64,000 bases of DNA, taken from the NCBI GenBank assembly GCA_039802605.1, contig JBDRWW010000008.1:1-64000 (forward strand). The letters are read 5' to 3'. The DNA is from a candidate division WOR-3 bacterium. Lineage in GTDB: Bacteria > Hydrothermota > Hydrothermia > LBFQ01. Both the position numbers and the translations under genes were made by a program. Each line of letters opens with the position of its first letter. Position 1 is the stretch's first letter. Under the pieces are notes generated by a model. That model worked only from the letters and a program-made list of their open reading frames with translations, had not been told where the DNA came from and searched no databases. This document shows positions 1-64,000 of the stretch, piece by piece.

Positions 1-142
1 TGCCTCCTTAGGAACTTCCACATATACCACAGAAGCCCTTAATACCGAAACAAACAAACAACAGGGAATATAAACTTTACCCTGTCCATACCATACAATA
101 ATGCCTAAAAATATATCATTTGTCAAGTTAAGGAAAAATTTC

Positions 143-1522
143 CTAAATCCTCTTTATTGCCTGAACAAGTTTGCTCAAAACATCTTTCGCGTCGCCAAAA
201 AGCATAAATGTCTTGTCCATATAAAACAATTCGTTATCTATACCCGCAAATCCCCTTCCCCTACCTCTCTTAATAACAAAAACATTTTTGGCGTTATAGG
301 CCTTTAAAATTGGCATTCCATATATCGGGCTGTTGGGGTCGTTTTCCGCCGCCGGATTCACGACATCGTTAGCACCCAATATAAGGGCAACATCCGCATT
401 GGAAAATTCTTCGTTTATTTCCTCCAAATCGTAGAGCTTTTCGTATGGTATATCCGCCTCGGCAAGGAGCACATTCATATGTCCCGGCATTCTTCCCGCC
501 ACCGGATGTATTGCAAACTTTACTTCAACCCCCCTATTTTCCAATTCGTCCATAAGTTCCTTAACCTTATGTTGGGCTTGTGCCGCCGCCAAACCGAAGC
601 CCGGAACTATAATAACCTTGTTCGCATAAGCGAGTGTTGCCGCCGCATCGTCTATACTAATTTCCTTCATAACCTTTTGGGTCTCCTCACCTCCCACGAT
701 CTTCCCAACCGCACCAAATAGGATGTTTGTAAGAGACCTGTTCATGGCCTTGGCCATAAGGTAGGTTAGAAGGGTACCGGATGCCCCCACTATTGTCCCG
801 CTGACTATAAGGGTGTAATTTTGCAGTGCAAAACCGTCAAAGGCTACTGCCAAACCGGTTAAAGCGTTAAACAGGGATATTACAACGGGCATATCCGCCC
901 CACCTATGGGCAATGTCATAAGGAAACCCAACAAGAGGGGTAAAACCACAAAGAGGTTGATATATGCCGTATTTTGCAGGGTTAGATAAGCCAAGGCAAA
1001 AGAACCTATTAGCAGCAATGCGTTTAGAATCTGCTGCCCGGGAAAGGTTATAGGTCTATCGTTTATCCAACCTTGAAGTTTCAAAAACGCCCCTATGCTA
1101 CCGCTAAAAGATACGCTTCCTATTATTAACGCCAAGGCCGCCAAAACCTTTAAAGCGGGATTTCCGGAGGGGTGTAAAAGGTCTAAATAACCTATAACCC
1201 CTGCCGCCCCACCACCCATACCGTTAAACAGGGCAACCATTTGGGGCATATCCGTTAATGGCACCTTCTTTGCGGATATCCAACCAATGACGGAACCCAA
1301 CAGGATTAAGGCGATCATTAAAACCAACTTCGTGGTAAATAGCGGGTCATTTGCGTATTCGTAAAAAATATAAACAAATGTTATAAGTATCGCTAAAAGC
1401 ATTCCAAAACCCGCAAGGAGGTTGCCGTTTCTCGCCGTCCTAGGCGCAGACATCATCTTTAAACCAAATATAAACATCAGAAGCGCCAAAAAGTATGTGC
1501 CTATTATTGCGTGTTCAATCAT
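143..1522 (-). CDS. pntB: NAD(P) transhydrogenase subunit beta
   Basis: Membrane N-terminus, MPQMVALFNG, IGGADMPVVISL, and dIII motifs HPVAGRMPGHMNVLLAE and GANDVVNPAA. Confidence 0.97.
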   Translation of the reverse strand: MIEHAIIGTYFLALLMFIFGLKMMSAPRTARNGNLLAGFGMLLAILITFVYIFYEYANDPLFTTKLVLMIALILLGSVIGWISAKKVPLTDMPQMVALFNGMGGGAAGVIGYLDLLHPSGNPALKVLAALALIIGSVSFSGSIGAFLKLQGWINDRPITFPGQQILNALLLIGSFALAYLTLQNTAYINLFVVLPLLLGFLMTLPIGGADMPVVISLFNALTGLAVAFDGFALQNYTLIVSGTIVGASGTLLTYLMAKAMNRSLTNILFGAVGKIVGGEETQKVMKEISIDDAAATLAYANKVIIVPGFGLAAAQAQHKVKELMDELENRGVEVKFAIHPVAGRMPGHMNVLLAEADIPYEKLYDLEEINEEFSNADVALILGANDVVNPAAENDPNSPIYGMPILKAYNAKNVFVIKRGRGRGFAGIDNELFYMDKTFMLFGDAKDVLSKLVQAIKRI

Positions 1523-1803
1523 TTCTTGCCCCCCTTAAACATCTCCAACATCCTATCGGTTACGGCGAAACCACCCACAACATTTAAGGCTCCAAGCCAT
1601 ACGCCAAACGCACCAACGGCCAGCTCAAAGGGGGTTTGGGCGTGCATCATTACGATCATGGCGCCGACCAAAACTATACCGTGTATAAAGTTTGTGCCGG
1701 ACATTAATGGTGTGTGTAGTATAACCGGAACCCTTGATATAACCTCAAAACCCGTAAAGGCCGAGAGCATAAAAATATAAAGTGCTACCCAAACCTCAGG
1801 CAT
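1519..1803 (-). CDS. pntAB: NAD(P) transhydrogenase subunit alpha, membrane part (PntAB)
   Basis: LHTPLMSGTN and NVVGGFAVTDRMLEMF motifs; lies between pntAA and pntB. Confidence 0.95.
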   Translation of the reverse strand: MPEVWVALYIFMLSAFTGFEVISRVPVILHTPLMSGTNFIHGIVLVGAMIVMMHAQTPFELAVGAFGVWLGALNVVGGFAVTDRMLEMFKGGKK

Positions 1804-2914
1804 TTTTCACCTCCGTTTTAAACTCCCCTTTAAAAATTAAACACGACTTTTCCAAAATTTCCTCTCCAAAGTCTATGTTTATGTTCCCATCCTTAACAAT
1901 AAGACCCAAGAAATTAACCATGTTTTTTGAAAACATTTCGCTTGCGGGCCTTGGAACACTTGAAGGCACATTCAAAGGCCCGAAAATCTTTACTCCTTTG
2001 TATTCCACCAATTCACCGGGCTTGGTAAGCTCGCAATTCCCACCGTTATCCGCCGCTATATCAACTATAACCGAACCCTCGCGCATCCTTTCAACCATAT
2101 CGCGGGTTACGATAACCGGCGCCCTTTTACCCGGAACCTGTGCCGTGGTTATAACCACATCGGAATTCCCTATATGCTTTGCCAAAAACTCGTGCTGGAT
2201 CTTTTTCTCCTCCTCGGTCAGTTCCCGGGCATATCCACCCTCACCTTCGGCCCAAACCGGAGACTCCAAGAATTTTGCCCCAACGCTTTGAGCGTCGTGT
2301 TTTGCCGCAGGCCTTATATCATACGCAAAGGTTTGAGCCCCCAACCTCTTTGCCGTTGCAAGGGCTTGCAATCCGGCAACGCCAACTCCTATGACCAAAA
2401 CCCGCGCGGGCTTTAAGGTACCCGCCGCCGTTGTTAGCATTGGGAACATACCGGGTGATAGGTGTGCGGCTATGATCGCCGCTTTATATCCGGCCACCGT
2501 TGCCTGCGAGGAAAGGACATCAACGAATTGGGCTTTTGTAGTCCTAGGTATTTTTTCTAAGGCGAATACCGTAATTTTCCTTTTGGATAGTAAATTTAAC
2601 ATATCCGAGTTTTCCCAATATCTCGTGAATCCTATATAAACGGAATCCTCCTTTAACAGCCCCGCTTCTTGGAGGGTTAGTGGTTGTATTTTTAATAGTA
2701 TGTCCGCTTTTTTGAGTATATCTTCCGGATTATCAACCACCTTAGCACCCGCCTCCTCATATTCCCTATCCAAGAAATAGGCCCCATCACCACAACCCCT
2801 TTCAACCAAAACCTCATAGCCCTCTTTAACCAACCTTTTTATGTCAGAGGGTACCAAAGCAACCCGCCTTTCGTTCTCAAACTTTTCTTTTAATACCCCT
2901 AAGGTTATAGCCAT
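1796..2914 (-). CDS. pntAA: NAD(P) transhydrogenase subunit alpha, soluble part (PntAA)
   Basis: ERRVALVP, DVLSSQATVAGYKA, GVGVAGLQA, GGNCELT; start moved to ATG 2914, 9 nt after TATAAT. Confidence 0.95.
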   Translation of the reverse strand: MAITLGVLKEKFENERRVALVPSDIKRLVKEGYEVLVERGCGDGAYFLDREYEEAGAKVVDNPEDILKKADILLKIQPLTLQEAGLLKEDSVYIGFTRYWENSDMLNLLSKRKITVFALEKIPRTTKAQFVDVLSSQATVAGYKAAIIAAHLSPGMFPMLTTAAGTLKPARVLVIGVGVAGLQALATAKRLGAQTFAYDIRPAAKHDAQSVGAKFLESPVWAEGEGGYARELTEEEKKIQHEFLAKHIGNSDVVITTAQVPGKRAPVIVTRDMVERMREGSVIVDIAADNGGNCELTKPGELVEYKGVKIFGPLNVPSSVPRPASEMFSKNMVNFLGLIVKDGNINIDFGEEILEKSCLIFKGEFKTEVKNA

Positions 2915-3006
2915 AAAGCGGATATTATAATAGGGAAGAGGGAAAAGCATTTGCGGGCTTCTCGTTGCAATAGCGCTGAACTTTATCGGGTATATAATAC
3001 CGGATT

Positions 3007-3357
3007 ATGAAGGATATAGGCGAAAAGGTAAAGTTTAGAAAAGAAAATAGTATAGGGGTTGTTCGCCTTTTGGGGGAGTTTGATACCGAAGATAGGGAAC
3101 CTCTAATAGTATATTTTGACGACAAGATGCGGGAGGGTATAAAGCATTTTATAGTGGATTTATCGGAAACGGTTTATATACCTTCGGCCGTATGGGGCGC
3201 ACTGATAACAATATTAAAACACGCACGGGAAAACGGTGGCGATGTTTATATTTGTGGTTTAAACGGACAACCCGCAAAGGTTTTCCATGTCATGTCCTTT
3301 GATAAGGTCTTTAAAACCTTTAAAGATTCCTACGAGGCTTTAAACAACCTGCGGTAA
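3007..3357 (+). CDS. STAS-domain anti-sigma factor antagonist
   Basis: L.GEFD, IVDLSETVYIPSAVWG, GGDVYIC pattern of SpoIIAA/RsbV-like proteins. Confidence 0.85.
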   Translation: MKDIGEKVKFRKENSIGVVRLLGEFDTEDREPLIVYFDDKMREGIKHFIVDLSETVYIPSAVWGALITILKHARENGGDVYICGLNGQPAKVFHVMSFDKVFKTFKDSYEALNNLR

Positions 3358-3384
3358 ATATCCCCACCTTATAATACCACACTT

Positions 3385-3747
3385 ATGCCCATCATCATAG
3401 ATGAGGAGAAGGTGGAGAACGGTCAAGATGCGGTAATATTACATCTAAAAGGGGAACTCGATACATATTCATCCCCGGAGTTTTTAGAGGAGTTTAACAA
3501 AAAGATTGAGGAAGGGGTTAAAAACTTTGTAATAGACCTTTCCGGTGTTAGCTTTGTCAGTTCTTCCGGTTGGGGGGCGTTATCCTATGCGTTAAAAAAA
3601 TCAAGGGAACATATGGGGGATTTAGTCCTTTGTAATATGAGTGGGCAGGTTAAGAGGGTTTATAAGATTATGGGTTTTAGGGCGGTTTTAAAATCCTTTG
3701 ACGATTTGGATGAAGCCGTAAAGTTTATACTGAGGAAAGAAAAATGA
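3385..3747 (+). CDS. STAS-domain anti-sigma factor antagonist
   Basis: LKGELDTYS, IDLSGVSFVSSSGWG; tandem paralog of upstream gene. Confidence 0.88.
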   Translation: MPIIIDEEKVENGQDAVILHLKGELDTYSSPEFLEEFNKKIEEGVKNFVIDLSGVSFVSSSGWGALSYALKKSREHMGDLVLCNMSGQVKRVYKIMGFRAVLKSFDDLDEAVKFILRKEK

Positions 3748-4505
3748 ATTTGTGTTTTTTTGATCTTGTTTCGGGCGAAAAGGTTTCTTGGGATTCCCTC
3801 ATTGAAAGCGTTTCCAAAAGTGGAGTTGTTTATGTTGGGGAAATCCACAACAATAAAAAAATACACGATTTGCAGTTAAGCATTATAGAATCGCTTGTAA
3901 AGAAGGGGTTTAAAGTGGCCGTCGCTTTTGAAATGTTTCAACAGCCTTATCAAAAATTCCTTGACGAATTCGTTGGGGGTAAAATATCCGAAGTTGAAAT
4001 GCTTTACTTAACAGAATGGCATAAGAATTGGAATATGGATATTTCCCTTTACAGGGATATTTGGAATTTTGCGAGAGAAAACAAATTAAAAATGTTGGCC
4101 ATAAACATACCAACGGATTTTAGAAAAAAGGTTAGAACCATGTCCTACGAGCGTATGAGGAAAACCGAATATTTACCGCCAGACCTTGAAGAACCCGATA
4201 GTAGTTATATTGAATACTTTAAAAAAGCCATAGGGGGGCATGAGGGTGCAAATGATAGGTTCAACGAGATGTTAAAGGTTATGCTGGCTTGGGATGAGGG
4301 TATGGCCTATGCGATTTCAAAGTTCATTAAGGAAAACAAAAATACAAAGGTTGTGGTAATAGTGGGTTATGGGCATATATACGGAAGGCTTGGTATTCCC
4401 AAAAGGGTAGAGAGGATGACCGGTGAAAGGGGGACGGTGATAATACCGTTGCAGAACTTAAAGGATGACATGGGTAAAGGCGATTTTGGTTTTTGTGTTG
4501 AATAA
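3744..4505 (+). CDS. ChaN-family (EreA/ChaN-like) protein
   Basis: VVYVGEIHN, AFEMF, WDEGMA, IVGYGH motifs. Confidence 0.8.
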   Translation: MNLCFFDLVSGEKVSWDSLIESVSKSGVVYVGEIHNNKKIHDLQLSIIESLVKKGFKVAVAFEMFQQPYQKFLDEFVGGKISEVEMLYLTEWHKNWNMDISLYRDIWNFARENKLKMLAINIPTDFRKKVRTMSYERMRKTEYLPPDLEEPDSSYIEYFKKAIGGHEGANDRFNEMLKVMLAWDEGMAYAISKFIKENKNTKVVVIVGYGHIYGRLGIPKRVERMTGERGTVIIPLQNLKDDMGKGDFGFCVE

Positions 4506-4613
4506 CTTATATTATTTAAAGCGTTATCCGAAGGTGCATTGGGTATAATTGAATTTGCAAATGGCGACGCAAGGGTTATTATAAATGTTTTAGAAACCGG
4601 ACTTAGAATATAA
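4506..4613 (+). pseudogene. Possible remnant of an AAA+ lid segment (RarA/MgsA-like)
   Basis: Intergenic frame reads LILFKALSEGALGIIEFANGDARVIINVLETGLRI*, containing the NGDAR..(L/I)N.LE sensor-2 signature; no start codon. Confidence 0.4.
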
Positions 4614-4617
4614 ACTT

Positions 4618-6069
4618 ATGATCAAAAGAAAGCCTTCCGAATTGTTGGAGGAGTTCGGCTTTGATGTTGATGAAAAGGTTAGGGAATACGAAAGTTGGTG
4701 GTTCGAAGAGGGTTATAAAATTTCGTATATGGTTGATAGACTTGGAACCCCACATTTGAGGATGTTTGATAGGTTTGGCAATAGGATTGATGAAATACTT
4801 TACCCTAAGGAGTATTGGGATATGCTTTATAAGGGATACGAGTATGGAATAATTGCGGATGTATTTGAAAAAAACAGCCTTATGCCCTTTTTCATAATGG
4901 GATATATAACCTCCTTCTTTGATCCGGGTTTGTACTGCCCTTACACGGTTTCCTTATCAACGGCTGTTCCGATAAGTAAATATGCACCAAAGGAAGTAAG
5001 GGATAAATATTTACCCCATATGCTTAAAAGAAACATCGATGTTTGGCAGGGTGCAACTTGGATGACGGAGGTAAAGGGAGGCTCGGATTTGGGTAATACC
5101 GTAGAAACAGTAGCAGAGTTGAGGAACGGAAAGTGGATTTTAAACGGTGAGAAATACTTTGCGAGTAATGTAGGTGCGGAATTGGCGGTTGTTGCCGCCA
5201 GAATAAAGGGAAAACAGAAGGGTGTTAAGAGTTTGGCCTTGTTCTTACTGCCAAAGTATAGGGAAAACGGCGAAATAAACTACTTTGTTAGGAGGTTAAA
5301 GGATAAGATTGGAACTAGGTCTGTCCCCACGGGTGAGGTGGAGTTAAGGGATTCGGAGGCATACCTTTTGGGTAGCGAAGATGTGGGGATTTACTTAATT
5401 CTGGAAGTTTTAAACATTTCAAGGGTTGCCAATAGTGTGGGTAGTGTTGCCCTAATGCATAGGGCTATATGGGAGGCTTACGAGTTTGCGAGTAAAAGGT
5501 TTGCCTTCGGAAAATATGTAATCGATCACCCCTTAATGAAAAGGCAAATAGTTGATAACTACGAAAAACTTAAAAAAGCCTTTGCTTTGGCCTTTGAAGC
5601 AGCCAAACTCCTGGATAAGGTTTACCTTGAAAAGCCACCTTATTCACACGATTACCATATGTTCAGGCTCTTAGCCCATTTGTCCAAGTTTTGGACGGCG
5701 GAATTGGCTGTCCAAACATCAAAATGGGCTATGGAGGTTAATGGGGGTATGGGGGTTTTGGCGGAATATCCCGTTGAAAGGCTGTTAAGGGAGGCTATGA
5801 TTTTGCCTATTTGGGAGGGAACACCCCATAGACAGGTTTTAGATGCCATAGAGGTAATAGTTAAAAAGGATGCACACCTTTTCATTTACGAGTATCTAAG
5901 GGAACACGACAGGTTAAGCGAGGAGATTTTGAATATAGGTAGGGAGATAAAGGAGATGGAAAACGATAAAAGGGAAGAAGTGGCGGATATTTATATAAGC
6001 GAATTGGCCGATATCGTTGCGGAAATACTTTTGAAGAAATGCCGGTATTCTCGGGAGATAGCGGAGTAA
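4618..6069 (+). CDS. Acyl-CoA dehydrogenase family protein (AidB-like)
   Basis: TWMTEVKGGSDLG, GEKYFAS, RRLKDKIGTRSVPTGE, IWEGT. Confidence 0.9.
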   Translation: MIKRKPSELLEEFGFDVDEKVREYESWWFEEGYKISYMVDRLGTPHLRMFDRFGNRIDEILYPKEYWDMLYKGYEYGIIADVFEKNSLMPFFIMGYITSFFDPGLYCPYTVSLSTAVPISKYAPKEVRDKYLPHMLKRNIDVWQGATWMTEVKGGSDLGNTVETVAELRNGKWILNGEKYFASNVGAELAVVAARIKGKQKGVKSLALFLLPKYRENGEINYFVRRLKDKIGTRSVPTGEVELRDSEAYLLGSEDVGIYLILEVLNISRVANSVGSVALMHRAIWEAYEFASKRFAFGKYVIDHPLMKRQIVDNYEKLKKAFALAFEAAKLLDKVYLEKPPYSHDYHMFRLLAHLSKFWTAELAVQTSKWAMEVNGGMGVLAEYPVERLLREAMILPIWEGTPHRQVLDAIEVIVKKDAHLFIYEYLREHDRLSEEILNIGREIKEMENDKREEVADIYISELADIVAEILLKKCRYSREIAE

Positions 6070-6073
6070 GGTC

Positions 6074-6562
6074 TTATTGCGAATCCTTTCTAAGACTTTC
6101 CAAATAATCCGCCACAACTTTTGGAACAAAGGGCCTTATATCCCCGCCAAGGGAGAAAATTTCTTTCACAAAGGATGAAGATAAATATGCAAACTGCTCG
6201 GAGGATAAAAGGAATATGGTTTCCATATCCTCATAAAGTTTTTTGTTTATCCAGGCCATTTTTAATTCGTATTCGTAATCGGATACCGCCCTTAAACCCC
6301 TTATAACGGTTTTTACCCCTATTTTTTTAAGAAATTCAACCAACAAACCCTCAAACTCCAAAACCTCAACATTTTTTAAATGTTTAACGCTTTCCTCAAT
6401 TAACTTTTTTCTAACACCTAAGGGCAGTAGGGGTTCTTTGTGCCTTGGGTTTGCCACGCCTATTATCACCCTATCAAAAATCCTCGTTGCCCTTTCAACT
6501 ATATCCAAATGGCCGAGCGTAAAGGGGTCAAATGTCCCAGGATAAACCGCCCTCTTTAACAT
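6074..6562 (-). CDS. coaD: Phosphopantetheine adenylyltransferase
   Basis: YPGTFDPFTLGH, IRGLRAVSDYEYE, SSSFVKE. Confidence 0.97.
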   Translation of the reverse strand: MLKRAVYPGTFDPFTLGHLDIVERATRIFDRVIIGVANPRHKEPLLPLGVRKKLIEESVKHLKNVEVLEFEGLLVEFLKKIGVKTVIRGLRAVSDYEYELKMAWINKKLYEDMETIFLLSSEQFAYLSSSFVKEIFSLGGDIRPFVPKVVADYLESLRKDSQ

Positions 6563-6876
6563 TAAAAAACCTCCCCACCCAAGGGTACATCCCTATCGGG
6601 CTTTATTAAAACAACCCTCCCCATTTCATCCGGTACCCCAAGGACCAAAACCTCGGATATTACCCCTGCAATGTTTTTGGGTTCAAGGTTTGTAGCGCAT
6701 ATTACCAACCTACCCACCAAATCCTCCGGTTTGTACAGGTCTGTTATCTGGGCGGAAGATGTTTTAACCCCGTACTCTCCAAAATCAATTTTTAAAATAT
6801 AGGCGGGCTTACGGGTTTTTGGGTGGGGTTTGGCCTCTATTATCCTCCCCACCCTCATTTCCAGTCCCTTTATCAT
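6562..6876 (-). CDS. csaA: tRNA-binding/export chaperone CsaA family protein
   Basis: RVGRII, KPAYILKIDFG, SSAQIT, SEVLVLG. Confidence 0.9.
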   Translation of the reverse strand: MIKGLEMRVGRIIEAKPHPKTRKPAYILKIDFGEYGVKTSSAQITDLYKPEDLVGRLVICATNLEPKNIAGVISEVLVLGVPDEMGRVVLIKPDRDVPLGGEVF

Positions 6877-7288
6877 CTTTATAACCTCCTTTTTCGGGTT
6901 TCTTTGGCGGTTTTCTCTTCGTAAAAACCTCCACCTTTACGGAATTCACATTATCCCACCTGTCATAAACCTTAACCTCTAAGGTGTCGGGATAAAAATC
7001 GTCCCCATTATCCGGAATATTAACCGTTGTATCAAAACCTATATCCCTTCCCTTAACGCTAAAAACACCCAATATATTCCCTCCCCTATAAACTTCAACT
7101 TTATAAATCCCCGATGAATCCGTTGCGTTAAGCGTTAGGTTAAACTTCCCCTTTATCGTATCGCCAAAGTTTGGGGAAAATAGTATGATTTTTGGCGGGT
7201 TAAACTCCCCCTTTCCCGGGGGATTCACCTTTTTTCCACACCCCAATATTAACAACGAAATTAAAACAAAACTAAACCTTTGCCTCAA
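6809..7288 (-). CDS. Putative lipoprotein with Ig-like domain
   Basis: Lipobox LILGC followed by GKK.NPPG; ATDSSGIYKVEVY and VYDRWDN Ig-like strands. Confidence 0.65.
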   Translation of the reverse strand: MRQRFSFVLISLLILGCGKKVNPPGKGEFNPPKIILFSPNFGDTIKGKFNLTLNATDSSGIYKVEVYRGGNILGVFSVKGRDIGFDTTVNIPDNGDDFYPDTLEVKVYDRWDNVNSVKVEVFTKRKPPKKPEKGGYKDDKGTGNEGGEDNRGQTPPKNP

Positions 7289-8423
7289 TTTTCCATCTCA
7301 GGATGGCTCCTACGGTTCCGGAAATCGCGTTCCTCAACCTATCCGTATTTGCCATTTCAACCCTTCCACCAAGGCTTAAAACATGCTCTATGAGTTTGTT
7401 TGTTATGTCGGGGGTTAAAACAACCCTATCGGATGCACTCGGACATTCCCCAAATACCCCATAATATCCACTGGGATGGCATATAAAACCTTCCTTTGAA
7501 AAATCAACATCTACGATTAGCGTTTCAACATTCCCCAAGAGGGCCATGTCAATAGCCGGTTGTAGTCCCTTAACGGCCATTTCAATGGCTAACATCTCCT
7601 CAAACCTTGCTGCCAACCGGTTTTCCTCCTCCCTATCCATCTGCGCTATTTTATCCAACAGGACATTATAAACCTCGTTTTTGTTTGTGGGATGCGAAAG
7701 ATTGAGTTCTCCCCTATAAGTATGTTTAACATATGTGTGGAGATAGGATACCACCATTGGGATTAATTTCCTATCCAAAGAGGATAAAAAGAGGTTATCA
7801 AACCTTTCCCTTTTGTATATCTCAAATATTTCGTTTGCGACAAACTTGGCAACCCTGCTTTCCTCCTCCATTTTTAACATTTCAAAGTTTTTCGTACCTG
7901 TTGTCCTATAAGCGGGGATGTTTCCGGCGGCGTATTTAAAGGTTGCGGGTCTTTCCGCCCATTGTGTAAAGTCGGGAGTTTCGGCTAAGGTTCTTAAACT
8001 ATATGGCTCTACCATATACACGTAAAAGTGTTTTTTACCAAAATCAACGACGAGGTTTTTACCGAATTCGGTTTCAACGGCCAAAATACCCCTCTTATAA
8101 GGCTCTACATCCACGACCAAGCTGTTGCGTATAACATAAGGTAATTGGACCACTTCCCAGTATCCTTCACTGCCGTTTGAGAATATTGCTATCCCTCTAA
8201 CCGGAATGCCCTCTTCGCTTTCCAAGTTTTTGGGGTTAGACAGAAAATCCTCTATTTTATCAAAGTCCTCATAAACCCCCTTAAATTCACCTTCATCCAA
8301 ACCCTTTTCTTTTAAAAACTCTTTAAACCTCTTCACAAGGGTCTTAAACTTTACTATAAACCTTGGGGGTCTATCTGCCCTATCATCAGGCGATAAGCTG
8401 AGATATACGCTCGTGTAAAACAT
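7272..8423 (-). CDS. Bacterial archaeo-eukaryotic release factor (baeRF/eRF1-like) family protein
   Basis: N-terminal TSVYL...RGIAIFS, middle RNase H-like region, C-terminal L7Ae-like AVKGL...NVETLIV...VGAILRW as in eRF1 domain 3. Confidence 0.75.
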   Translation of the reverse strand: MFYTSVYLSLSPDDRADRPPRFIVKFKTLVKRFKEFLKEKGLDEGEFKGVYEDFDKIEDFLSNPKNLESEEGIPVRGIAIFSNGSEGYWEVVQLPYVIRNSLVVDVEPYKRGILAVETEFGKNLVVDFGKKHFYVYMVEPYSLRTLAETPDFTQWAERPATFKYAAGNIPAYRTTGTKNFEMLKMEEESRVAKFVANEIFEIYKRERFDNLFLSSLDRKLIPMVVSYLHTYVKHTYRGELNLSHPTNKNEVYNVLLDKIAQMDREEENRLAARFEEMLAIEMAVKGLQPAIDMALLGNVETLIVDVDFSKEGFICHPSGYYGVFGECPSASDRVVLTPDITNKLIEHVLSLGGRVEMANTDRLRNAISGTVGAILRWKIEAKV

Positions 8424-8454
8424 AAGCGGGAATTATACCGTTGTTATGGTTATT

Positions 8455-9894
8455 CTAAAAACGCTTGAAAAACTTGATAATCCCCCTATCCGTTTTTAAA
8501 AATATTATCCCCTTTGGAGCCTCATTTAATGAGTTATAAACCTTACCATCAACGGAATAAACCCTTAAAACCTTTCCGCAGGATTTTACGAACGATTCAC
8601 CCACCGAAAGATCATCATCGTCACCCAACGGAGTGCAACTCGCAGTAGTAGCCGGACCTATGTTTTGCACATTAACCGGGGCATCGGTTATGGTTGTGGA
8701 TGAGGTTCTGTCGTTCAATGTGGGCAGAGTATTATCAACCGTATAAGAAGGTGTCCATATATTTGGGGTTATTACCGCAGAATTTCCGGCGCATACCGTG
8801 CCATCGGGTAGGGTTTTTACCACAAAAAAGTCAGACCTCGTTGAAAAACCAACCAATTTATAACTGTTTCCAACGGATAAATAACCGCCATCCGGTGCAA
8901 CATCCACATCGTTGCCCACATCCCCAAAGTTTGTTCCCCAAAATATCCTCGCCCACACCAAATTACCATTGTTATCTAGTTTCACTATTATTGCGTCCTC
9001 AAAACCGAAGGCGTCGTGAGAATACGAGAATGTATAACCAACCACAACACACCCATCATCGGGAGAATATGTGATCCCAAAACCCTCATCGTTTGAACCC
9101 CCACCTATTAACTTTACCCATTTGATATTACCGAGGGTATCAACCCTTAAAACCACTATGTCGGTATTTCCGGAAACATCCGTATATCCCCCTACACAAT
9201 AATCCCCGGAGGGTGTTTGGGATATGGAGTAAAACCAGTCCTGATTCCCTATATCAACCCTTAGAGACCATAAGGGATTACCCATATTATCCGTTCTTAT
9301 AGTGAGGCCGTCTATGTTTCCCCCCGATGAAATCCTACCCGCAAACATCAGCCTACCGTTTGCATCCTCCCTAACCTCTCTAACCATTGATGGGTCGGCG
9401 TAGTTCAATGTTTTAGACCATATGAGGTTTCCTGATGCATCAAGCTTGAAAAACCATACGGCATATCCAAAACCTACGGAATAACCCGAGGCAATCACAT
9501 TTCCATCCGAGGATTGGGTTATCCAGTATGGGTAGTCATCAAAGGAGGTTCCTATATACTTGGCCCATTGGAAGTTTCCCGAATTGTCAAGGGATACAAC
9601 CAATGCGTCGTATCCGGCATTCGTTGTCCTTCCCGCCAAAACATAGCCCCAAGGCGATACGGTTAAACCGTAAGCCCTATCCTCTGCGGATGTCCCTATG
9701 AGTTTTGCAAACATCATATTGCCCGTTGGAGATAACCTTACGAATGCAAAATCCCCATTTGTCCCATAACTCATCCAAATTCCACCCGCGGCATATCCGC
9801 TATCCGGGGCTATTACACCCGCATAGGCCTCATCATTTTGATTTCCACCATATCTAACCATAAAAGAAACCGCCGAAATAGTTAGTACGATCAT
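8455..9894 (-). CDS. Secreted beta-propeller repeat protein with T9SS-CTD-like tail
   Basis: Repeated D..GN..W.K..G units; C-terminus VYSVDGK...PKGIIFLKTDR. Confidence 0.65.
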   Translation of the reverse strand: MIVLTISAVSFMVRYGGNQNDEAYAGVIAPDSGYAAGGIWMSYGTNGDFAFVRLSPTGNMMFAKLIGTSAEDRAYGLTVSPWGYVLAGRTTNAGYDALVVSLDNSGNFQWAKYIGTSFDDYPYWITQSSDGNVIASGYSVGFGYAVWFFKLDASGNLIWSKTLNYADPSMVREVREDANGRLMFAGRISSGGNIDGLTIRTDNMGNPLWSLRVDIGNQDWFYSISQTPSGDYCVGGYTDVSGNTDIVVLRVDTLGNIKWVKLIGGGSNDEGFGITYSPDDGCVVVGYTFSYSHDAFGFEDAIIVKLDNNGNLVWARIFWGTNFGDVGNDVDVAPDGGYLSVGNSYKLVGFSTRSDFFVVKTLPDGTVCAGNSAVITPNIWTPSYTVDNTLPTLNDRTSSTTITDAPVNVQNIGPATTASCTPLGDDDDLSVGESFVKSCGKVLRVYSVDGKVYNSLNEAPKGIIFLKTDRGIIKFFKRF

Positions 9895-9928
9895 TACCCT
9901 GCATTTTAAGGTTGGGGTATTTGTTTTG

Positions 9929-10453
9929 TCAATAGAGGATTTTTATACTGTCAATTTTTAAAATTACAAGGGCACCCATATACCTAATAACCCATTTTTG
10001 GGGAAACTTTACGGGTTCGTAAGCGTAATCCGAAACCTTAGCCGATATACCCTCCCCCCTAAACTCCTCAATCCTGTCGGAAACTATTTTTAAGTAATAG
10101 CCCTCTCCCCTTGAAATTTCCACCGTATCGGCGTATAGTTTTAATTTTAGGGGGTTAGATTCCTCAAAGACGAATTTACTTAGGGATATTAAAAATGCGC
10201 TACCGTTATCCATTTTTACAAATATACTGTCGGACAACTTGTAAAGTTTGAAATCGCCCTCTTTTGTGTTTATAAAGAACCTAACCGTGTATTTTCCGTA
10301 TGCTACGAGGTTGGGTAATTTTCTAATTTCTTCAAGAACGGTATTAACCTCTATCTCGTATATCAAAACATCCCTTTTAATTTCCGTCGCTTTTATACAT
10401 CCCGCTACGCTAAAAACTAAGGTAGAGGCTAAAATAAGCCGTGAAATATTCAT
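9929..10453 (-). CDS. Hypothetical lipoprotein
   Basis: From ATG 10453: MNISRLILASTLVFSVAGC lipobox; GGAGG upstream. Confidence 0.55.
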   Translation of the reverse strand: MNISRLILASTLVFSVAGCIKATEIKRDVLIYEIEVNTVLEEIRKLPNLVAYGKYTVRFFINTKEGDFKLYKLSDSIFVKMDNGSAFLISLSKFVFEESNPLKLKLYADTVEISRGEGYYLKIVSDRIEEFRGEGISAKVSDYAYEPVKFPQKWVIRYMGALVILKIDSIKILY

Positions 10454-12695
10454 ACCTCCCAACCCCCACATTTATCGGATCACCCGTTGAGGATAAAAGG
10501 GCATTCCCGTCGTTTATTTGTTTCTTATACCTTAGTTTAAACCTTATATAAGCGTTTCCCATTAAGGACTTTGAAAGGGTTATATAAAATTTCGAACCCC
10601 TGTTGTATAAAAAGTCTATTCCGTCGTCTTCAAAAACCCATAAAGAATACCCATTACTCGCCCATACACCGGAACCCATATTAATTCTCGTCCCTTCCGC
10701 GAAGGGGAATTCGTAAAAAACGCTTAAAAATCCACCGGATGAGGGGTTTAGGTTTTGGGATTTAAAATCCGAATACCTAACCTCGACACCCGCTATTGAA
10801 GATGCATCCGTTATAAAGAACATCCTAATGGCACTTTCCGTTGATTTGCTCTTATAAGGATATCCGTACCGGATATCCTCCCTGTCTAAGTACCTCCTCC
10901 ATACCCTAACCCTAAAAGACCATAGAACCCTCCACTCAACTTCCATATGCAACCTTTTATTTATCAATCCGTCGGTTTTATCCCTCCAATAGTCCAGATA
11001 AATACGGGGTAATATGATGTTTGAAAACAACCTATCCCTTACCTGAACGAAGAAACCCTCCTCGGGTTTTGGTAGGGGTAAATCCGCAACATTTGTGGCC
11101 AAGGGGTCCAAAACCCTATAAGAGTATCTGAAATCCGTCCTCTCAAATCTGTTATCCTCTTTAAAAGGCCTTGCATAAGGGTTTGTATAGTTTATCGCGT
11201 AATTTCTATAAACAAAATCAACCGTCTTGCTACCCCTCGCCCATTTAAGGATTAAAAGATATGACGGTTTGAAATCTTTTATGTTACCCGCAATATCCCC
11301 CCTTATTTCCAAATCGTTCAACAAAGCCATGTATGTTATACCCGCATACCTCTGTGTTCTTGAAGTGTCTATTGCAAAGGAAGGGTCGTACTTCCAACCG
11401 TTGTTAAAGGTATATGAATAATAGGGTATTGTTAAGCTACCCCAATTCCCCGAGAAGGGTTTGTCGTAATCAATCTGGAAAAACATCCCACCTATACCAA
11501 AACCGGAGGTGCTTATATAGTTTATCCCTCCCCCCACAATCCTCTCATCAATGGCATCTTTAAATATACCCGGTCTGAATTCGCTTGAATAGTAAAAAAG
11601 AGGTCTGTTTGCGGTATCAACAATTGCGTCCTTTTTATCCTTTGAAAATATGAAAAAGGGCGAAAACCCCGCAAAGTTCCCCCATATCCCCAAACCTCTG
11701 AGTTTAAAGGTTTCCCCATAAACCACATCGGGTATCAAACCCCAAACCTTTTCATAAACCCTATCCCCCACGCTTTCCGATGATTCAAATATTAAACCGT
11801 TTCCAAAGGAAAACCTATAATCACCCACCAAAACCCTTAAATAATCGTTTTTAAATCCCAGAAAAACCTTGTTATAGGCCGTATAGTTTTCCCACCTGTA
11901 AAATCCGAAGTCGTATTTTTCGTAAAGTTTAAACATTCCCCTTATGGAATACCCCAATTTTGGTAATGTTTTTATATCATTAGCCTCCTCCTGCAACCTG
12001 TTGAAAAATTCGTTTATACTCCCATCGCTCCAACCCCCTTCCCTCAAAAGGTTTATATTCCTTGAATTTCCACTAGTATCCATCAAGTCGTTTATTGATG
12101 ATGCTAAAAATGAAGAGGGGTCATAGGCGTAATTGCTGGTTATTGCATAAATTGAAAGAAAACCCTTTAATGGTTTGTATTCCTCTTTAAAACTTACGAA
12201 GTTCCTCAAATTTCTATACCCGTAATAGGACAGTCCGGGGGCAGACCTCAAATCCCGTAAGGAGTTTATTTTTGTTATCTCCCTCCATTTTATAACCGAT
12301 ATGGCATCTTTAAAGGATACACCGTATATGTTCATTAAATCGTAAATGTTTGCCTTGTTCGGGTTTATGGGGTTTCCACCCATAAGTATCCAATACTCCC
12401 TGCTTAGATCGGATGGGCTTTCCTCCCTCGTGGAGTACGATATAACATCTCCAATCCTACTTCCAAGACCCGAGGTATCCAGCTCTCCCGGGGAATATAA
12501 AACCAAAGAATCCTTAACCTTTGCGAAAATCTCATCCGTTATTCCGGGTACATTTCTCAATTCATAAATGCTTTCAAAATCACCTCTAAGTTGCCTGTAT
12601 TTATAAACGCTATCCGCCAAACCCTCTGGAAATATCCTCCTTAACTCTTCAAGCGTTGCACCGTTTAAGGATATGTATGCGATTAGAAAGGACAT
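10410..12695 (-). CDS. Helix-hairpin-helix (ComEA-like) protein with probable outer-membrane beta-barrel
   Basis: Two HhH regions (NGATLEEL...ELRNVPGI; NPNKANIYDL...SAPGL), amphipathic beta-strand C-terminal half ending YLSF. Confidence 0.7.
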   Translation of the reverse strand: MSFLIAYISLNGATLEELRRIFPEGLADSVYKYRQLRGDFESIYELRNVPGITDEIFAKVKDSLVLYSPGELDTSGLGSRIGDVISYSTREESPSDLSREYWILMGGNPINPNKANIYDLMNIYGVSFKDAISVIKWREITKINSLRDLRSAPGLSYYGYRNLRNFVSFKEEYKPLKGFLSIYAITSNYAYDPSSFLASSINDLMDTSGNSRNINLLREGGWSDGSINEFFNRLQEEANDIKTLPKLGYSIRGMFKLYEKYDFGFYRWENYTAYNKVFLGFKNDYLRVLVGDYRFSFGNGLIFESSESVGDRVYEKVWGLIPDVVYGETFKLRGLGIWGNFAGFSPFFIFSKDKKDAIVDTANRPLFYYSSEFRPGIFKDAIDERIVGGGINYISTSGFGIGGMFFQIDYDKPFSGNWGSLTIPYYSYTFNNGWKYDPSFAIDTSRTQRYAGITYMALLNDLEIRGDIAGNIKDFKPSYLLILKWARGSKTVDFVYRNYAINYTNPYARPFKEDNRFERTDFRYSYRVLDPLATNVADLPLPKPEEGFFVQVRDRLFSNIILPRIYLDYWRDKTDGLINKRLHMEVEWRVLWSFRVRVWRRYLDREDIRYGYPYKSKSTESAIRMFFITDASSIAGVEVRYSDFKSQNLNPSSGGFLSVFYEFPFAEGTRINMGSGVWASNGYSLWVFEDDGIDFLYNRGSKFYITLSKSLMGNAYIRFKLRYKKQINDGNALLSSTGDPINVGVGRYEYFTAYFSLYLSF

Positions 12696-12707
12696 TATGC
12701 CGTTATT

Positions 12708-13721
12708 CTACGGTTGTGAGGGTTTTAACACCGCCCTAAACCTCGCCTTCCCCTTTCTAACAACATCCAAGGCCTCATTAACCCTTTCAAACCCAAAAAC
12801 CTCAACCATAGGCCTGATGTTCCACTCCTTTGCAAACCTTAATGTTTCCCTCAAAAGCTTCCTATTACCCACGGCTGAGCCCGTTATTACAAGCCTTTTA
12901 CCGAGTATTTCCCGGGGATATATCTTTATCGGTTCTTGAGCGTTCCCCACAAATGTTAGCCTTCCCCTCGGCGCAAGCCCATTTATTAACCTCTCTATTG
13001 AACCGGACACAAAGGATGTGGTTATTATGACATCCATACCCCCCAAGTCCTTTAACCTTTTAGGAACATTTTCGTCATCATAAACGAACTCATCCGCACC
13101 GAGTTTTTTAACCAATTCTTCCTTATCTTTACTACTACTTATCGCTACGACAAATCCCCCCATCGCCTTTGCAAACTGAACCGCCAAATGCCCAAGGCCG
13201 CCTATGGAATGCACCGCAACCCTTTCCCCAGCTTTTAAACCAACCCTCCTTAGAGCCGAATATACCGTTAATCCTGCGCAAAATAACGGTGCCGCTTCCT
13301 CGGGTTTTAAACCCTCGGGAACCTTTGTTATGAAATTGGCCGGAGCCTTCATGTATTCCGCATAACCCCCTTGAACGGATATACCCGTTATTTTATACTC
13401 CGGGCATAACTGCTCTTCCCCCTCAACACAATAATCGCAAACGCCACAAGATGAATAAACCCAAGGCATCCCCACCCTTTCCCCTATCTCAACATTTCTT
13501 ACATTCTTCCCCTTATCAACCACAACCCCCACAACCTCATGCCCGGGAACAACGGGGTACCTAACTCTATCCGCCCAATCGCCATCAACTATATGTATAT
13601 CACTATGGCAAACCCCACAACACTCAACCCTTATTAAAACTTCATCTTCGTTTATTTTGGGAATTTCCCACTCTTCTATAACCAAAGGCTTACCCGGTTC
13701 ATAGCAAACCGCAACCTTCAT
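12708..13721 (-). CDS. Zinc-dependent alcohol dehydrogenase (AdhP-like)
   Basis: CGVCHSD, PGHE, CGVCDYC...C structural Zn site, APLFCAG, GGLGHLA. Confidence 0.93.
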   Translation of the reverse strand: MKVAVCYEPGKPLVIEEWEIPKINEDEVLIRVECCGVCHSDIHIVDGDWADRVRYPVVPGHEVVGVVVDKGKNVRNVEIGERVGMPWVYSSCGVCDYCVEGEEQLCPEYKITGISVQGGYAEYMKAPANFITKVPEGLKPEEAAPLFCAGLTVYSALRRVGLKAGERVAVHSIGGLGHLAVQFAKAMGGFVVAISSSKDKEELVKKLGADEFVYDDENVPKRLKDLGGMDVIITTSFVSGSIERLINGLAPRGRLTFVGNAQEPIKIYPREILGKRLVITGSAVGNRKLLRETLRFAKEWNIRPMVEVFGFERVNEALDVVRKGKARFRAVLKPSQP

Positions 13722-13786
13722 AAGTTGGGAATTATAACGAGGGTAATATCATCTCTAAAACCTTTCAGCGGTATAATACCCGCATT

Positions 13787-14176
13787 ATGGAAGAGATAAT
13801 CCACAAGGTTGAAGAAGAATACAAGCGTAAGGATCTACCCGAAATAAAACCCGGCGATACGGTTAAGGTTTATTGGAAGATTTTGGAAATAAAGGAAGAT
13901 CCCAAAAAGAAAACGAGGGATGTTAAGATGAGGACACAGGTTTTTGAGGGTGTGGTCTTGGCATTGCAGGGTAAAGGGATAAATAAAAAGATACTCGTTA
14001 GGAAAATTAGTTATGGAATACCCGTTGAAAGGCTCTTCCCCCTGCATTCCCCATACCTCGAAAAGTTAGAAATAGTATCAAGGGCAAAGGTTAGAAGGGC
14101 AAAACTATACTACCTAAGGGATAAGATAGGGAAAGCCGCAAAGTTAAAGGTTTTGCGTGAGGAAAATCAAGGGTAG
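13787..14176 (+). CDS. rplS: 50S ribosomal protein L19
   Basis: PGDTVKV, QVFEGVV, VRKISYG.PVERLFP, VRRAKLYYLR. Confidence 0.97.
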   Translation: MEEIIHKVEEEYKRKDLPEIKPGDTVKVYWKILEIKEDPKKKTRDVKMRTQVFEGVVLALQGKGINKKILVRKISYGIPVERLFPLHSPYLEKLEIVSRAKVRRAKLYYLRDKIGKAAKLKVLREENQG

Positions 14177-14486
14177 GCTCTCGGAAGACAGGGTAGAAGG
14201 TTTTTTAAAGAATAGGGGTTTTGAGGTTTTAGCGAGGAATTATAGAAAGGTTTTTGGCGAGATAGATATAATAGCCTATAAGGATGGCGAAGTTTGGTTT
14301 GTTGAGGTAAAAACTCACAATCCAACCTTTAACCCTATGGATAAAATTGATCACAAAAAATTAAACCGAATGTTAAAGGTTGCGGGTTGCTTTATGGAGG
14401 AAAGGGGTATATCCGCACGGGCGAGGATGTTTTTGGCAATCGTTAGAGAAGAAAAGGTGGATTTTGTTGAAATAGATGCTTGGTAA
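14157..14486 (+). CDS. YraN-family PD-(D/E)XK nuclease-like protein
   Basis: RNYR..FGEIDIIA...FVEVK; usual position downstream of rplS. Confidence 0.88.
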   Translation: MRKIKGRLSEDRVEGFLKNRGFEVLARNYRKVFGEIDIIAYKDGEVWFVEVKTHNPTFNPMDKIDHKKLNRMLKVAGCFMEERGISARARMFLAIVREEKVDFVEIDAW

Positions 14487-15495
14487 AATCCTCAGGTTTT
14501 CCCCAAAAAGGCTTATACTCTTTCCGGAAAAGGGGTATTTGCAGGTTAAATGGGAAAAGGGTGAATATAAAGGTGAATTTGTAAAAAATTTTGGGAACCT
14601 GGTGATAGAGGAATACGATTATCCAGCAGTTTTGTTGAAGTTTCAGGAAAGCCTTAGGGTTTTTAAAATTTACGCATTGCTTTGGTATGAGGTTGATTTT
14701 TATATAAAAAGGGGAATAAAGGTTGAAGAATTCGTTGGTGGATTGCCGGGCAGGTGGGAGGAAAATTTAAGGGGTTGGAATATAAGAACTATGCAAACAT
14801 TAAACGGAAAATATTTTCTGGCTTATAAGAGGACGAATAGGGCGAGTATTAGGTTTTTGAGGGTTAAGGATGGGATAAAGAGGTTAAAGTTTCCACGCAG
14901 GATGAATATTTTGGCGGTTTTCGAGGGGGATTTTACATTTGAAGGGGCGGTAAGGGTTTTGAGGGAATATTTTGAAAAAGCGGGATATACCTTTAAATCG
15001 CCCGAAATAAAAAACGGCACAATTTTCGGAAAATATTACATAAAGATTATGGGAGATTCCATACTTTTGGTGCATATTCCCCGGGCGGTTTTTAGGGTTG
15101 TGTTTGAAAGGTTTAAGGGGGGTTATCAGGTGGTAAAAAACCTATTAATGCCAATAAAACTGGATAAGATACCGGAAACCGTAAAAATCAGGTTGTCAAG
15201 GTTGGGTTTTAAATTCTCCGGGAATAGCATCATATCCGTTCCAGAACTTCCCATTTCTTTTGCTGCAAACGCCATTGAGAATTTTATAAGGGAGAGTACG
15301 GGAATAGAAGGGGAGGACGATTTTATTAAGAAACTCTCAAAGGCCCTTTCCGAAGACGCACAAATAAAGGATGTGGAAAACTTTATTTTTGAACTCTTTA
15401 TGTGCAAAAACCCTTATCAAGACCCGGAAGGGAATGTAATAATAAAGCGCATATCCTTGGATGAAATTAACGAATATTTTGGGGAAAACATCTAA
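14476..15495 (+). CDS. Protein with degenerate MutL C-terminal dimerisation domain
   Basis: C-half aligns by eye with MutL-CTD (GTIFGKYYI, VHIPRAVFRVVFE, LLMPI, LGF, LFMCKNPYQDPEG...ISLDEI...F); no GHKL ATPase motifs. Confidence 0.6.
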   Translation: MLGKILRFSPKRLILFPEKGYLQVKWEKGEYKGEFVKNFGNLVIEEYDYPAVLLKFQESLRVFKIYALLWYEVDFYIKRGIKVEEFVGGLPGRWEENLRGWNIRTMQTLNGKYFLAYKRTNRASIRFLRVKDGIKRLKFPRRMNILAVFEGDFTFEGAVRVLREYFEKAGYTFKSPEIKNGTIFGKYYIKIMGDSILLVHIPRAVFRVVFERFKGGYQVVKNLLMPIKLDKIPETVKIRLSRLGFKFSGNSIISVPELPISFAANAIENFIRESTGIEGEDDFIKKLSKALSEDAQIKDVENFIFELFMCKNPYQDPEGNVIIKRISLDEINEYFGENI

Positions 15496-16457
15496 AACTC
15501 CGATTTAAACATATCCAAAAACCTTTTGTCGTTCTCGTAAAACATCCTTATGTCTTCAATGCCGTATTTTACCATTGCAAACCTTTCAACGCCTATGCCA
15601 AAGGCATACCCCGTCCATTCATCCGGGTTTATTCCAACATTTTCTAAAACCTTTGGATGAACCATACCACAGCCCAACATCTCTAACCACTTACCCTTAT
15701 AAAAAACATGAACCTCCATAGAGGGCTCCGTAAATGGAAAATATGAAGGTGCAAACTTTACCTTTGTTCCCTCACCGAATAACTTTTCAACAACCCTCTC
15801 GATGACCCATTTCAAATCCCCAACGCCGAGATTCCTATCAACCGCCAAACCCTCTATTTGATGGAATACGGGGGAATGCGTTGAATCAAAATCATCCGCC
15901 CTGAAAACCTTCCCAAAAGTTGCGGCCTTTAAAGGCGGTTTGTTTTTAAGCATATACCTTATTTGAAATGGGGAGGTGTGTGTTCTTAACATTTTTCCAT
16001 AATTTAAATATAAGGACTGCTGCATATCCCTTGCCGGGTGGTATTTGGGGATGTTTAGCATTTCAAAGTTAAATTTCTCATCTTCAACCTCTGGGCTGTC
16101 TTGAATATCAAACCCCATACTTTCAAGGACTCCGAGGATCTCCTTAGCCACCAAAAATATGGGATGGAATGCCCCCAAACCCCTATAAGGCTTTCCGGGA
16201 ACGGTTGGGTCAAAAGGTTCTATTACATCCAATAGTTCTTCCCTTTTATCCTCAAAAGCCTTTTCAATCCTCTCCCTTAGTTCGTTTAACTCCTTACCTT
16301 TAATCCTCTTTTCCTCCGGTGATAAATCCTTTAAACCTTCAAGGAGTTTTTTAACCTTACCTTTCCTCCCCAAATATTCCGCCTTTAAAGAATCAAGTTC
16401 TGCGAGGGTTTTTACGGATTTTAACCTTTCTATAACCTCGTTATAGAGGTCGTTCAT
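15492..16457 (-). CDS. pheS: Phenylalanine--tRNA ligase alpha subunit
   Basis: [44 protein letters not shown]. Confidence 0.98.
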
Positions 16458-16804
16458 AGGTGTTCTTTTGCCTTTTCCACCAATTGCTCAAAAACCTTTG
16501 GTTCATAATATGCTATATAAGCCAAAACCTTCCTATCAAGTTCAACACCCGCCTTCTTCAAGCCGTATATAAACCTTGAATAGTTTAAACCGTATTGCCT
16601 GCAAGCGGCGTTTATCCTCTGTATCCACAACCTACGGAATTCCCTCTTTTTCCTCTTTCTATCAACATAGGCATGCCTCAAAGCCTTTAAAACCGTTTCT
16701 TTTGCGTTCTTAAACCTCCGTGAATTAACACCCCAATAACCCTTGGCCAAACTTAACCAAAATTTATGCCTTTCTTGTCTATACTTTCCGGTCTTTACTC
16801 TCAT
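16454..16804 (-). CDS. rplT: 50S ribosomal protein L20
   Basis: [32 protein letters not shown]. Confidence 0.98.
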
Positions 16805-17002
16805 AGTTGGGAATTCTACTCCCGATTTGTTTGTTTGTGGGTGGAGATATTGAGGGCGGAAAGCTTTTCAACATTATAATGCCTTCCTATGGTAATGTTA
16901 ATAGATGTTGAAAAGGCAGTTTATTCTGGATTATCAGATATTGTTGTTCTTCACAGAGATCGAAAGCATCTTTAAATTAGAAGGGAGCACGAGCACAAAG
17001 CC

Positions 17003-18817
17003 ATGAATAAAATAACGGTTTTGGGAAAAATCAAGTTTGATTTAAGAGATCCCGATGAGGCATATCTTGCCCAACACGAGTTATCCGCAATTTTAGATAC
17101 AGAAGTGATTCCCGTAAAAACCATCCCGGCGCTCTTTAAAAATTATCCGTTCAACAAGTTAAATGACGATATAATTCACATAATCACCCGCCATCTATAT
17201 CTCGGTGAAATACAGGGATACATAGCGGAAGTTAATACCGTTGATGCCAACAAATTGATATTACAGCCTGCCCTTTTTAAGGAAATATATCTCCTAATAG
17301 AAACCGATAAGGATGAAGGAGAAATTAAACAAATTCTTTCCCTTTCCAATGAAAATTTATACCAGCTGTTTACATCTCGGTTAGAAGATGGTAAAAAGAT
17401 TATTGTAGTAAGATTACTGCCTATACAAACCATATTTGAGTATGTCACAGATGTAAAAAAGTTGCCCGCTGTGGCTATTACTCCCAAAAAATCTAAAAAC
17501 TGGGATGAGTATTTTGCTGAAAAAGAGGAGGGTATAGAAAGGGGTTTAGATGAACTATTAGAGCATCTAAGGAATAACCATTTCCGTGCACCGCATCTTG
17601 GATTGGGGAAAAGACATATTGGTGATTTTATAGATTGGGCATCTACGGATTTAAGAAAACCTTTCCTACATTACCTACATAAGTATAAGGGAAAGGGAGA
17701 TCCAAGAATATCCAGGGCTTTGATAAATTTGTTAAAAGTAAAAAAAGGTGATACGATTTTGGACCCTTTTGCGGGTTCAGGTGCTTTTATAGCGGATGCT
17801 CCAACAATGGGTTTAAACGCTATTGGTGTTGAAATCCTGAAAATCGGGAAGATTATTTCGTATGTAAAATGCGATTTGAATTATAATATGTCGGAACTAA
17901 GAAAAGAAATAGTAAATCTTTTTTCAAAGGTTGATAGAACCGGGCAAGATTTGTTTGGATCTAACCTTGACGAGGATATAGAAAAAGTTAGAACAAAATT
18001 GAGAAAACACGCAGGAGAAACGGCATATTTTAGAAATATCTTCCCACACTTACAGAAGATAATATATTTGAAAAATGAAATAGAACGGATACAGAATAAA
18101 AAAATCAGGGATTTTCTCCTTGTTTTGCTTAGTCAAAAAATCGTAGAATTTTCCGAGAAAAAGTATTCCAATAATTTCGTCGCCTCCTTTCAAAGTTATG
18201 TTGAAGATAGATACCTTACCTTATACGCCACTTTGAAATTGGCAGAGAAATTAGGTGTAAATATAAACGATGGAAAGGTGAATATAATAAGAGGCGATTC
18301 AACTCGGATGGATTTTATAGAAGATAATTCCATAGATGGAATATTGACTTCGCCTCCCTATTTTGACGCCTTGGATTATATTGGAAACAACATTATCTCA
18401 ATAATCATACTGGGATTTGATGATGACCTGAATTTTGGTTCAACCAAAGATTATTACTCAAAATTTGAAAAATACGATTTAAATATGCCAGAATCAAGCA
18501 AAGACCTAATCAACCTGCTTAAAAAATCCAAAAGATCTACAAAAGCCGAAATAGTGGAAAATTATCTCAAAATGATGAAATTGTCTTTTAGAGAATGTTA
18601 CAGGGTTCTAAAACCTAAAAAATTCTATGCAATGGTGGTTAGCAAATATCATAGTTGGGTTATAAACGGAGAAGAACGAAAAATAGAGACATCAAAGGTT
18701 TTGGCCGATTTGGGATTATCCGAAGGCTTTAAATTGGTTGGGATAATCCAACATGGCTTATCAAAGGCGGATAAGGGGAAAATAAATATAGAAGATATAT
18801 TGATATTTCAAAAATGA
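17003..18817 (+). CDS. Orphan site-specific DNA amino-methyltransferase (motif I before TSPPY; probably N4-C) with long N-terminal extension
   Basis: HKYKGK, ILDPFAGSG (motif I), ILTSPPY (motif IV), RVLKP; SD-like GAAGGGAG upstream. Confidence 0.8.
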   Translation: MNKITVLGKIKFDLRDPDEAYLAQHELSAILDTEVIPVKTIPALFKNYPFNKLNDDIIHIITRHLYLGEIQGYIAEVNTVDANKLILQPALFKEIYLLIETDKDEGEIKQILSLSNENLYQLFTSRLEDGKKIIVVRLLPIQTIFEYVTDVKKLPAVAITPKKSKNWDEYFAEKEEGIERGLDELLEHLRNNHFRAPHLGLGKRHIGDFIDWASTDLRKPFLHYLHKYKGKGDPRISRALINLLKVKKGDTILDPFAGSGAFIADAPTMGLNAIGVEILKIGKIISYVKCDLNYNMSELRKEIVNLFSKVDRTGQDLFGSNLDEDIEKVRTKLRKHAGETAYFRNIFPHLQKIIYLKNEIERIQNKKIRDFLLVLLSQKIVEFSEKKYSNNFVASFQSYVEDRYLTLYATLKLAEKLGVNINDGKVNIIRGDSTRMDFIEDNSIDGILTSPPYFDALDYIGNNIISIIILGFDDDLNFGSTKDYYSKFEKYDLNMPESSKDLINLLKKSKRSTKAEIVENYLKMMKLSFRECYRVLKPKKFYAMVVSKYHSWVINGEERKIETSKVLADLGLSEGFKLVGIIQHGLSKADKGKINIEDILIFQK

Positions 18818-18913
18818 ACGAAAACAAATCTGTTATTCAAACGGTAGGCCTGTAAAGAGGTTATTATAGTGTTTTGATTTTATCCTTTGGTTTCACCCTT
18901 AAAATATCCATTT

Positions 18914-19093
18914 ATGGGAAACATTATAGGGTATTTGATAATAGCGCTTTTGGGGGTGTTGGTTTGGGGGCATAACTGGGGTGTTAAAATAATAGATGTT
19001 GGTAGGGATTGGCCCGTCGTGCTTATATTGGTGGGTGTATGGGGGATAATAAGGGAAATTTTTAAAAACCGTAAATCTCCCCCAAAACCTTAA
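18914..19093 (+). CDS. Small two-TM membrane protein (DUF5668/LiaF-TM-like)
   Basis: Two hydrophobic helices with WPVVLILVG; ATG 18914 is 8 nt after TAAAAT. Confidence 0.6.
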   Translation: MGNIIGYLIIALLGVLVWGHNWGVKIIDVGRDWPVVLILVGVWGIIREIFKNRKSPPKP

Positions 19094-20141
19094 CTATCCT
19101 CTTTGCGGTTTTACCATCCCATAAAGGTATCTCCGTATTTTTAAACTTACCGAACTTTCTTTCAACCGCACCCGGTAAATCTTTTAGATTTTCCACGAGT
19201 TCGTTTGTTCCGAGTTTTATGGTTATAGGCCTTTCGGTGTTTGGCCTAAGGGTTATACAAGGTATCCCCAAAAAGGATGTCTCCTCCTGAATCCCTCCGG
19301 AATCCGTTATAACTAGCCCGGCACCCAGCATAAGGGATAAAAATTCAGTATATCTTAAAGGCTGAACGGTTGTAAATTTGGGTTTTAAACCCAATTCTTC
19401 AAGGTTTTTCCGCGTTCTCGGGTGTACGGGTAATATTATTGGGAATTTTTTTGAAATTTCGTTAAAGGTATGAACAATTTCCTTCAACCTATCGGGATTA
19501 TCGACATTTGAAGGCCTATGTAATGTTGAGACTATATAATAACCCCTTTCAAGTCCAAAACTTTCCCATACCTTTAAACTTTCCGCCCTAGGCAAAGCGT
19601 GTATGAGGCTGTCTATCATTATATTGCCCACCGTGAAAATCCCTTTTGGATCCTTTCCCTCTTTTAAAAGGTTTTCCGTGGCATCATAAGAAGGTGAAAA
19701 TAGGTAATCGGAAAGTGCATCCGTCGTTATCCTATTAATCTCCTCGGGCATACTCCAATCCCCACTCCTCAAACCCGCCTCAACATGGGCCAACCTTAAG
19801 CCCAAATGCTTTGCCGAAACCGATAGGGCTAAGGTTGAATTAACATCCCCAAAAACCACAACAAGATCCGGTTTTAAATCCTTTAAAACATTTTCCGAAA
19901 GGGAAATAATCTTTGAAATCTGCTGAACATTCGTATCGGAACCCACACCCAAATATATATCCGGTTTAGGTAGGTTAAAGTCCTCAAAAAAAGCCTGCGA
20001 TAGCTCGTAATCGTAATGCTGACCCGTATGCAATATAATGGGGTTTATACCCCTATCCTTTAAGGTATAATAAAGGGGAAAGAGTTTTACAAAATTTGGC
20101 CTTGCACCCGCAACCAATAAAACTTTAAAATTCGTATTCAT
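19062..20141 (-). CDS. wecB: UDP-N-acetylglucosamine 2-epimerase (non-hydrolysing)
   Basis: GARPNFVK, HTGQHYD, HVEAGLRS, MPEEINR, TDSGGIQEE; start moved to ATG 20141. Confidence 0.95.
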   Translation of the reverse strand: MNTNFKVLLVAGARPNFVKLFPLYYTLKDRGINPIILHTGQHYDYELSQAFFEDFNLPKPDIYLGVGSDTNVQQISKIISLSENVLKDLKPDLVVVFGDVNSTLALSVSAKHLGLRLAHVEAGLRSGDWSMPEEINRITTDALSDYLFSPSYDATENLLKEGKDPKGIFTVGNIMIDSLIHALPRAESLKVWESFGLERGYYIVSTLHRPSNVDNPDRLKEIVHTFNEISKKFPIILPVHPRTRKNLEELGLKPKFTTVQPLRYTEFLSLMLGAGLVITDSGGIQEETSFLGIPCITLRPNTERPITIKLGTNELVENLKDLPGAVERKFGKFKNTEIPLWDGKTAKRIVKVLGEIYGF

Positions 20142-21429
20142 CGTACAAATTGGGTAATAAAACCGTTTTTCCCTTAAAGTTCTCCCGTAAGGATTCCCTC
20201 GCCTCGTCTTCACCATGCACCAATATCAAAACATCCGGGTTGGCCACTTTTATCCATTCAACCAAATCATCCTTACCCGCATGCGATGAAAATCCGTTAA
20301 TGGTATAGATTTTTATATTCACATCGTACCAATTTCCCAAGATATAAACTTTCTTCTCGCCATCCAATATTCCCCTTCCCAATGTACCCTTTGCCTGATA
20401 ACCCACAAAAATCAAGGAGTTGTTTGGATCTTCTATCATATGCTTTAAATGGTGTATAGCCCTTCCCCCCGTTAGCATTCCCGAACCCGCCAATATTACC
20501 AAACCCGTGCTTATACCGTTAAGCCTTTTTGATTCTTCGACGGTTTTTGTGATGAGGAGGTTTTTCATTTTAAAGGGATTTCCCCGTTTTACCATTTCCC
20601 CCATCTCTTCGTCGTAGCATTCCGGAAACCTTAGGAACTCTTCCAGAATCCTTTCGGCCAACGGACTATCAAGGACGACCTTCCACTCAGATGGCCATAA
20701 AAGATTATCCTCCCAAAGTTTGAAAATATAGAGTATTTCCTGCGCCCTTTCAAGGGCAAATGTGGGTATTAGAACCTTTCCATAAGGTAAGGTTTCAAAA
20801 ATTGCCTTTTTCAATTCTTCTATGGACTCCTTTATCGGCTTGTGATTTCTATTACCGTATGTTGATTCGCATATAAGTATATCCGTTTTGTCGGGCGGTG
20901 AAGGGTCTCTTATTATGGGCTTGTTTTTATTCCCCAAATCACCGGAAAAGGTAAATCTTTTACCCTTATACTCAAACTCGTAAAATGCCGAACCGAGAAT
21001 ATGACCGGCATCCTTAACCCTAAACCTTAAACCGTCTATCTCGTATTCCCGGTTATATTCAACGAATTTTACGGGTAATTGCAAAGTCTTTTCCAAATCC
21101 TCTAAGGAATAAAGGGGATTGTCCTTGTCCATAACCTCATAAGCATCCGATAATATATGCCGAACCAACGACCATGTGGCCCTATGGGTGATAACTTCAC
21201 CCTTAAAACCGTTTTTTACGAGAACGGGCAACCTCCCAACATGGTCAAGGTGGGAGTGTGTTAAAAATATGTATCCTATTTCTTCAATACCTTCGGGAAC
21301 CTCAGTATTTTTTTCCTCGTAATCACCCTGAAAATAACCCGCATCTACTAAGAACCTTTTTTTATCAATTTCAACCATATGCATTGAGCCCGTAACGCAA
21401 CCGGCCGCACCGTAAAACCCGATTTTCAT
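20125..21429 (-). CDS. MBL-fold beta-CASP ribonuclease
   Basis: THSHLDHVG, AGHILGS, ESTYGNR, SGMLTGG, GYQAKGT, FSSHA. Confidence 0.93.
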   Translation of the reverse strand: MKIGFYGAAGCVTGSMHMVEIDKKRFLVDAGYFQGDYEEKNTEVPEGIEEIGYIFLTHSHLDHVGRLPVLVKNGFKGEVITHRATWSLVRHILSDAYEVMDKDNPLYSLEDLEKTLQLPVKFVEYNREYEIDGLRFRVKDAGHILGSAFYEFEYKGKRFTFSGDLGNKNKPIIRDPSPPDKTDILICESTYGNRNHKPIKESIEELKKAIFETLPYGKVLIPTFALERAQEILYIFKLWEDNLLWPSEWKVVLDSPLAERILEEFLRFPECYDEEMGEMVKRGNPFKMKNLLITKTVEESKRLNGISTGLVILAGSGMLTGGRAIHHLKHMIEDPNNSLIFVGYQAKGTLGRGILDGEKKVYILGNWYDVNIKIYTINGFSSHAGKDDLVEWIKVANPDVLILVHGEDEARESLRENFKGKTVLLPNLYDEYEF

Positions 21430-22541
21430 ATTTTACCATTTATTATTTCTTCCGCCCTTTTCCTCGCCCAATCATCCGCCTCCAAATACTCGGAAAATTT
21501 CTTTGCGTTTTTAAAGGGGTTTTCCTCCATTACCCTTTCAACCACATCCGTTATCCCGTAAAAACCTATCTTCCCTTCCAAAAAGGAATACACCGCAACC
21601 TCGTTTGCGGCGTTCAAAACGGCGGGATATGTTCCCCCCAATCGTAAGGCCTTGTAGGCCAAATCCAAAGCTGGGAACTTTTCCTTATCAACGGGTAATA
21701 GTTCAAGGTTCCCGTAATCAAAAGGTTCAATCTGTGTTTCAACCCTTTCGGGATATGTTATAGCGTACTGTATTGGTATTCTCATATCGGGTTTGCTTGC
21801 GTGGATTTTTAAGGAGTTGTCCCTCAACAAAAGTATGGCGTGTATCACCGATTGGGGGTGTATTCTTACATCTATTTCTTCGGGCGATAGGTCAAATAAA
21901 AAGTGGGCTTCTATCAATTCAAGGCCTTTGTTCATAAGGGTTGCGGAATCTACGGTTATCTTTTTACCCATTTTCCAAGTTGGGTGTTTTAGAGCATCTT
22001 CCGGTTTTGCCCTTTCTATTTCTTCCCTTTTCCAATCCCTAAAAGGCCCACCCGATGCGGTTAATATCAGTTTTTTAACCTCATCCCTCTTTACGCCTTG
22101 AAACAACTGAAATGCGGATGAATGTTCCGAATCCACGGGTATAAGTTCCCCAAATTTTACCACTTCCTTAACAAAAGGGCCAAAAGAAACCAATGTCTCC
22201 TTGTTTGCGAGGGCAACCCTTTTCCCGGATTTTAAAGCCTCTATCGTTGGGAAAACCCCAATTGTTCCGTTTGTGGCAACTACAACAACATCCGCATCCG
22301 GAAGCGTTGAAATCTCAATTAAACCATCTTTACCGTAATAAACCTCCACACCCGAAGGGGGTTCGGCCTTTCCCGTAATGGCTACCTTCTTCACGCCGAA
22401 TTCTTTAACTATTTCCGCCAAGGTTTGGGTGTTGTCATGAACGGATACGGCTAAGAGGTTTAGGTTTAGCTTTCTTATAACATCTAAGGTTTGCCTACCT
22501 ATGGAACCGGAAGCCCCGAGTAATACTATGTTTTTACGCAT
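21426..22541 (-). CDS. dxr: 1-deoxy-D-xylulose-5-phosphate reductoisomerase
   Basis: LGASGSIG, LANKE, PVDSEH, TASGGPFR, HPTWKMGKKITVDSATLMNKGLE. Confidence 0.98.
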   Translation of the reverse strand: MRKNIVLLGASGSIGRQTLDVIRKLNLNLLAVSVHDNTQTLAEIVKEFGVKKVAITGKAEPPSGVEVYYGKDGLIEISTLPDADVVVVATNGTIGVFPTIEALKSGKRVALANKETLVSFGPFVKEVVKFGELIPVDSEHSSAFQLFQGVKRDEVKKLILTASGGPFRDWKREEIERAKPEDALKHPTWKMGKKITVDSATLMNKGLELIEAHFLFDLSPEEIDVRIHPQSVIHAILLLRDNSLKIHASKPDMRIPIQYAITYPERVETQIEPFDYGNLELLPVDKEKFPALDLAYKALRLGGTYPAVLNAANEVAVYSFLEGKIGFYGITDVVERVMEENPFKNAKKFSEYLEADDWARKRAEEIINGKI

Positions 22542-24259
22542 ATACCCAATTCCTTTAACTGCTCCTCGCTTACCTCGGATGGTGCGTTTTCAAACAAAGC
22601 AACACCGTTTGCGCTTTTTGGGAAAAGTATAACTTCCCTAATGGATTCCTCACCTGCGCACATAGCAACCATCCTGTCTATTCCGAGGGCTATGCCGCCG
22701 TGGGGTGGAGCACCCATTTCAAGGGAATACATTAAAAACCCAAACCTCTCGTTTATATCCTCGTCCTTCAAACCTATAATCCTCAAAAGCCTCCTCTGTA
22801 AATCCGCATTATGAACCCTTATTGATCCGGAACCCAATTCAACGCCGTTTATAACCAAATCGTACTGCTTCCCCCGAATTTTTAGCGTCAATTCCTCTAA
22901 TTCTTCCGTACTTCCCGTCTTAATCGCGTTTTCAACCCTTTCAAGTAGTTGCAAATCTTCCTCATAAGGGGAGGTAAATATGTGGTGTGCGGGTTCTATC
23001 ACGTTTTCCTCTTTGTTCCAATAGAATAATGGGAAATCCACAACCCAAAGCCCAGCCCAATGCCGTTTCTTCTCCAAAAACTCCTTACAAATTATATTCC
23101 TGAAATCTCCCAAACCTTCCAAAAATTCCAATCCCTTGCCCGCAAAGACAAAAAGGGTTTTACCATCGTTTTCCCGGATTTCCTCCTCGTTTAAAAACTT
23201 GGAGAAGTTTCCCGAAGCCTTACCATTTTCAATTTTCGCATACATAAACCTAAAATCTTCCAATAGTTTGTCTATTCTGCTTCTCGGAATGTTGGAGGGA
23301 ACCCTCAAAACCTTCACCTTTCCACCGCTTTCTATAATGCTTTCAAAAACCCTTATCCCCCTCCCCTTTACCCTTTCCGTCCAATCCTCGTATTCAACAT
23401 CATACCTCAAATCCGGCTTGTCCGACCCGTATTTTTCCATACTATCAAGATATGTTATAACCGGCAATGGGGACTTTAAATCCGCATTGCCAAACCTATT
23501 AAAAACCTCTACTACCAGCGGCTCAACGGTTTTTATAACATCGTATATTTCCGAAACAAAGGACATTTCAACATCCAACTGAGTAAATTCGTATTGCCTA
23601 TCCGCCCTTAAATCCTCATCCCTAAAACACCTCGCTATTTGGAAATACTTGTCAAAGCCGGCGGCCATTAAAACCTGTTTATATAGCTGTGGTGATTGTG
23701 GCAATGCGTAAAATTTACCCTTATGCAGCCTTGAAGGTACCAAAAAATCCCTCGCCCCTTCCGGTGTGCTCTTTGTAAGTATCGGTGTTTCCATTTCTAT
23801 AAATCCAAGGTTTGCCATATAATTCCTTATAAACAGGATGATCTCGTGCCTCAGGATTATATTTCTTTGCATCTTAGGCCTTCTCAGGTCTATAACCCTA
23901 TGCCTTAACCTAGTATCCTCATGTACATCAATTTTATCCTCGGGTAAAAAGGGTAGGGGTTTTGTGGTATTTAAAACCTCCCAGTTCAATGCATATATTT
24001 CAACATCACCGCTTTTCATTTTTGGATTTACTTCTTCCGTAGGCCTTTTCCTAACCTCACCCTCAACCTTCAACACATAGCCCAATGCAACATTTGGCCT
24101 TTTCCCCTCAAAAACTACCTGAACATCTCCGTACCTATCCCTCAAAACCACAAAGTTTAACTTACCTATTTCCCTTAAAGATACCACCCATCCCGCCACA
24201 ACAACCCTTTTGCCAACCAATTCCCCATTTATCTCTCCGCATGTATGGGTTCGGTGCAT
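22526..24259 (-). CDS. aspS: Aspartate--tRNA ligase
   Basis: MHRTHTCG start, TPEGARDF, ALPQSPQ, CFRDEDLRADRQ, PPHGGIALG. Confidence 0.97.
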   Translation of the reverse strand: MHRTHTCGEINGELVGKRVVVAGWVVSLREIGKLNFVVLRDRYGDVQVVFEGKRPNVALGYVLKVEGEVRKRPTEEVNPKMKSGDVEIYALNWEVLNTTKPLPFLPEDKIDVHEDTRLRHRVIDLRRPKMQRNIILRHEIILFIRNYMANLGFIEMETPILTKSTPEGARDFLVPSRLHKGKFYALPQSPQLYKQVLMAAGFDKYFQIARCFRDEDLRADRQYEFTQLDVEMSFVSEIYDVIKTVEPLVVEVFNRFGNADLKSPLPVITYLDSMEKYGSDKPDLRYDVEYEDWTERVKGRGIRVFESIIESGGKVKVLRVPSNIPRSRIDKLLEDFRFMYAKIENGKASGNFSKFLNEEEIRENDGKTLFVFAGKGLEFLEGLGDFRNIICKEFLEKKRHWAGLWVVDFPLFYWNKEENVIEPAHHIFTSPYEEDLQLLERVENAIKTGSTEELEELTLKIRGKQYDLVINGVELGSGSIRVHNADLQRRLLRIIGLKDEDINERFGFLMYSLEMGAPPHGGIALGIDRMVAMCAGEESIREVILFPKSANGVALFENAPSEVSEEQLKELGICVKT

Positions 24260-25349
24260 AAGTAGGAATTGTAAGGAAGACATTCTCCCAACATTTAACC
24301 GACTCCTCAACAAAGGTTTTAACCGCCCAATCCTTTAAAACTTTACCGATTTCAACAACCCTTTCCCTTGATGACAGCAAATCCCTTAACCTTTGAGTTA
24401 AACTTTCAAAGTTTCCACAGTGTAGGTTAAACCTTTCTAAAACCTCCATATTAACATAAAGGGTTAAAACCGGTGTTCCGCATAAAAAGGCCTCTATAAT
24501 TACATTCGGTATACCTTCGCTTTCGTAATTAGCGGTATGAACCAAAATCCACGATTCTCCCAAGAGTTTTAAAACCTCCTCCCTTTCCATCTTTCCCAAG
24601 AATTTCAGGTTATCGGGTTTATCCATTATCAATTTTTCGTCTCCGTATCCAACCATTAAAAACTCGTATTCCGGAAATATTTCGGCCAATCTCAAAAATA
24701 CCCCCGGATTTTTGTTCTCATCAAATCTCCCAACCCATATAACCTTCGGTTTTTCGGATTTATCCGGAACATTTTCGGGTAATTCCTGTATATTTTTGCA
24801 CATCCTAACATCCTTCCACCAAAACCTCCTTTCCGCCTTTGCCCTTTGCTCCTCGTTTTGAGCCACAACAACATCACACCCTTCCAACCCTATGTTTATA
24901 ATAACATCAAGTAGCAAACCAAAGGGGAGTAGGTATTTTTTTCTGTTGTAAAGAAACCTTGAAAACTTTAAAAAATCTACCCCCTCCAAGGCATTTGAAC
25001 TCCAAACGAACTTTGAAGATATAAGGATTTTTGACAAAAAGCCAACGAATGTTAAAGAACTCCTGCCCCTTTGGAATACGCACACCGGTTCTAATTCCAA
25101 AACCCTTTTTAAGAATATGGGTATCTTTTGTATTTCAAACCTAGGGTTTGGGAGGTAATGAACCGTTAAACCATCCTCATCCACAACCTTCCAAACCTTA
25201 CCTTTATCGCTTGTTGATACCAAAAGGTGGGTCTCTGCCTTTTTCGAAACAACCCTTGCTATGTTATACACCTGCAAATGCGAACCGGTTATAAAAGCGC
25301 TCTTGTCATAAGGATGGAAATCCGATAAAAAAACGAACCTACCCCGCAA
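24162..25349 (-). CDS. Glycosyltransferase family 4 (GT-B)
   Basis: WVGR...KNP and EGIPNVIIEA (EX7E) motifs. Confidence 0.88.
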   Translation of the reverse strand: MRGRFVFLSDFHPYDKSAFITGSHLQVYNIARVVSKKAETHLLVSTSDKGKVWKVVDEDGLTVHYLPNPRFEIQKIPIFLKRVLELEPVCVFQRGRSSLTFVGFLSKILISSKFVWSSNALEGVDFLKFSRFLYNRKKYLLPFGLLLDVIINIGLEGCDVVVAQNEEQRAKAERRFWWKDVRMCKNIQELPENVPDKSEKPKVIWVGRFDENKNPGVFLRLAEIFPEYEFLMVGYGDEKLIMDKPDNLKFLGKMEREEVLKLLGESWILVHTANYESEGIPNVIIEAFLCGTPVLTLYVNMEVLERFNLHCGNFESLTQRLRDLLSSRERVVEIGKVLKDWAVKTFVEESVKCWENVFLTIPTYAPNPYMRRDKWGIGWQKGCCGGMGGIFKGNR

Positions 25350-26004
25350 TTTTCCTCTTTATCCTTTTTAAAGTTTGTAAAGGATCTTTATCCTCCGTTA
25401 TTTCCCTACCCAAAACTATAACATCGTCTTTCCTCATCCATTTTAAACTTTCAATTCCTGTGGCAAAATGATGGTCATCCATTTCCCTTTTAATCCTAAC
25501 ACCCGCAACCACTAGGTTTAAACCTTTAAAGTTCTTTCTTATATACCTCGCCATTTTCCCCGGAACGACCGCACCCCAAGCACCGGTTTCGGCCGCAAGC
25601 CTACACAGGTTTATAACAACCCCCTTTGCACCCTTTTTAAAGATCCTACCCGCCCAATCCTCCGAAATACTCGTCATTAATGTCACTACGGCTATGTTTA
25701 AATCCGGACGCTCATCTATTGCCCTTTTTATCATATCGTATCCACCTAAGCCGTTTAGGGTTAGAAGTTCAACTTCGGGAATTTCTTTAAGCGATAGGGA
25801 CACAACGGAGGGAATATCGCTTAGTTTTAAATCCAGAAATACTTTAACACCATCCCTTATGAGGGCCTCAACCTCATTTTTCCCCTTCCCCAAATATAAA
25901 GGCAGACCAACCTTAAACATATCGGCCTCTTCCCTTAAGCTTTCAACAATTTTAATCGCATTCTTCCAATCGTTTGTGTTAAGGGCTATACATATACGGG
26001 TCAT
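25339..26004 (-). CDS. pyrF: Orotidine-5'-phosphate decarboxylase
   Basis: FKVG, FLDLKLSDIP (DxKxxD), VTLMTS, GVR, LGREI; start moved to ATG 26004. Confidence 0.85.
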   Translation of the reverse strand: MTRICIALNTNDWKNAIKIVESLREEADMFKVGLPLYLGKGKNEVEALIRDGVKVFLDLKLSDIPSVVSLSLKEIPEVELLTLNGLGGYDMIKRAIDERPDLNIAVVTLMTSISEDWAGRIFKKGAKGVVINLCRLAAETGAWGAVVPGKMARYIRKNFKGLNLVVAGVRIKREMDDHHFATGIESLKWMRKDDVIVLGREITEDKDPLQTLKRIKRKIAG

Positions 26005-26842
26005 ATTCGTAAATTTTTGCATAAACTTCTCCCAATTCCAAAACCTTGTCAACGAAGGCCTCGGGTAGCAATTTGATCTCCCCCTTAGTCTTAATTACAA
26101 CACCTATAAATACCCCCTTGTATCCAACGGCTGGAATATATACACCGCCTTTGGTATAGAACACGCTCATCCATATACTCGTATCCTTATTTATAAGTTT
26201 TTTGGTCTCCTCAACACCCTCTTTCCCGGTAAATTCCCTTGGTTTTATGAAGAAGGGCAGATTAACACTTAAAGCCACTATATGATCTACCGGAACCATT
26301 TTGGCCTCTTCCTCGGGAAAATCTTCCAATTTTATTTCTTTGATGCCATTCTCATAGGAAAAGCCCAATATAATCCTCCCCAATATTACGGAAATGGCCT
26401 TATTGCCACTTTGTAAGAAGAATGTGTTTTTTGGCAAAGAGGATTTTAATTTTTTAACATCATCCGCTGACAAAACTTTGGGAATTCCTACGGGCATTTT
26501 TAGGAGCATTTCAACTTCCTCCCCCGTCGGTATCCTTTTGCCAATATTTTCTAATTTTGATAAATCCCTAAAAACTATCTTGTGGATTATTTCCTCGTTG
26601 GGTATAAACACTTTAACGGGTGCATCGGTTAAATCGTATTTCCTAACAATACCCTTTGGCCATTCAAATATTTTTTCAAGATTATCCAAGGATGAACCCC
26701 AAGTACTTTCCAAGCCTATTATATTGCCATCCTTCATATACAAAATCACAACACCGTATCCCCTATCGGGTGGGGGGATTATATGAAATTTACCGCTTTC
26801 CTTCCTTTTTGAGGCAAAATACAAAATCACAGAAGGGTTCAT
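25979..26842 (-). CDS. Hypothetical protein, N-terminal DUF4388/PatA-N-like domain
   Basis: G.F.I...G.V.LY.KDG.I......G...L..I..W.KG pattern. Confidence 0.45.
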   Translation of the reverse strand: MNPSVILYFASKRKESGKFHIIPPPDRGYGVVILYMKDGNIIGLESTWGSSLDNLEKIFEWPKGIVRKYDLTDAPVKVFIPNEEIIHKIVFRDLSKLENIGKRIPTGEEVEMLLKMPVGIPKVLSADDVKKLKSSLPKNTFFLQSGNKAISVILGRIILGFSYENGIKEIKLEDFPEEEAKMVPVDHIVALSVNLPFFIKPREFTGKEGVEETKKLINKDTSIWMSVFYTKGGVYIPAVGYKGVFIGVVIKTKGEIKLLPEAFVDKVLELGEVYAKIYEYDPYMYSP

Positions 26843-26896
26843 TACACCATATATTATAAGGGCGAGTGGGAAACGCCTAAGAGGTTTTAGTTCTAT

Positions 26897-28525
26897 TCAC
26901 CTGATTATAACCTTGTAAATTCTATCGGTTTTCACCATATATACGCCCTTTGGAAGTTTAACCTTCCCGCTGCCTTCAAATATTAACCTACCCTGAGGTG
27001 TGTATATCTTTGCATTGGTATTCAGGATAACGGTATTGCCCTTAATATTAAAAGGCTCTTTGGATATATGCCTTTCCGATACCGCGATGGAAGTTATTAT
27101 ATCGGCCCTTGACCTCGGTAAGAGTTGGTATGTGGTTCCGTATTGCCCCACTATTCCTATAATTGAAACGCTGCCGGTTGGTATAGCCATACCGGGTATA
27201 TCCGTATCCGCATCTATCCTTACCACCAAGTTGTCTATACCGTCGGTTACCTGATAGTTTGTATTACCCGTAAATGTTCCACTTGTAGTAAATTGCACAT
27301 TGTCAATCCTTACAAGCATACCCTCGTATGTTTCGCCTATATCCGCAATTGTTAAAACCAACGGCGAAGGTACCCCAACAAATGAAATCGTACTATAAGC
27401 CCTAAGGTTAATTAGTTCCCTTAAATTGAAATATGTGGTTAAAATGCCCGCAACGGCTACCGCCTTCCCCAAAGATGTATCCCCAAGATAGTCGTTGTGA
27501 AAGTTTATATCAAATACCGCTATGCCCCCAAAGTTTGAAGAAAATGTCGGATAATCCTGAATGTATTCAGGCCTGTTAAAAGTGTTTGCCGTTAATACAC
27601 CCTTAACCTGAACCGTATCGCCATCGGATAACATCCTGGCCTCATAAATCGTTTTAAACCCTTGAACAACATAATATACAGGCGTTATGGTTGAATCCCC
27701 AGCATTATCCTTTGCCACACCGTAAAACTTCGTCTTTGAGTAAAAGTTTGGCGCGGGTATCGTTGCAACATACACACCGGCGGTATCCAAAGTGGCGCTT
27801 ACTACCGTTGGAGTTGAGGAGTTATACCAGTAATACACATAAACCCCAGTTATGCTACCGTCGGAATCCGTTGCGCTGAAATACACATTTACGCTTTGGT
27901 TGCTATCGGGGTTTAACGGGTCAAAGGATAAAAGGCTAATTGAAGGCGGGTTGTTTGATGCCGAATTATATACCCTAACAACATCAAGCCAGAAGTATTT
28001 ATTAGTGCCCGGAGAACCACCATCGTTTGCGTTTTTAAACCTGAACCTTATTTTTATGCTGGTCCCGTCGTACGCATCAAGGCCTATTAATACCCGCCTC
28101 ATGACGTTTATCGTGTCCCCACCGGCATTAATAAACCATACAGGGGTGGCAAGGCTTGGATCCCCATTTGGTAAAACATCAACAAAAACCGTATCGTTAG
28201 GCCCCATATTGCTCGAAGATTGGCTAAAACGGAAGTAAAAGGATAGGGTTTCGGGCCCCGCGTATGTTGAAAGATTTATAAGGGGTGATGTTAATGTTAT
28301 TTGCCCGGCACCCGCCGATGATGTATCGCTTACCAAGACCCTAGCATAGTAAGAGCCAAAATCCGGACCAGGCGATGTTGAGTAAGCATTTCTGGACCAA
28401 AAAACCCTTGCCGTCCTCGTTGTATCCCATCCGCTGGGTGGAACGGAAACCTCAAACCCTTCGTCCAACAAATACGCACCGTATAATGGGAACGAAACCA
28501 AAAGCATTAAAGAAAACCTTTTCAT
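26897..28525 (-). CDS. Secreted multidomain protein (beta-sandwich, Ig-like, OB-fold pair) with T9SS-CTD-like tail
   Basis: Signal peptide, EGFE..VPPSGW, TVQVKGVLT..YIQD, YEGMLVRI, GIVGQY...YQLLPR, tail IYTPQGR...PKGVYMVK. Confidence 0.65.
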   Translation of the reverse strand: MKRFSLMLLVSFPLYGAYLLDEGFEVSVPPSGWDTTRTARVFWSRNAYSTSPGPDFGSYYARVLVSDTSSAGAGQITLTSPLINLSTYAGPETLSFYFRFSQSSSNMGPNDTVFVDVLPNGDPSLATPVWFINAGGDTINVMRRVLIGLDAYDGTSIKIRFRFKNANDGGSPGTNKYFWLDVVRVYNSASNNPPSISLLSFDPLNPDSNQSVNVYFSATDSDGSITGVYVYYWYNSSTPTVVSATLDTAGVYVATIPAPNFYSKTKFYGVAKDNAGDSTITPVYYVVQGFKTIYEARMLSDGDTVQVKGVLTANTFNRPEYIQDYPTFSSNFGGIAVFDINFHNDYLGDTSLGKAVAVAGILTTYFNLRELINLRAYSTISFVGVPSPLVLTIADIGETYEGMLVRIDNVQFTTSGTFTGNTNYQVTDGIDNLVVRIDADTDIPGMAIPTGSVSIIGIVGQYGTTYQLLPRSRADIITSIAVSERHISKEPFNIKGNTVILNTNAKIYTPQGRLIFEGSGKVKLPKGVYMVKTDRIYKVIIR

Positions 28526-28603
28526 AAGATGGGTATTTTAAGGCCGCTGGGCAAAGTCGCAAGGGTTTTAATTCCACTATACAATATTTACCCGGAAAAA
28601 CCC

Positions 28604-30514
28604 ATGAAAAGGCAATCAAATAGGATAAATTTTAGAAAAGGTCCGAGGTGTTTAGGGCCTATTTCCAACTTGGAGGAACAGGTAAAACCGGATTGGTGGA
28701 GGAGGATTTTCAACTCCATATATCTAAAAACCGACGCGGATGTCGTGGATGACCAGAGGATAACCAAAAGGGAGATAGACCTGTTTTCGGAGATCCTAAA
28801 CCTCTCGCCGGAAGATAGGATTTTAGACCTGTGTTGTGGTCATGGGAGACATTCCCTTGAACTTGCTAGGAGGGGTTTTCGCAATGTTGAGGGTTTAGAC
28901 CGCTCGCATTATCTAATCCAAAAGGCCAAATCTCAGGCAAAAAAGGAAAATTTAAATGTTAGGTTTAGGGAAGGGGATGCGAGAAAACTACCGTATCCAC
29001 CGGATACATTTGATGTGGTTCTAATTTTGGGGAATAGTTTTGGATATTTTGAAACCGTTGAAGATGATTTAAGGGTTTTGAGGGAGGTTTTTAGGGTTCT
29101 CAAACCATGGGGTAGGTTACTCATTGATGTCGCCGATGGTGATTATCTAAGAAACAACTTTCAACCTAGGTCTTGGGAATGGATAGACAAAAAACTTTTC
29201 GTTTGTAGGGAGCGTTCCCTATCAATGGATAAACAGCGTTTAATATCAAGGGAAATAATCACGCATGTTGAGAAGGGGGTTATAGCGGATCAGTTTTATG
29301 CCGAAAGGTTATACACAAAGGAGAGTATTGCGGAACTATTAAAAGAGGCGGGTTTTAGCGATATAAAGTTTCACGGGGAAATATCCCCAAACTCCCAAAG
29401 GAATCAGGATTTGGGAATGATGGAAAGGAGGATTATCGTAACCGCCGTAGCCAGAAAGGAATGGACACCCATTAAAACAAAAAAGAAAAAGGAGATAAAG
29501 AATGTCGTAGTAATCCTTGGAGATCCTACAAAACCCGACCCGTTGAAACCCTTAGGTATCTTTGACGATGACGACTTTTATACCATAGATAAACTAAAGG
29601 ACGCCCTTAGGGAATTAAAGGGTTACAATTTCACATATCTTAACAACCACGATACCCTTATTTCCGACCTTATAAAAATGAAAAACAAAATAGACCTCGT
29701 TTTTAACCTTTGCGACGAAGGTTATAACAACGACCCTAGGAAGGAATTACATGTCCCGGCGTTATTGGAAATCCTTGATATACCGTATACAGGTTCCCCT
29801 CCCCAATGCCTTGCGTATTGCTATGATAAGTCCCTGGTTCGCGGTATTGCAAAAGAAATGGGTATTCCCGTTCCCGAGGCTTACTTTGTAAATCCGGAAG
29901 ACACCGCATTTGAGCTCCCCTTCGGTTTTCCCGTTATAGTCAAACCCAATTTTGGGGATTCGAGCTTTGGGATTACGCAAAAGAGCGTTTGCAATAATGT
30001 AGAGGAATTGATAAATGCCATATCCGACATTAGGGAAAAGTTCGGTTATGATAAGCCGATCTTGGTTGAAGAGTTCCTGACGGGAAAGGATTTAACCGTG
30101 GGAATTATAGGAAACCCACCGGATGACTATACGATTTTACCTATAATTGAAGAGGATTATTCGGCCCTTCCGCCGGATCTTCCAAAGATATGCGGCTATG
30201 AGGCCAAATGGCTCCCGGATTCGCCTTATTGGAAGATCAAATCCATCCCGGCCAACCTACCCGAAAATACGGAAAAGTTTATTGTAGAATGTTGTTTGAA
30301 GCTCTTTGAAAGGTTGGGTTGCAAGGATTATGCCCGTTTTGATTGGAGGCTTGATTCTGAAGGTAATCCCAAACTCCTTGAAGTTAACCCAAACCCGGGT
30401 TGGTGTTGGGATGGCCACCTCGCAAAGATGGCAAATATAGCGGGAATATCCTATGCCGATATGCTAAGAATGATATTGGAGGCAGCGGAAAAGAGGTTAA
30501 ATTTAGCCCGTTGA
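28604..30514 (+). CDS. Class I SAM-methyltransferase fused to D-Ala-D-Ala-ligase-like ATP-grasp domain
   Basis: ILDLCCGHGRH, GDAR, GNSFGYF; then PYTGS, IVKP, SSFGI, LVEEFL.G, ARFDWR, LEVNPNPG; probable start ATG 28604. Confidence 0.85.
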   Translation: MKRQSNRINFRKGPRCLGPISNLEEQVKPDWWRRIFNSIYLKTDADVVDDQRITKREIDLFSEILNLSPEDRILDLCCGHGRHSLELARRGFRNVEGLDRSHYLIQKAKSQAKKENLNVRFREGDARKLPYPPDTFDVVLILGNSFGYFETVEDDLRVLREVFRVLKPWGRLLIDVADGDYLRNNFQPRSWEWIDKKLFVCRERSLSMDKQRLISREIITHVEKGVIADQFYAERLYTKESIAELLKEAGFSDIKFHGEISPNSQRNQDLGMMERRIIVTAVARKEWTPIKTKKKKEIKNVVVILGDPTKPDPLKPLGIFDDDDFYTIDKLKDALRELKGYNFTYLNNHDTLISDLIKMKNKIDLVFNLCDEGYNNDPRKELHVPALLEILDIPYTGSPPQCLAYCYDKSLVRGIAKEMGIPVPEAYFVNPEDTAFELPFGFPVIVKPNFGDSSFGITQKSVCNNVEELINAISDIREKFGYDKPILVEEFLTGKDLTVGIIGNPPDDYTILPIIEEDYSALPPDLPKICGYEAKWLPDSPYWKIKSIPANLPENTEKFIVECCLKLFERLGCKDYARFDWRLDSEGNPKLLEVNPNPGWCWDGHLAKMANIAGISYADMLRMILEAAEKRLNLAR

Positions 30515-30609
30515 TAAATCCAATACTTTGATCTGGCCACCATAAGGCACTTGGAAAGGACAGTAGAAATAGCCAATCTTCGCGTCCGCAAAGATACCAT
30601 ATCTGGTAG

Positions 30610-31851
30610 CTATGTCCCCTCTTTCCAAGTCCTCATAAGTTGTGCTTCCGAAGGTTTGTCAATCTCCACACCCAAACTTTCCAACTTCCTCCTGGCAACC
30701 TCATAATCCAATTCATCAGGGAGTTTATAAACCCTTTTCTCCAAGTTTTTCCAATTATCCTTTATATACAAAACTGCCAATGCCTGATTTGAGAAGGACA
30801 TATCCATAACCTCGGCCGGGTGTCCCTCGGCGGCCCCCAAATTGACAAGCCTACCATCCGCCAAAAGATAAACCTTTTTGCCATCCTTAAAAACATACTC
30901 CCTTAAATTGGGTTTTATCTCCTTAACTTCAACGGATAAATCCTCCAAGTCCCTTTTATTTATTTCCACATCAAAATGCCCGGCATTCGCCAAAATAACC
31001 CCATCCTTTGCAACTTCTAAGTGTTCCTTTCTAACAATATCGGGTTCTCCCGTGGCGGTTATAACCAAATCCGCCTCCTTTATTGCCTCCCCCATAGGTT
31101 TAACATAATAACCGTCCATATAAGCTTCAAGGGCCTTTATGGGGTCTATTTCCGTTATTACAACCTTACAACCCATACCCTTTAACCTCATGGCTATTCC
31201 CTTACCAACCCATCCATAACCCGCAACAACCGCCGTTTTCCCGGCGAGTAATATATTCGTAGCCCTTAAAATCCCATCAACCGTACTCTGCCCGGTACCG
31301 TACCTGTTATCAAACAGGAACTTCGTATATGAATCGTTAACCGCTATTATCGGATATTTTAAAACCCCTTCCTCTTCCATCTTTCTAAACCTTACAACTC
31401 CCGTTGTGGTTTCCTCCGTTCCTCCCCATATATCCTTCCACGCTCCGGATTTATGGGCTTCAACGGTTAAATCCGCACCATCGTCAAGGGTTATATGCGG
31501 CTTAAATTCAAGGCAGGAATAAATATCCGAGTAGTATTCCCTTTCGCTTTCCCCCCTCGTTGCAAAAACTTCAATGCCGTAGTATTTTACCAAAGCGGCG
31601 GCAACATCGTCCTGGGTTGATAAGGGGTTTGATGCGCATAACCTAACATCCGCACCGAGGGATTTTAGGGTTATTACGAGATTGGCGGTTTCGGTTGTTA
31701 CATGCAGGCAAGCCGCTATCCTTATACCTTTCAAGGGTTTTTGGTTTTCGTAATCGGCTCTTATGCTATTCAATACGGGCATTCTGCTTGAAGCCCATTC
31801 TATCCTTTTCTTTCCAATATCCGCAAGGGAAATATCCTTAATTCTTGACAA
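30610..31851 (-). CDS. ahcY: Adenosylhomocysteinase
   Basis: ACLHVT.ETA, ASNPLSTQD, EETTTGV, FDNRYGTGQS, GRLVNL, GHP..VMDMSF; start must be TTG 31851 because the upstream ORF extension is tRNA. Confidence 0.95.
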   Translation of the reverse strand: MSRIKDISLADIGKKRIEWASSRMPVLNSIRADYENQKPLKGIRIAACLHVTTETANLVITLKSLGADVRLCASNPLSTQDDVAAALVKYYGIEVFATRGESEREYYSDIYSCLEFKPHITLDDGADLTVEAHKSGAWKDIWGGTEETTTGVVRFRKMEEEGVLKYPIIAVNDSYTKFLFDNRYGTGQSTVDGILRATNILLAGKTAVVAGYGWVGKGIAMRLKGMGCKVVITEIDPIKALEAYMDGYYVKPMGEAIKEADLVITATGEPDIVRKEHLEVAKDGVILANAGHFDVEINKRDLEDLSVEVKEIKPNLREYVFKDGKKVYLLADGRLVNLGAAEGHPAEVMDMSFSNQALAVLYIKDNWKNLEKRVYKLPDELDYEVARRKLESLGVEIDKPSEAQLMRTWKEGT

Positions 31852-31852
31852 A

Positions 31853-31926
31853 TGGGCGCGGGAGGACTCGAACCTCCGACCTCCGGTATGTGAGACCGGC
31901 GCTCTAACCAACTGAGCTACGCGCCC
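31853..31926 (-). tRNA. tRNA-Val(CAC)
   Basis: GGGCGCG/CGCGCCC acceptor stem, CCGGT-CT-CAC-AT-ACCGG anticodon arm, GGTTCGAGTCC; no CCA. Confidence 0.96.
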
Positions 31927-31931
31927 AGAAA

Positions 31932-32005
31932 TCGGGGTGCCGGGATTTGAACCCGGGACCTCTTCCACCCCAAGGAAGCGCGCTACCAGGCTGCGCTACA
32001 CCCCG
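31932..32005 (-). tRNA. tRNA-Pro(GGG)
   Basis: CGGGGTG/CACCCCG stem, CTTCC-TT-GGG-GT-GGAAG, GGTTCAAATCC; no CCA. Confidence 0.96.
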
Positions 32006-32016
32006 ATGTTTTTAAG

Positions 32017-32091
32017 TCGGGGCGCCCGGATTTGAACCGGGGACCTCCTGCTCCCAAGGCAGGCGCGCTAACCAGACTGCGCTACGCCCCG
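32017..32091 (-). tRNA. tRNA-Pro(TGG)
   Basis: CGGGGCG/CGCCCCG stem, CCTGC-CT-TGG-GA-GCAGG; no CCA. Confidence 0.96.
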
Positions 32092-32102
32092 CCCTTTATA
32101 AA

Positions 32103-32176
32103 TCGGGGCGAGAGGACTTGAACCTCCGACCTCCCGGTCCCGAACCGGGCGCGCTACCAGGCTGCGCTACGCCCCG
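32103..32176 (-). tRNA. tRNA-Pro(CGG)
   Basis: CGGGGCG/CGCCCCG stem, CCCGG-TT-CGG-GA-CCGGG; no CCA. Confidence 0.96.
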
Positions 32177-32189
32177 GAGGTTTTAAAGG

Positions 32190-32263
32190 TGGTCCCGGGA
32201 GGATTCGAACCTCCGACCTCGCGGTTATCAGCCGCGCGCTCTAACCACCTGAGCTACGGGACC
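32190..32263 (-). tRNA. tRNA-Ile(GAT)
   Basis: GGTCCCG/CGGGACC stem, CGCGG-CT-GAT-AA-CCGCG; followed by CCT, not CCA. Confidence 0.96.
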
Positions 32264-32278
32264 ACTTGGAAGGTGGAT

Positions 32279-32284
32279 ATTATA
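32279..32284 (-). promoter_or_regulatory. -10 box of the tRNA-Ile/Pro/Pro/Pro/Val-ahcY transcript
   Basis: TATAAT 15 nt upstream of the tRNA-Ile 5' end. Confidence 0.6.
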
Positions 32285-32320
32285 AAGTTGAAAAGGTTTT
32301 ATCAACCCGATAATACACGC

Positions 32321-33100
32321 TTGAAGTATTTAAGGCTTTTGCTATTGTTTTGGAAGACCTCTTTGAAGGTTGAAACGGAATACAGGTTAAACTTTTATTT
32401 TGCCGTAATTAGCAGTTTTATAAACTTTGTGGGTAGCGTTTTTGGTTTAAGCGTATTTTACAAAATCACAAATACCCTTGGAGGTTGGACGTTTGAGGAG
32501 GCGTTGGTGGTTATGGGTATTTTCATCCTCATAGAGGGCTTTTCCCAGTCCGTTTTAAACCCGAATTTAAATTATATTGTGGAATATGTTTGGAAGGGCA
32601 CGCTTGATTTTGTTTTGTTAAAACCCGTAGATAGTCAATTCTATCTATCTTTTAGGAACTTTTCAATTTGGGGTATACCCAACGCCTTATTCGGTTTGGG
32701 GTTAATAATTTACGGAGCCCTTAAATTGAAGGCCGGCTTGTTGGACATAATAACGGGAATATTTGCCGTTTTCATTTCACTGTTGATACTTTACAGTATA
32801 TGGTTCGTTTTGGGCAGTTTGAGTATTTGGTTTGTGAAGATTTACAATATAACTTTTGTTTTGAGGCAGCTGATAGAAGCGGGGAGGTATCCGATAACCG
32901 CCTATCCAGAAGTTTATAGGTTTATATTCACATTTGTGGTACCGGTTATATTTTTAACAACCGTACCGGCAAGTTTTATAAAGGGTGGTGGAAAAACGAT
33001 TTCGCTTATTATTTCGATGTGCGTAGCGGTATTTTTGTTCGTTTTTAGCAGGATTTTCTGGAATTTTGCAAGGAGGCATTATTCAAGCGCATCAAGCTGA
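32321..33100 (+). CDS. ABC-2 family (DUF990-like) permease
   Basis: EYRLNF, LGGWTFEE, GTLDFVLLKP, GRYPITAYP, Y.SASS end; start moved to TTG 32321 because the ORF extension is antisense tRNA-Ile. Confidence 0.85.
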   Translation: MKYLRLLLLFWKTSLKVETEYRLNFYFAVISSFINFVGSVFGLSVFYKITNTLGGWTFEEALVVMGIFILIEGFSQSVLNPNLNYIVEYVWKGTLDFVLLKPVDSQFYLSFRNFSIWGIPNALFGLGLIIYGALKLKAGLLDIITGIFAVFISLLILYSIWFVLGSLSIWFVKIYNITFVLRQLIEAGRYPITAYPEVYRFIFTFVVPVIFLTTVPASFIKGGGKTISLIISMCVAVFLFVFSRIFWNFARRHYSSASS

Positions 33101-34963
33101 TTCTTTGGATTTCTGATATTCCGCTATTATCTTCTGCTGTAAGTCCTTTGGAGCCTCTTCGTAATGTGAAAACTCATACCTTATCCAACACCTACCCTTT
33201 GTTATGGATCTTAGGGGAACTATGAGGTCATAAACATTTTCTGCGGGAATTTGTGCGCTTATTCTTTGGTAATCCCTTTCGTACGGCTCAAAGCCGAGTA
33301 TCCTGCCTCGCCTCGCATTTACCTCCCCTATTATATCCCCCAAAAAGCTTTCGGGGGCGTATATCTCTACGGTGTATATGGGTTCAAGTATGTAAGGGTC
33401 CGCGCCTGCTGCCGCCTCTTTAAAGGCCAATGTTCCGGCAACTTCAAAGGCAAAGTTTGAAGAATCCACCGGGTGATATTTGCCGTCATAAAGCTCAACC
33501 CTAACATCTATTACGGGATAACCCGCTATCACCCCTTCCGCCATAGCCTTCTTTATACCGTTTTCAACTGCCGGAATGTATTCTTTTGGTATGGCTCCCC
33601 CGAATATGGAGTTTTTAAACTCGTAGTTTTGTCCCCTCGGCAGGGGTTCAATTTTTATCATTGCAATTCCGTATTGACCCCTTCCACCCGTTTGTTTTAC
33701 AAACTTACCCATACCCTGCGAGGGTTTCCTTATTGTTTCCCTATATGGAATCCTGGGCCTTGCCAGTTCAACCTCAACCCCGAATTTGGCTTTCAGTTTT
33801 GAAATTATGCTGTTTGCGTGGGTTGTCCCCTGACATTTTAATAAGTGTTGGTGCAATTCAACATCGTATTCGTACGAAAAGGTTGGGTCTTCTCTCAAAA
33901 GCCTGTGTATTGCCTCGGAAATCTTTTCTTCATCGGATTTACCCTTGGGTCTAATGGCCACAACATAGGGCTTAAATACATCCTCAAAGGGTTCAAAGTT
34001 AAAACCATTGCCGTTTGAGGTCAGAATATCGCCTATTTCGGCATCTTTCAATTTTGGTAATAGTATGAACTCGCCCGCCTTAACCCTTTCCACCTCTATC
34101 CTTTCCCTTCCAAAGGGTACATATAGATGAGAGATTTTTTCTTTATTTCCCGTTCTCTTATTAACCAACTCTATACCCTTGGATATTTCTCCAAAGGCAC
34201 GGGCATAAAACTGTTCCCCCATGGATGGGTCAAATGTGGACTTAAAAATCACCGCAATGGGGGACTCTTCTCCCTTATGCGGTGGCATAAAATGAACCAT
34301 AAAGAACAACAAGTGCCTAATGTCGGCTTCATTTTCAACAAAGAATACGGGGTGAATGTGGGTTGTGGTTAATGCCTTTTCCATAACGGAAAACAGTTCC
34401 TCCCTACTTATATCATGCCCTTCAAGGAATTCCTCTAAAAGTTTGTCATCCATCGAAATTATCTCTTCCTTAAAGTCTTCCGTAAGGTTTTCAAGGTTGA
34501 AGGGTTTTCCCGGAGGGGCAAAGGGTTTGGTATCGGGTCCGGCGAGTTCTTGTAGCACTTTTAAGGTGCCCTCCCAATCACCGGAGGAATACTGGGTTAT
34601 AACAAAACCCGAGGGTATGTTGTACTTTTGAGCCGTTAAATACGCGGCTTCAACGGAGGCATCCAAACCAGACCCCGCCTTTATAAAAATCATTGCCACA
34701 TCGGCCATCCTTATAGCCCTTTGGGTTTGGGGCATAAACTCTATAAATCCCGGCGTATCTATAAAGTAAAAATGGTCTTCGCTTTCTATATGGGAAAACA
34801 CCTTAACCGTTGTGGTTGAACCCCTATCCTGTTCATCCGGCTCAAAGTCTAAATATTTCGTTTCAGGCTTTGGTATTTTTTTTGCCATATACAATATACC
34901 CGCAAGGGTATGCGTTTTACCGGATAAAGGCTGTCCGGCGAATACAACGCTTTTAACCTTCAT
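33092..34963 (-). CDS. Divergent elongation factor G paralog (EF-G2-like)
   Basis: DTPG, EDPTF, PRIPYRETI, KQTGGRGQYG, DGKYHPVDSS, LEPIY; degenerate G1 and G4 motifs. Confidence 0.9.
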   Translation of the reverse strand: MKVKSVVFAGQPLSGKTHTLAGILYMAKKIPKPETKYLDFEPDEQDRGSTTTVKVFSHIESEDHFYFIDTPGFIEFMPQTQRAIRMADVAMIFIKAGSGLDASVEAAYLTAQKYNIPSGFVITQYSSGDWEGTLKVLQELAGPDTKPFAPPGKPFNLENLTEDFKEEIISMDDKLLEEFLEGHDISREELFSVMEKALTTTHIHPVFFVENEADIRHLLFFMVHFMPPHKGEESPIAVIFKSTFDPSMGEQFYARAFGEISKGIELVNKRTGNKEKISHLYVPFGRERIEVERVKAGEFILLPKLKDAEIGDILTSNGNGFNFEPFEDVFKPYVVAIRPKGKSDEEKISEAIHRLLREDPTFSYEYDVELHQHLLKCQGTTHANSIISKLKAKFGVEVELARPRIPYRETIRKPSQGMGKFVKQTGGRGQYGIAMIKIEPLPRGQNYEFKNSIFGGAIPKEYIPAVENGIKKAMAEGVIAGYPVIDVRVELYDGKYHPVDSSNFAFEVAGTLAFKEAAAGADPYILEPIYTVEIYAPESFLGDIIGEVNARRGRILGFEPYERDYQRISAQIPAENVYDLIVPLRSITKGRCWIRYEFSHYEEAPKDLQQKIIAEYQKSKESA

Positions 34964-35087
34964 ATTCGGGTTATTCTACGGCGGGAAATTTTTTTATAAT
35001 GGGCGAGCATCGCCAATAATTTCATCACAACTTCCTAAGAGTAGCCGAGAGGTTTTCTCTTCCCCGATCGGAAAAACTCCGTACCTT

Positions 35088-35112
35088 AAGACTTTTTTGC
35101 CTCTTTGCATCA
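35088..35112 (+). repeat. 25-bp direct repeat, left copy (AAGACTTTTTTGCCTCTTTGCATCA)
   Basis: Exact match to 36702..36726. Confidence 0.9.
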
Positions 35113-35182
35113 TATTCCAAATTAACATATTCCGTATATGCCGGCTTATACGCCGTTTCGCCTATCATTTTCACCTGGAAAT

Positions 35183-36050
35183 TCAAACAGCTTTCTTTAT
35201 TCTCCTTTCTGCCAATTTTACATATTCTTCCTCTATCTCGTACCCCACATAATGCCTTTTCGTTTTTATGGCAGCAATAGCTGTTTGGCCACTTCCCATA
35301 AAGGGATCTAAAACAACCTCACCTTCAAAAGTGTAAAGTTGGATTAATCTATAGGGAAGTTCTACCGGAAAAGGAGCGGGGTGTCCTACCTCTTTGGCCG
35401 ATACGGCAGGGAATGTCCAAACGCTTTTTGTGAATTCAAGAAATTCATCTCGTGTAATCGCACTTTTTCTTTTATTTGGATTTTTCCGAGAAAAAGTTCC
35501 CTTTGAAAAAACTAAGATATATTCGTGAATGTCTCTTAATGTCGGATTTGTAGCCGAGCACCAACTTCCCCATGCAGTAGATGGGCTGGCAGAAGGGCCT
35601 TTATTCCATATAATTTCCCCCCTCATTAAAAATCCCAAGTCTAGCATATCTTTAATGATATACGCGTGAAGGGGAATATATGGTTTCCTGCCCAGATTTG
35701 CAACATTAATACAAACCCTGCCTCCTGGAACAAGTACTCTATAAACCTCTTTCCATACTCTCTTTAAGAATTCAAGATACTCATCAAGTGTTAAATCCCT
35801 ATCATACTCTTTTCCCACATTATAAGGGGGCGAGGTTACAACCTAGCTCGTCCATCTTTTCGGAGGATTTGCAGAAAATCCTGTCAAGAAAATCTGGGGG
35901 AATGGGATTTTCTACATATTCCACTTTTTGTTCTTTGGGTAATCCTTCGTACAACCTGCTTGAGTAGAATTGGGTAGAATCATGGCTTATCCTACCTGGG
36001 GAACCAAAAGAACTCGTTCTGGTGCCTTTTTTTCTTTTGCTCGTTTTCAT
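35183..36050 (-). pseudogene. Frameshifted beta-class DNA methyltransferase (N4-C/N6-A)
   Basis: ORF 35820..36050 ends ...SEKMDEL; after a frameshift near 35843 the next frame reads VVTSPPYNVGKEYD...HPAPFP...VLDPFMGSG. Confidence 0.85.
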
Positions 36051-36098
36051 TTTAATATTCCCTCCAATAATCTATCCATCTTTTGTAAGGATTGTAAT

Positions 36099-36633
36099 CT
36101 ATCTTTGTTTTCCGCCAGTTGATTCTAGAGCTGATAATGCTTTTCTACTTATTTCTACACCTCTTGGATTTGTACCTGGCTTAGGGAGTTTGATATATTT
36201 ATTTCTACCTATCCTATCAAAAAGTTTCTGTTGTGCCTCTACGGGGATGTAGTAAAAACCTCCTACACCTCCCCAATTAATTTGAACTAATAAAATATCA
36301 CAGCGTGGATAATAGGTCTCTCTGAATTCTCTTGCCTTCTGAGTATCCACTAAATCCCTTACCAGTTATTGTTTTAATAGATATTGGTTTGCCAAATAAT
36401 TTTACATCAACCTCAGGTTCTGTAATTGGAATCTCGGTTTCAACATTTTCTTCTCCGAACTTATAGATAAGTAGGGCGATAATTATTCTTTCCCGGAGAG
36501 ACCCAACTTCCATTCCAATTTTTCCCGCCCTTGAACTTTCCAATTCTGCAATTTGAAATAAATATGGCAGCTTATTTTTTATTCTATTTACAAGTTCTTT
36601 ATCTTCAAATATTTCTGCTAATCTACTTGACAT
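36099..36633 (-). pseudogene. Frameshifted type II restriction endonuclease, ThaI-family-like
   Basis: GKIGMEVG..RE, PEVDV...ISIKT nuclease core in 36298..36633, continuing in another frame (VDTQKARE...GTNPRGVEIS) after about 36347. Confidence 0.75.
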
Positions 36634-36701
36634 CTTCTATTCCTCCTGTGTGGGGAATGGCGTAATTTATATCCCCCATAAGCCGAATATTATAATCCCG
36701 A

Positions 36702-36726
36702 AAGACTTTTTTGCCTCTTTGCATCA
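36702..36726 (+). repeat. 25-bp direct repeat, right copy, overlapping the rgy stop codon
   Basis: Exact match to 35088..35112. Confidence 0.9.
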
Positions 36727-39700
36727 AAAACTTGAAAATACCTTATACAATTCCCGTAGCGTGTCCATATACTCCTTCTTCCCCTCTTCAATCTCATCCA
36801 TTTCCTTTTCCAACTTCCTCGTAAAATCCTCACTAACATATTCATCAAACCGCGACTTTAAAAACCTATAAACGCTTATACCCAACTTTGTCGGGAACAA
36901 ATACCCCCTCCTTTCAATCACATAACCCCTTTCAAGTAATGTCTGGACTATCTGGGCGTATGTTGATGGCCTTCCCAATCCCCTCTTCTTCATTTCTTGT
37001 ATTAATGTTCCCTGGGTATAGGGTAGGGCTTTTGAAACCTTAGAGAACTTAACACCCTTTATAGTTATATCACCCTTTATTGCGGTTATGTTTTTGAGAA
37101 CCAGGTTATAGCCGTCCTCAACGATTTCCTTAACTATTTCCTCCACATGGGCAAAGCCGTTAAATGTTATTATTAAATCTGCCATTTTAACCTTTGCGGG
37201 TTTCATCTGGGAGGCTATGAACCTGTTAAATATAAGGGAATAAACCCTTAAAGCGTTCTTTGGATCTTCAAGTTGTATGCTGCCTATGTTCAACATTAAC
37301 CTTAATTCATCCGGCGTTATGGGTCTTGTGGGCCTTATACATTCATGGGCTCCCCCTTCCCCCCAACTCCTCGGATAAAACATGTCTTCGCCGAACACCT
37401 TTTCAATATACACCTTTGCGACGGAATACTTACCCACATCCGAAACCCTCGTTGAATCCGTTCTGTGATATGTAATCACACCGTTTTCAAACAGGTCTTG
37501 CAAAACTTGCATTGTTTTTTGCGCCGATAGTTTGAGTTTTAAACTCGCGTCCTGTAATATCGTATCCGTGGTGTAGGGTGGTGGTGGCGATTTTTCCTCC
37601 TCCCATTCCTTACCCCAAAAAGCCCTAAACCTTTCCGGATGATTTTTCATCTCATAAACAAGGGATTTGTCTTCAACCGTAAAGGAAAAACTTCCAACTT
37701 CCGTTTCAACGATTACTTTATCAATCTTCTTTTTAAACTCGTATGCCCTCTCTATTATCCAACCCAAAACGGGTGTCTGTACCCTTCCCGCCGATAGGTT
37801 TTTCCTGTTATATTTATCCCATAAAATCCTTGAAAGCGTAAAGCCAACCCATCTATCCGCTATCCTCCGGGTTATCTGCGCCTTAACCCTATTAATATTA
37901 AACTCTCTCAGTTCCTCCAAGGATTTCCTAAAAGCCTTTGGCGTTATCTCGTGGAATTCAGCCCTATAAATGTTTTTGTTGTAAGGTGATAAAAGTGCGT
38001 ATATATCATAGGCGATTTTTTCGCCCTCCGCATCGGGGTCCGTTGCCACAAAAACTTCATCCACTTCGTACGATACCCTCCTTAAAGATTCAACAATATC
38101 CGCCTTATCGTCAATTTCTCCTCCTTCACACGATTTTAACAAATACTCCTTTTCCGTGTGCTGCTCGCCGGTTTTCTTACACCTCTTTATGGTATCATAA
38201 ATCCCCACAAAATCACCATTATTCTCCAAAACCCCAAAGAATCCCCCTTCCGTTTTTAAATCCAATATATGCCCCAAGGAAGCGGTAATGGAGAGTATCC
38301 TGTCCCCAAGCGGAATTTCGTAAAATATTGAGTTTTTAACCGTCCTCATCTGGGGTTTCCCGAAGAAGGAAGCAATTGTTCTTGCCTTATTTGGCGATTC
38401 CACTATTACCAATGTGGTTTTAAAAACATCCCTCAAATTCCCGGTAATGCCCCCTTTAATCACCCTCTTGGCCATCTCCCTATCCCTATCTATTTCCTCT
38501 AAAATCCCTTTTAAATTTAGCTTATCAAACTCCTGAAAGTCAATATCCATAACATGGAAATAGTAGGTTAGGCGTTTTTTAAGGCTGTTTATGGATTTCT
38601 TATCCCAATACAAGACCAAACTCAAACCCTTTGTCAAACCCCCGGCAACCAACCTTGATGTTCTACCGCTGGCCTGAATATATGTTGAAACATCCGCCAC
38701 AGTAATATACATCTCCCCGTTTATGTATTCCAAGGATACATCCTCCGATTCGTTTAACTTCTTTATAAAGTTTCTATCTTCAAACTTTTTCGTTATAAAA
38801 TCGTAAATTTCTAAAACCTTTTCCTTTATCTTAGGATATTTATCCAGTTCCTCCGCCTTGATTCCCCCGTATTTACGCAGATATCTAATATATGGCGAAA
38901 CCCTTATCTTTTCATCGTCATCCAAAATGGAATAAATACCCACCAATAGGTTTAATGTATTTGCGGGTGAAGGCTGAACCTTTACGGGGAATACAAACTT
39001 TGGAACATCCAAGAAAATCGCATATCTTATTATAGCCGGCAAGTCTATACCCCTAACGAGTGGATTACCTATATGTGCCAACCCAACCGCCAAATCAAAT
39101 TCTCCCCTCTCCATTTCATCGTATAAATCCTTGGGTTTCTTTTCCGTATAACTCAAAACATTGAATCCCCTTTCCCTTAAAAACTTGACCACCACATCTA
39201 TAACATCTTTTCCATACCTTGCGGATACGAACAATAGCCCGCCTTTCCCGATTTTCTCAACAATTTCGGGAATTGTATTCAAGGCATCCTCAAAACCCTT
39301 AACCTCTTTAACGCTATCAACAACATTCCTAACCGTGCTAATAGCCCTTTGTATATCAAACCCCAAAAGTTGCCTAAAAAGCATCACACGTTTGGTTTTC
39401 GGTTTAAGTGTTGCGGATGATATTATTAGAACACCTTTGTGTTTCCTATTCCTTATCTTTTCCAAGGCCTCATAATCTTTTTCCGTTTTGTTATCTTTTA
39501 GCGCCAGTTTGATTTCATCATCCGAGAAACCCAATATATGGAAAATCCCGTCTATGTTTTTTGAGCCCTTTAAAAACGAATCCGTATCATCAACAAAAAT
39601 AAAATCAAAATCGTGGTTCTTTATGTTTTCCAAGTTCCTGTGCAAAAACATATTTGTTCCTATAAGGATATCAAAATCGCCGGAAATTATACCCTCCTTT

Positions 39701-40170
39701 TCCCTTTTCCTTCCCCTATACAACACCACTTTTTTATCGTATCCCAACTTGTTTAAAAATTCAACAATCCTATCGTATGCCTGTTCTGCCAATAGTTTTG
39801 TGGGGAAAATCAAAAGGGATCTCTTCGCCAATATGGATATTACTATTCCGAATGTGGTTTTTCCAACACCCGTAGGGGCAACTATTGCAAAAGAATTACC
39901 CATAAAATACCTTTTAGCCCAAGTTTTCTGTAAAGACCACGGTTCAAAACCTATGCATCTTTTAAACACATCGGAAAAATATACGAGTTTATCTTCAACT
40001 TCGCACATTTCCTTTAAGCCTTGAACTTTCCCAAAGTTTATCAAATCTTTGCATATGTTATCCGTATATTTGGGTAGGCATTTATAACACGGCAAACCCT
40101 TTACCAATCTATCATCCGTAATTGGGCCACCACAATTCGGGCAACCGTTGTTTATTATGAAGATACTCAC
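36724..40170 (-). CDS. rgy: Reverse gyrase
   Basis: N-terminal CPNCGG..C..C zinc finger, APTGVGKT, DDTD, QASGRTSR, then topo IA VESPNKA, TDPDAEGE, SAGRVQTP, ITYHRTDS, GLGRPSTY. Confidence 0.98.
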   Translation of the reverse strand: MSIFIINNGCPNCGGPITDDRLVKGLPCYKCLPKYTDNICKDLINFGKVQGLKEMCEVEDKLVYFSDVFKRCIGFEPWSLQKTWAKRYFMGNSFAIVAPTGVGKTTFGIVISILAKRSLLIFPTKLLAEQAYDRIVEFLNKLGYDKKVVLYRGRKREKEGIISGDFDILIGTNMFLHRNLENIKNHDFDFIFVDDTDSFLKGSKNIDGIFHILGFSDDEIKLALKDNKTEKDYEALEKIRNRKHKGVLIISSATLKPKTKRVMLFRQLLGFDIQRAISTVRNVVDSVKEVKGFEDALNTIPEIVEKIGKGGLLFVSARYGKDVIDVVVKFLRERGFNVLSYTEKKPKDLYDEMERGEFDLAVGLAHIGNPLVRGIDLPAIIRYAIFLDVPKFVFPVKVQPSPANTLNLLVGIYSILDDDEKIRVSPYIRYLRKYGGIKAEELDKYPKIKEKVLEIYDFITKKFEDRNFIKKLNESEDVSLEYINGEMYITVADVSTYIQASGRTSRLVAGGLTKGLSLVLYWDKKSINSLKKRLTYYFHVMDIDFQEFDKLNLKGILEEIDRDREMAKRVIKGGITGNLRDVFKTTLVIVESPNKARTIASFFGKPQMRTVKNSIFYEIPLGDRILSITASLGHILDLKTEGGFFGVLENNGDFVGIYDTIKRCKKTGEQHTEKEYLLKSCEGGEIDDKADIVESLRRVSYEVDEVFVATDPDAEGEKIAYDIYALLSPYNKNIYRAEFHEITPKAFRKSLEELREFNINRVKAQITRRIADRWVGFTLSRILWDKYNRKNLSAGRVQTPVLGWIIERAYEFKKKIDKVIVETEVGSFSFTVEDKSLVYEMKNHPERFRAFWGKEWEEEKSPPPPYTTDTILQDASLKLKLSAQKTMQVLQDLFENGVITYHRTDSTRVSDVGKYSVAKVYIEKVFGEDMFYPRSWGEGGAHECIRPTRPITPDELRLMLNIGSIQLEDPKNALRVYSLIFNRFIASQMKPAKVKMADLIITFNGFAHVEEIVKEIVEDGYNLVLKNITAIKGDITIKGVKFSKVSKALPYTQGTLIQEMKKRGLGRPSTYAQIVQTLLERGYVIERRGYLFPTKLGISVYRFLKSRFDEYVSEDFTRKLEKEMDEIEEGKKEYMDTLRELYKVFSSF

Positions 40171-40178
40171 GGCGGGAA

Positions 40179-40799
40179 TTATAAAGAGGGTAGGGAAAAG
40201 ACCTTACACTTTATAATACTTTCCCCATCTCCTTCAAAAAACCCTTTACCCAACCTAAATTCTCCCGGAAATGAAATACCGAAAATTTCCCCATTTTCCG
40301 AAAAGAAAACCGCAGAATTTAATGGCAAAAATACCGTTGCAACCTTTAACCCCTTATCCAATAAACCGGTTTCAAGGAGATTTAGTATAACTTCCACTTT
40401 CCCCTCACCGCTAAAAACTTCATATCCTTTGGTCAAAACCCTTTCAAATATTTCCCTAAATCCACCCGGAAGTAAATCCATTAACCCCTTTTCATCCTTT
40501 GGTAAATTTTTCCTTATATTCTCTATCATCTCCTCCACTTCCTTTTGATCAATTCCAATAATTGGATACCTTAAATCTTCATCGGATACTGAAAGCTCCT
40601 TAATATAGGCATAAGGCCATTTTGCTATTTCTAAGAGGTTTTTCTTCCCCGCCCCCTGCATTCCCTCAATCCACCATATTTTACCCTTGCCCCCCAAAAA
40701 CTCGTAAAAATCCCCATTGGGTCCCCTTAAAAGAAACTTTTTAACCATATCTCCTTGGGATACATCTTTAAGGAAAACTATTGGAGAGTATATCCTCAT
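40179..40799 (-). CDS. Hypothetical protein (possible distant paralog of 25979..26842)
   Basis: 206-aa ORF coupled to tatA by ATGA overlap. Confidence 0.55.
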   Translation of the reverse strand: MRIYSPIVFLKDVSQGDMVKKFLLRGPNGDFYEFLGGKGKIWWIEGMQGAGKKNLLEIAKWPYAYIKELSVSDEDLRYPIIGIDQKEVEEMIENIRKNLPKDEKGLMDLLPGGFREIFERVLTKGYEVFSGEGKVEVILNLLETGLLDKGLKVATVFLPLNSAVFFSENGEIFGISFPGEFRLGKGFFEGDGESIIKCKVFSLPSL

Positions 40800-40951
40800 T
40801 TGTTTCCATCTTCGCCTTCTTCCATAGCCTTTTTAAACTCTCCGATGGCCCTTCCCAAACCCTTTGCCAATTCGGGTAGTTTTGAAGGCCCAAAAATTAT
40901 TAAAACTATTAGAAAAATTATTAAAACCTCTTGAAACCCCAAGTTAAACAT
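40796..40951 (-). CDS. tatA: Sec-independent translocase TatA/E family protein (second copy, absent from the ORF track)
   Basis: Manual translation MFNLGFQEVLIIFLIVLIIFGPSKLPELAKGLGRAIGEFKKAMEEGEDGNK*. Confidence 0.92.
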   Translation of the reverse strand: MFNLGFQEVLIIFLIVLIIFGPSKLPELAKGLGRAIGEFKKAMEEGEDGNK

Positions 40952-40952
40952 T

Positions 40953-41150
40953 CTATCCCTCCTTGTTTTCCCTTCCCTTTTCCTTTAATTCTTTTTTCTC
41001 CTCTTCGTCGTATTTACCCTCTGCGGCCTTCTTAAACTCCCTCATGGCCTTACCCATCCCCCGGGCGAGTTCCGGCAACTTTGTTGAACCAAACAAAAGC
41101 AGGATAATCAGGAATATTACTATTAGTTCTTGAGGTCCAAGCCCAAACAT
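40953..41150 (-). CDS. tatA: Sec-independent translocase TatA/E family protein
   Basis: MFGLGPQEL...FGSTKLPELARGMGKAMREFKK. Confidence 0.95.
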   Translation of the reverse strand: MFGLGPQELIVIFLIILLLFGSTKLPELARGMGKAMREFKKAAEGKYDEEEKKELKEKGRENKEG

Positions 41151-41162
41151 ATTATTCGTATT

Positions 41163-42059
41163 CTAAGGCTGAAAATAGTGCTTATAGCCCGAAAGTAGTG
41201 GCAATAATTTTTTGGGAAAGATCTTATAATTAAAACCGGCTAAAAGCCCCAAAACCCTAAAAGCGTTTTCCGCAATGGCATATGGTATCCAAAAGGGGGC
41301 ATTCTCGCTTAAATATTCCATCTGCGAAATAATAAACCTTAAAGTATCCCCCCTTCCCCCGTATCCCCTTAACCATTTGTTCTCCGCATAAAATACCCCA
41401 ATGGAAAAATATCTCTGAAAGAGCTTAAAAAGGGAATATTCGTGGGCGTGTATAACCCTGGCTTCGGCGTTATACATTATTTTGTATCCCCTTAAAACCA
41501 GCTTTGCTGCAACTATTAAATCCTCGGATAGTATAACCCTTGGAAACCCTCCAACTTCTAAGAGTTTTTCCTTTAAGTATGCGCAGCAAACATTTGAATT
41601 TGAGAAGGTTCTAAGTCCCCATTTTTTAACATCTTCCTTACCCCTTACCTCCGATTGCGGTGGATATGAAAACGATCTGAAAAAAACCTCCGTGGGTCTT
41701 GTCCCTTCTGGTGGTATATGCCGTGCGTATGACAATACAACTTTCCCTTCAACTATTGGTTTTATTAAAACTTCAAGGGTTTTTTCGTTTTCCGGTAGCG
41801 CATCCTGCGAGAAGAAAACCACAATATCCCCTTTTGATAAACCAACACCCAAATTTCTGGTTAATCCGTGATTAAAATCCCTTTCATCAATTGATACAAA
41901 TACATCGGCGAGGTTTTTTGCTATTTCCGGGGTTTTATCCGCCGATGAGGAATCTATAACTATAATCTCGGGTTTAACGGTTTGTCCCCTTAACGATAAT
42001 AGCAGTTTTTCTATGTATTCTTCGGCATTACGGGTGGGTATAATTACGGAAATCCTCAT
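41163..42059 (-). CDS. Glycosyltransferase family 2 (rhamnosyltransferase-like)
   Basis: SVIIPTRN, IDSSS.D.T, FNHGLTRN, SQDA, SED. Confidence 0.88.
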   Translation of the reverse strand: MRISVIIPTRNAEEYIEKLLLSLRGQTVKPEIIVIDSSSADKTPEIAKNLADVFVSIDERDFNHGLTRNLGVGLSKGDIVVFFSQDALPENEKTLEVLIKPIVEGKVVLSYARHIPPEGTRPTEVFFRSFSYPPQSEVRGKEDVKKWGLRTFSNSNVCCAYLKEKLLEVGGFPRVILSEDLIVAAKLVLRGYKIMYNAEARVIHAHEYSLFKLFQRYFSIGVFYAENKWLRGYGGRGDTLRFIISQMEYLSENAPFWIPYAIAENAFRVLGLLAGFNYKIFPKKLLPLLSGYKHYFQP

Positions 42060-42421
42060 TTAATCTTATTGGGCCTTAAGATTTTAAAACTTTTATCCAC
42101 ATACACATGGGTAGTATAACCCTCCGCAAGTTTATCTTCCCCCCTCCAAACCTCATAATAAAACCTGAATTTAATACCCTCTTGTTTGAAATCCACCCTA
42201 ACCTCTATCTCGTCCCCAAAGTATGCGGGTTTTAGATATTTAACATACACCTCTATAACGGGTACAAGTATACCATCCTTTTCCATCTTGTGATAAGGTT
42301 TCCCCATATATTCCATAAACGCAACCCTCGCCTCTTCAAAGTATATGACATAGTTTGAATGGTGGACTATCCCCATCTGATCGGTTTCGGCGTATCTAAC
42401 CCTTATTTTGTGTTTGAACAT
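42056..42421 (-). CDS. Acyl-CoA thioesterase, YbgC/FadM family
   Basis: RVRYAETDQMGIVHHSNY..YFE.AR. Confidence 0.93.
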   Translation of the reverse strand: MFKHKIRVRYAETDQMGIVHHSNYVIYFEEARVAFMEYMGKPYHKMEKDGILVPVIEVYVKYLKPAYFGDEIEVRVDFKQEGIKFRFYYEVWRGEDKLAEGYTTHVYVDKSFKILRPNKIK

Positions 42422-42764
42422 CTATCAATTGGGATATATTCCCCTCAAGTTTGGCGCCCTCTTCAACCACGAGTATTTTACACCTCAAATCCCCTTTAAA
42501 TATAGCGGTGTTTTGAAATTCTAACCTTTCACCTATAATAATATTCGTTATAATCTCCCCCATACATAATAAACTACCGACCTTTATCTCTTGCGAACGA
42601 ATCTTTCCATTTTTTCCCAATATCAATTCACCCTTTACATCCAAGTTCCCCTCTATCACACCTTCAACCACACCGCTACCCTCAACACTAATATCCCCCT
42701 TTATCACGGTTCCTTTTCCCACATAAAGTTCCGTACTACTGAAATCCCTTTTCTTTCTAAACAT
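42396..42764 (-). CDS. Bactofilin (polymer-forming cytoskeletal protein)
   Basis: GTVIKGDI, VEGVIEGNL, VEEGAKLEG beta-helix repeats. Confidence 0.88.
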   Translation of the reverse strand: MFRKKRDFSSTELYVGKGTVIKGDISVEGSGVVEGVIEGNLDVKGELILGKNGKIRSQEIKVGSLLCMGEIITNIIIGERLEFQNTAIFKGDLRCKILVVEEGAKLEGNISQLIDVQTQNKG

Positions 42765-43228
42765 TAGAACAAACCCCTCCCACCAAATAATAGAATTATC
42801 CCTTTACTTATTTGCGCCAGTTTATAAACGATTAAAGAGTTTTCAACCGGAAACCTAAACTGGGGTATGGACATCAGCGCCAATCCTATGATTCCAACAA
42901 ATAGGCTTGATTCAATTAATGCAAATATCAATCCTCCAACGGGGTCAAGGGTTCCAAACGAAAAGTTCAACTTCAAAATCTGGGCCAAAAATTGTATTCC
43001 CTGATGAATTATTATAAAAATTATCACAAAGGCAACCATAGACCTGATCTTGGGATCCGAAAAGAACTCCAAACTATTGGAAAAGGATGGGGTTAATATG
43101 GAGGCGCCTATTACGGCAACTATAAGGGCCACCAGTGCCCAAAACTGACTACCAGCCTTTGACCTAAACCCTTGAAAGGCGGAAAACCCTATAAAGGCCA
43201 ATGCTACGATATCTAAGATCCCCGTCAT
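42764..43228 (-). CDS. CvpA family membrane protein
   Basis: LDIV...SAFQGF, LDPVGGLIF, four TM helices. Confidence 0.75.
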   Translation of the reverse strand: MTGILDIVALAFIGFSAFQGFRSKAGSQFWALVALIVAVIGASILTPSFSNSLEFFSDPKIRSMVAFVIIFIIIHQGIQFLAQILKLNFSFGTLDPVGGLIFALIESSLFVGIIGLALMSIPQFRFPVENSLIVYKLAQISKGIILLFGGRGLF

Positions 43229-43255
43229 TGAGTGGGAATTATACCTCCGGAAAAT

Positions 43256-44518
43256 TTATTCATTACCCCTTACAAAAAATCCCCTTAAAATCCAAAACAT
43301 TACAACAAGCAACGATGAAGCTATGAGGTTGATATTTAAGGCGTTTTCAAACCCCACGAACTTCGCCAAAATGTCGTTCCACAATCCCATAAGTATAACT
43401 GTGGATGTAAATGTTAGGGCATTAACTATATCCTTTAAAATAACAACCCTACCTATGTAATCCGATGTGGAATATTTTTGGAAGACGGTTTCCGCCGCTA
43501 TAAACCCGAGAGATGTAAATATACCCCCTATTGCGAATAACGGGGATAGTATAAGCAGGTTTGATGTTAGGGCAATTCCCAATAGGGTTAAACCCAAAAC
43601 AAAAACCGAATTCCACAACAACTTATACTCCCTCCCCTTCAATATCCTCCCCGCCAAATACGAACCCAAAAACAAACCCAAACCGTAAATCCCCCCCATC
43701 AAACCCAACTGGGCGGTACCGGTATGCCATATCTTTTGCAGCTTAACTATACCAAGGATATATGTTATGGCCCCTACATACGATATTAGTGCGGTTGCTA
43801 TTAACGAGTAGAGTAGGATTTTTCTCTTTTTAACAAACTTTAACCCTTCGGATATGGAATGTATATAGCTTATCTTAGCCTTTATTTCCGATTGTGGTTT
43901 GATATATTCGCCATCGCCCTGTATAAATACCAAAAGGATTGCGGATATTAAAAAGCTTAATCCGTCCACGAATAAACCCACCTCCCACCCCTCAAAACCA
44001 TAGGATTTCCATAAATACCTATCGGATATGATTCCCCCGAATAGAATACCCAAACCCGTGGCTATTCTACCCCAAAAGCTTAACATACTGTTTAAAACCG
44101 CGAGATTGCTTTTATCACCCGCTATATGAACCACTATTCCGTTTTTTGCGGAATTGAACAAAGCCGTAAAGGTAAAGGTACAAAAAACGATTAAATAAGC
44201 CACCCTAAAATCCTTAAACGATTTAAAGAGAAATATTAGCGAGATTACGAGTAAGGCCCTTGCCAAATCGGAAACTATCATTACGATCTTTCTGTTGAAC
44301 CTATCCGTTATTGCCCCGGCAATTGGGCCAAAAAGTACAACGGGTATAACCGTCCAAAAGGCTAAAAAGGAATACTCCGAAGAACCCATTGCATGCGTTC
44401 CCAACAAACTCAAAATGGCCATGTTGTTTATACGATCCCCAAACTGTGAAACGGCTTGTGAAAATGTAAATAAAAAAATATTACGATTTTTTAGAAGTTT
44501 TACCTCCTGTATGGGCAC
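43256..44518 (-). CDS. MFS transporter
   Basis: SQFGD, G.ITDRFNRK.VMI.SDL.R motif A, about 12 TM segments. Confidence 0.9.
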   Translation of the reverse strand: MPIQEVKLLKNRNIFLFTFSQAVSQFGDRINNMAILSLLGTHAMGSSEYSFLAFWTVIPVVLFGPIAGAITDRFNRKIVMIVSDLARALLVISLIFLFKSFKDFRVAYLIVFCTFTFTALFNSAKNGIVVHIAGDKSNLAVLNSMLSFWGRIATGLGILFGGIISDRYLWKSYGFEGWEVGLFVDGLSFLISAILLVFIQGDGEYIKPQSEIKAKISYIHSISEGLKFVKKRKILLYSLIATALISYVGAITYILGIVKLQKIWHTGTAQLGLMGGIYGLGLFLGSYLAGRILKGREYKLLWNSVFVLGLTLLGIALTSNLLILSPLFAIGGIFTSLGFIAAETVFQKYSTSDYIGRVVILKDIVNALTFTSTVILMGLWNDILAKFVGFENALNINLIASSLLVVMFWILRGFFVRGNE

Positions 44519-44519
44519 G

Positions 44520-45368
44520 CTAAACTTTTAAATGCCTAATATTTAAGGTTAAAACCGGTATATGCGACCTTGAAATCACCCCTTCCGCGACGCTGCCAAA
44601 AATAACCCTTTGGATTCCCGTCCTTCCATGGCTACCTATAACCAAAAGGTCGTAATGATTCCTCTCGGCGTAATCCACGATCGCACCCGCATAATCCAAG
44701 GTTGGGGAGAATGAAACCTCAATAACCTTTTCCGCACCTTCAAAATCGGGCATTTCTTTCATTATCTGGTTTATATAAGCCTCCTTTTCCTTAGGGTCTA
44801 TTACAAAATCCACAACTATGGCGTGGTATAGGGTTATTTTCCCCCAGTTGGCAATTTTTGGTAGAAAGTTTATAATGGTTTGTGTGGCGGATGAAAGATC
44901 AACGGCCACAAGTATTTTTTCCAATTTTATATGTGGAAACCTAAGGGTTATAACCGGAATGGGACTTTCGTGTAAAAGGGCTTTTGCAAATGAACCTATG
45001 AGAAACCCCTTTACGCCGGATAATCCTTTGGTACCCACACATATGAAATCCGCCTTAAACAATTCGGCTTCTTTTATCGTTTCGTTTATCGGATCCCCTA
45101 TTGCAAGTTTTGAGGAAACCTTTAAGCCCTTTGCCTTTAACTTTTGTTCCCATTCTACGAGGCTTTGTTCCGCATTTTCCTTAGCCTTCTCCCAGGCGTT
45201 TATCATGCCGGCAAATTGGGAGACAAACGGACCGTACATACCACCTATGTCCGGGAATACATGCAGGAGTAAAATTTCCGTATCCTCTCTTTTTGAAACC
45301 GCATTTATGAAACTTTCAACATACCTGCTATTCTCCGAAAAATCCGTTGCATAAACCAATCTTTTCAT
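44520..45368 (-). CDS. Tandem-domain universal stress protein
   Basis: ATDFSENS, GTKG...GS, AVDLS, GSHGRTG...FGSVAE. Confidence 0.92.
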   Translation of the reverse strand: MKRLVYATDFSENSRYVESFINAVSKREDTEILLLHVFPDIGGMYGPFVSQFAGMINAWEKAKENAEQSLVEWEQKLKAKGLKVSSKLAIGDPINETIKEAELFKADFICVGTKGLSGVKGFLIGSFAKALLHESPIPVITLRFPHIKLEKILVAVDLSSATQTIINFLPKIANWGKITLYHAIVVDFVIDPKEKEAYINQIMKEMPDFEGAEKVIEVSFSPTLDYAGAIVDYAERNHYDLLVIGSHGRTGIQRVIFGSVAEGVISRSHIPVLTLNIRHLKV

Positions 45369-45952
45369 TTTCCCCCCTTTAAATTTAAAAGCTTTTCTTT
45401 AACCTCATCCAACTCGTTTATCAACCTCTCTATTTCGCCATAAGCCTGTTGTATTATCCTATCGGCCGTAGCCTTTGCTATTTTTAAAACTTCCGAAGGG
45501 GTTTCGGAGGCTTTCTTGCCCTTCAGCTCTTCGTTCTCCTTTAAAAGTTCTTCAAACTTTTGATTTAACAGTGTGTATTCGTTTTTAAGTTTGTTGTACT
45601 CCTGCGTGATTTTCTCCAAAGCCTCTTTATACCTTTGCAATTCTTCGGATGAAGCGCTTCTCTTTTCCAACTCCTCCAATTTCTTCCTCAACAACTCGTT
45701 TTCCTGTTTTAAGAGCTCTATTTCATCCTCCTTTTTCTCAACCTCAGCTTTGATTTCTTCTATATCCAATAGGTCCAATTTCAGCTGGGCGAGTTCGGCC
45801 TCCAATTCGTTTTTCTCCTTTATGAGGCTTTCCATCTCCTTTGCAATCTGGTCCAAGAACTCCAAAACCTGGTTCTTATTAAAACCCCCAAATAGCGCCC
45901 CCTTAAAATGGGCGTTCCTAATATCGTTTGGTTTAATCCTTGCCATAATCAT
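45365..45952 (-). CDS. DivIVA-domain coiled-coil protein
   Basis: P.DI....F...FGGFN..QV.EFLDQI N-terminus followed by a long coiled coil and AKATADRII. Confidence 0.8.
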   Translation of the reverse strand: MIMARIKPNDIRNAHFKGALFGGFNKNQVLEFLDQIAKEMESLIKEKNELEAELAQLKLDLLDIEEIKAEVEKKEDEIELLKQENELLRKKLEELEKRSASSEELQRYKEALEKITQEYNKLKNEYTLLNQKFEELLKENEELKGKKASETPSEVLKIAKATADRIIQQAYGEIERLINELDEVKEKLLNLKGGK

Positions 45953-47175
45953 CCTCCTTTTCTTTCTATAACCATTTCCCTTTCTTTTCCAACGGAAACA
46001 AAGGTTATGGGCACTCCGGTAATCTTTTCCACCTCTTCAAGCATATCCGTCCAAGAAGGATAATCCTTATAAATGGGCTTAACCCTATACCAATCTTCGG
46101 AAAAAGGTGGTGGGTAGTTGAGTAAAGTTCCGGATAAATCGTAAGATATTGCCGCCCTAAATATCCCCACCTTTTCAAGTACATCTATCTTGGTGACGAA
46201 TAAATCCGTACAACCGTTGATTATACAAGCATACCTTATCATAGGTATATCCAACCAACCACACCTCCTAGCCCTACCCGTTGTTGTGCCGTATTCCCCT
46301 CCTATTTCTTTTAACATTTCACCCGTTTCGGACAACTCTTCCGTTGGGAATGGCCCCTCACCAACCCTTGTTGTATAGGCCTTAAAAACCCCTATTATCC
46401 TTTTTATTTTCCAAGGGGCTATTCCGGCTCCAACCGTTGCCCCTCCGCTTATGGTATGCGAGGATGTAACAAATGGATATGTCCCAAAGTTTATGTCCAA
46501 ATATGTCCCCTGTGCCCCCTCTAAGAGTATTCTCGCCCCCGTTTTTTCAAGTTCTTCAAGTAAAAGAACAACATCGCGGACAAAATCCTTTACATAATCC
46601 GCAAAATCCGATAAAAATCCGTATAAATAATCGTAATCAAAAAACTTCTCACCGTAAGACTCAACAACCCTTTTGTTAAATTCATAAGCCCTTAGCATAT
46701 ATTCTTTGAGGTAAGAGGGTCTTAAAGTATCGCCTACCTTTATGCCAAACCTCGCATATCTATCCCTATTTGTTGGACCTATACCGCGTTTGGTGGTACC
46801 TATGGGTTTTTCCGAATGTTTTTCAAAAAGCCCATCTTCTAATTTGTGATAGGGCATAACTATATGTGCCCTGGGGTCTATAAACAACCTACCCCTTAAA
46901 TCCCCCACATGTTTTTTAAGGTTTTCAACTTCGGATTTAAACACCTCGGGGTCTATGACAACGCCGGGGCCTATAATACCTATCACATCTTCCCTCAGCA
47001 ACCCCGAAGGTAGTATGTGAAAGGAAAATTTATTACCATTTACATATACGGTATGGCCTGCGTTCGCACCCCCTTGAAACCTTACAACCGCATCGTAATC
47101 CTTGGCAAGGAAATCTATAACCTTTCCCTTCCCCTCATCTCCCCATTGCAATCCCACTATTGCCGTATATGACAT
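45949..47175 (-). CDS. purA: Adenylosuccinate synthetase
   Basis: QWGDEGKGK, GGANAGHT, GTTKRGIGP, EGAQG, GTYPFVTSS, GTTTGR.RRCGW. Confidence 0.98.
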   Translation of the reverse strand: MSYTAIVGLQWGDEGKGKVIDFLAKDYDAVVRFQGGANAGHTVYVNGNKFSFHILPSGLLREDVIGIIGPGVVIDPEVFKSEVENLKKHVGDLRGRLFIDPRAHIVMPYHKLEDGLFEKHSEKPIGTTKRGIGPTNRDRYARFGIKVGDTLRPSYLKEYMLRAYEFNKRVVESYGEKFFDYDYLYGFLSDFADYVKDFVRDVVLLLEELEKTGARILLEGAQGTYLDINFGTYPFVTSSHTISGGATVGAGIAPWKIKRIIGVFKAYTTRVGEGPFPTEELSETGEMLKEIGGEYGTTTGRARRCGWLDIPMIRYACIINGCTDLFVTKIDVLEKVGIFRAAISYDLSGTLLNYPPPFSEDWYRVKPIYKDYPSWTDMLEEVEKITGVPITFVSVGKEREMVIERKGG

Positions 47176-47196
47176 AAAGGGTATTTTAAGGGTGAA

Positions 47197-47508
47197 TTAG
47201 TCTATGGGTTCTCCGCATTTCTTGCACACCCTTTTCTTCTCACCATTTACAAATGTGAAACCCACCCTTGTGGGCCGCCCACACTTTGGACATATCAGTT
47301 TTAGGTTTGAGATGTGTATGGGTGCTTCTTTTTCCACTATTCTACCGGGCCCCTCTGGACCCCTTTTTTCATGCTTCTTAACCAAGTTTGCACCTTCAAC
47401 AATAGCCCTTTCCTTTTTTGGGAAAACCTTTAAAACCTTACCGGTTATACCTTTACTCTTCCCGCTTATTACCAAAACCGTGTCCCCCCTCTTAATTTTT
47501 CTTGCCAT
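47197..47508 (-). CDS. rplX: 50S ribosomal protein L24
   Basis: [19 protein letters not shown]. Confidence 0.97.
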
Positions 47509-47894
47509 TACAACACCTCCGGGGCAAGGGATACTATCTTGGTAAACCCTTTATCGCGGAGTTCTCTCGCAACGGGTCCAAATACCCTTGTACCCTTGGG
47601 TTCCCCCGCTTGGTTGATGAGAACAACGGCGTTGTCCCCAAACCTGATATAAGAACCATCCCTTCTTCTAATTTCCTTTTTAGTCCTAACTATCACGGCT
47701 CTATGTACTTCTCCTTTCTTCACAGGGGAGTTGGGGGCGGCCTTTTTTATGCTAACAACCACCACATCTCCAACCGTAGCCGCAACCCTTCCCCCCTTCC
47801 TACCGCTACCCTTTAAAACCTTTATTATTAAAGCCTCCTTTGCCCCCGTATTATCCGCAACATTAACATATGAGAGTTCAGGAAGGTTCTTCAT
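47508..47894 (-). CDS. rplN: 50S ribosomal protein L14
   Basis: [33 protein letters not shown] 47894 with GGAGGT SD. Confidence 0.97.
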
Positions 47895-48189
47895 TTTGCA
47901 TAACCTCCTTTGCAATTTCCTCCAAAACGGGCGCCTTCCTTATAATCCTTACAAGCCTCCACCTCTTCAACTTTGAAAGGGGTCTAGTTTCCATAACCTC
48001 TACAAAATCCCCCACTTTACTCTCGTTATTCTCATCGTGGACATAAATTTTCTTGCGCTTTTTAATGTATTTGTGATATTTGGGATGCTCCACGATTCTA
48101 TAAACTACAACCACGCGGGTTTTGTTCATTTTATCGCTAACAACCACACCCCTTAAAACCTTCCTTTTACCCCTTTTAACCTCGCTCAT
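47878..48189 (-). CDS. rpsQ: 30S ribosomal protein S17
   Basis: [25 protein letters not shown]. Confidence 0.97.
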
Positions 48190-48389
48190 AGTTTAACCCC
48201 CTTTTCCCTTAAAACCGTCAATACCCTGGCTATTTCCCTTCTGTAATGCCTTATAAGGTTTTTATCTTCAAGTTGCCCCAGTTTTCTCTTAAACCGGGCA
48301 TCCCTGAGTTGGGCCTTCAAAACCTTTAACCTTGCGGTTAGCTCTTCAACCTCCAATTGCCTCAACTCTCGTGCCTTTGTTGGTTTCAT
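48186..48389 (-). CDS. rpmC: 50S ribosomal protein L29
   Basis: ARELR, GQL, RREIARVLT; operon position. Confidence 0.93.
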   Translation of the reverse strand: MKPTKARELRQLEVEELTARLKVLKAQLRDARFKRKLGQLEDKNLIRHYRREIARVLTVLREKGVKL

Positions 48390-48805
48390 CGGAACACCTC
48401 CCCTGCCTTTACGATTTTCGTTTTAACGGGGAGTTTGGACGCGGCTACGCGTAGAACTTCCATGGCTTCCTCCTCTCCCACGCCGGTTATTTCAACTATG
48501 ACGGTACCCGGTTTTACGAAGGCAAACCACCCCTCAACATCGCCTTTGCCGCCACCCATCCTAACCTCTGCGGGTTTTTTGGTATAAGGTCTGTGGGGGA
48601 ATATCCTTATCCAGAATTTCGCCTTTTTGCCTATCCCCCTAACTATCGCCACCCTCATTGCTTCAATCTGATTTGAAAATATCCTGCCGTATTCTAGGCT
48701 CTTTAAACCGTAATCGCCAAACTCTACCTTGTTCCCACTTGTGGCTATACCTCTTAACTTTGGCCTATGCTGTTTCCTCCACTTAACCTTTCTGGGTTGC
48801 ATCAT
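48386..48805 (-). CDS. rplP: 50S ribosomal protein L16
   Basis: WIRIFPHRP.TKKPAEVRMG.GKG, KLP. Confidence 0.97.
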   Translation of the reverse strand: MMQPRKVKWRKQHRPKLRGIATSGNKVEFGDYGLKSLEYGRIFSNQIEAMRVAIVRGIGKKAKFWIRIFPHRPYTKKPAEVRMGGGKGDVEGWFAFVKPGTVIVEITGVGEEEAMEVLRVAASKLPVKTKIVKAGEVFR

Positions 48806-49467
48806 GGCAGTTCCTCCTCACCTCCCCTTAAAATATCCCCTTTATAAATCCAAACCTTAACGCCTATGGTTCCCCACTTTGTAAATGCGGTGTCGTAGCC
48901 GTAATCTATATTTGCCCTAAGGGTTTGGAGGGGTACCCTCCCCTTGATATACCATTCCTTTCGTGCTATTTCCGCTCCTGCTATCCTACCCTTTACCTGT
49001 ACCCGTATCCCCTTTGCCCCCAACCTCATAGCGGCAAAGACGGCCCTCTTCATTAACCTCCGGTGATACGCCCTCTGTTCCAGCTTTCTCGCTATGTTGT
49101 ACGCCACCAACTGGGCATCCAATTCGGGTTGTTGGATTTCCCTGTATTCCACCATAATTTCTTTACCGAATCTCTTCTTCAAGGCTTCCCTTAAACCCTC
49201 TATGCTCTGCCCCTGTCTACCGATTATAACCCCTGGCCTTGCCGTGTATATTATTGCGGTTGTGATGTTTGCCGTGCGCTCTATAACTATCCTTGAAATT
49301 TGGGGGTCGTTTGGTGAGGATTTGTAATAATCAACTATGAACTTCCTTATATGGTAATCTTCAAGGAGGTTTTGGACATATTCCTTTTTGGTTTCCGCAT
49401 ACCATGTGGATTGCCAAGGCCTAAAATAGCCGGTTCTTAAACCAATTGGATGCGCCTTCTGTCCCAT
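48802..49467 (-). CDS. rpsC: 30S ribosomal protein S3
   Basis: MGQK.HP.G.R, RPGVIIG, GAEIAR, PLQTLRA.IDY. Confidence 0.97.
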   Translation of the reverse strand: MGQKAHPIGLRTGYFRPWQSTWYAETKKEYVQNLLEDYHIRKFIVDYYKSSPNDPQISRIVIERTANITTAIIYTARPGVIIGRQGQSIEGLREALKKRFGKEIMVEYREIQQPELDAQLVAYNIARKLEQRAYHRRLMKRAVFAAMRLGAKGIRVQVKGRIAGAEIARKEWYIKGRVPLQTLRANIDYGYDTAFTKWGTIGVKVWIYKGDILRGGEEELP

Positions 49468-49890
49468 TTATTTCCCCTCCTTTACAACAAATACCGTTAT
49501 ATGCGAAGTCCTCCTCCTAAAAATCCCGTTCCCCCCAAAACGGGCGGGTTTAACCGCGGGCTTCGGTATTTTCCACATGGGGCCTTTATCAACCTTAACC
49601 AAACCTATACGGAGGGTGGGGTAGAGGTCATCAACCCTTTTATCTGGTTCAAATTTATCCCTGTAAGAGGCCACGGCCGCCCTTAAAACCTTCCTCATAA
49701 TCCTTGCCCCTTTCTTCGGTGTGAATTGTAGGATATAATCGGCTTCCTGTACATTCATGTTCCTTATAAGGTCCGCTATGAGTTTCATCTTCTTTGGGGA
49801 TATTCTCGCCCTCCTCAATATGGCGATGCCACCCAACTTTTTCAATTCCGACCTGGGAAGCCTTCCAAAGTCCGTTATTTGGGTTTTCAT
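49468..49890 (-). CDS. rplV: 50S ribosomal protein L22
   Basis: [24 protein letters not shown]; operon position. Confidence 0.93.
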
Positions 49891-50171
49891 TTCTTATCCA
49901 CCTTCTTTCCTTCTTTATCCTTATGGCCTCCGAATGTGCGCGTGGGGGCGAATTCTCCGAGGCGGTGTCCAACCATATCCTGGGTGATATACACGGGTAT
50001 AAACTTCCTACCGTTATGAACCATAAATGTCAAACCTATCATCTCCGGTACTATCATAGAAGCCCTTGACCAGGTTTTTATAGGGGTTTTGTCCCCCGTT
50101 TCCAAAGCCCTTTTAACCTTTTTCATCAATTTTGGATCAACATAAGGCCCCTTCTTTAAACTCCTACCCAT
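49887..50171 (-). CDS. rpsS: 30S ribosomal protein S19
   Basis: [25 protein letters not shown]. Confidence 0.98.
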
Positions 50172-50174
50172 ATT

Positions 50175-51023
50175 TCACTCCTTTGAACCGTAACCTATTC
50201 TCCTCCTCTTGACTATAAACTCGGAAGAGATTTTCCTCGGATTTCTGGTCTTTACACCCCTTGCCAGCTTACCCCAAGGCGTCTTGGGTATTTTACCCTT
50301 TGTCCTACCCTCTCCACCTCCATGCGGGTGATCTACGGGGTTCATAGCCACACCCCTTACAGAAGGCCTCCTACCGAGCCACCTGCTCCTTCCAGCCTTT
50401 CCGAGAGTAACGTTTTCATGATCCACATTTGAAACTTGGCCAATGGTTGCATAACAATCGGGGTGGAATTTCCTGATCTCTCCGGACGGAAGTTGCACAT
50501 AAACCCAGTTTTCATCTTTTGAAAGTATAACGGCCTGAGTTCCAGCCGCTCTAACGAGTTGTCCGCCTTTCCCGGGGATAATCTCCAAATTGTGGATAGG
50601 TATTCCCTCCGGTATTCTACTCATCGGTAATGCGTTACCCGGCCTTATAGGGGCATCCGGACCGGATATAACTTCATCTCCCACCTTTATACCTTCGGGT
50701 GCCAATATGTACCTCTTTTCGCCATCTTTATACGCAACCAAGGCGATAAACGCGGTCCTATTGGGGTCGTACTCTATGGATTTTACAACACCTGGAATTC
50801 CGTTTTTATCCCTACGGTAGAAATCCACCAGACGGTACTTCCTCTTATTCCCACCTCCCCTATGCCTTACCGTTATCTTACCCTGATTGTTCCTCCCGGC
50901 CTTTTGCTTTTTGGGTTTTGTTAAAGATTTCTCGGGTTCTTCCTTTGTAATATATGCCGAGTAATCTATAACACTCATAAACCTCCTGCCGGGAGTTGTG
51001 GGTTTATACCTCTTAACCGGCAT
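50175..51023 (-). CDS. rplB: 50S ribosomal protein L2
   Basis: [37 protein letters not shown]. Confidence 0.98.
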
Positions 51024-51024
51024 A

Positions 51025-51321
51025 TTAAACCTCCAAGTCTATTTTATAACCCTCTTCAAGCGTAACTACGGCCTTCTTGTACGAAGATGTATAACCGACT
51101 TTTAGCCTATTCCTCAATCCCCTTTTCGGTTTGGGTTTAACTACCATGGTATTCACCTTCTTTACCTTAACCTTGAAGATCTTCTCGACCGCCTCTTTTA
51201 TCTGCCTCTTGTTCGCATCCTTGTGGACTATGAATATATACTTGTTTTGAGTATCCCTCAAATTTAAAGCCTTTTCCGTAATTACGGGCTCTATGATTAT
51301 ATCTTCATAAGTAAGCTTCAT
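51025..51321 (-). CDS. rplW: 50S ribosomal protein L23
   Basis: PVITEK, ANK.QIK.AVE, KKAVV. Confidence 0.96.
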
Positions 51322-51941
51322 TTCAACAACCTCCCCTTCAAAACATCAATCGCACCCCTTTCTATGAAAACATGCTCGGACCAAAGGACATAATAGGTGT
51401 TCACCGTATCGGCTGGTAAAACTTCAACATCCTCTATGTTCCTCGCCGATAGGTAAAAGGTCCTGTTGGCGTTTTCCGGAACGAAAAGGATATTCCCATC
51501 AACCCCAACACTTTTAATCAGGTTGGCGACAACCTTGGTTTTAGGGGTTTCCATATTGAAGCTTTCCACGACATATATCCTGTTGTTTTGAGCCCTATCG
51601 CTCAAAGCCATTCTTAAAGCGAGGTTTTTAACCTTTTGTGGGAGTTTAATGTAATAATCCCTAGGCCTCGGCCCGTGCGCCTTACCGCCGCCTACGAATA
51701 TAGGGGCATACCTATCCCCATGCCTCGCCCTACCGGTGTGCTTCTGTGGCCATATTTTCTTGCGGGAACCCACAACCTCACCCCTTGTTTTGGCCTTGTG
51801 TGTTCCCTGCCTTTGGTTTATCAGATAAGCCCTTACGACTTCCCATAGGACATGCCTATTCGGTTCAATTCCAAAAATATCTTCGGGAAGTTCCATTTCG
51901 CCGGTTTTCTCACCGATTATATTGTAAACCGGTGCCTTCAT
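51318..51941 (-). CDS. rplD: 50S ribosomal protein L4
   Basis: [27 protein letters not shown]. Confidence 0.97.
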
Positions 51942-52600
51942 ATCACCCTCCCGTATTTATAAACCGCCGGCCTTACAAACACATAACCGCCCTTGTGCCC
52001 GGGAACGCCACCTTTTACGAGCAATAAGTTGTGTTCTGGGATTATCTTAACGAGTTTTAGGTTTAATATGGTGACGGTTTCGTTTCCGTAATGACCCGCC
52101 ATCTTTTTACCCTTCCAAACCCTTGCGGGGAATGTGTGTTGTCCTATTGATCCGGGTCTCCTGTGGAATTTTGAACCGTGAGCGGCGGGACCACCCGAGA
52201 AATCCCACCTCTTTATCACACCGGCAAAACCCCTTCCCTTTGTTTTACCCTGAACATCCACAACTTCTATCCCCTCAAAAACTTTTACATCCAAACCCTC
52301 ACCTATGGGGAATTTATCCAAGTCGTTGGTCTTTACCTCATAAAATTTGGTGGGATATAGTTCCCTTTCCCCCAATTGTTTTTTAACAAAACCCAAAACC
52401 GCCCTTTTTATCTTTTGAGGGGGTTTAAAAAAGTATCCCACTATAAGGGCGTTATAACCATCCCTTTCCTTTGTCCTATACCCCACAACTATGTTTTCGG
52501 GTATTTGCAAAACCGTAACGCCTACGGGTATTGCCAAGGGTTCCCCCTCGGGTTGAACATAAACTTGCGTCATACCCAACTTTTTGGCCAAAACCCTCAT
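51938..52600 (-). CDS. rplC: 50S ribosomal protein L3
   Basis: KLGMTQ, KGRGFAG.IKRW, HGS..HR.PGSIG, GKKMAG, VKGGVPG. Confidence 0.97.
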   Translation of the reverse strand: MRVLAKKLGMTQVYVQPEGEPLAIPVGVTVLQIPENIVVGYRTKERDGYNALIVGYFFKPPQKIKRAVLGFVKKQLGERELYPTKFYEVKTNDLDKFPIGEGLDVKVFEGIEVVDVQGKTKGRGFAGVIKRWDFSGGPAAHGSKFHRRPGSIGQHTFPARVWKGKKMAGHYGNETVTILNLKLVKIIPEHNLLLVKGGVPGHKGGYVFVRPAVYKYGRVI

Positions 52601-52605
52601 TGAAT

Positions 52606-52917
52606 TTACTCCTGCAATAACTTAACCTTAACATCCACGCCGGGAGGTATGTCTATCTGGGAGATCTTATCCATGGTTTCAGGTGTTGCGTTTGAGATTT
52701 CTATTAACCTTGCATGTCTCTTTAAAATGAAATGCTCTTGTCCCCTCTTGTCAATATGAGGACCCCTAATTACGGCAAATAGGGTTTTGCGCGTTGGTAG
52801 GGGGATCGGCCCGGATACCGTTGCCCCCGTGGATCTGGCTGTCACAACGATTTGTTTTGCAACCCTATCCAACACCGCGGGATCAAACGATTTCAGTTTT
52901 AGCCTAATCTTATCCAT
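52606..52917 (-). CDS. rpsJ: 30S ribosomal protein S10
   Basis: IRLKLKSFD, GPIPLPT, PH.DK. Confidence 0.97.
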   Translation of the reverse strand: MDKIRLKLKSFDPAVLDRVAKQIVVTARSTGATVSGPIPLPTRKTLFAVIRGPHIDKRGQEHFILKRHARLIEISNATPETMDKISQIDIPPGVDVKVKLLQE

Positions 52918-54134
52918 TATTCAATGATTTCGGTTATAACCCCGGCTCCAACCGTTCTTCCACCCTCGCGTATTGCAAACCTCAAACCCCTTTCTATTGC
53001 AACGGGATATATGAGTTCTACCTCCATCTGTACATTATCGCCGGGCATTGCCATCTCCCTACCGTCTGCGAGTTTGATGGTTCCGGTAACATCCGTTGTT
53101 CTGAAATAGAATTGGGGCCTATAACCGTTGAAGAAGGGGGTACTCCTTCCACCCTCTTCCTTTTTCAGGATATAAACCTCCGCCTTAAACTTCCTGTGAG
53201 CCTTTATTGAGCCGGGCTTTGCCAAAACCATACCCCTCTCAACATCATCTTTGCTAACACCCCTCAAAAGGGCGCCTATGTTATCACCGGGTATGGCCTC
53301 ATCCAAAACTTTGCGGAACATTTCTATGGATGTAACCACGGTTTTCAGGGGTTCATCGCGGAAGCCCACTATTTCAACCTCATCACCGGCTTTTAATATA
53401 CCCCTTTCAACCCTTCCCGTAACAACGGTTCCACGACCCGTAATGCTGAATACATCCTCTACGGCCATTAGGAACGGTTTGTCTATCTCCCTCACGGGCT
53501 CGGGTATATATTCGTCCAAGGCCTCCACGAGTTTAAGTATGGCCCCGGCCCCTATGGGATCATCAAAATTGGAAGGGTTTTGTAAGGCCCTAAGGGCAGA
53601 ACCCCTTATGACCGGAACCTCATCACCCGGATATCCGTATTGGTTTAATAGATCCCTAACCTCAAGCTCCACAAGGTCCAAAAGTTCGGGGTCATCAACG
53701 AGGTCAACCTTGTTTATAAACACCACTATCGCCGGAACATTTACCTGACGGGCCAAGAGGACATGCTCCCTTGTCTGGGGCATTACGGAGTCTACTGCGG
53801 AAACCACGAGAATAGCACCATCCATTTGTGCGGCTCCGGTTATCATGTTTTTGATGTAGTCCGCGTGCCCGGGGCAGTCTATGTGGGCGTAGTGGTATTT
53901 ATCCGATTCGTATTCCACATGCGCTATGTTTATCGTTAGGATTTTCGTTTCGTCTTTCCTCGCTATCTTTGCATCCGCCTTTGCAACCTCGTCGTAGCTC
54001 TTGGGTTGGGCCTTACCCTTGGCGGCCAAAACATGTGTTATTGCCGCCGTTAGAGTGGTTTTACCATGGTCTATATGCCCTATGGTGCCAACATTTTTAT
54101 GCGGTTTTGTCCTAACAAATTTCTCCTTCGCCAT
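52917..54134 (-). CDS. tuf: Elongation factor Tu (atypical switch I)
   Basis: [53 protein letters not shown]. Confidence 0.98.
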
Positions 54135-54153
54135 TTTCCTTACCTCCTTTAAA

Positions 54154-54225
54154 CTGCGGGGCAGGGACTCGAACCCCGATCTCCTGATCCAGAGTCAGGC
54201 GTGTTGCCAATTACACCACCCCGCA
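54154..54225 (-). tRNA. tRNA-Gln(CTG)
   Basis: TGCGGGG/CCCCGCA stem, G73, CCTGA-CT-CTG-GA-TCAGG; no CCA. Confidence 0.95.
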
Positions 54226-54241
54226 ACAAAAATGAGCGGAT

Positions 54242-54247
54242 ATTATA
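54242..54247 (-). promoter_or_regulatory. -10 box for the tRNA-Gln-tuf-S10 transcript
   Basis: TATAAT 16 nt upstream of the tRNA-Gln 5' end. Confidence 0.6.
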
Positions 54248-54297
54248 AGGCTGAAATTCTTAAAGTGTAGGGGGTTTGATTTTGGGGTTACAAGTTT

Positions 54298-55023
54298 TCA
54301 AGGGCTTTGACTCGGGTTTGTTTTTTGAAAAAGTATAGCGCCCATATAAGTTTTTAAGTTCTCTATTTTTACCTCTGGATAAGCCACCTTGAAAGATTTA
54401 ATAAGGCTGTTTTCGGACAGTGGCGGATAGTTTTCAAACATAAACCTTAAAAAATTCCGCACCTCATCATCCTGCGAGTAAACCATCATAAAAGGCATGA
54501 TTATGTTAAAAAACATCTCTTCCTTCCTTGATAACCCAATGCCTTCAAAATTCATTATGCTTTTAAGAGAATTTTTGAGGTTTTTACTCCCTATCCCTGA
54601 CTTTATTCTCTCCAAAAAGAAATTCACAAGGCCGCATTCAGTAGTTTTTGATAGAAGAACCGATATACCCTTAATTCTTTTCTCCGGAAAATTTGTAGGT
54701 CTTATCCCTTTGTAAATCCATACGGATTTATCCATCCTCAACGAGAAATCAAAGTCCTCCGGCAAGCCATTTTTATCATCTATAAATCCCGCTCTATACA
54801 AAAGTGCTTTTTCTATAATGGATTTTTCTTTTAGTTTTCTTATTTCTGCGTATGGAGTAATTAAAGCGAGTTCAAGGAAATTCACCTTGTTTTTGGGATA
54901 ACCAAGTGAAAGCATAATTTCTCTGTAAATCGCTTCATCGGGAAGGGCAATTTTGAGAAGATTTTTCATCCTTTGCTTTTTGAGTTCAAGCCACTTGTCA
55001 CCAAGATAATTCAGGTCAATCAT
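54298..55023 (-). CDS. Hypothetical protein resembling the C-terminal half of DUF2851
   Basis: LGY.KNK..F.ELA, W...GIRPTNFP..RI, N.I.PF motifs recalled from DUF2851. Confidence 0.5.
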   Translation of the reverse strand: MIDLNYLGDKWLELKKQRMKNLLKIALPDEAIYREIMLSLGYPKNKVNFLELALITPYAEIRKLKEKSIIEKALLYRAGFIDDKNGLPEDFDFSLRMDKSVWIYKGIRPTNFPEKRIKGISVLLSKTTECGLVNFFLERIKSGIGSKNLKNSLKSIMNFEGIGLSRKEEMFFNIIMPFMMVYSQDDEVRNFLRFMFENYPPLSENSLIKSFKVAYPEVKIENLKTYMGAILFQKTNPSQSP

Positions 55024-55046
55024 AAATTTAGTTTCTTGGTAGAATT

Positions 55047-55451
55047 TTACTTTAAGTCTTCTTCTTTTACGGAGAGTTTTTTAAAAATGAAATCTTTTAC
55101 TTTTTTTGCTATATCAAATGCCTTTTTCGCTTCATCAAGCGTTGGTGTATAAAATTCATCAGGATACCTTATCTCAACTGCGTAAAATGTAAGGTCTCCC
55201 ACATCTAATTCTTCAAACTCTTTATCCTCTTCACTGCATAGCTTCAAGAGAAATTCTAAATTATGAGTCCTGCCAAAATCCTTATTTTTAAAAGTAAGAT
55301 ATGCTTTTAATGCTTTTTCTACAAATTGTTGAGCGTGGAAACATACACTGCTTGTTACAATATCTTCTTCTGGCAATCTAAACTCATTTTCAATTGTCTT
55401 ATAATCTTCAAGGGCTTTGAGCAGCCATTTTTTAACTCTTTCATCTATCAT
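55047..55451 (-). CDS. HEPN-domain protein (toxin of HEPN-MNT pair)
   Basis: W..KA.ED, FHAQQ..EKALKA, RTHNL..L, IRYP. Confidence 0.92.
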   Translation of the reverse strand: MIDERVKKWLLKALEDYKTIENEFRLPEEDIVTSSVCFHAQQFVEKALKAYLTFKNKDFGRTHNLEFLLKLCSEEDKEFEELDVGDLTFYAVEIRYPDEFYTPTLDEAKKAFDIAKKVKDFIFKKLSVKEEDLK

Positions 55452-55786
55452 ATTTCAATTCCTTCTTTTAAAGCCTCTCTCGTGACCGAACCCGGAAAGT
55501 CTTTATAATATTCCGTTTCTTTTTGTGACTTTATTACTATATCGGATGGAATAAACATCTCTGCTAAAACTTTCCTTATGGTTTTTGCAATTTCTCTTTT
55601 TTCCTGTGTGTTCAAATCACTCCTAACAATAATTAAAATGTCCCAATCGCTATTTTCTTTATAATCACCTCTTGCTCTTGAACCAAATAGAATGATTTTC
55701 AGGACATCAATCCCTTTGCCTTCAAAAATTTCTTTTACTTTCTTTTTGATAATTTCCTTCATATCCTCTTTCCCCTTCATCTTCAA
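55448..55786 (-). CDS. Minimal nucleotidyltransferase (MNT antitoxin)
   Basis: LFGSRARGD....SDWD (GSx10DxD), KEG at C-terminus. Confidence 0.92.
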   Translation of the reverse strand: MKMKGKEDMKEIIKKKVKEIFEGKGIDVLKIILFGSRARGDYKENSDWDILIIVRSDLNTQEKREIAKTIRKVLAEMFIPSDIVIKSQKETEYYKDFPGSVTREALKEGIEI

Positions 55787-58700
55787 ACACTCCTCGCTTT
55801 TTCTAACCTTGTTTTTACAAGTTCGGCAACTGCCCAGTAAACCTCTTTTCGTTCTTCTTCGGTTAATCCAAGGGCATCAAAGATAATGTCATCAAGGGCT
55901 TTTCTATCGGGCAATGGATTTGGCTCCTGCTTACGGATGGGTTTTGATGGGTCAAAGCCGAGTTCGGTGAAGATGGAGTAAATTGGACGATTTAAAAAAT
56001 TATCCCCCATATGAAAATTGCTAATATTTAAAAACAAACACGGAAAACGAATAAGGTCTATTTTCACCAAACGGATAGCACCACCCCCCAATCCTTTCCT
56101 TCCAAGAACTTCAATAAAAAAGGCAGTTAGCGTAGAGTTTAACAACAAACATAATGATTTGTTATCTATTTTTTTTCCTGTTATACCATAAAAATTATGC
56201 TCAAATGGTAAATTATCTAAATTGTAATGACATAGATGTTTATCTCCACGCAAATCAGGCCATAACAATGGGGCTCTTCTAATTTCATATGGAACGGATT
56301 TTACTTTTACTACTGAAACAGCATCCTCTTTTTTTAGTAAAATTTTACTAACTTCTTTGGGAGTTTTAAAAACAGGTGAATATTCGTCAGCATTAAAAGT
56401 ATCAGTTATTCTTTTGTAATACTTTCTATTGTTTCCTGTAATAATTCCTGATTTAACCTCTGCAATATCTCCCAACCTAACCAATTTTCCTTTCCCTTTT
56501 TCCAAAATCTTAAAGTAAATCTCCGGAGCCCTCAGATACTTTCCGCCCCATTTGTTGCCAATGTAGGGCGGGTCAAATTTTACCACTTCAACACCTTCCT
56601 GTAAAAGTTCTTTTTTAGTTTTCGGATAAATTCTGAAATCTTCATCACCAAAAACCGGTTGATTTGCGCTCTCAATTTTTTTGATAACCTGCGCATTACT
56701 TACATCTTCAAAGGGCTTTTTGAAGGCAACAAATTTTATTGTGTAATCATCAAGTTTATTTTCAGGTCTTTGGATTAAAACAATTACCGTATTAACATCT
56801 GCTTGCTTGAATGACCTTTTTGCAAGATTGTCAAAAATATAGATTGGCCTCATATTTTTGAGGAGAAACTCCTGAAGTCCAGCGCCATATCCCACATCAA
56901 GCCAGGAATTGGAGTTTATAAAGCAAAATATACCGCCGGGACGAAGTAAAGACAGTCCCTGATAGTAAAAATAAACATAAAGGTCGCTTTTTCTGTCAAT
57001 TTTTGTGATATTATTCCACACGATTTTAACCGATTGAATTAGTTTTTCTTTATATTCTCTCTTTATTTCTCTCCATTCTTCTTCGGAATATTGGTTTTTG
57101 TTTTCAAGTGGTGGAGCAATCAGCTCCTGTCTTACATAAGGAGGATTACCAATAACTATATCAAAACCGCCATTTTGGGAAAAGGCCTCAACAAAATCAA
57201 GCTCCCAGAGAAAGTAATCTTTTTGAGTTTTTTGCCCTATTTTACTTAGCAATGAACTGTAATTTTTAAGTTTCGTTTTTTCCTTCTCTATAAGAGCTTC
57301 AATCTTTTTTACTTGTTCCTTATCGGTTCTTTCGAACCCATACAAATCCCGCTGAGATGTTAAGAAGCGGAGCTGATTTTCGTAGCTCTGTATTGTCTTT
57401 TTCACCTCATCAATCTTTGATTGAATAATCTCTTTAAAGATTTCCTGTTCAAAATTTTCAATTTCTTTAAGTTCTTTTAAATCGGCGCTTATTAAACCGG
57501 AAAAGAATTTGCTTTTTCTTTCCACAAGCTGTAATATTTTATCTCTGATTGGTTTGGGGATATAACGCATCTCGCTTCTGAGGTTTATATGAACCCCTGC
57601 AATTTCCTGAATGAGTGAATCCCCCTGACGGATTTTAAACGAAAGATTTGGCAAAAGAGGTTTTGTGTAAATATCCATATATTTTTCGTCTGTTTCTATG
57701 ATTAATGAAAGCCACAATCTCAACTCACCCACCATTACAGCCCAATCCTTAACATCCACACCGTAAAGGTTTTCAAGAATAATTTTTTGTTTCAAAGCGA
57801 ATAAGTTTTCTTCCCTGTTTTCAAGGTATCTTGTTATTTCCTGATGAAGTTCAACGAGAATATTCATCATTCCAACAAGGAATGAGGCGGACCCAACGGC
57901 TGGGTCAACAACTTTTACTTTGTCAAGTTTTTCTTTAATTTTAATGAGTTCATCTCCGCTAAGCGATGAAACCTTGTTATGAGGGTCAAAGATAAAGTCA
58001 ATTATCTTTTCCTTTGAAATTTTTGTCTCGTTGGCAAGGTACTCAACAAGAGACATTCTGCACATAAAGTCAATTTCAACTCTTGGAGTGTAAAAAATTC
58101 CCGCTTCGCCTCTCTCCTCTTCTGCAATTAAGGATTCATAAACTTTGCCAAGCATTTCTGGATCAACCGCAACTTCAACATCCACAGGCAGTGATTCATT
58201 AATCGTAAAGTTGAATGTCTCAAGAAAACCTTTTTTCAAATCATTAGGGTCTGGCTCAAACAACCATTCAAAGACACTATCCGGAACATCAAACCCCAAT
58301 TCATCCAATTCGGTGCGTGAGAATAGACCGCCGTTCAGAAAGGGCATAATGCTAAAAGATTCTCTGATGTCCTCGGGTAAATCTGGATGCAAGTATTGCA
58401 ATTTTTTATTGAATGCTCCAAAAAATAGACTTGAAAGCCATTGTGAATAAAAGACATCCTTTTTTCCGTTCTTTTCTCGCCAATCTTTGTATTTGAGCCA
58501 AAGATTTTTCATATAATTTTTATCCTGCACATAATCCTTCCATTTAAACCAGCCCTTTCTTTGTAGGAAATAAAGGAACATAATTCTTGAAAGCAGCAGC
58601 TGAGCAAATGAGTGTTTTTTCTGATAAGGAACATCATATTTAGAAAGGGATTTAATTAGAACTTCCTTTAAAGCATGTTTGTAAGCTTCAAAGAACTCCT

Positions 58701-59304
58701 CCGTTACAACCTCAACATTAAAGGCCTCTTCCAAATCTTCCAGCGTTGGATACTTATTGCTTTCCAGCAAAGGCAAAAATCTACTCTGCGCCGTGTGGCT
58801 CTTTTCGTTTTTACCCACCAAAAAGGAAAACCTTTTTGCAGGCGTAAGCTCCTCTTTACCCCTAAGCTTTCCCGTTGGAGTTTCAACTAATTTATAATCC
58901 ACTTTTACAAGGGAAAATCTCCAATCTTCTCCATTGGGAGGGACAAAAGCCACAAGTGCGGCATCCTTCTTAGAGTCTGTTCCCAATTTACCTTGTAGGT
59001 ATTCTGCTACAAAGTTTCTTTGAGCTGTCCGGGCGCGATACAATGAAGTTTCCCTTTTCAATCTTACGATCAAAATATCAATGATGTGCTCACCATTGTT
59101 TGGTTCATAGCGTCCTAAACGCTCCCATGACTCTATGAAATCAAGATACTTTTCCTTTACACCCTGAATTCCACTTCTTGGAGGGATTGCCTTTTCCCTA
59201 TTATAAGTTTTCAGAAGATTGAGTATAAATTTTTCAAAACGTTCCCTATCAAATGGATTTTCAAAGGTTTCAACTATTAACCTTTTTGCCTGTTCCCTGT
59301 TCAT
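55783..59304 (-). CDS. Large gamma-class N6-adenine DNA methyltransferase (Eco57I/type IIG-like architecture)
   Basis: FLNGGLF, GIFYTP, DPAVGSASF (motif I), GNPPY (motif IV), C-terminal TRD. Confidence 0.9.
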   Translation of the reverse strand: MNREQAKRLIVETFENPFDRERFEKFILNLLKTYNREKAIPPRSGIQGVKEKYLDFIESWERLGRYEPNNGEHIIDILIVRLKRETSLYRARTAQRNFVAEYLQGKLGTDSKKDAALVAFVPPNGEDWRFSLVKVDYKLVETPTGKLRGKEELTPAKRFSFLVGKNEKSHTAQSRFLPLLESNKYPTLEDLEEAFNVEVVTEEFFEAYKHALKEVLIKSLSKYDVPYQKKHSFAQLLLSRIMFLYFLQRKGWFKWKDYVQDKNYMKNLWLKYKDWREKNGKKDVFYSQWLSSLFFGAFNKKLQYLHPDLPEDIRESFSIMPFLNGGLFSRTELDELGFDVPDSVFEWLFEPDPNDLKKGFLETFNFTINESLPVDVEVAVDPEMLGKVYESLIAEEERGEAGIFYTPRVEIDFMCRMSLVEYLANETKISKEKIIDFIFDPHNKVSSLSGDELIKIKEKLDKVKVVDPAVGSASFLVGMMNILVELHQEITRYLENREENLFALKQKIILENLYGVDVKDWAVMVGELRLWLSLIIETDEKYMDIYTKPLLPNLSFKIRQGDSLIQEIAGVHINLRSEMRYIPKPIRDKILQLVERKSKFFSGLISADLKELKEIENFEQEIFKEIIQSKIDEVKKTIQSYENQLRFLTSQRDLYGFERTDKEQVKKIEALIEKEKTKLKNYSSLLSKIGQKTQKDYFLWELDFVEAFSQNGGFDIVIGNPPYVRQELIAPPLENKNQYSEEEWREIKREYKEKLIQSVKIVWNNITKIDRKSDLYVYFYYQGLSLLRPGGIFCFINSNSWLDVGYGAGLQEFLLKNMRPIYIFDNLAKRSFKQADVNTVIVLIQRPENKLDDYTIKFVAFKKPFEDVSNAQVIKKIESANQPVFGDEDFRIYPKTKKELLQEGVEVVKFDPPYIGNKWGGKYLRAPEIYFKILEKGKGKLVRLGDIAEVKSGIITGNNRKYYKRITDTFNADEYSPVFKTPKEVSKILLKKEDAVSVVKVKSVPYEIRRAPLLWPDLRGDKHLCHYNLDNLPFEHNFYGITGKKIDNKSLCLLLNSTLTAFFIEVLGRKGLGGGAIRLVKIDLIRFPCLFLNISNFHMGDNFLNRPIYSIFTELGFDPSKPIRKQEPNPLPDRKALDDIIFDALGLTEEERKEVYWAVAELVKTRLEKARSV

Positions 59305-59339
59305 TTTTACCCCCTCCTTGTTTATTTTTGTTTTTTTCG

Positions 59340-62300
59340 TTAACTTTGTATTTTCTCATTTTCTACCCCCAAATATAAGGATAATATAACTTCCTCCTTT
59401 TCTTTTCTCTTTTCTCCCTTTTTGTCATATCTTCTGATAAAATCGGGTGGAATCACCTTTTGAAGAATGGCGATTACTTTCTGGGGATCTTTCATCTCAC
59501 TTCCAAGATTTTCTAACCCTTTAAGGGCTCTTCTAACGGTATTTTTAGGTATAGATCTAACCTCAAGGCTAGTTATCAAATCCCTTATGTATTCTTTCTG
59601 ATCCTCGGTAAACGATTTGGAATTTTGAATTGCTTTCAGTGTTTTGAAAAGTTCATCAAAAATGTTCTTACCACGCTTATGGTTTCCAATTATTACTCCT
59701 TCCGAAAATGCTTCTTTTTTGTTTTTTTTGAGTAATTCATAATAGTCTTGAAGCGGTAGATTTACCCTTTTTTCATCCGGTGAGCTTTCAAGAATTTTTG
59801 CGGCGGTCAGAAAATCAACTTCAACCGTCTTTTCTTTATCCGATAATAAGAATTTCATAAGTTTCCCCTTCCTGAAAAATGTAAGAAGCGAACCCGGTTG
59901 AGCGATGTCTTTGAGGTTTTCCGAAAACACTTTGGATGTGCGCGCTTTTTTAGGAAGTCGTTTTATTTTTTCAAAAAGTTCGGGGTTCTTATACCGTATC
60001 TCCTCAATAATTTTTAAGTATTTCAGCTCGCTCTCTTCAACCCCTTCATCTTCTTCAATAATGGTTTTCCTGGAAAGGAGTTTATCAAAAAGTTCGTGCG
60101 AAGCTATGGGTTCCCCTTCCGTCAAAATTGCGGAATCGCCTCCGAGTAAGGTCAGGAACGCTTCTATTTTTGACCGAGCTATTTTTGTAAGTTCAATTTC
60201 GGATTCCGCCTGTTTTGTTGGGAAAAAGTTAAATGTATAAATCCTATCAAACTTTGTATCTATGCGATTCACCCTTCCAACCCTTTGCATAAGCCTTACC
60301 GGATTCCAAGGTATGTCGTAATTTATAACTATATTTGAGCGGTGGAGATTAACGCCTTCCGAAAGGGTTTCGGTTGAAACTAGAATTCGGTAATCGTCTT
60401 TTTGGTTTTTTGCCCTTGCATCAAAATTTTCAATAACCTTATCCTTTACATATTCCGGTGATTCGCCGTGAAACAAAAGGACTACTTCCCCAAACCTTTC
60501 CTTTATTTTCGCGGTTAGATACTCCGCGGTTTCCTTTGATTCCGTGAAGATTATAATTTTTTTATCTTTAAGAATGGGGTTATTTTCTAACTCGTATAAA
60601 AGTTTTTCAATTTTCGGGTCCCTTTTTATTCCTTCCCACATTGATTTTATTTGATTTAGAATTTCAAGGTCGTTTTGCAAGTCCTCTTCCAATTGTGGTG
60701 TGAAATCCGAGCTTGGAAATCTTCTAACTTTTCCCTCATCAATGAGTTTCTGAATCGCTTCATCGTCTCCCTTTTCAACGAGATCAAAAACCTTGTTTAT
60801 GTAATCTTTACCTATATATACATTTCCTTTTTGATATTCACTGATGAACATTTCGTATGAACGAATAAACCTTTCAATAGTTTTTCTGAATGCATAGAAA
60901 CTACTTTCAAGACGCTTTACGAGGAGAACCTTCATAAATCCACCCAAATTTCGTTGAGCCTGCTCTTCGTATGGAATACGTTCTTTCAAGTATAGCAATG
61001 GCATATAACGGGCATATTTGAAATCTTGGGTTATAAGCTCAACGGTTTTCATAAAGATTCTATCTTCTTCATCGTTGAGTTGATAATAAAAAGGTTTTGG
61101 ATCTTCAACCTCCGGAAATTTTATATTGTTTTTCTCAAGGTCTTCTTTAAAGTATTTCTGAATTTCAGACCTAGTTCTTCTTACCATAATATATTTGAGG
61201 ACTTTATCGCGTATCTCTCTCGCATTTTCTCTTGATATTTCTAAGAACCTGTTGTAATCTTTATGACGATAGGCCTCTTTTAACCTTTTTTCAAGCCCAT
61301 TGAAGAAACTTTCAAGGTCTGGAACACCGGGAATTGTGCTTTTTTTGGGGCTTTGGAAGAGTTTTATCTGGGCGAGTATATCTTTTGGAGAGTTATTGTA
61401 AGGTGTGGCGGAAATTAGTATTATCCTCTTATTACGACAGATTTCAAAAAGTTTTTCGTAGCTTATTGTTGATTCATTTCTAAATCGGTGGGATTCGTCT
61501 ATGATAATATTCTTATATTCCCTTTCTTGCACCAATTTTTTTGCTTCATCAAGTTTTCCAATAGATATAAATTCTGCTGGAATACGGAAATCGGAAAACA
61601 CATTTGGCCAAGAACCCGGATTATTCCTGTTAAGTAGCGAAGGCGGCGCTATAACGAGCGTCCTACCATCAAGCTGCTTGGCAAGCATGGCGGCAATATA
61701 TGTTTTCCCCAAACCTACCACATCCGATATAAAAACGCCTCCATACTCCTCCAATATTTTTTTAGCGTTTAAAACCGCTTGTTCTTGATATTTCAACCTT
61801 TTAAAGCCCTCGGGTAAGAAGTCTAAGAATATATCGTCGGTTTCTGATAAATCATCTTTAAAGTACTCGTATAAAAATTTGAGATAAAGTTCATAAGGTG
61901 TGATATTTTTATTAAACCAAGTCCTCTCATTTATAGTTCGCAGGTATTCCTCATTAACATCAACGGCATTTTCCCACAATTCCTCAAATTTTTGCAATGC
62001 AAACTCGTAATCCGCACGGTTTTTCAGTTCAACATTGAATTCAAGATTATCTTCAAGACCCGATTTTGTGAAATTGCTTGAACCGGTAATAACTCTGCCA
62101 ACATCCCTATCACCCTCTTTGAATGTAATAATATACACTTTTGCATGGATTTTTCTTGAAGGATAGGCCCTTATTTGCAATTTCCCTTCTTTTATCCACT
62201 CAACAAACTTGCGAATACCCTCTTCAACATGTAAATCATCTTCGGAATTTGTCATTTCATCTTCTATCAACCTTTCTACTTCTTGTTTGGTTTCGTGCTC

Positions 62301-62522
62301 CGATATTAAATTAAATGTTTTCCTATCCGTTCCTATTCCTATGAGTATTCTAATCCTTTCCGCATTCTCCAAAGCCTTATATAACGCGTGAAAACCGCTT
62401 ATATAAAAGTACGCGACAATGCAATCAAAATATCTGCAATCTTTTACCAACTGCACAAACCTGTCCCTTAAAGTTTTGCCCCCCTCATTCACTATAAAGG
62501 TTAAATCCAAATCCTTAACCAT
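59340..62522 (-). CDS. PLD-nuclease domain fused to SNF2-like SF2 helicase
   Basis: IHAKVY...GSSNFT..GL..N.E.N (PLD), DVVGLGKT, DESH, SATP, SEGVNL, QRVGRVNR. Confidence 0.9.
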   Translation of the reverse strand: MVKDLDLTFIVNEGGKTLRDRFVQLVKDCRYFDCIVAYFYISGFHALYKALENAERIRILIGIGTDRKTFNLISEHETKQEVERLIEDEMTNSEDDLHVEEGIRKFVEWIKEGKLQIRAYPSRKIHAKVYIITFKEGDRDVGRVITGSSNFTKSGLEDNLEFNVELKNRADYEFALQKFEELWENAVDVNEEYLRTINERTWFNKNITPYELYLKFLYEYFKDDLSETDDIFLDFLPEGFKRLKYQEQAVLNAKKILEEYGGVFISDVVGLGKTYIAAMLAKQLDGRTLVIAPPSLLNRNNPGSWPNVFSDFRIPAEFISIGKLDEAKKLVQEREYKNIIIDESHRFRNESTISYEKLFEICRNKRIILISATPYNNSPKDILAQIKLFQSPKKSTIPGVPDLESFFNGLEKRLKEAYRHKDYNRFLEISRENAREIRDKVLKYIMVRRTRSEIQKYFKEDLEKNNIKFPEVEDPKPFYYQLNDEEDRIFMKTVELITQDFKYARYMPLLYLKERIPYEEQAQRNLGGFMKVLLVKRLESSFYAFRKTIERFIRSYEMFISEYQKGNVYIGKDYINKVFDLVEKGDDEAIQKLIDEGKVRRFPSSDFTPQLEEDLQNDLEILNQIKSMWEGIKRDPKIEKLLYELENNPILKDKKIIIFTESKETAEYLTAKIKERFGEVVLLFHGESPEYVKDKVIENFDARAKNQKDDYRILVSTETLSEGVNLHRSNIVINYDIPWNPVRLMQRVGRVNRIDTKFDRIYTFNFFPTKQAESEIELTKIARSKIEAFLTLLGGDSAILTEGEPIASHELFDKLLSRKTIIEEDEGVEESELKYLKIIEEIRYKNPELFEKIKRLPKKARTSKVFSENLKDIAQPGSLLTFFRKGKLMKFLLSDKEKTVEVDFLTAAKILESSPDEKRVNLPLQDYYELLKKNKKEAFSEGVIIGNHKRGKNIFDELFKTLKAIQNSKSFTEDQKEYIRDLITSLEVRSIPKNTVRRALKGLENLGSEMKDPQKVIAILQKVIPPDFIRRYDKKGEKRKEKEEVILSLYLGVENEKIQS

Positions 62523-62609
62523 ATTATTTAAAGGTAAAGGCGTATATTATAAAGTTGGTATCCCCCCTTTCCCATTGAAAATACTTTTTCACCCTTATAA
62601 TATTGTACT

Positions 62610-63536
62610 GTGTTTTCAATAGTTGTTCACGGCGGCGCCGGGGAATGGAAAGAGGATATGTTAAATGAGGCAAAAGATATCTTGGTTTATTCTGCGGAAA
62701 AAGGCATTGAAGTTTTAAAAGATGGTGGAAAACCAATAGATGCGGTTGAGGAAGCCATAAAGGTCTTGGAAGATAGCCCCATATTTAACGCCGGAACGGG
62801 TAGCGTTTTAAGCATTGACGGAAGCGTTGAGATGGATGCCTGTATTGTTAATGATAATCCCCTTTTAATGGGTTCCGTAATAGGGGTTTCAAATGTAAAA
62901 AATCCCATATCCTTGGCCAGGATAGTGGCGGAAAGGACATCGCATCATATAATGTACGGTAAGGGGGCGGAAAGGCTTGCCGATATTTTTCAACTTCCAA
63001 AAGCGGATGTAATAACCGAACGGTCCAAAGAGAGGTTGGAAAGGGTAAAGGAAAAAATATTTAGGGGTGAATTGGATTCTTACGGGTTTATGGAAAAGAC
63101 GGCGGAACTTATAAGGAAATATCCGGAACTCTTCATAGGTACGGTTGGGGCGGTTGCTACGGATGGAATATCCGTATGCGCCGGAACATCAACGGGGGGC
63201 ACATCTATAAAGCTTCCGGGCAGGGTTGGGGATACACCCATACCCGGGGCGGGAACCTGGGCGGAAAGGGGGGTTGGGGCATCCGCTACCGGAATAGGGG
63301 AGGGTATAATTAGGGTTTTATTAACTAAGAGGTTTTGCGATTTTGTCCTAATGGGAATGAAACCGGAATATGCCGCAAAATCGGCCGTAAGTTTAACGGA
63401 TTATCCGGTTGGCATAATAGGCCTTGATAAATTTGGAAATGTGGGTGTTTATTATAACACCCCTTATATGCCCGCGGTTTATATGGTTTTAAAGGAAAAT
63501 AAAAAGGAGGTAAAGGTATATGGAATACACCTTTGA
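62610..63536 (+). CDS. Isoaspartyl peptidase/L-asparaginase (Ntn hydrolase)
   Basis: VHGGAG, FNAG.GS, EMDA, GTVGAVA, TSTGG, GRVGDTP, TG.GE. Confidence 0.93.
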   Translation: MFSIVVHGGAGEWKEDMLNEAKDILVYSAEKGIEVLKDGGKPIDAVEEAIKVLEDSPIFNAGTGSVLSIDGSVEMDACIVNDNPLLMGSVIGVSNVKNPISLARIVAERTSHHIMYGKGAERLADIFQLPKADVITERSKERLERVKEKIFRGELDSYGFMEKTAELIRKYPELFIGTVGAVATDGISVCAGTSTGGTSIKLPGRVGDTPIPGAGTWAERGVGASATGIGEGIIRVLLTKRFCDFVLMGMKPEYAAKSAVSLTDYPVGIIGLDKFGNVGVYYNTPYMPAVYMVLKENKKEVKVYGIHL

Positions 63537-63954
63537 AACCACAACGAGGGTTTTGGTACTTGATGAGAGGGTTTATAAGGGGAAATCCCGTATGTACCTA
63601 TGCGCATCCGAGGATTTGGGGCTTATAAGGGTAGTTGGTAAGGGGCTGTACATGTTGGGAACCTTTGAGGTCTATATAAAAAAGAGCCGCACATTATACT
63701 ACCTTGAAGAGGCAAAACCCATATACGATTACAGGCATGTCCTAAGGAACCCTGTGGTAGTTGAGGCGTATTCAAAGATTTTTAGCACTTTGGACGGGCT
63801 TGAGGGTGAGAAGGAAAACCTGTACGCACCCCTTCTTACCGTTTTGGACAAGCTTGAAAGGGAACCCAGCAACGTTTCTCAAAAAATTTCGCAGCTTTTG
63901 AAGGAAGCAAAGGATGACCCCAAGAGGTTAATAAACGAACTATTGTTGATATGA
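63520..63954 (+). CDS. Short protein with RecO N-terminal OB-fold-like segment
   Basis: VL..R.Y....R.......G.I..V.KG pattern resembles the RecO N-terminus. Confidence 0.4.
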   Translation: MEYTFETTTRVLVLDERVYKGKSRMYLCASEDLGLIRVVGKGLYMLGTFEVYIKKSRTLYYLEEAKPIYDYRHVLRNPVVVEAYSKIFSTLDGLEGEKENLYAPLLTVLDKLEREPSNVSQKISQLLKEAKDDPKRLINELLLI

Positions 63955-64000
63955 GGGGTTTTGCGTTTCCGGGTCAGGGGAGCCAATATGTGGGAATGGG
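63951..64000 (+). CDS. fabD: Malonyl-CoA:ACP transacylase, 5' end (truncated by window)
   Basis: Manual translation MRGFAFPGQGSQYVGMG with the FPGQGSQ signature. Confidence 0.85.
   Translation, partial: MRGFAFPGQGSQYVGM

Follow-up and report, generated by a model that had tools for sequence, protein, structure and literature searches.

A start codon one nucleotide behind tRNA-Val in a candidate division WOR-3 bacterium: probable tRNA-punctuation-like release of the ahcY mRNA within a genome-wide pattern of tRNA-abutting genes

How a protein gene can be expressed when its start codon lies a single nucleotide behind a tRNA gene is the question raised by ahcY, the gene for adenosylhomocysteinase, in a 64,000-nucleotide stretch of DNA from a candidate division WOR-3 bacterium (hereafter the window; positions 1 to 64,000 of contig JBDRWW010000008.1, assembly GCA_039802605.1). 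On the minus strand, the 3′-strand of the acceptor stem of tRNA-Val(CAC), CGCGCCC, is followed by the discriminator A31853 and then, the CCA being absent, by T31852 and a TTG at 31851–31849, which is in frame with LSRIKDISLADIGKKRIEWASSRMP... and opens a reading frame that closes with a stop codon at 30610–30612 (Table 1). The initial annotation, made from the letters alone, had described this junction, and its coordinates are correct to the base; the match of tRNA-Val(CAC) to Rfam RF00005 (gathering score 29) covers model positions 1–71 in the canonical cloverleaf register, and the span given by ARAGORN, also with the anticodon CAC, is one base wider at either side. The five-tRNA array 5′ of ahcY (Ile-Pro-Pro-Pro-Val) was likewise recovered as described, by both RF00005 and ARAGORN. 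The further statement that the junction leaves no room for a promoter or an SD sequence agrees with the 1-nt spacer and with a consensus scan of the minus strand from 30400 to 32500, in which the sole promoter-like site, TTGATA-17-TAATAT, lies upstream of tRNA-Ile. The only nearby GGAGG (31877–31873) is locked in the 5′-strand of the T-stem, as had been noted, 21 nt before the TTG. In a predicted fold with the first 47 nt past the discriminator attached, the acceptor stem and T arm of tRNA-Val still form. At its other end, ahcY faces a convergent gene.

Table 1. Features of the tRNA array and of ahcY, in window coordinates
Feature	Position	Strand	Basis
Promoter-like site of the tRNA array: TTGATA, 17 nt, TAATAT (overlaps TATAAT)	32277..32305	-	consensus scan
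tRNA-Ile(GAU), first gene of the array, CCA not encoded	32190..32263	-	RF00005 74.1 bits, ARAGORN
tRNA-Pro(CGG)	32103..32176	-	64.8 bits
tRNA-Pro(UGG)	32017..32091	-	70.5 bits
tRNA-Pro(GGG), then 5-nt spacer TTTCT	31932..32005	-	66.4 bits
tRNA-Val(CAC), discriminator A31853, without CCA, T-stem GGAGG 31877-31873	31853..31926	-	75.8 bits
Single-base spacer T; with TT of the start codon forms a Y-T-T trailer	31852..31852	-	sequence reading
TTG, start codon of ahcY	31849..31851	-	aligned to ATG of sister-genus orthologues
ahcY (adenosylhomocysteinase), 413 codons and stop	30610..31851	-	TIGR00936, Pfam
First in-frame ATG (MPVLN), not the start	31780..31782	-	a start there drops 23 conserved residues

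The product of ahcY, which is single-copy in the assembly, matches the NCBIfam profile TIGR00936 with 623.8 bits (cut-off 497.6), residues 3–413 lying on profile positions 2–416 of 416, as well as the Pfam families AdoHcyase and AdoHcyase_NAD. Its N-terminus as predicted from the TTG is (M)SRIKDISLADIGK; the orthologues of the sister genus begin MSRIKD or MPHVKD, and their ATG falls on precisely the codon that is TTG here. Of the 27 ahcY loci of other genera, 26 have, by our reading, an ATG in frame where the aligned N-terminus begins or shortly before it; the remaining one (L024) is ambiguous. These alignments show that the TTG is the real start of ahcY, as had been proposed. That translation begins instead at the next in-frame ATG, reading MPVLN, behind a frame that is open up to the tRNA by accident, is highly improbable, even though ATG is the usual start codon of the genome and fortuitous open frames do occur here, the frame running on through the tRNA to a GTG at 31968. 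No SD precedes that ATG, and the 23 residues that would be lost, rightly described earlier as part of a conserved segment, fit the family profile from position 2 onward and are kept in all relatives; in addition, the codons downstream of CCC-A-T-TTG differ between same-genus genomes mostly at third positions. The GTG at 31968 was rejected as a gene start.

The junction also recurs in relatives, which had been named as a check: CGCGCCC-A-T-TTG stands behind the same five-tRNA array in this genome (G000) and in G001, G003 and G004, that is, in 4/4 of the same-genus assemblies examined that hold the ahcY 5′ region, and the ahcY coding sequences of these assemblies diverge, with 82–84% amino-acid identity. 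The assembly is of the metagenome type, with 23 contigs, and a misassembled junction had been listed as grounds for refutation; the occurrence of one and the same junction in four different assemblies of diverged sequence, together with thirty analogous junctions spread over 14 contigs, leaves a negligible chance that an artefact of assembly or binning joined the array to ahcY.

In the light of these thirty junctions, the ahcY locus is one case of a design that spans the genome in the genus Candidatus Caldipriscus. With the discriminators located by script from the U8 rule and the acceptor stem, and with the first ATG, GTG or TTG thereafter taken as the start, an ORF of 40 aa or more was found to start 0–5 nt past the discriminator of 30 of the 42 cluster-terminal tRNA genes, against a null expectation of 11.8%. 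With the threshold raised to at least 100 aa, 24/42 cluster-terminal tRNAs have an ORF within 5 nt (binomial about 1e-17), the expected rate being 4.3% at random positions and 6.8% at positions followed by YTT; the adjacency is beyond chance. The 30 ORFs start with TTG (23 cases) or ATG (seven cases). The CCA is missing from all 46 tRNA genes, and the nucleotides that follow them are strongly biased (+1 is Y in 46/46, +2 is T in 43/46 and +3 is T in 42/46). tRNAs that have no gene behind them often bear longer T runs. The abutting genes are unrelated in function, and include murA, asd, purB, prs, nuoA, nuoH, rpmB, rpmG, fadD and ahcY, among others. Since rpmB, rpmG, murA, asd and prs are, like ahcY, single-copy in the assembly, they must be expressed from the tRNA-abutting arrangement.

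Family profiles were used to judge the starts at these junctions. In 18 of the 30 ORFs, one of the first 1–12 profile positions is aligned to one of the first 1–11 residues (profile:residue alignments begin at 1:1 for MurA, L28, L33 and Rrf2, 2:1 for Asd and PdxT, 3:1 for Prs and 5:4 for PurB), and by this measure the starts are taken to be real in those 18; the family search assigned no family to eight of the 30 ORFs, and in four the N-terminus was uninformative. Spacers of zero nucleotides occur as well, as at purB behind tRNA-Glu, where the start is aligned to an ATG in G007. Upstream of 41 of the 42 cluster-terminal tRNAs, a CCTTATAAT-type promoter element lies at a distance of 8–16 nt. 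A contrasting arrangement is found within the window, where tRNA-Gln(CUG) at 54154–54225 is followed by TTTAAAGGAGGTAAGGAAA and then by the tuf ATG at 54134, the spacer being 19.

Comparison with the promoter-driven genes of the same genome suggests a mode in which such starts could be read. A TAnAAT element followed by the ATG of an ORF of at least 100 aa occurs at distances of 7–10 nt in 96, 183, 148 and 58 cases, respectively, against a background of about 15–25, and the SD peak in the genome is smaller than this TAnAAT-ATG peak. The transcription start is calibrated by the RNase P RNA, whose 5′-end lies 8 nt past a TATAAT, and by the tRNAs, whose 5′-ends lie mostly 9–13 nt past a TATAAT. 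The genome is, as predicted from these spacings, rich in leaderless genes, which would number several hundred. Behind promoters they start with ATG, or in some cases with GTG, but not with TTG, which forms no peak there, as against 23/30 junction starts; TTG starts are thus confined almost entirely to the tRNA junctions. TTG-rich junction starts fit 5′-ends that arise by cleavage and not by initiation at a purine, and the codon shares its bases with the Y-T-T trailer. Against such starts stands a review in which UUG is described as a poor start codon on leaderless mRNA in model bacteria (PMC9031893).

The junction pattern has weaker forms in related genera and is patchy within the order. Among the best-scoring 30 tRNA loci of each of seven relatives, which through their relatedness do not count as independent samples, an ORF of 100 aa or more starts within 5 nt in 14/25 of the tRNA loci listed for G003, 11/25 for G017, 7/29 for G007 and 2/27 for G012, and in 0/28, 0/29 and 0/31 for the class-level relatives, in which ahcY or rpmG bears an SD sequence. 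The ahcY of the sister genus is not linked to tRNA; it starts with ATG and is preceded by a promoter-like element of its own. The latter finding, and the presence of the same layout with unrelated genes at 30/42 cluster-terminal tRNAs, speak against the proposal in the initial annotation that the junction couples SAH recycling to tRNA synthesis and methylation.

RNase Z, the enzyme of the textbook mechanism, to which the cut behind tRNA-Val had been attributed and whose gene (rnz) was to be looked for, is not supported as the cutting enzyme by the present searches. The profile TIGR02651 had no match at E≤0.001 in this genome, which is 90% complete, and no match above the cut-off in any of 41 genomes of the class (this one and 40 relatives); a wider search of the MBL family, with the naming of four MBL-fold proteins, yielded no credible rnz in the genome. 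A short RNase-Z-like MBL protein of G003 reaches 60 bits against the cut-off of 293, and tblastn with the RNase-Z-like proteins of relatives, this one included, gave no match in the present genome. Searches of the 90%-complete genome for RNase E/G and RNase J were likewise negative. The genome does have an RNase P RNA (RF00010, 211.6 bits, contig C11, 7865–8270), RNase Y, two CCA-type nucleotidyltransferases and a beta-CASP nuclease, which is aCPSF1-like and encoded at 20125–21429 of the window.

Release resembling tRNA punctuation is the best explanation of the locus, because the TTG is the real start, neither a promoter nor an SD fits into the junction, and the sole promoter-like site lies upstream of tRNA-Ile; accordingly we consider it probable that ahcY is transcribed from the tRNA promoter and that a cut right after the discriminator produces a near-leaderless mRNA. 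We infer co-transcription, the cut with its exact position and its enzyme, and translation from a 5′-proximal UUG. In this scheme, ahcY would form the last part of the tRNA-Ile/Pro/Pro/Pro/Val transcript, lacking both its own promoter and its own ribosome-binding site, and an endonuclease would cut between 31853 and 31852, directly 3′ of the tRNA-Val discriminator; given the junctions with zero-nt spacers, only a cut at that point is compatible with all of the starts. The same cut would ready the CCA-less tRNA-Val for CCA addition and free an ahcY mRNA beginning U-UUG, with a leader of one nucleotide and, presumably, a monophosphate at the 5′-end, which the ribosome could read in the leaderless mode predicted for several hundred other genes. 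At about 70% of the cluster-terminal tRNAs, a UUG (or AUG) start would in the same way overlap or directly follow the Y-U-U trailer at 0–5 nt, and the short U run may double as a leaky terminator that sets the read-through into the gene. Metatranscriptomic data for 31450–32350 amount to 2, 0 and 1 partly fitting reads in three raw-read runs, too few to judge expression or 5′-ends, and to a single 32-nt tRNA-Pro contig in a contig run. Metatranscriptomes from hot springs with abundant Caldipriscus populations are described in PMC11696919.

Two other accounts keep the TTG as the start but need no cut before translation. Ribosomes might start on the uncut precursor, at the UUG or AUG directly behind a still folded tRNA, either independently of an SD or aided by the helix of the acceptor and T-arm, with the tRNA maturing later or from transcripts that end at the U run. 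This agrees with the failure to find RNase Z, RNase E/G or RNase J and with the predicted fold, in which tRNA and coding start fold separately; moreover, the Y-U-U trailer might just as well work as a weak terminator, and tRNAs that lack a gene behind them often have longer T runs. We regard it as unlikely, however. The 30S or 70S ribosome requires about 12–15 single-stranded nucleotides upstream of the P-site codon, and here these are the GC-rich acceptor stem of a thermophile's tRNA. The spacers of 0–5 nt match the leader lengths found behind promoters. Furthermore, before CCA can be added, the discriminator end has to be freed in each of the 46 tRNAs, and a cut or trimming must therefore occur at this point in any case. 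A T-stem SD was itself considered and rejected, GGAGG being present in only 3/30 abutting tRNAs, at about 21 nt from the start. Less likely still is a transcription start within the tRNA gene, for example from a T-loop TTCRANT acting as a -10-like box, in which case the primary transcript would have at most a short, GC-rich leader. The T-loops TTCAAAT, TTCGAAT and TTCGAGT share 3–4 of 6 letters with TATAAT, but they have no A at the second position of the -10 box and lie 14–16 nt from the start codon, as against 7–10 nt for TAnAAT at leaderless genes; the promoter scan found no site in or after tRNA-Val, and the promoter-driven leaderless genes begin with ATG (some with GTG), not with the TTG of 23/30 junction genes.

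Extending the preferred reading, release by a cut after the discriminator, from ahcY to the whole genome yields a bolder proposal, which we put forward tentatively and with more doubt than confidence. RNase-Z-independent tRNA punctuation would operate genome-wide in a free-living bacterium: an endonuclease, for which RNase Y and the aCPSF1-like beta-CASP nuclease are candidates, would read the tRNA body and the Y-U-U trailer, cut after the discriminator and thereby make the 5′-monophosphate ends of at least 30 mRNAs, including those of single-copy ribosomal-protein and cell-wall genes, to be translated from a 5′-proximal UUG used almost only there. If this is true, tRNA maturation and mRNA activation would be one single reaction.

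In mitochondria, where tRNA punctuation was reportedly described by Ojala, Montoya and Attardi in 1981, the excised tRNA leaves behind, on the accepted view, an mRNA with a 5′-end fit for translation. Common to both systems are CCA-less tRNA genes that adjoin coding sequences at 0 to a few nucleotides, with no SD and, in the present genome by prediction, practically no leader. The present organism differs in being a free-living bacterium with a 1.65-Mb genome, in which nearly each tRNA has its own promoter, so that there is no genome-length precursor; because the promoter element stands 8–16 nt upstream of 41/42 cluster-terminal tRNAs, upstream genes do not end at tRNAs, and only the 3′ side of a tRNA abuts a gene. 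It also differs in that RNase Z, the counterpart of ELAC2, was not found in the 90%-complete genome, and in that the start is mostly UUG and overlaps the Y-U-U trailer. The tufB-type operon, that is, thrU-tyrU-glyT-thrT-tufB of Escherichia coli, resembles the scheme proposed for the ahcY locus in placing a protein gene under a tRNA promoter and in separating it from the tRNA by processing, but in that operon translation depends on an SD within a long spacer, whereas ahcY has a 1-nt spacer and no SD; the tRNA-Gln/tuf locus of the same window, with an SD in its spacer, is of the tufB type. Promoter-defined leaderless mRNAs are described, in the available portions of the reports, for Mycobacterium, Deinococcus, Actinobacteria and archaea (PMC4633059, PMC4007540, PMC3848588), and share with the junction genes SD-less translation from a start codon at or near a 5′-end, which here is a proposed one. 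As far as those portions go, their ends are primary triphosphates with AUG or GUG, in contrast to the cleavage-made monophosphate end proposed for the junction genes, with UUG in 23/30.

In the full-text literature searched, which lies outside the subscription journals, no paper was found on tRNA-abutting leaderless genes in bacteria or on leaderless genes in WOR-3; if confirmed, the present case would be the first in searchable papers of genome-wide tRNA punctuation in a free-living bacterium. Gene callers that expect a ribosome-binding site and forbid overlap with RNA genes likely misplace the starts of essential genes such as murA, asd, prs, rpmB and rpmG. The arrangement bears on the maturation of CCA-less tRNAs without RNase Z and on whether UUG can work at a processed 5′-end. 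Found in a deep-branching, thermophilic hot-spring lineage in which leaderless translation appears to dominate, it also bears on the evolution of translation initiation, in which the leaderless mode would be an old one and mitochondria would not be unique.

Five tRNA genes and the adenosylhomocysteinase gene ahcY follow one another on the minus strand of the window behind a promoter-like site (see table); from 30400 to 32500, no second such site was found on the minus strand. The tRNAs scored 64.8–75.8 bits against Rfam RF00005. ARAGORN drew tRNA-Val one base wider at each end than Rfam; the Rfam register was used, in which the 7-bp acceptor-stem, U8 and anticodon 34–36 are canonical and the discriminator A73 is 31853. 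No CCA is encoded, and the discriminator is followed by T31852 and then by the TTG at 31851–31849, exactly as located in the initial annotation. Convergent to ahcY (28529–30514, plus strand) is a gene whose 661-aa product joins a SAM-dependent methyltransferase domain (residues ~94–203) to a D-Ala-D-Ala-ligase-type ATP-grasp domain (443–651). A 303-aa ORF (32189–33100, plus strand) runs antisense through tRNA-Ile; because its match to the ABC-2 transporter permease family (PF06182, profile positions 9–229) begins only at ~32438, its true start lies further downstream.

Features of the ahcY locus and the beta-CASP gene in the window
Feature	Position	Strand	Basis
Promoter-like site TTGATA-17 nt-TAATAT	32305–32277	-	consensus scan
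tRNA-Ile(GAU)	32263–32190	-	Rfam RF00005
tRNA-Pro(CGG)	32176–32103	-	Rfam RF00005
tRNA-Pro(UGG)	32091–32017	-	Rfam RF00005
tRNA-Pro(GGG)	32005–31932	-	Rfam RF00005
tRNA-Val(CAC)	31926–31853	-	Rfam RF00005
ahcY (adenosylhomocysteinase)	TTG 31851–31849 to stop 30610–30612	-	413 codons in frame
beta-CASP metallo-beta-lactamase protein, 434 aa	20125–21429	-	best families Cas14, 372 bits (cut-off 800), and archaeal aCPSF1 catalytic core, 247 bits (cut-off 580)

Judged by alignment, this TTG is the ahcY start codon, and the earlier reading of it as a genuine start is thereby borne out. AhcY residues 3–413 align to positions 2–416 of the 416-position NCBIfam profile TIGR00936 (623.8 bits, cut-off 497.6). 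The protein was found in 39 of the 41 genomes of the class that were searched (the same-genus genome G002 gave no match), most matches extending to query residue 1–4. The upstream sequences of 30 fetched ahcY loci were then compared: in the sister genus the gene opens ATG-TCC-CGG-ATA-AAG-GAC (MSRIKD) or with MPHVKD, the ATG being exactly aligned with the TTG, and of the 27 loci from other genera, 26 have an in-frame ATG that coincides with the aligned N-terminus or slightly precedes it, one (L024) being ambiguous. The frame also continues without a stop across the tRNA as far as GTG 31968; this is fortuitous and no gene start.

Among these 30 loci, tRNAs adjoin ahcY only in the three from the same genus, Candidatus Caldipriscus; a further genome of the genus (G001), fetched separately, carries the identical array and the string CGCGCCC-A-T-TTG. 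The AhcY proteins of the genus are 82–84% identical, and differences in the first-codon region fall mainly at third positions. In the sister genus and in family f2, ahcY is preceded by TAACAT 7–8 nt before the ATG or by TAAAAT or TAAACT at 9 nt, a leaderless promoter form, and in more distant relatives by a GGAGG-type Shine–Dalgarno (SD) sequence. The partner of tRNA-Val(CAC) is nuoH in the sister-genus genome G007 and ahcY in Caldipriscus; with this reshuffling ahcY changed from promoter and ATG to tRNA and TTG.

The arrangement recurs throughout the genome of the window (G000; 1.65 Mb in 23 contigs, 90% complete, the window being contig C8), in which ARAGORN identified 46 tRNA genes, none with an encoded CCA. 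Discriminators were placed by script (U8 rule and best 7-bp acceptor-stem), and behind each the first ATG, GTG or TTG to begin an ORF of 40 aa or more was taken; such a start lies within 25 nt in 37 of the 46. Leaving out four array-internal tRNAs (Ile and three Pro), 30 of the 42 cluster-terminal tRNAs have a spacer of 0–5 nt (1, 12, 4, 9, 2 and 2 cases for 0 to 5 nt), five have 8–12 nt, one has 19 nt with a clear SD, and six have no ORF within 25 nt. Starts within 5 nt are expected at 7.6% of random positions (4.3% for ORFs of at least 100 aa) and after 11.8% (6.8%) of all YTT triplets; 30/42 (24/42) were observed, with a binomial probability of ~1e-17 for 24/42. An NCBIfam scan (E<=1e-10) covered 36 proteins, namely 34 junction ORFs from other contigs with spacers of up to 12 nt, AhcY and EF-Tu. 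For 18 of the 30 ORFs with spacers of 0–5 nt, the first 1–11 residues align to the first 1–12 profile positions (AhcY, L28, L33, MurA, Asd, PurB, Prs, PdxT, FadD, an Rrf2 regulator, a 2-hydroxyacid dehydrogenase, a GalE-like epimerase, a Gfo/Idh-type oxidoreductase, a P-type ATPase HMA domain, a CC/Se-motif protein, NuoH, NuoA and CcmE); four have a family match uninformative on the N-terminus and eight have no family. On these alignments, the junction starts are real starts. No second copies of rpmB, rpmG, murA, asd, prs, pdxT or ahcY were found in the assembly, and the cell therefore depends on the tRNA-junction arrangement to make their products. The 19-nt case is in the window (52917–54225, minus strand), where tRNA-Gln(CUG) is followed by TTTAAAGGAGGTAAGGAAA and the ATG of tuf (full-length EF-Tu match, 1:1); a classical SD-led tRNA-mRNA unit and abutment thus coexist there. 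Behind tRNA-Leu(CAG), a 160-aa ORF (L131, contig C5, 46697–47179) matches diaminopimelate decarboxylase profiles N-terminally (positions 24–69) and C-terminally (315–410) and looks like an internally deleted lysA.

In seven relatives the survey was stricter: array-internal tRNAs were set aside, no fewer than 330 nt had to be available downstream, and only ORFs of at least 100 aa counted. Among the best 30 of 45–47 tRNA matches in each, long-arm tRNAs being under-sampled, starts within 5 nt numbered 14/25 in G003 (same genus), 7/29 in G007, with five more at 6–12 nt, 11/25 and 2/27 in G017 and G012 (both family f2), and 0/28, 0/29 and 0/31 in G020, G024 and G031 (same class). Kept across genera are tRNA-Lys(UUU)/murA, tRNA-Cys/Rrf2 gene, tRNA-Gly(UCC)/rpmB, tRNA-Trp/rpmG and tRNA-Thr(GGU)/pdxT; other pairs, such as that of tRNA-Val(CAC), are reshuffled. 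In both G003 and G007, tRNA-Gln(UUG) is followed at spacer 0 by the TTG of an 86-aa ORF, whose N-terminus we take to resemble GatC. At the best-scoring tRNA loci of G024 (L307–L336), a long-ORF ATG or TTG lies 6–12 nt downstream of 11 of 29 cluster-terminal tRNAs, behind pyrimidine-only spacers without SD, and CCA is encoded in 10 of 32 tRNAs; this may be a longer-spacer form of the same principle. In G012 (L337–L366), genes following tRNAs mostly have their own TAAAAT/TATAAT box directly behind the tRNA, with the ATG 19–23 nt from the discriminator; within the same order, a promoter-type solution takes the place of abutment.

Leaderless expression appears to be common in G000. ATGs opening ORFs of at least 100 aa follow TAnAAT at 7, 8, 9 and 10 nt in 96, 183, 148 and 58 cases (background ~15–25 per distance), with a small peak for GTG, none for TTG and none for a control hexamer; GGAGG precedes ATG at 6–9 nt in 63, 57, 39 and 43 cases (background ~20). 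Several hundred genes appear to be leaderless, and on these numbers they exceed the SD-led ones. The same TAnAAT-type element, a stereotyped promoter motif with the consensus CCTTATAAT (about TTCAnCCTTATAAT), stands 8–16 nt, mostly 9–13, upstream of the 5′-end in 41 of the 42 cluster-terminal tRNAs (e.g., C1:59937–59981 before tRNA-Lys) and 8 nt upstream of that of RNase P RNA (C11:7825–7864). From this spacing, transcription probably starts ~8–9 nt after TATAAT, at the A of leaderless ATGs, and many tRNAs would be made with nearly no 5′ leader.

Behind the discriminator, G000 tRNAs show a pyrimidine at +1 (46/46) and T at +2 (43/46) and +3 (42/46). Junctions start with TTG (23/30), which overlaps this trailer (N73-Y-TTG or N73-TTG), or with ATG (7/30), which comes after it (YTT-ATG). 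Where no gene follows, the T runs are often longer, so that the short run may double as a leaky terminator. At the spacer-0 junction of tRNA-Glu(UUC) and purB, the TTG is matched in alignment by the G007 ATG and falls at about profile position 1; the only cleavage position that fits every junction is therefore immediately behind the discriminator.

The initial annotation had assigned this cut to RNase Z, which the searches did not bear out: TIGR02651 had no G000 match at E<=0.001 and, with the limit relaxed to E<=0.01, scored 16.5 bits at best, and none of the 41 genomes searched passed its cut-off, partial matches of 73–130 bits occurring in families f3 and f8. By tblastn, neither the f3 protein nor an RNase-Z-like protein of 231 aa from G003 (60 bits, cut-off 293) has a counterpart in G000. 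RNase E/G and RNase J were likewise not found in G000; RNase P RNA (211.6 bits), RNase Y (635 bits) and two class-II nucleotidyltransferases (CCA-type) are present. Its four MBL-fold proteins are a UPF0173-type hydrolase, two lactonase/glyoxalase-like proteins and the beta-CASP protein encoded in the window, which is a candidate RNA endonuclease. As a precedent, Propionibacterium acnes is reported to cleave the 3′-ends of CCA-less tRNAs while lacking a tRNase Z homologue (PMC3848588).

In the best-supported model, ahcY would be transcribed from the tRNA array promoter, the transcript cut immediately 3′ of the tRNA-Val discriminator, CCA added to the tRNA, and the released mRNA translated in leaderless fashion from U-UUG. 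The outline of release by tRNA processing thus stands, without its enzyme; the proposed coupling of SAH recycling to tRNA methylation is not supported, the junction genes being functionally unrelated. A weak point is that UUG performs poorly on leaderless mRNAs in model bacteria, according to a 2022 review of bacterial leaderless translation (PMC9031893). Translation might instead occur on the uncut tRNA-mRNA precursor. An internal promoter could also drive ahcY, but TTG is used at junctions and not behind promoters, which speaks against it and in favour of 5′-ends generated by cleavage, as these need no initiating purine. A start at the downstream ATG 31782 is very unlikely, since 23 conserved residues would be lost, and an assembly artefact joining array and gene is countered by the same junction in all four same-genus genomes with the ahcY 5′ region.

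In full-text literature searches, no description was found of tRNA-abutting leaderless genes in bacteria or of leaderless genes in WOR-3, and MazF is the only post-transcriptional source mentioned in passages of the same review (PMC9031893). tRNA punctuation was previously known from mitochondria; here, a tRNA-punctuation-like arrangement extends across the genome of a free-living bacterium.
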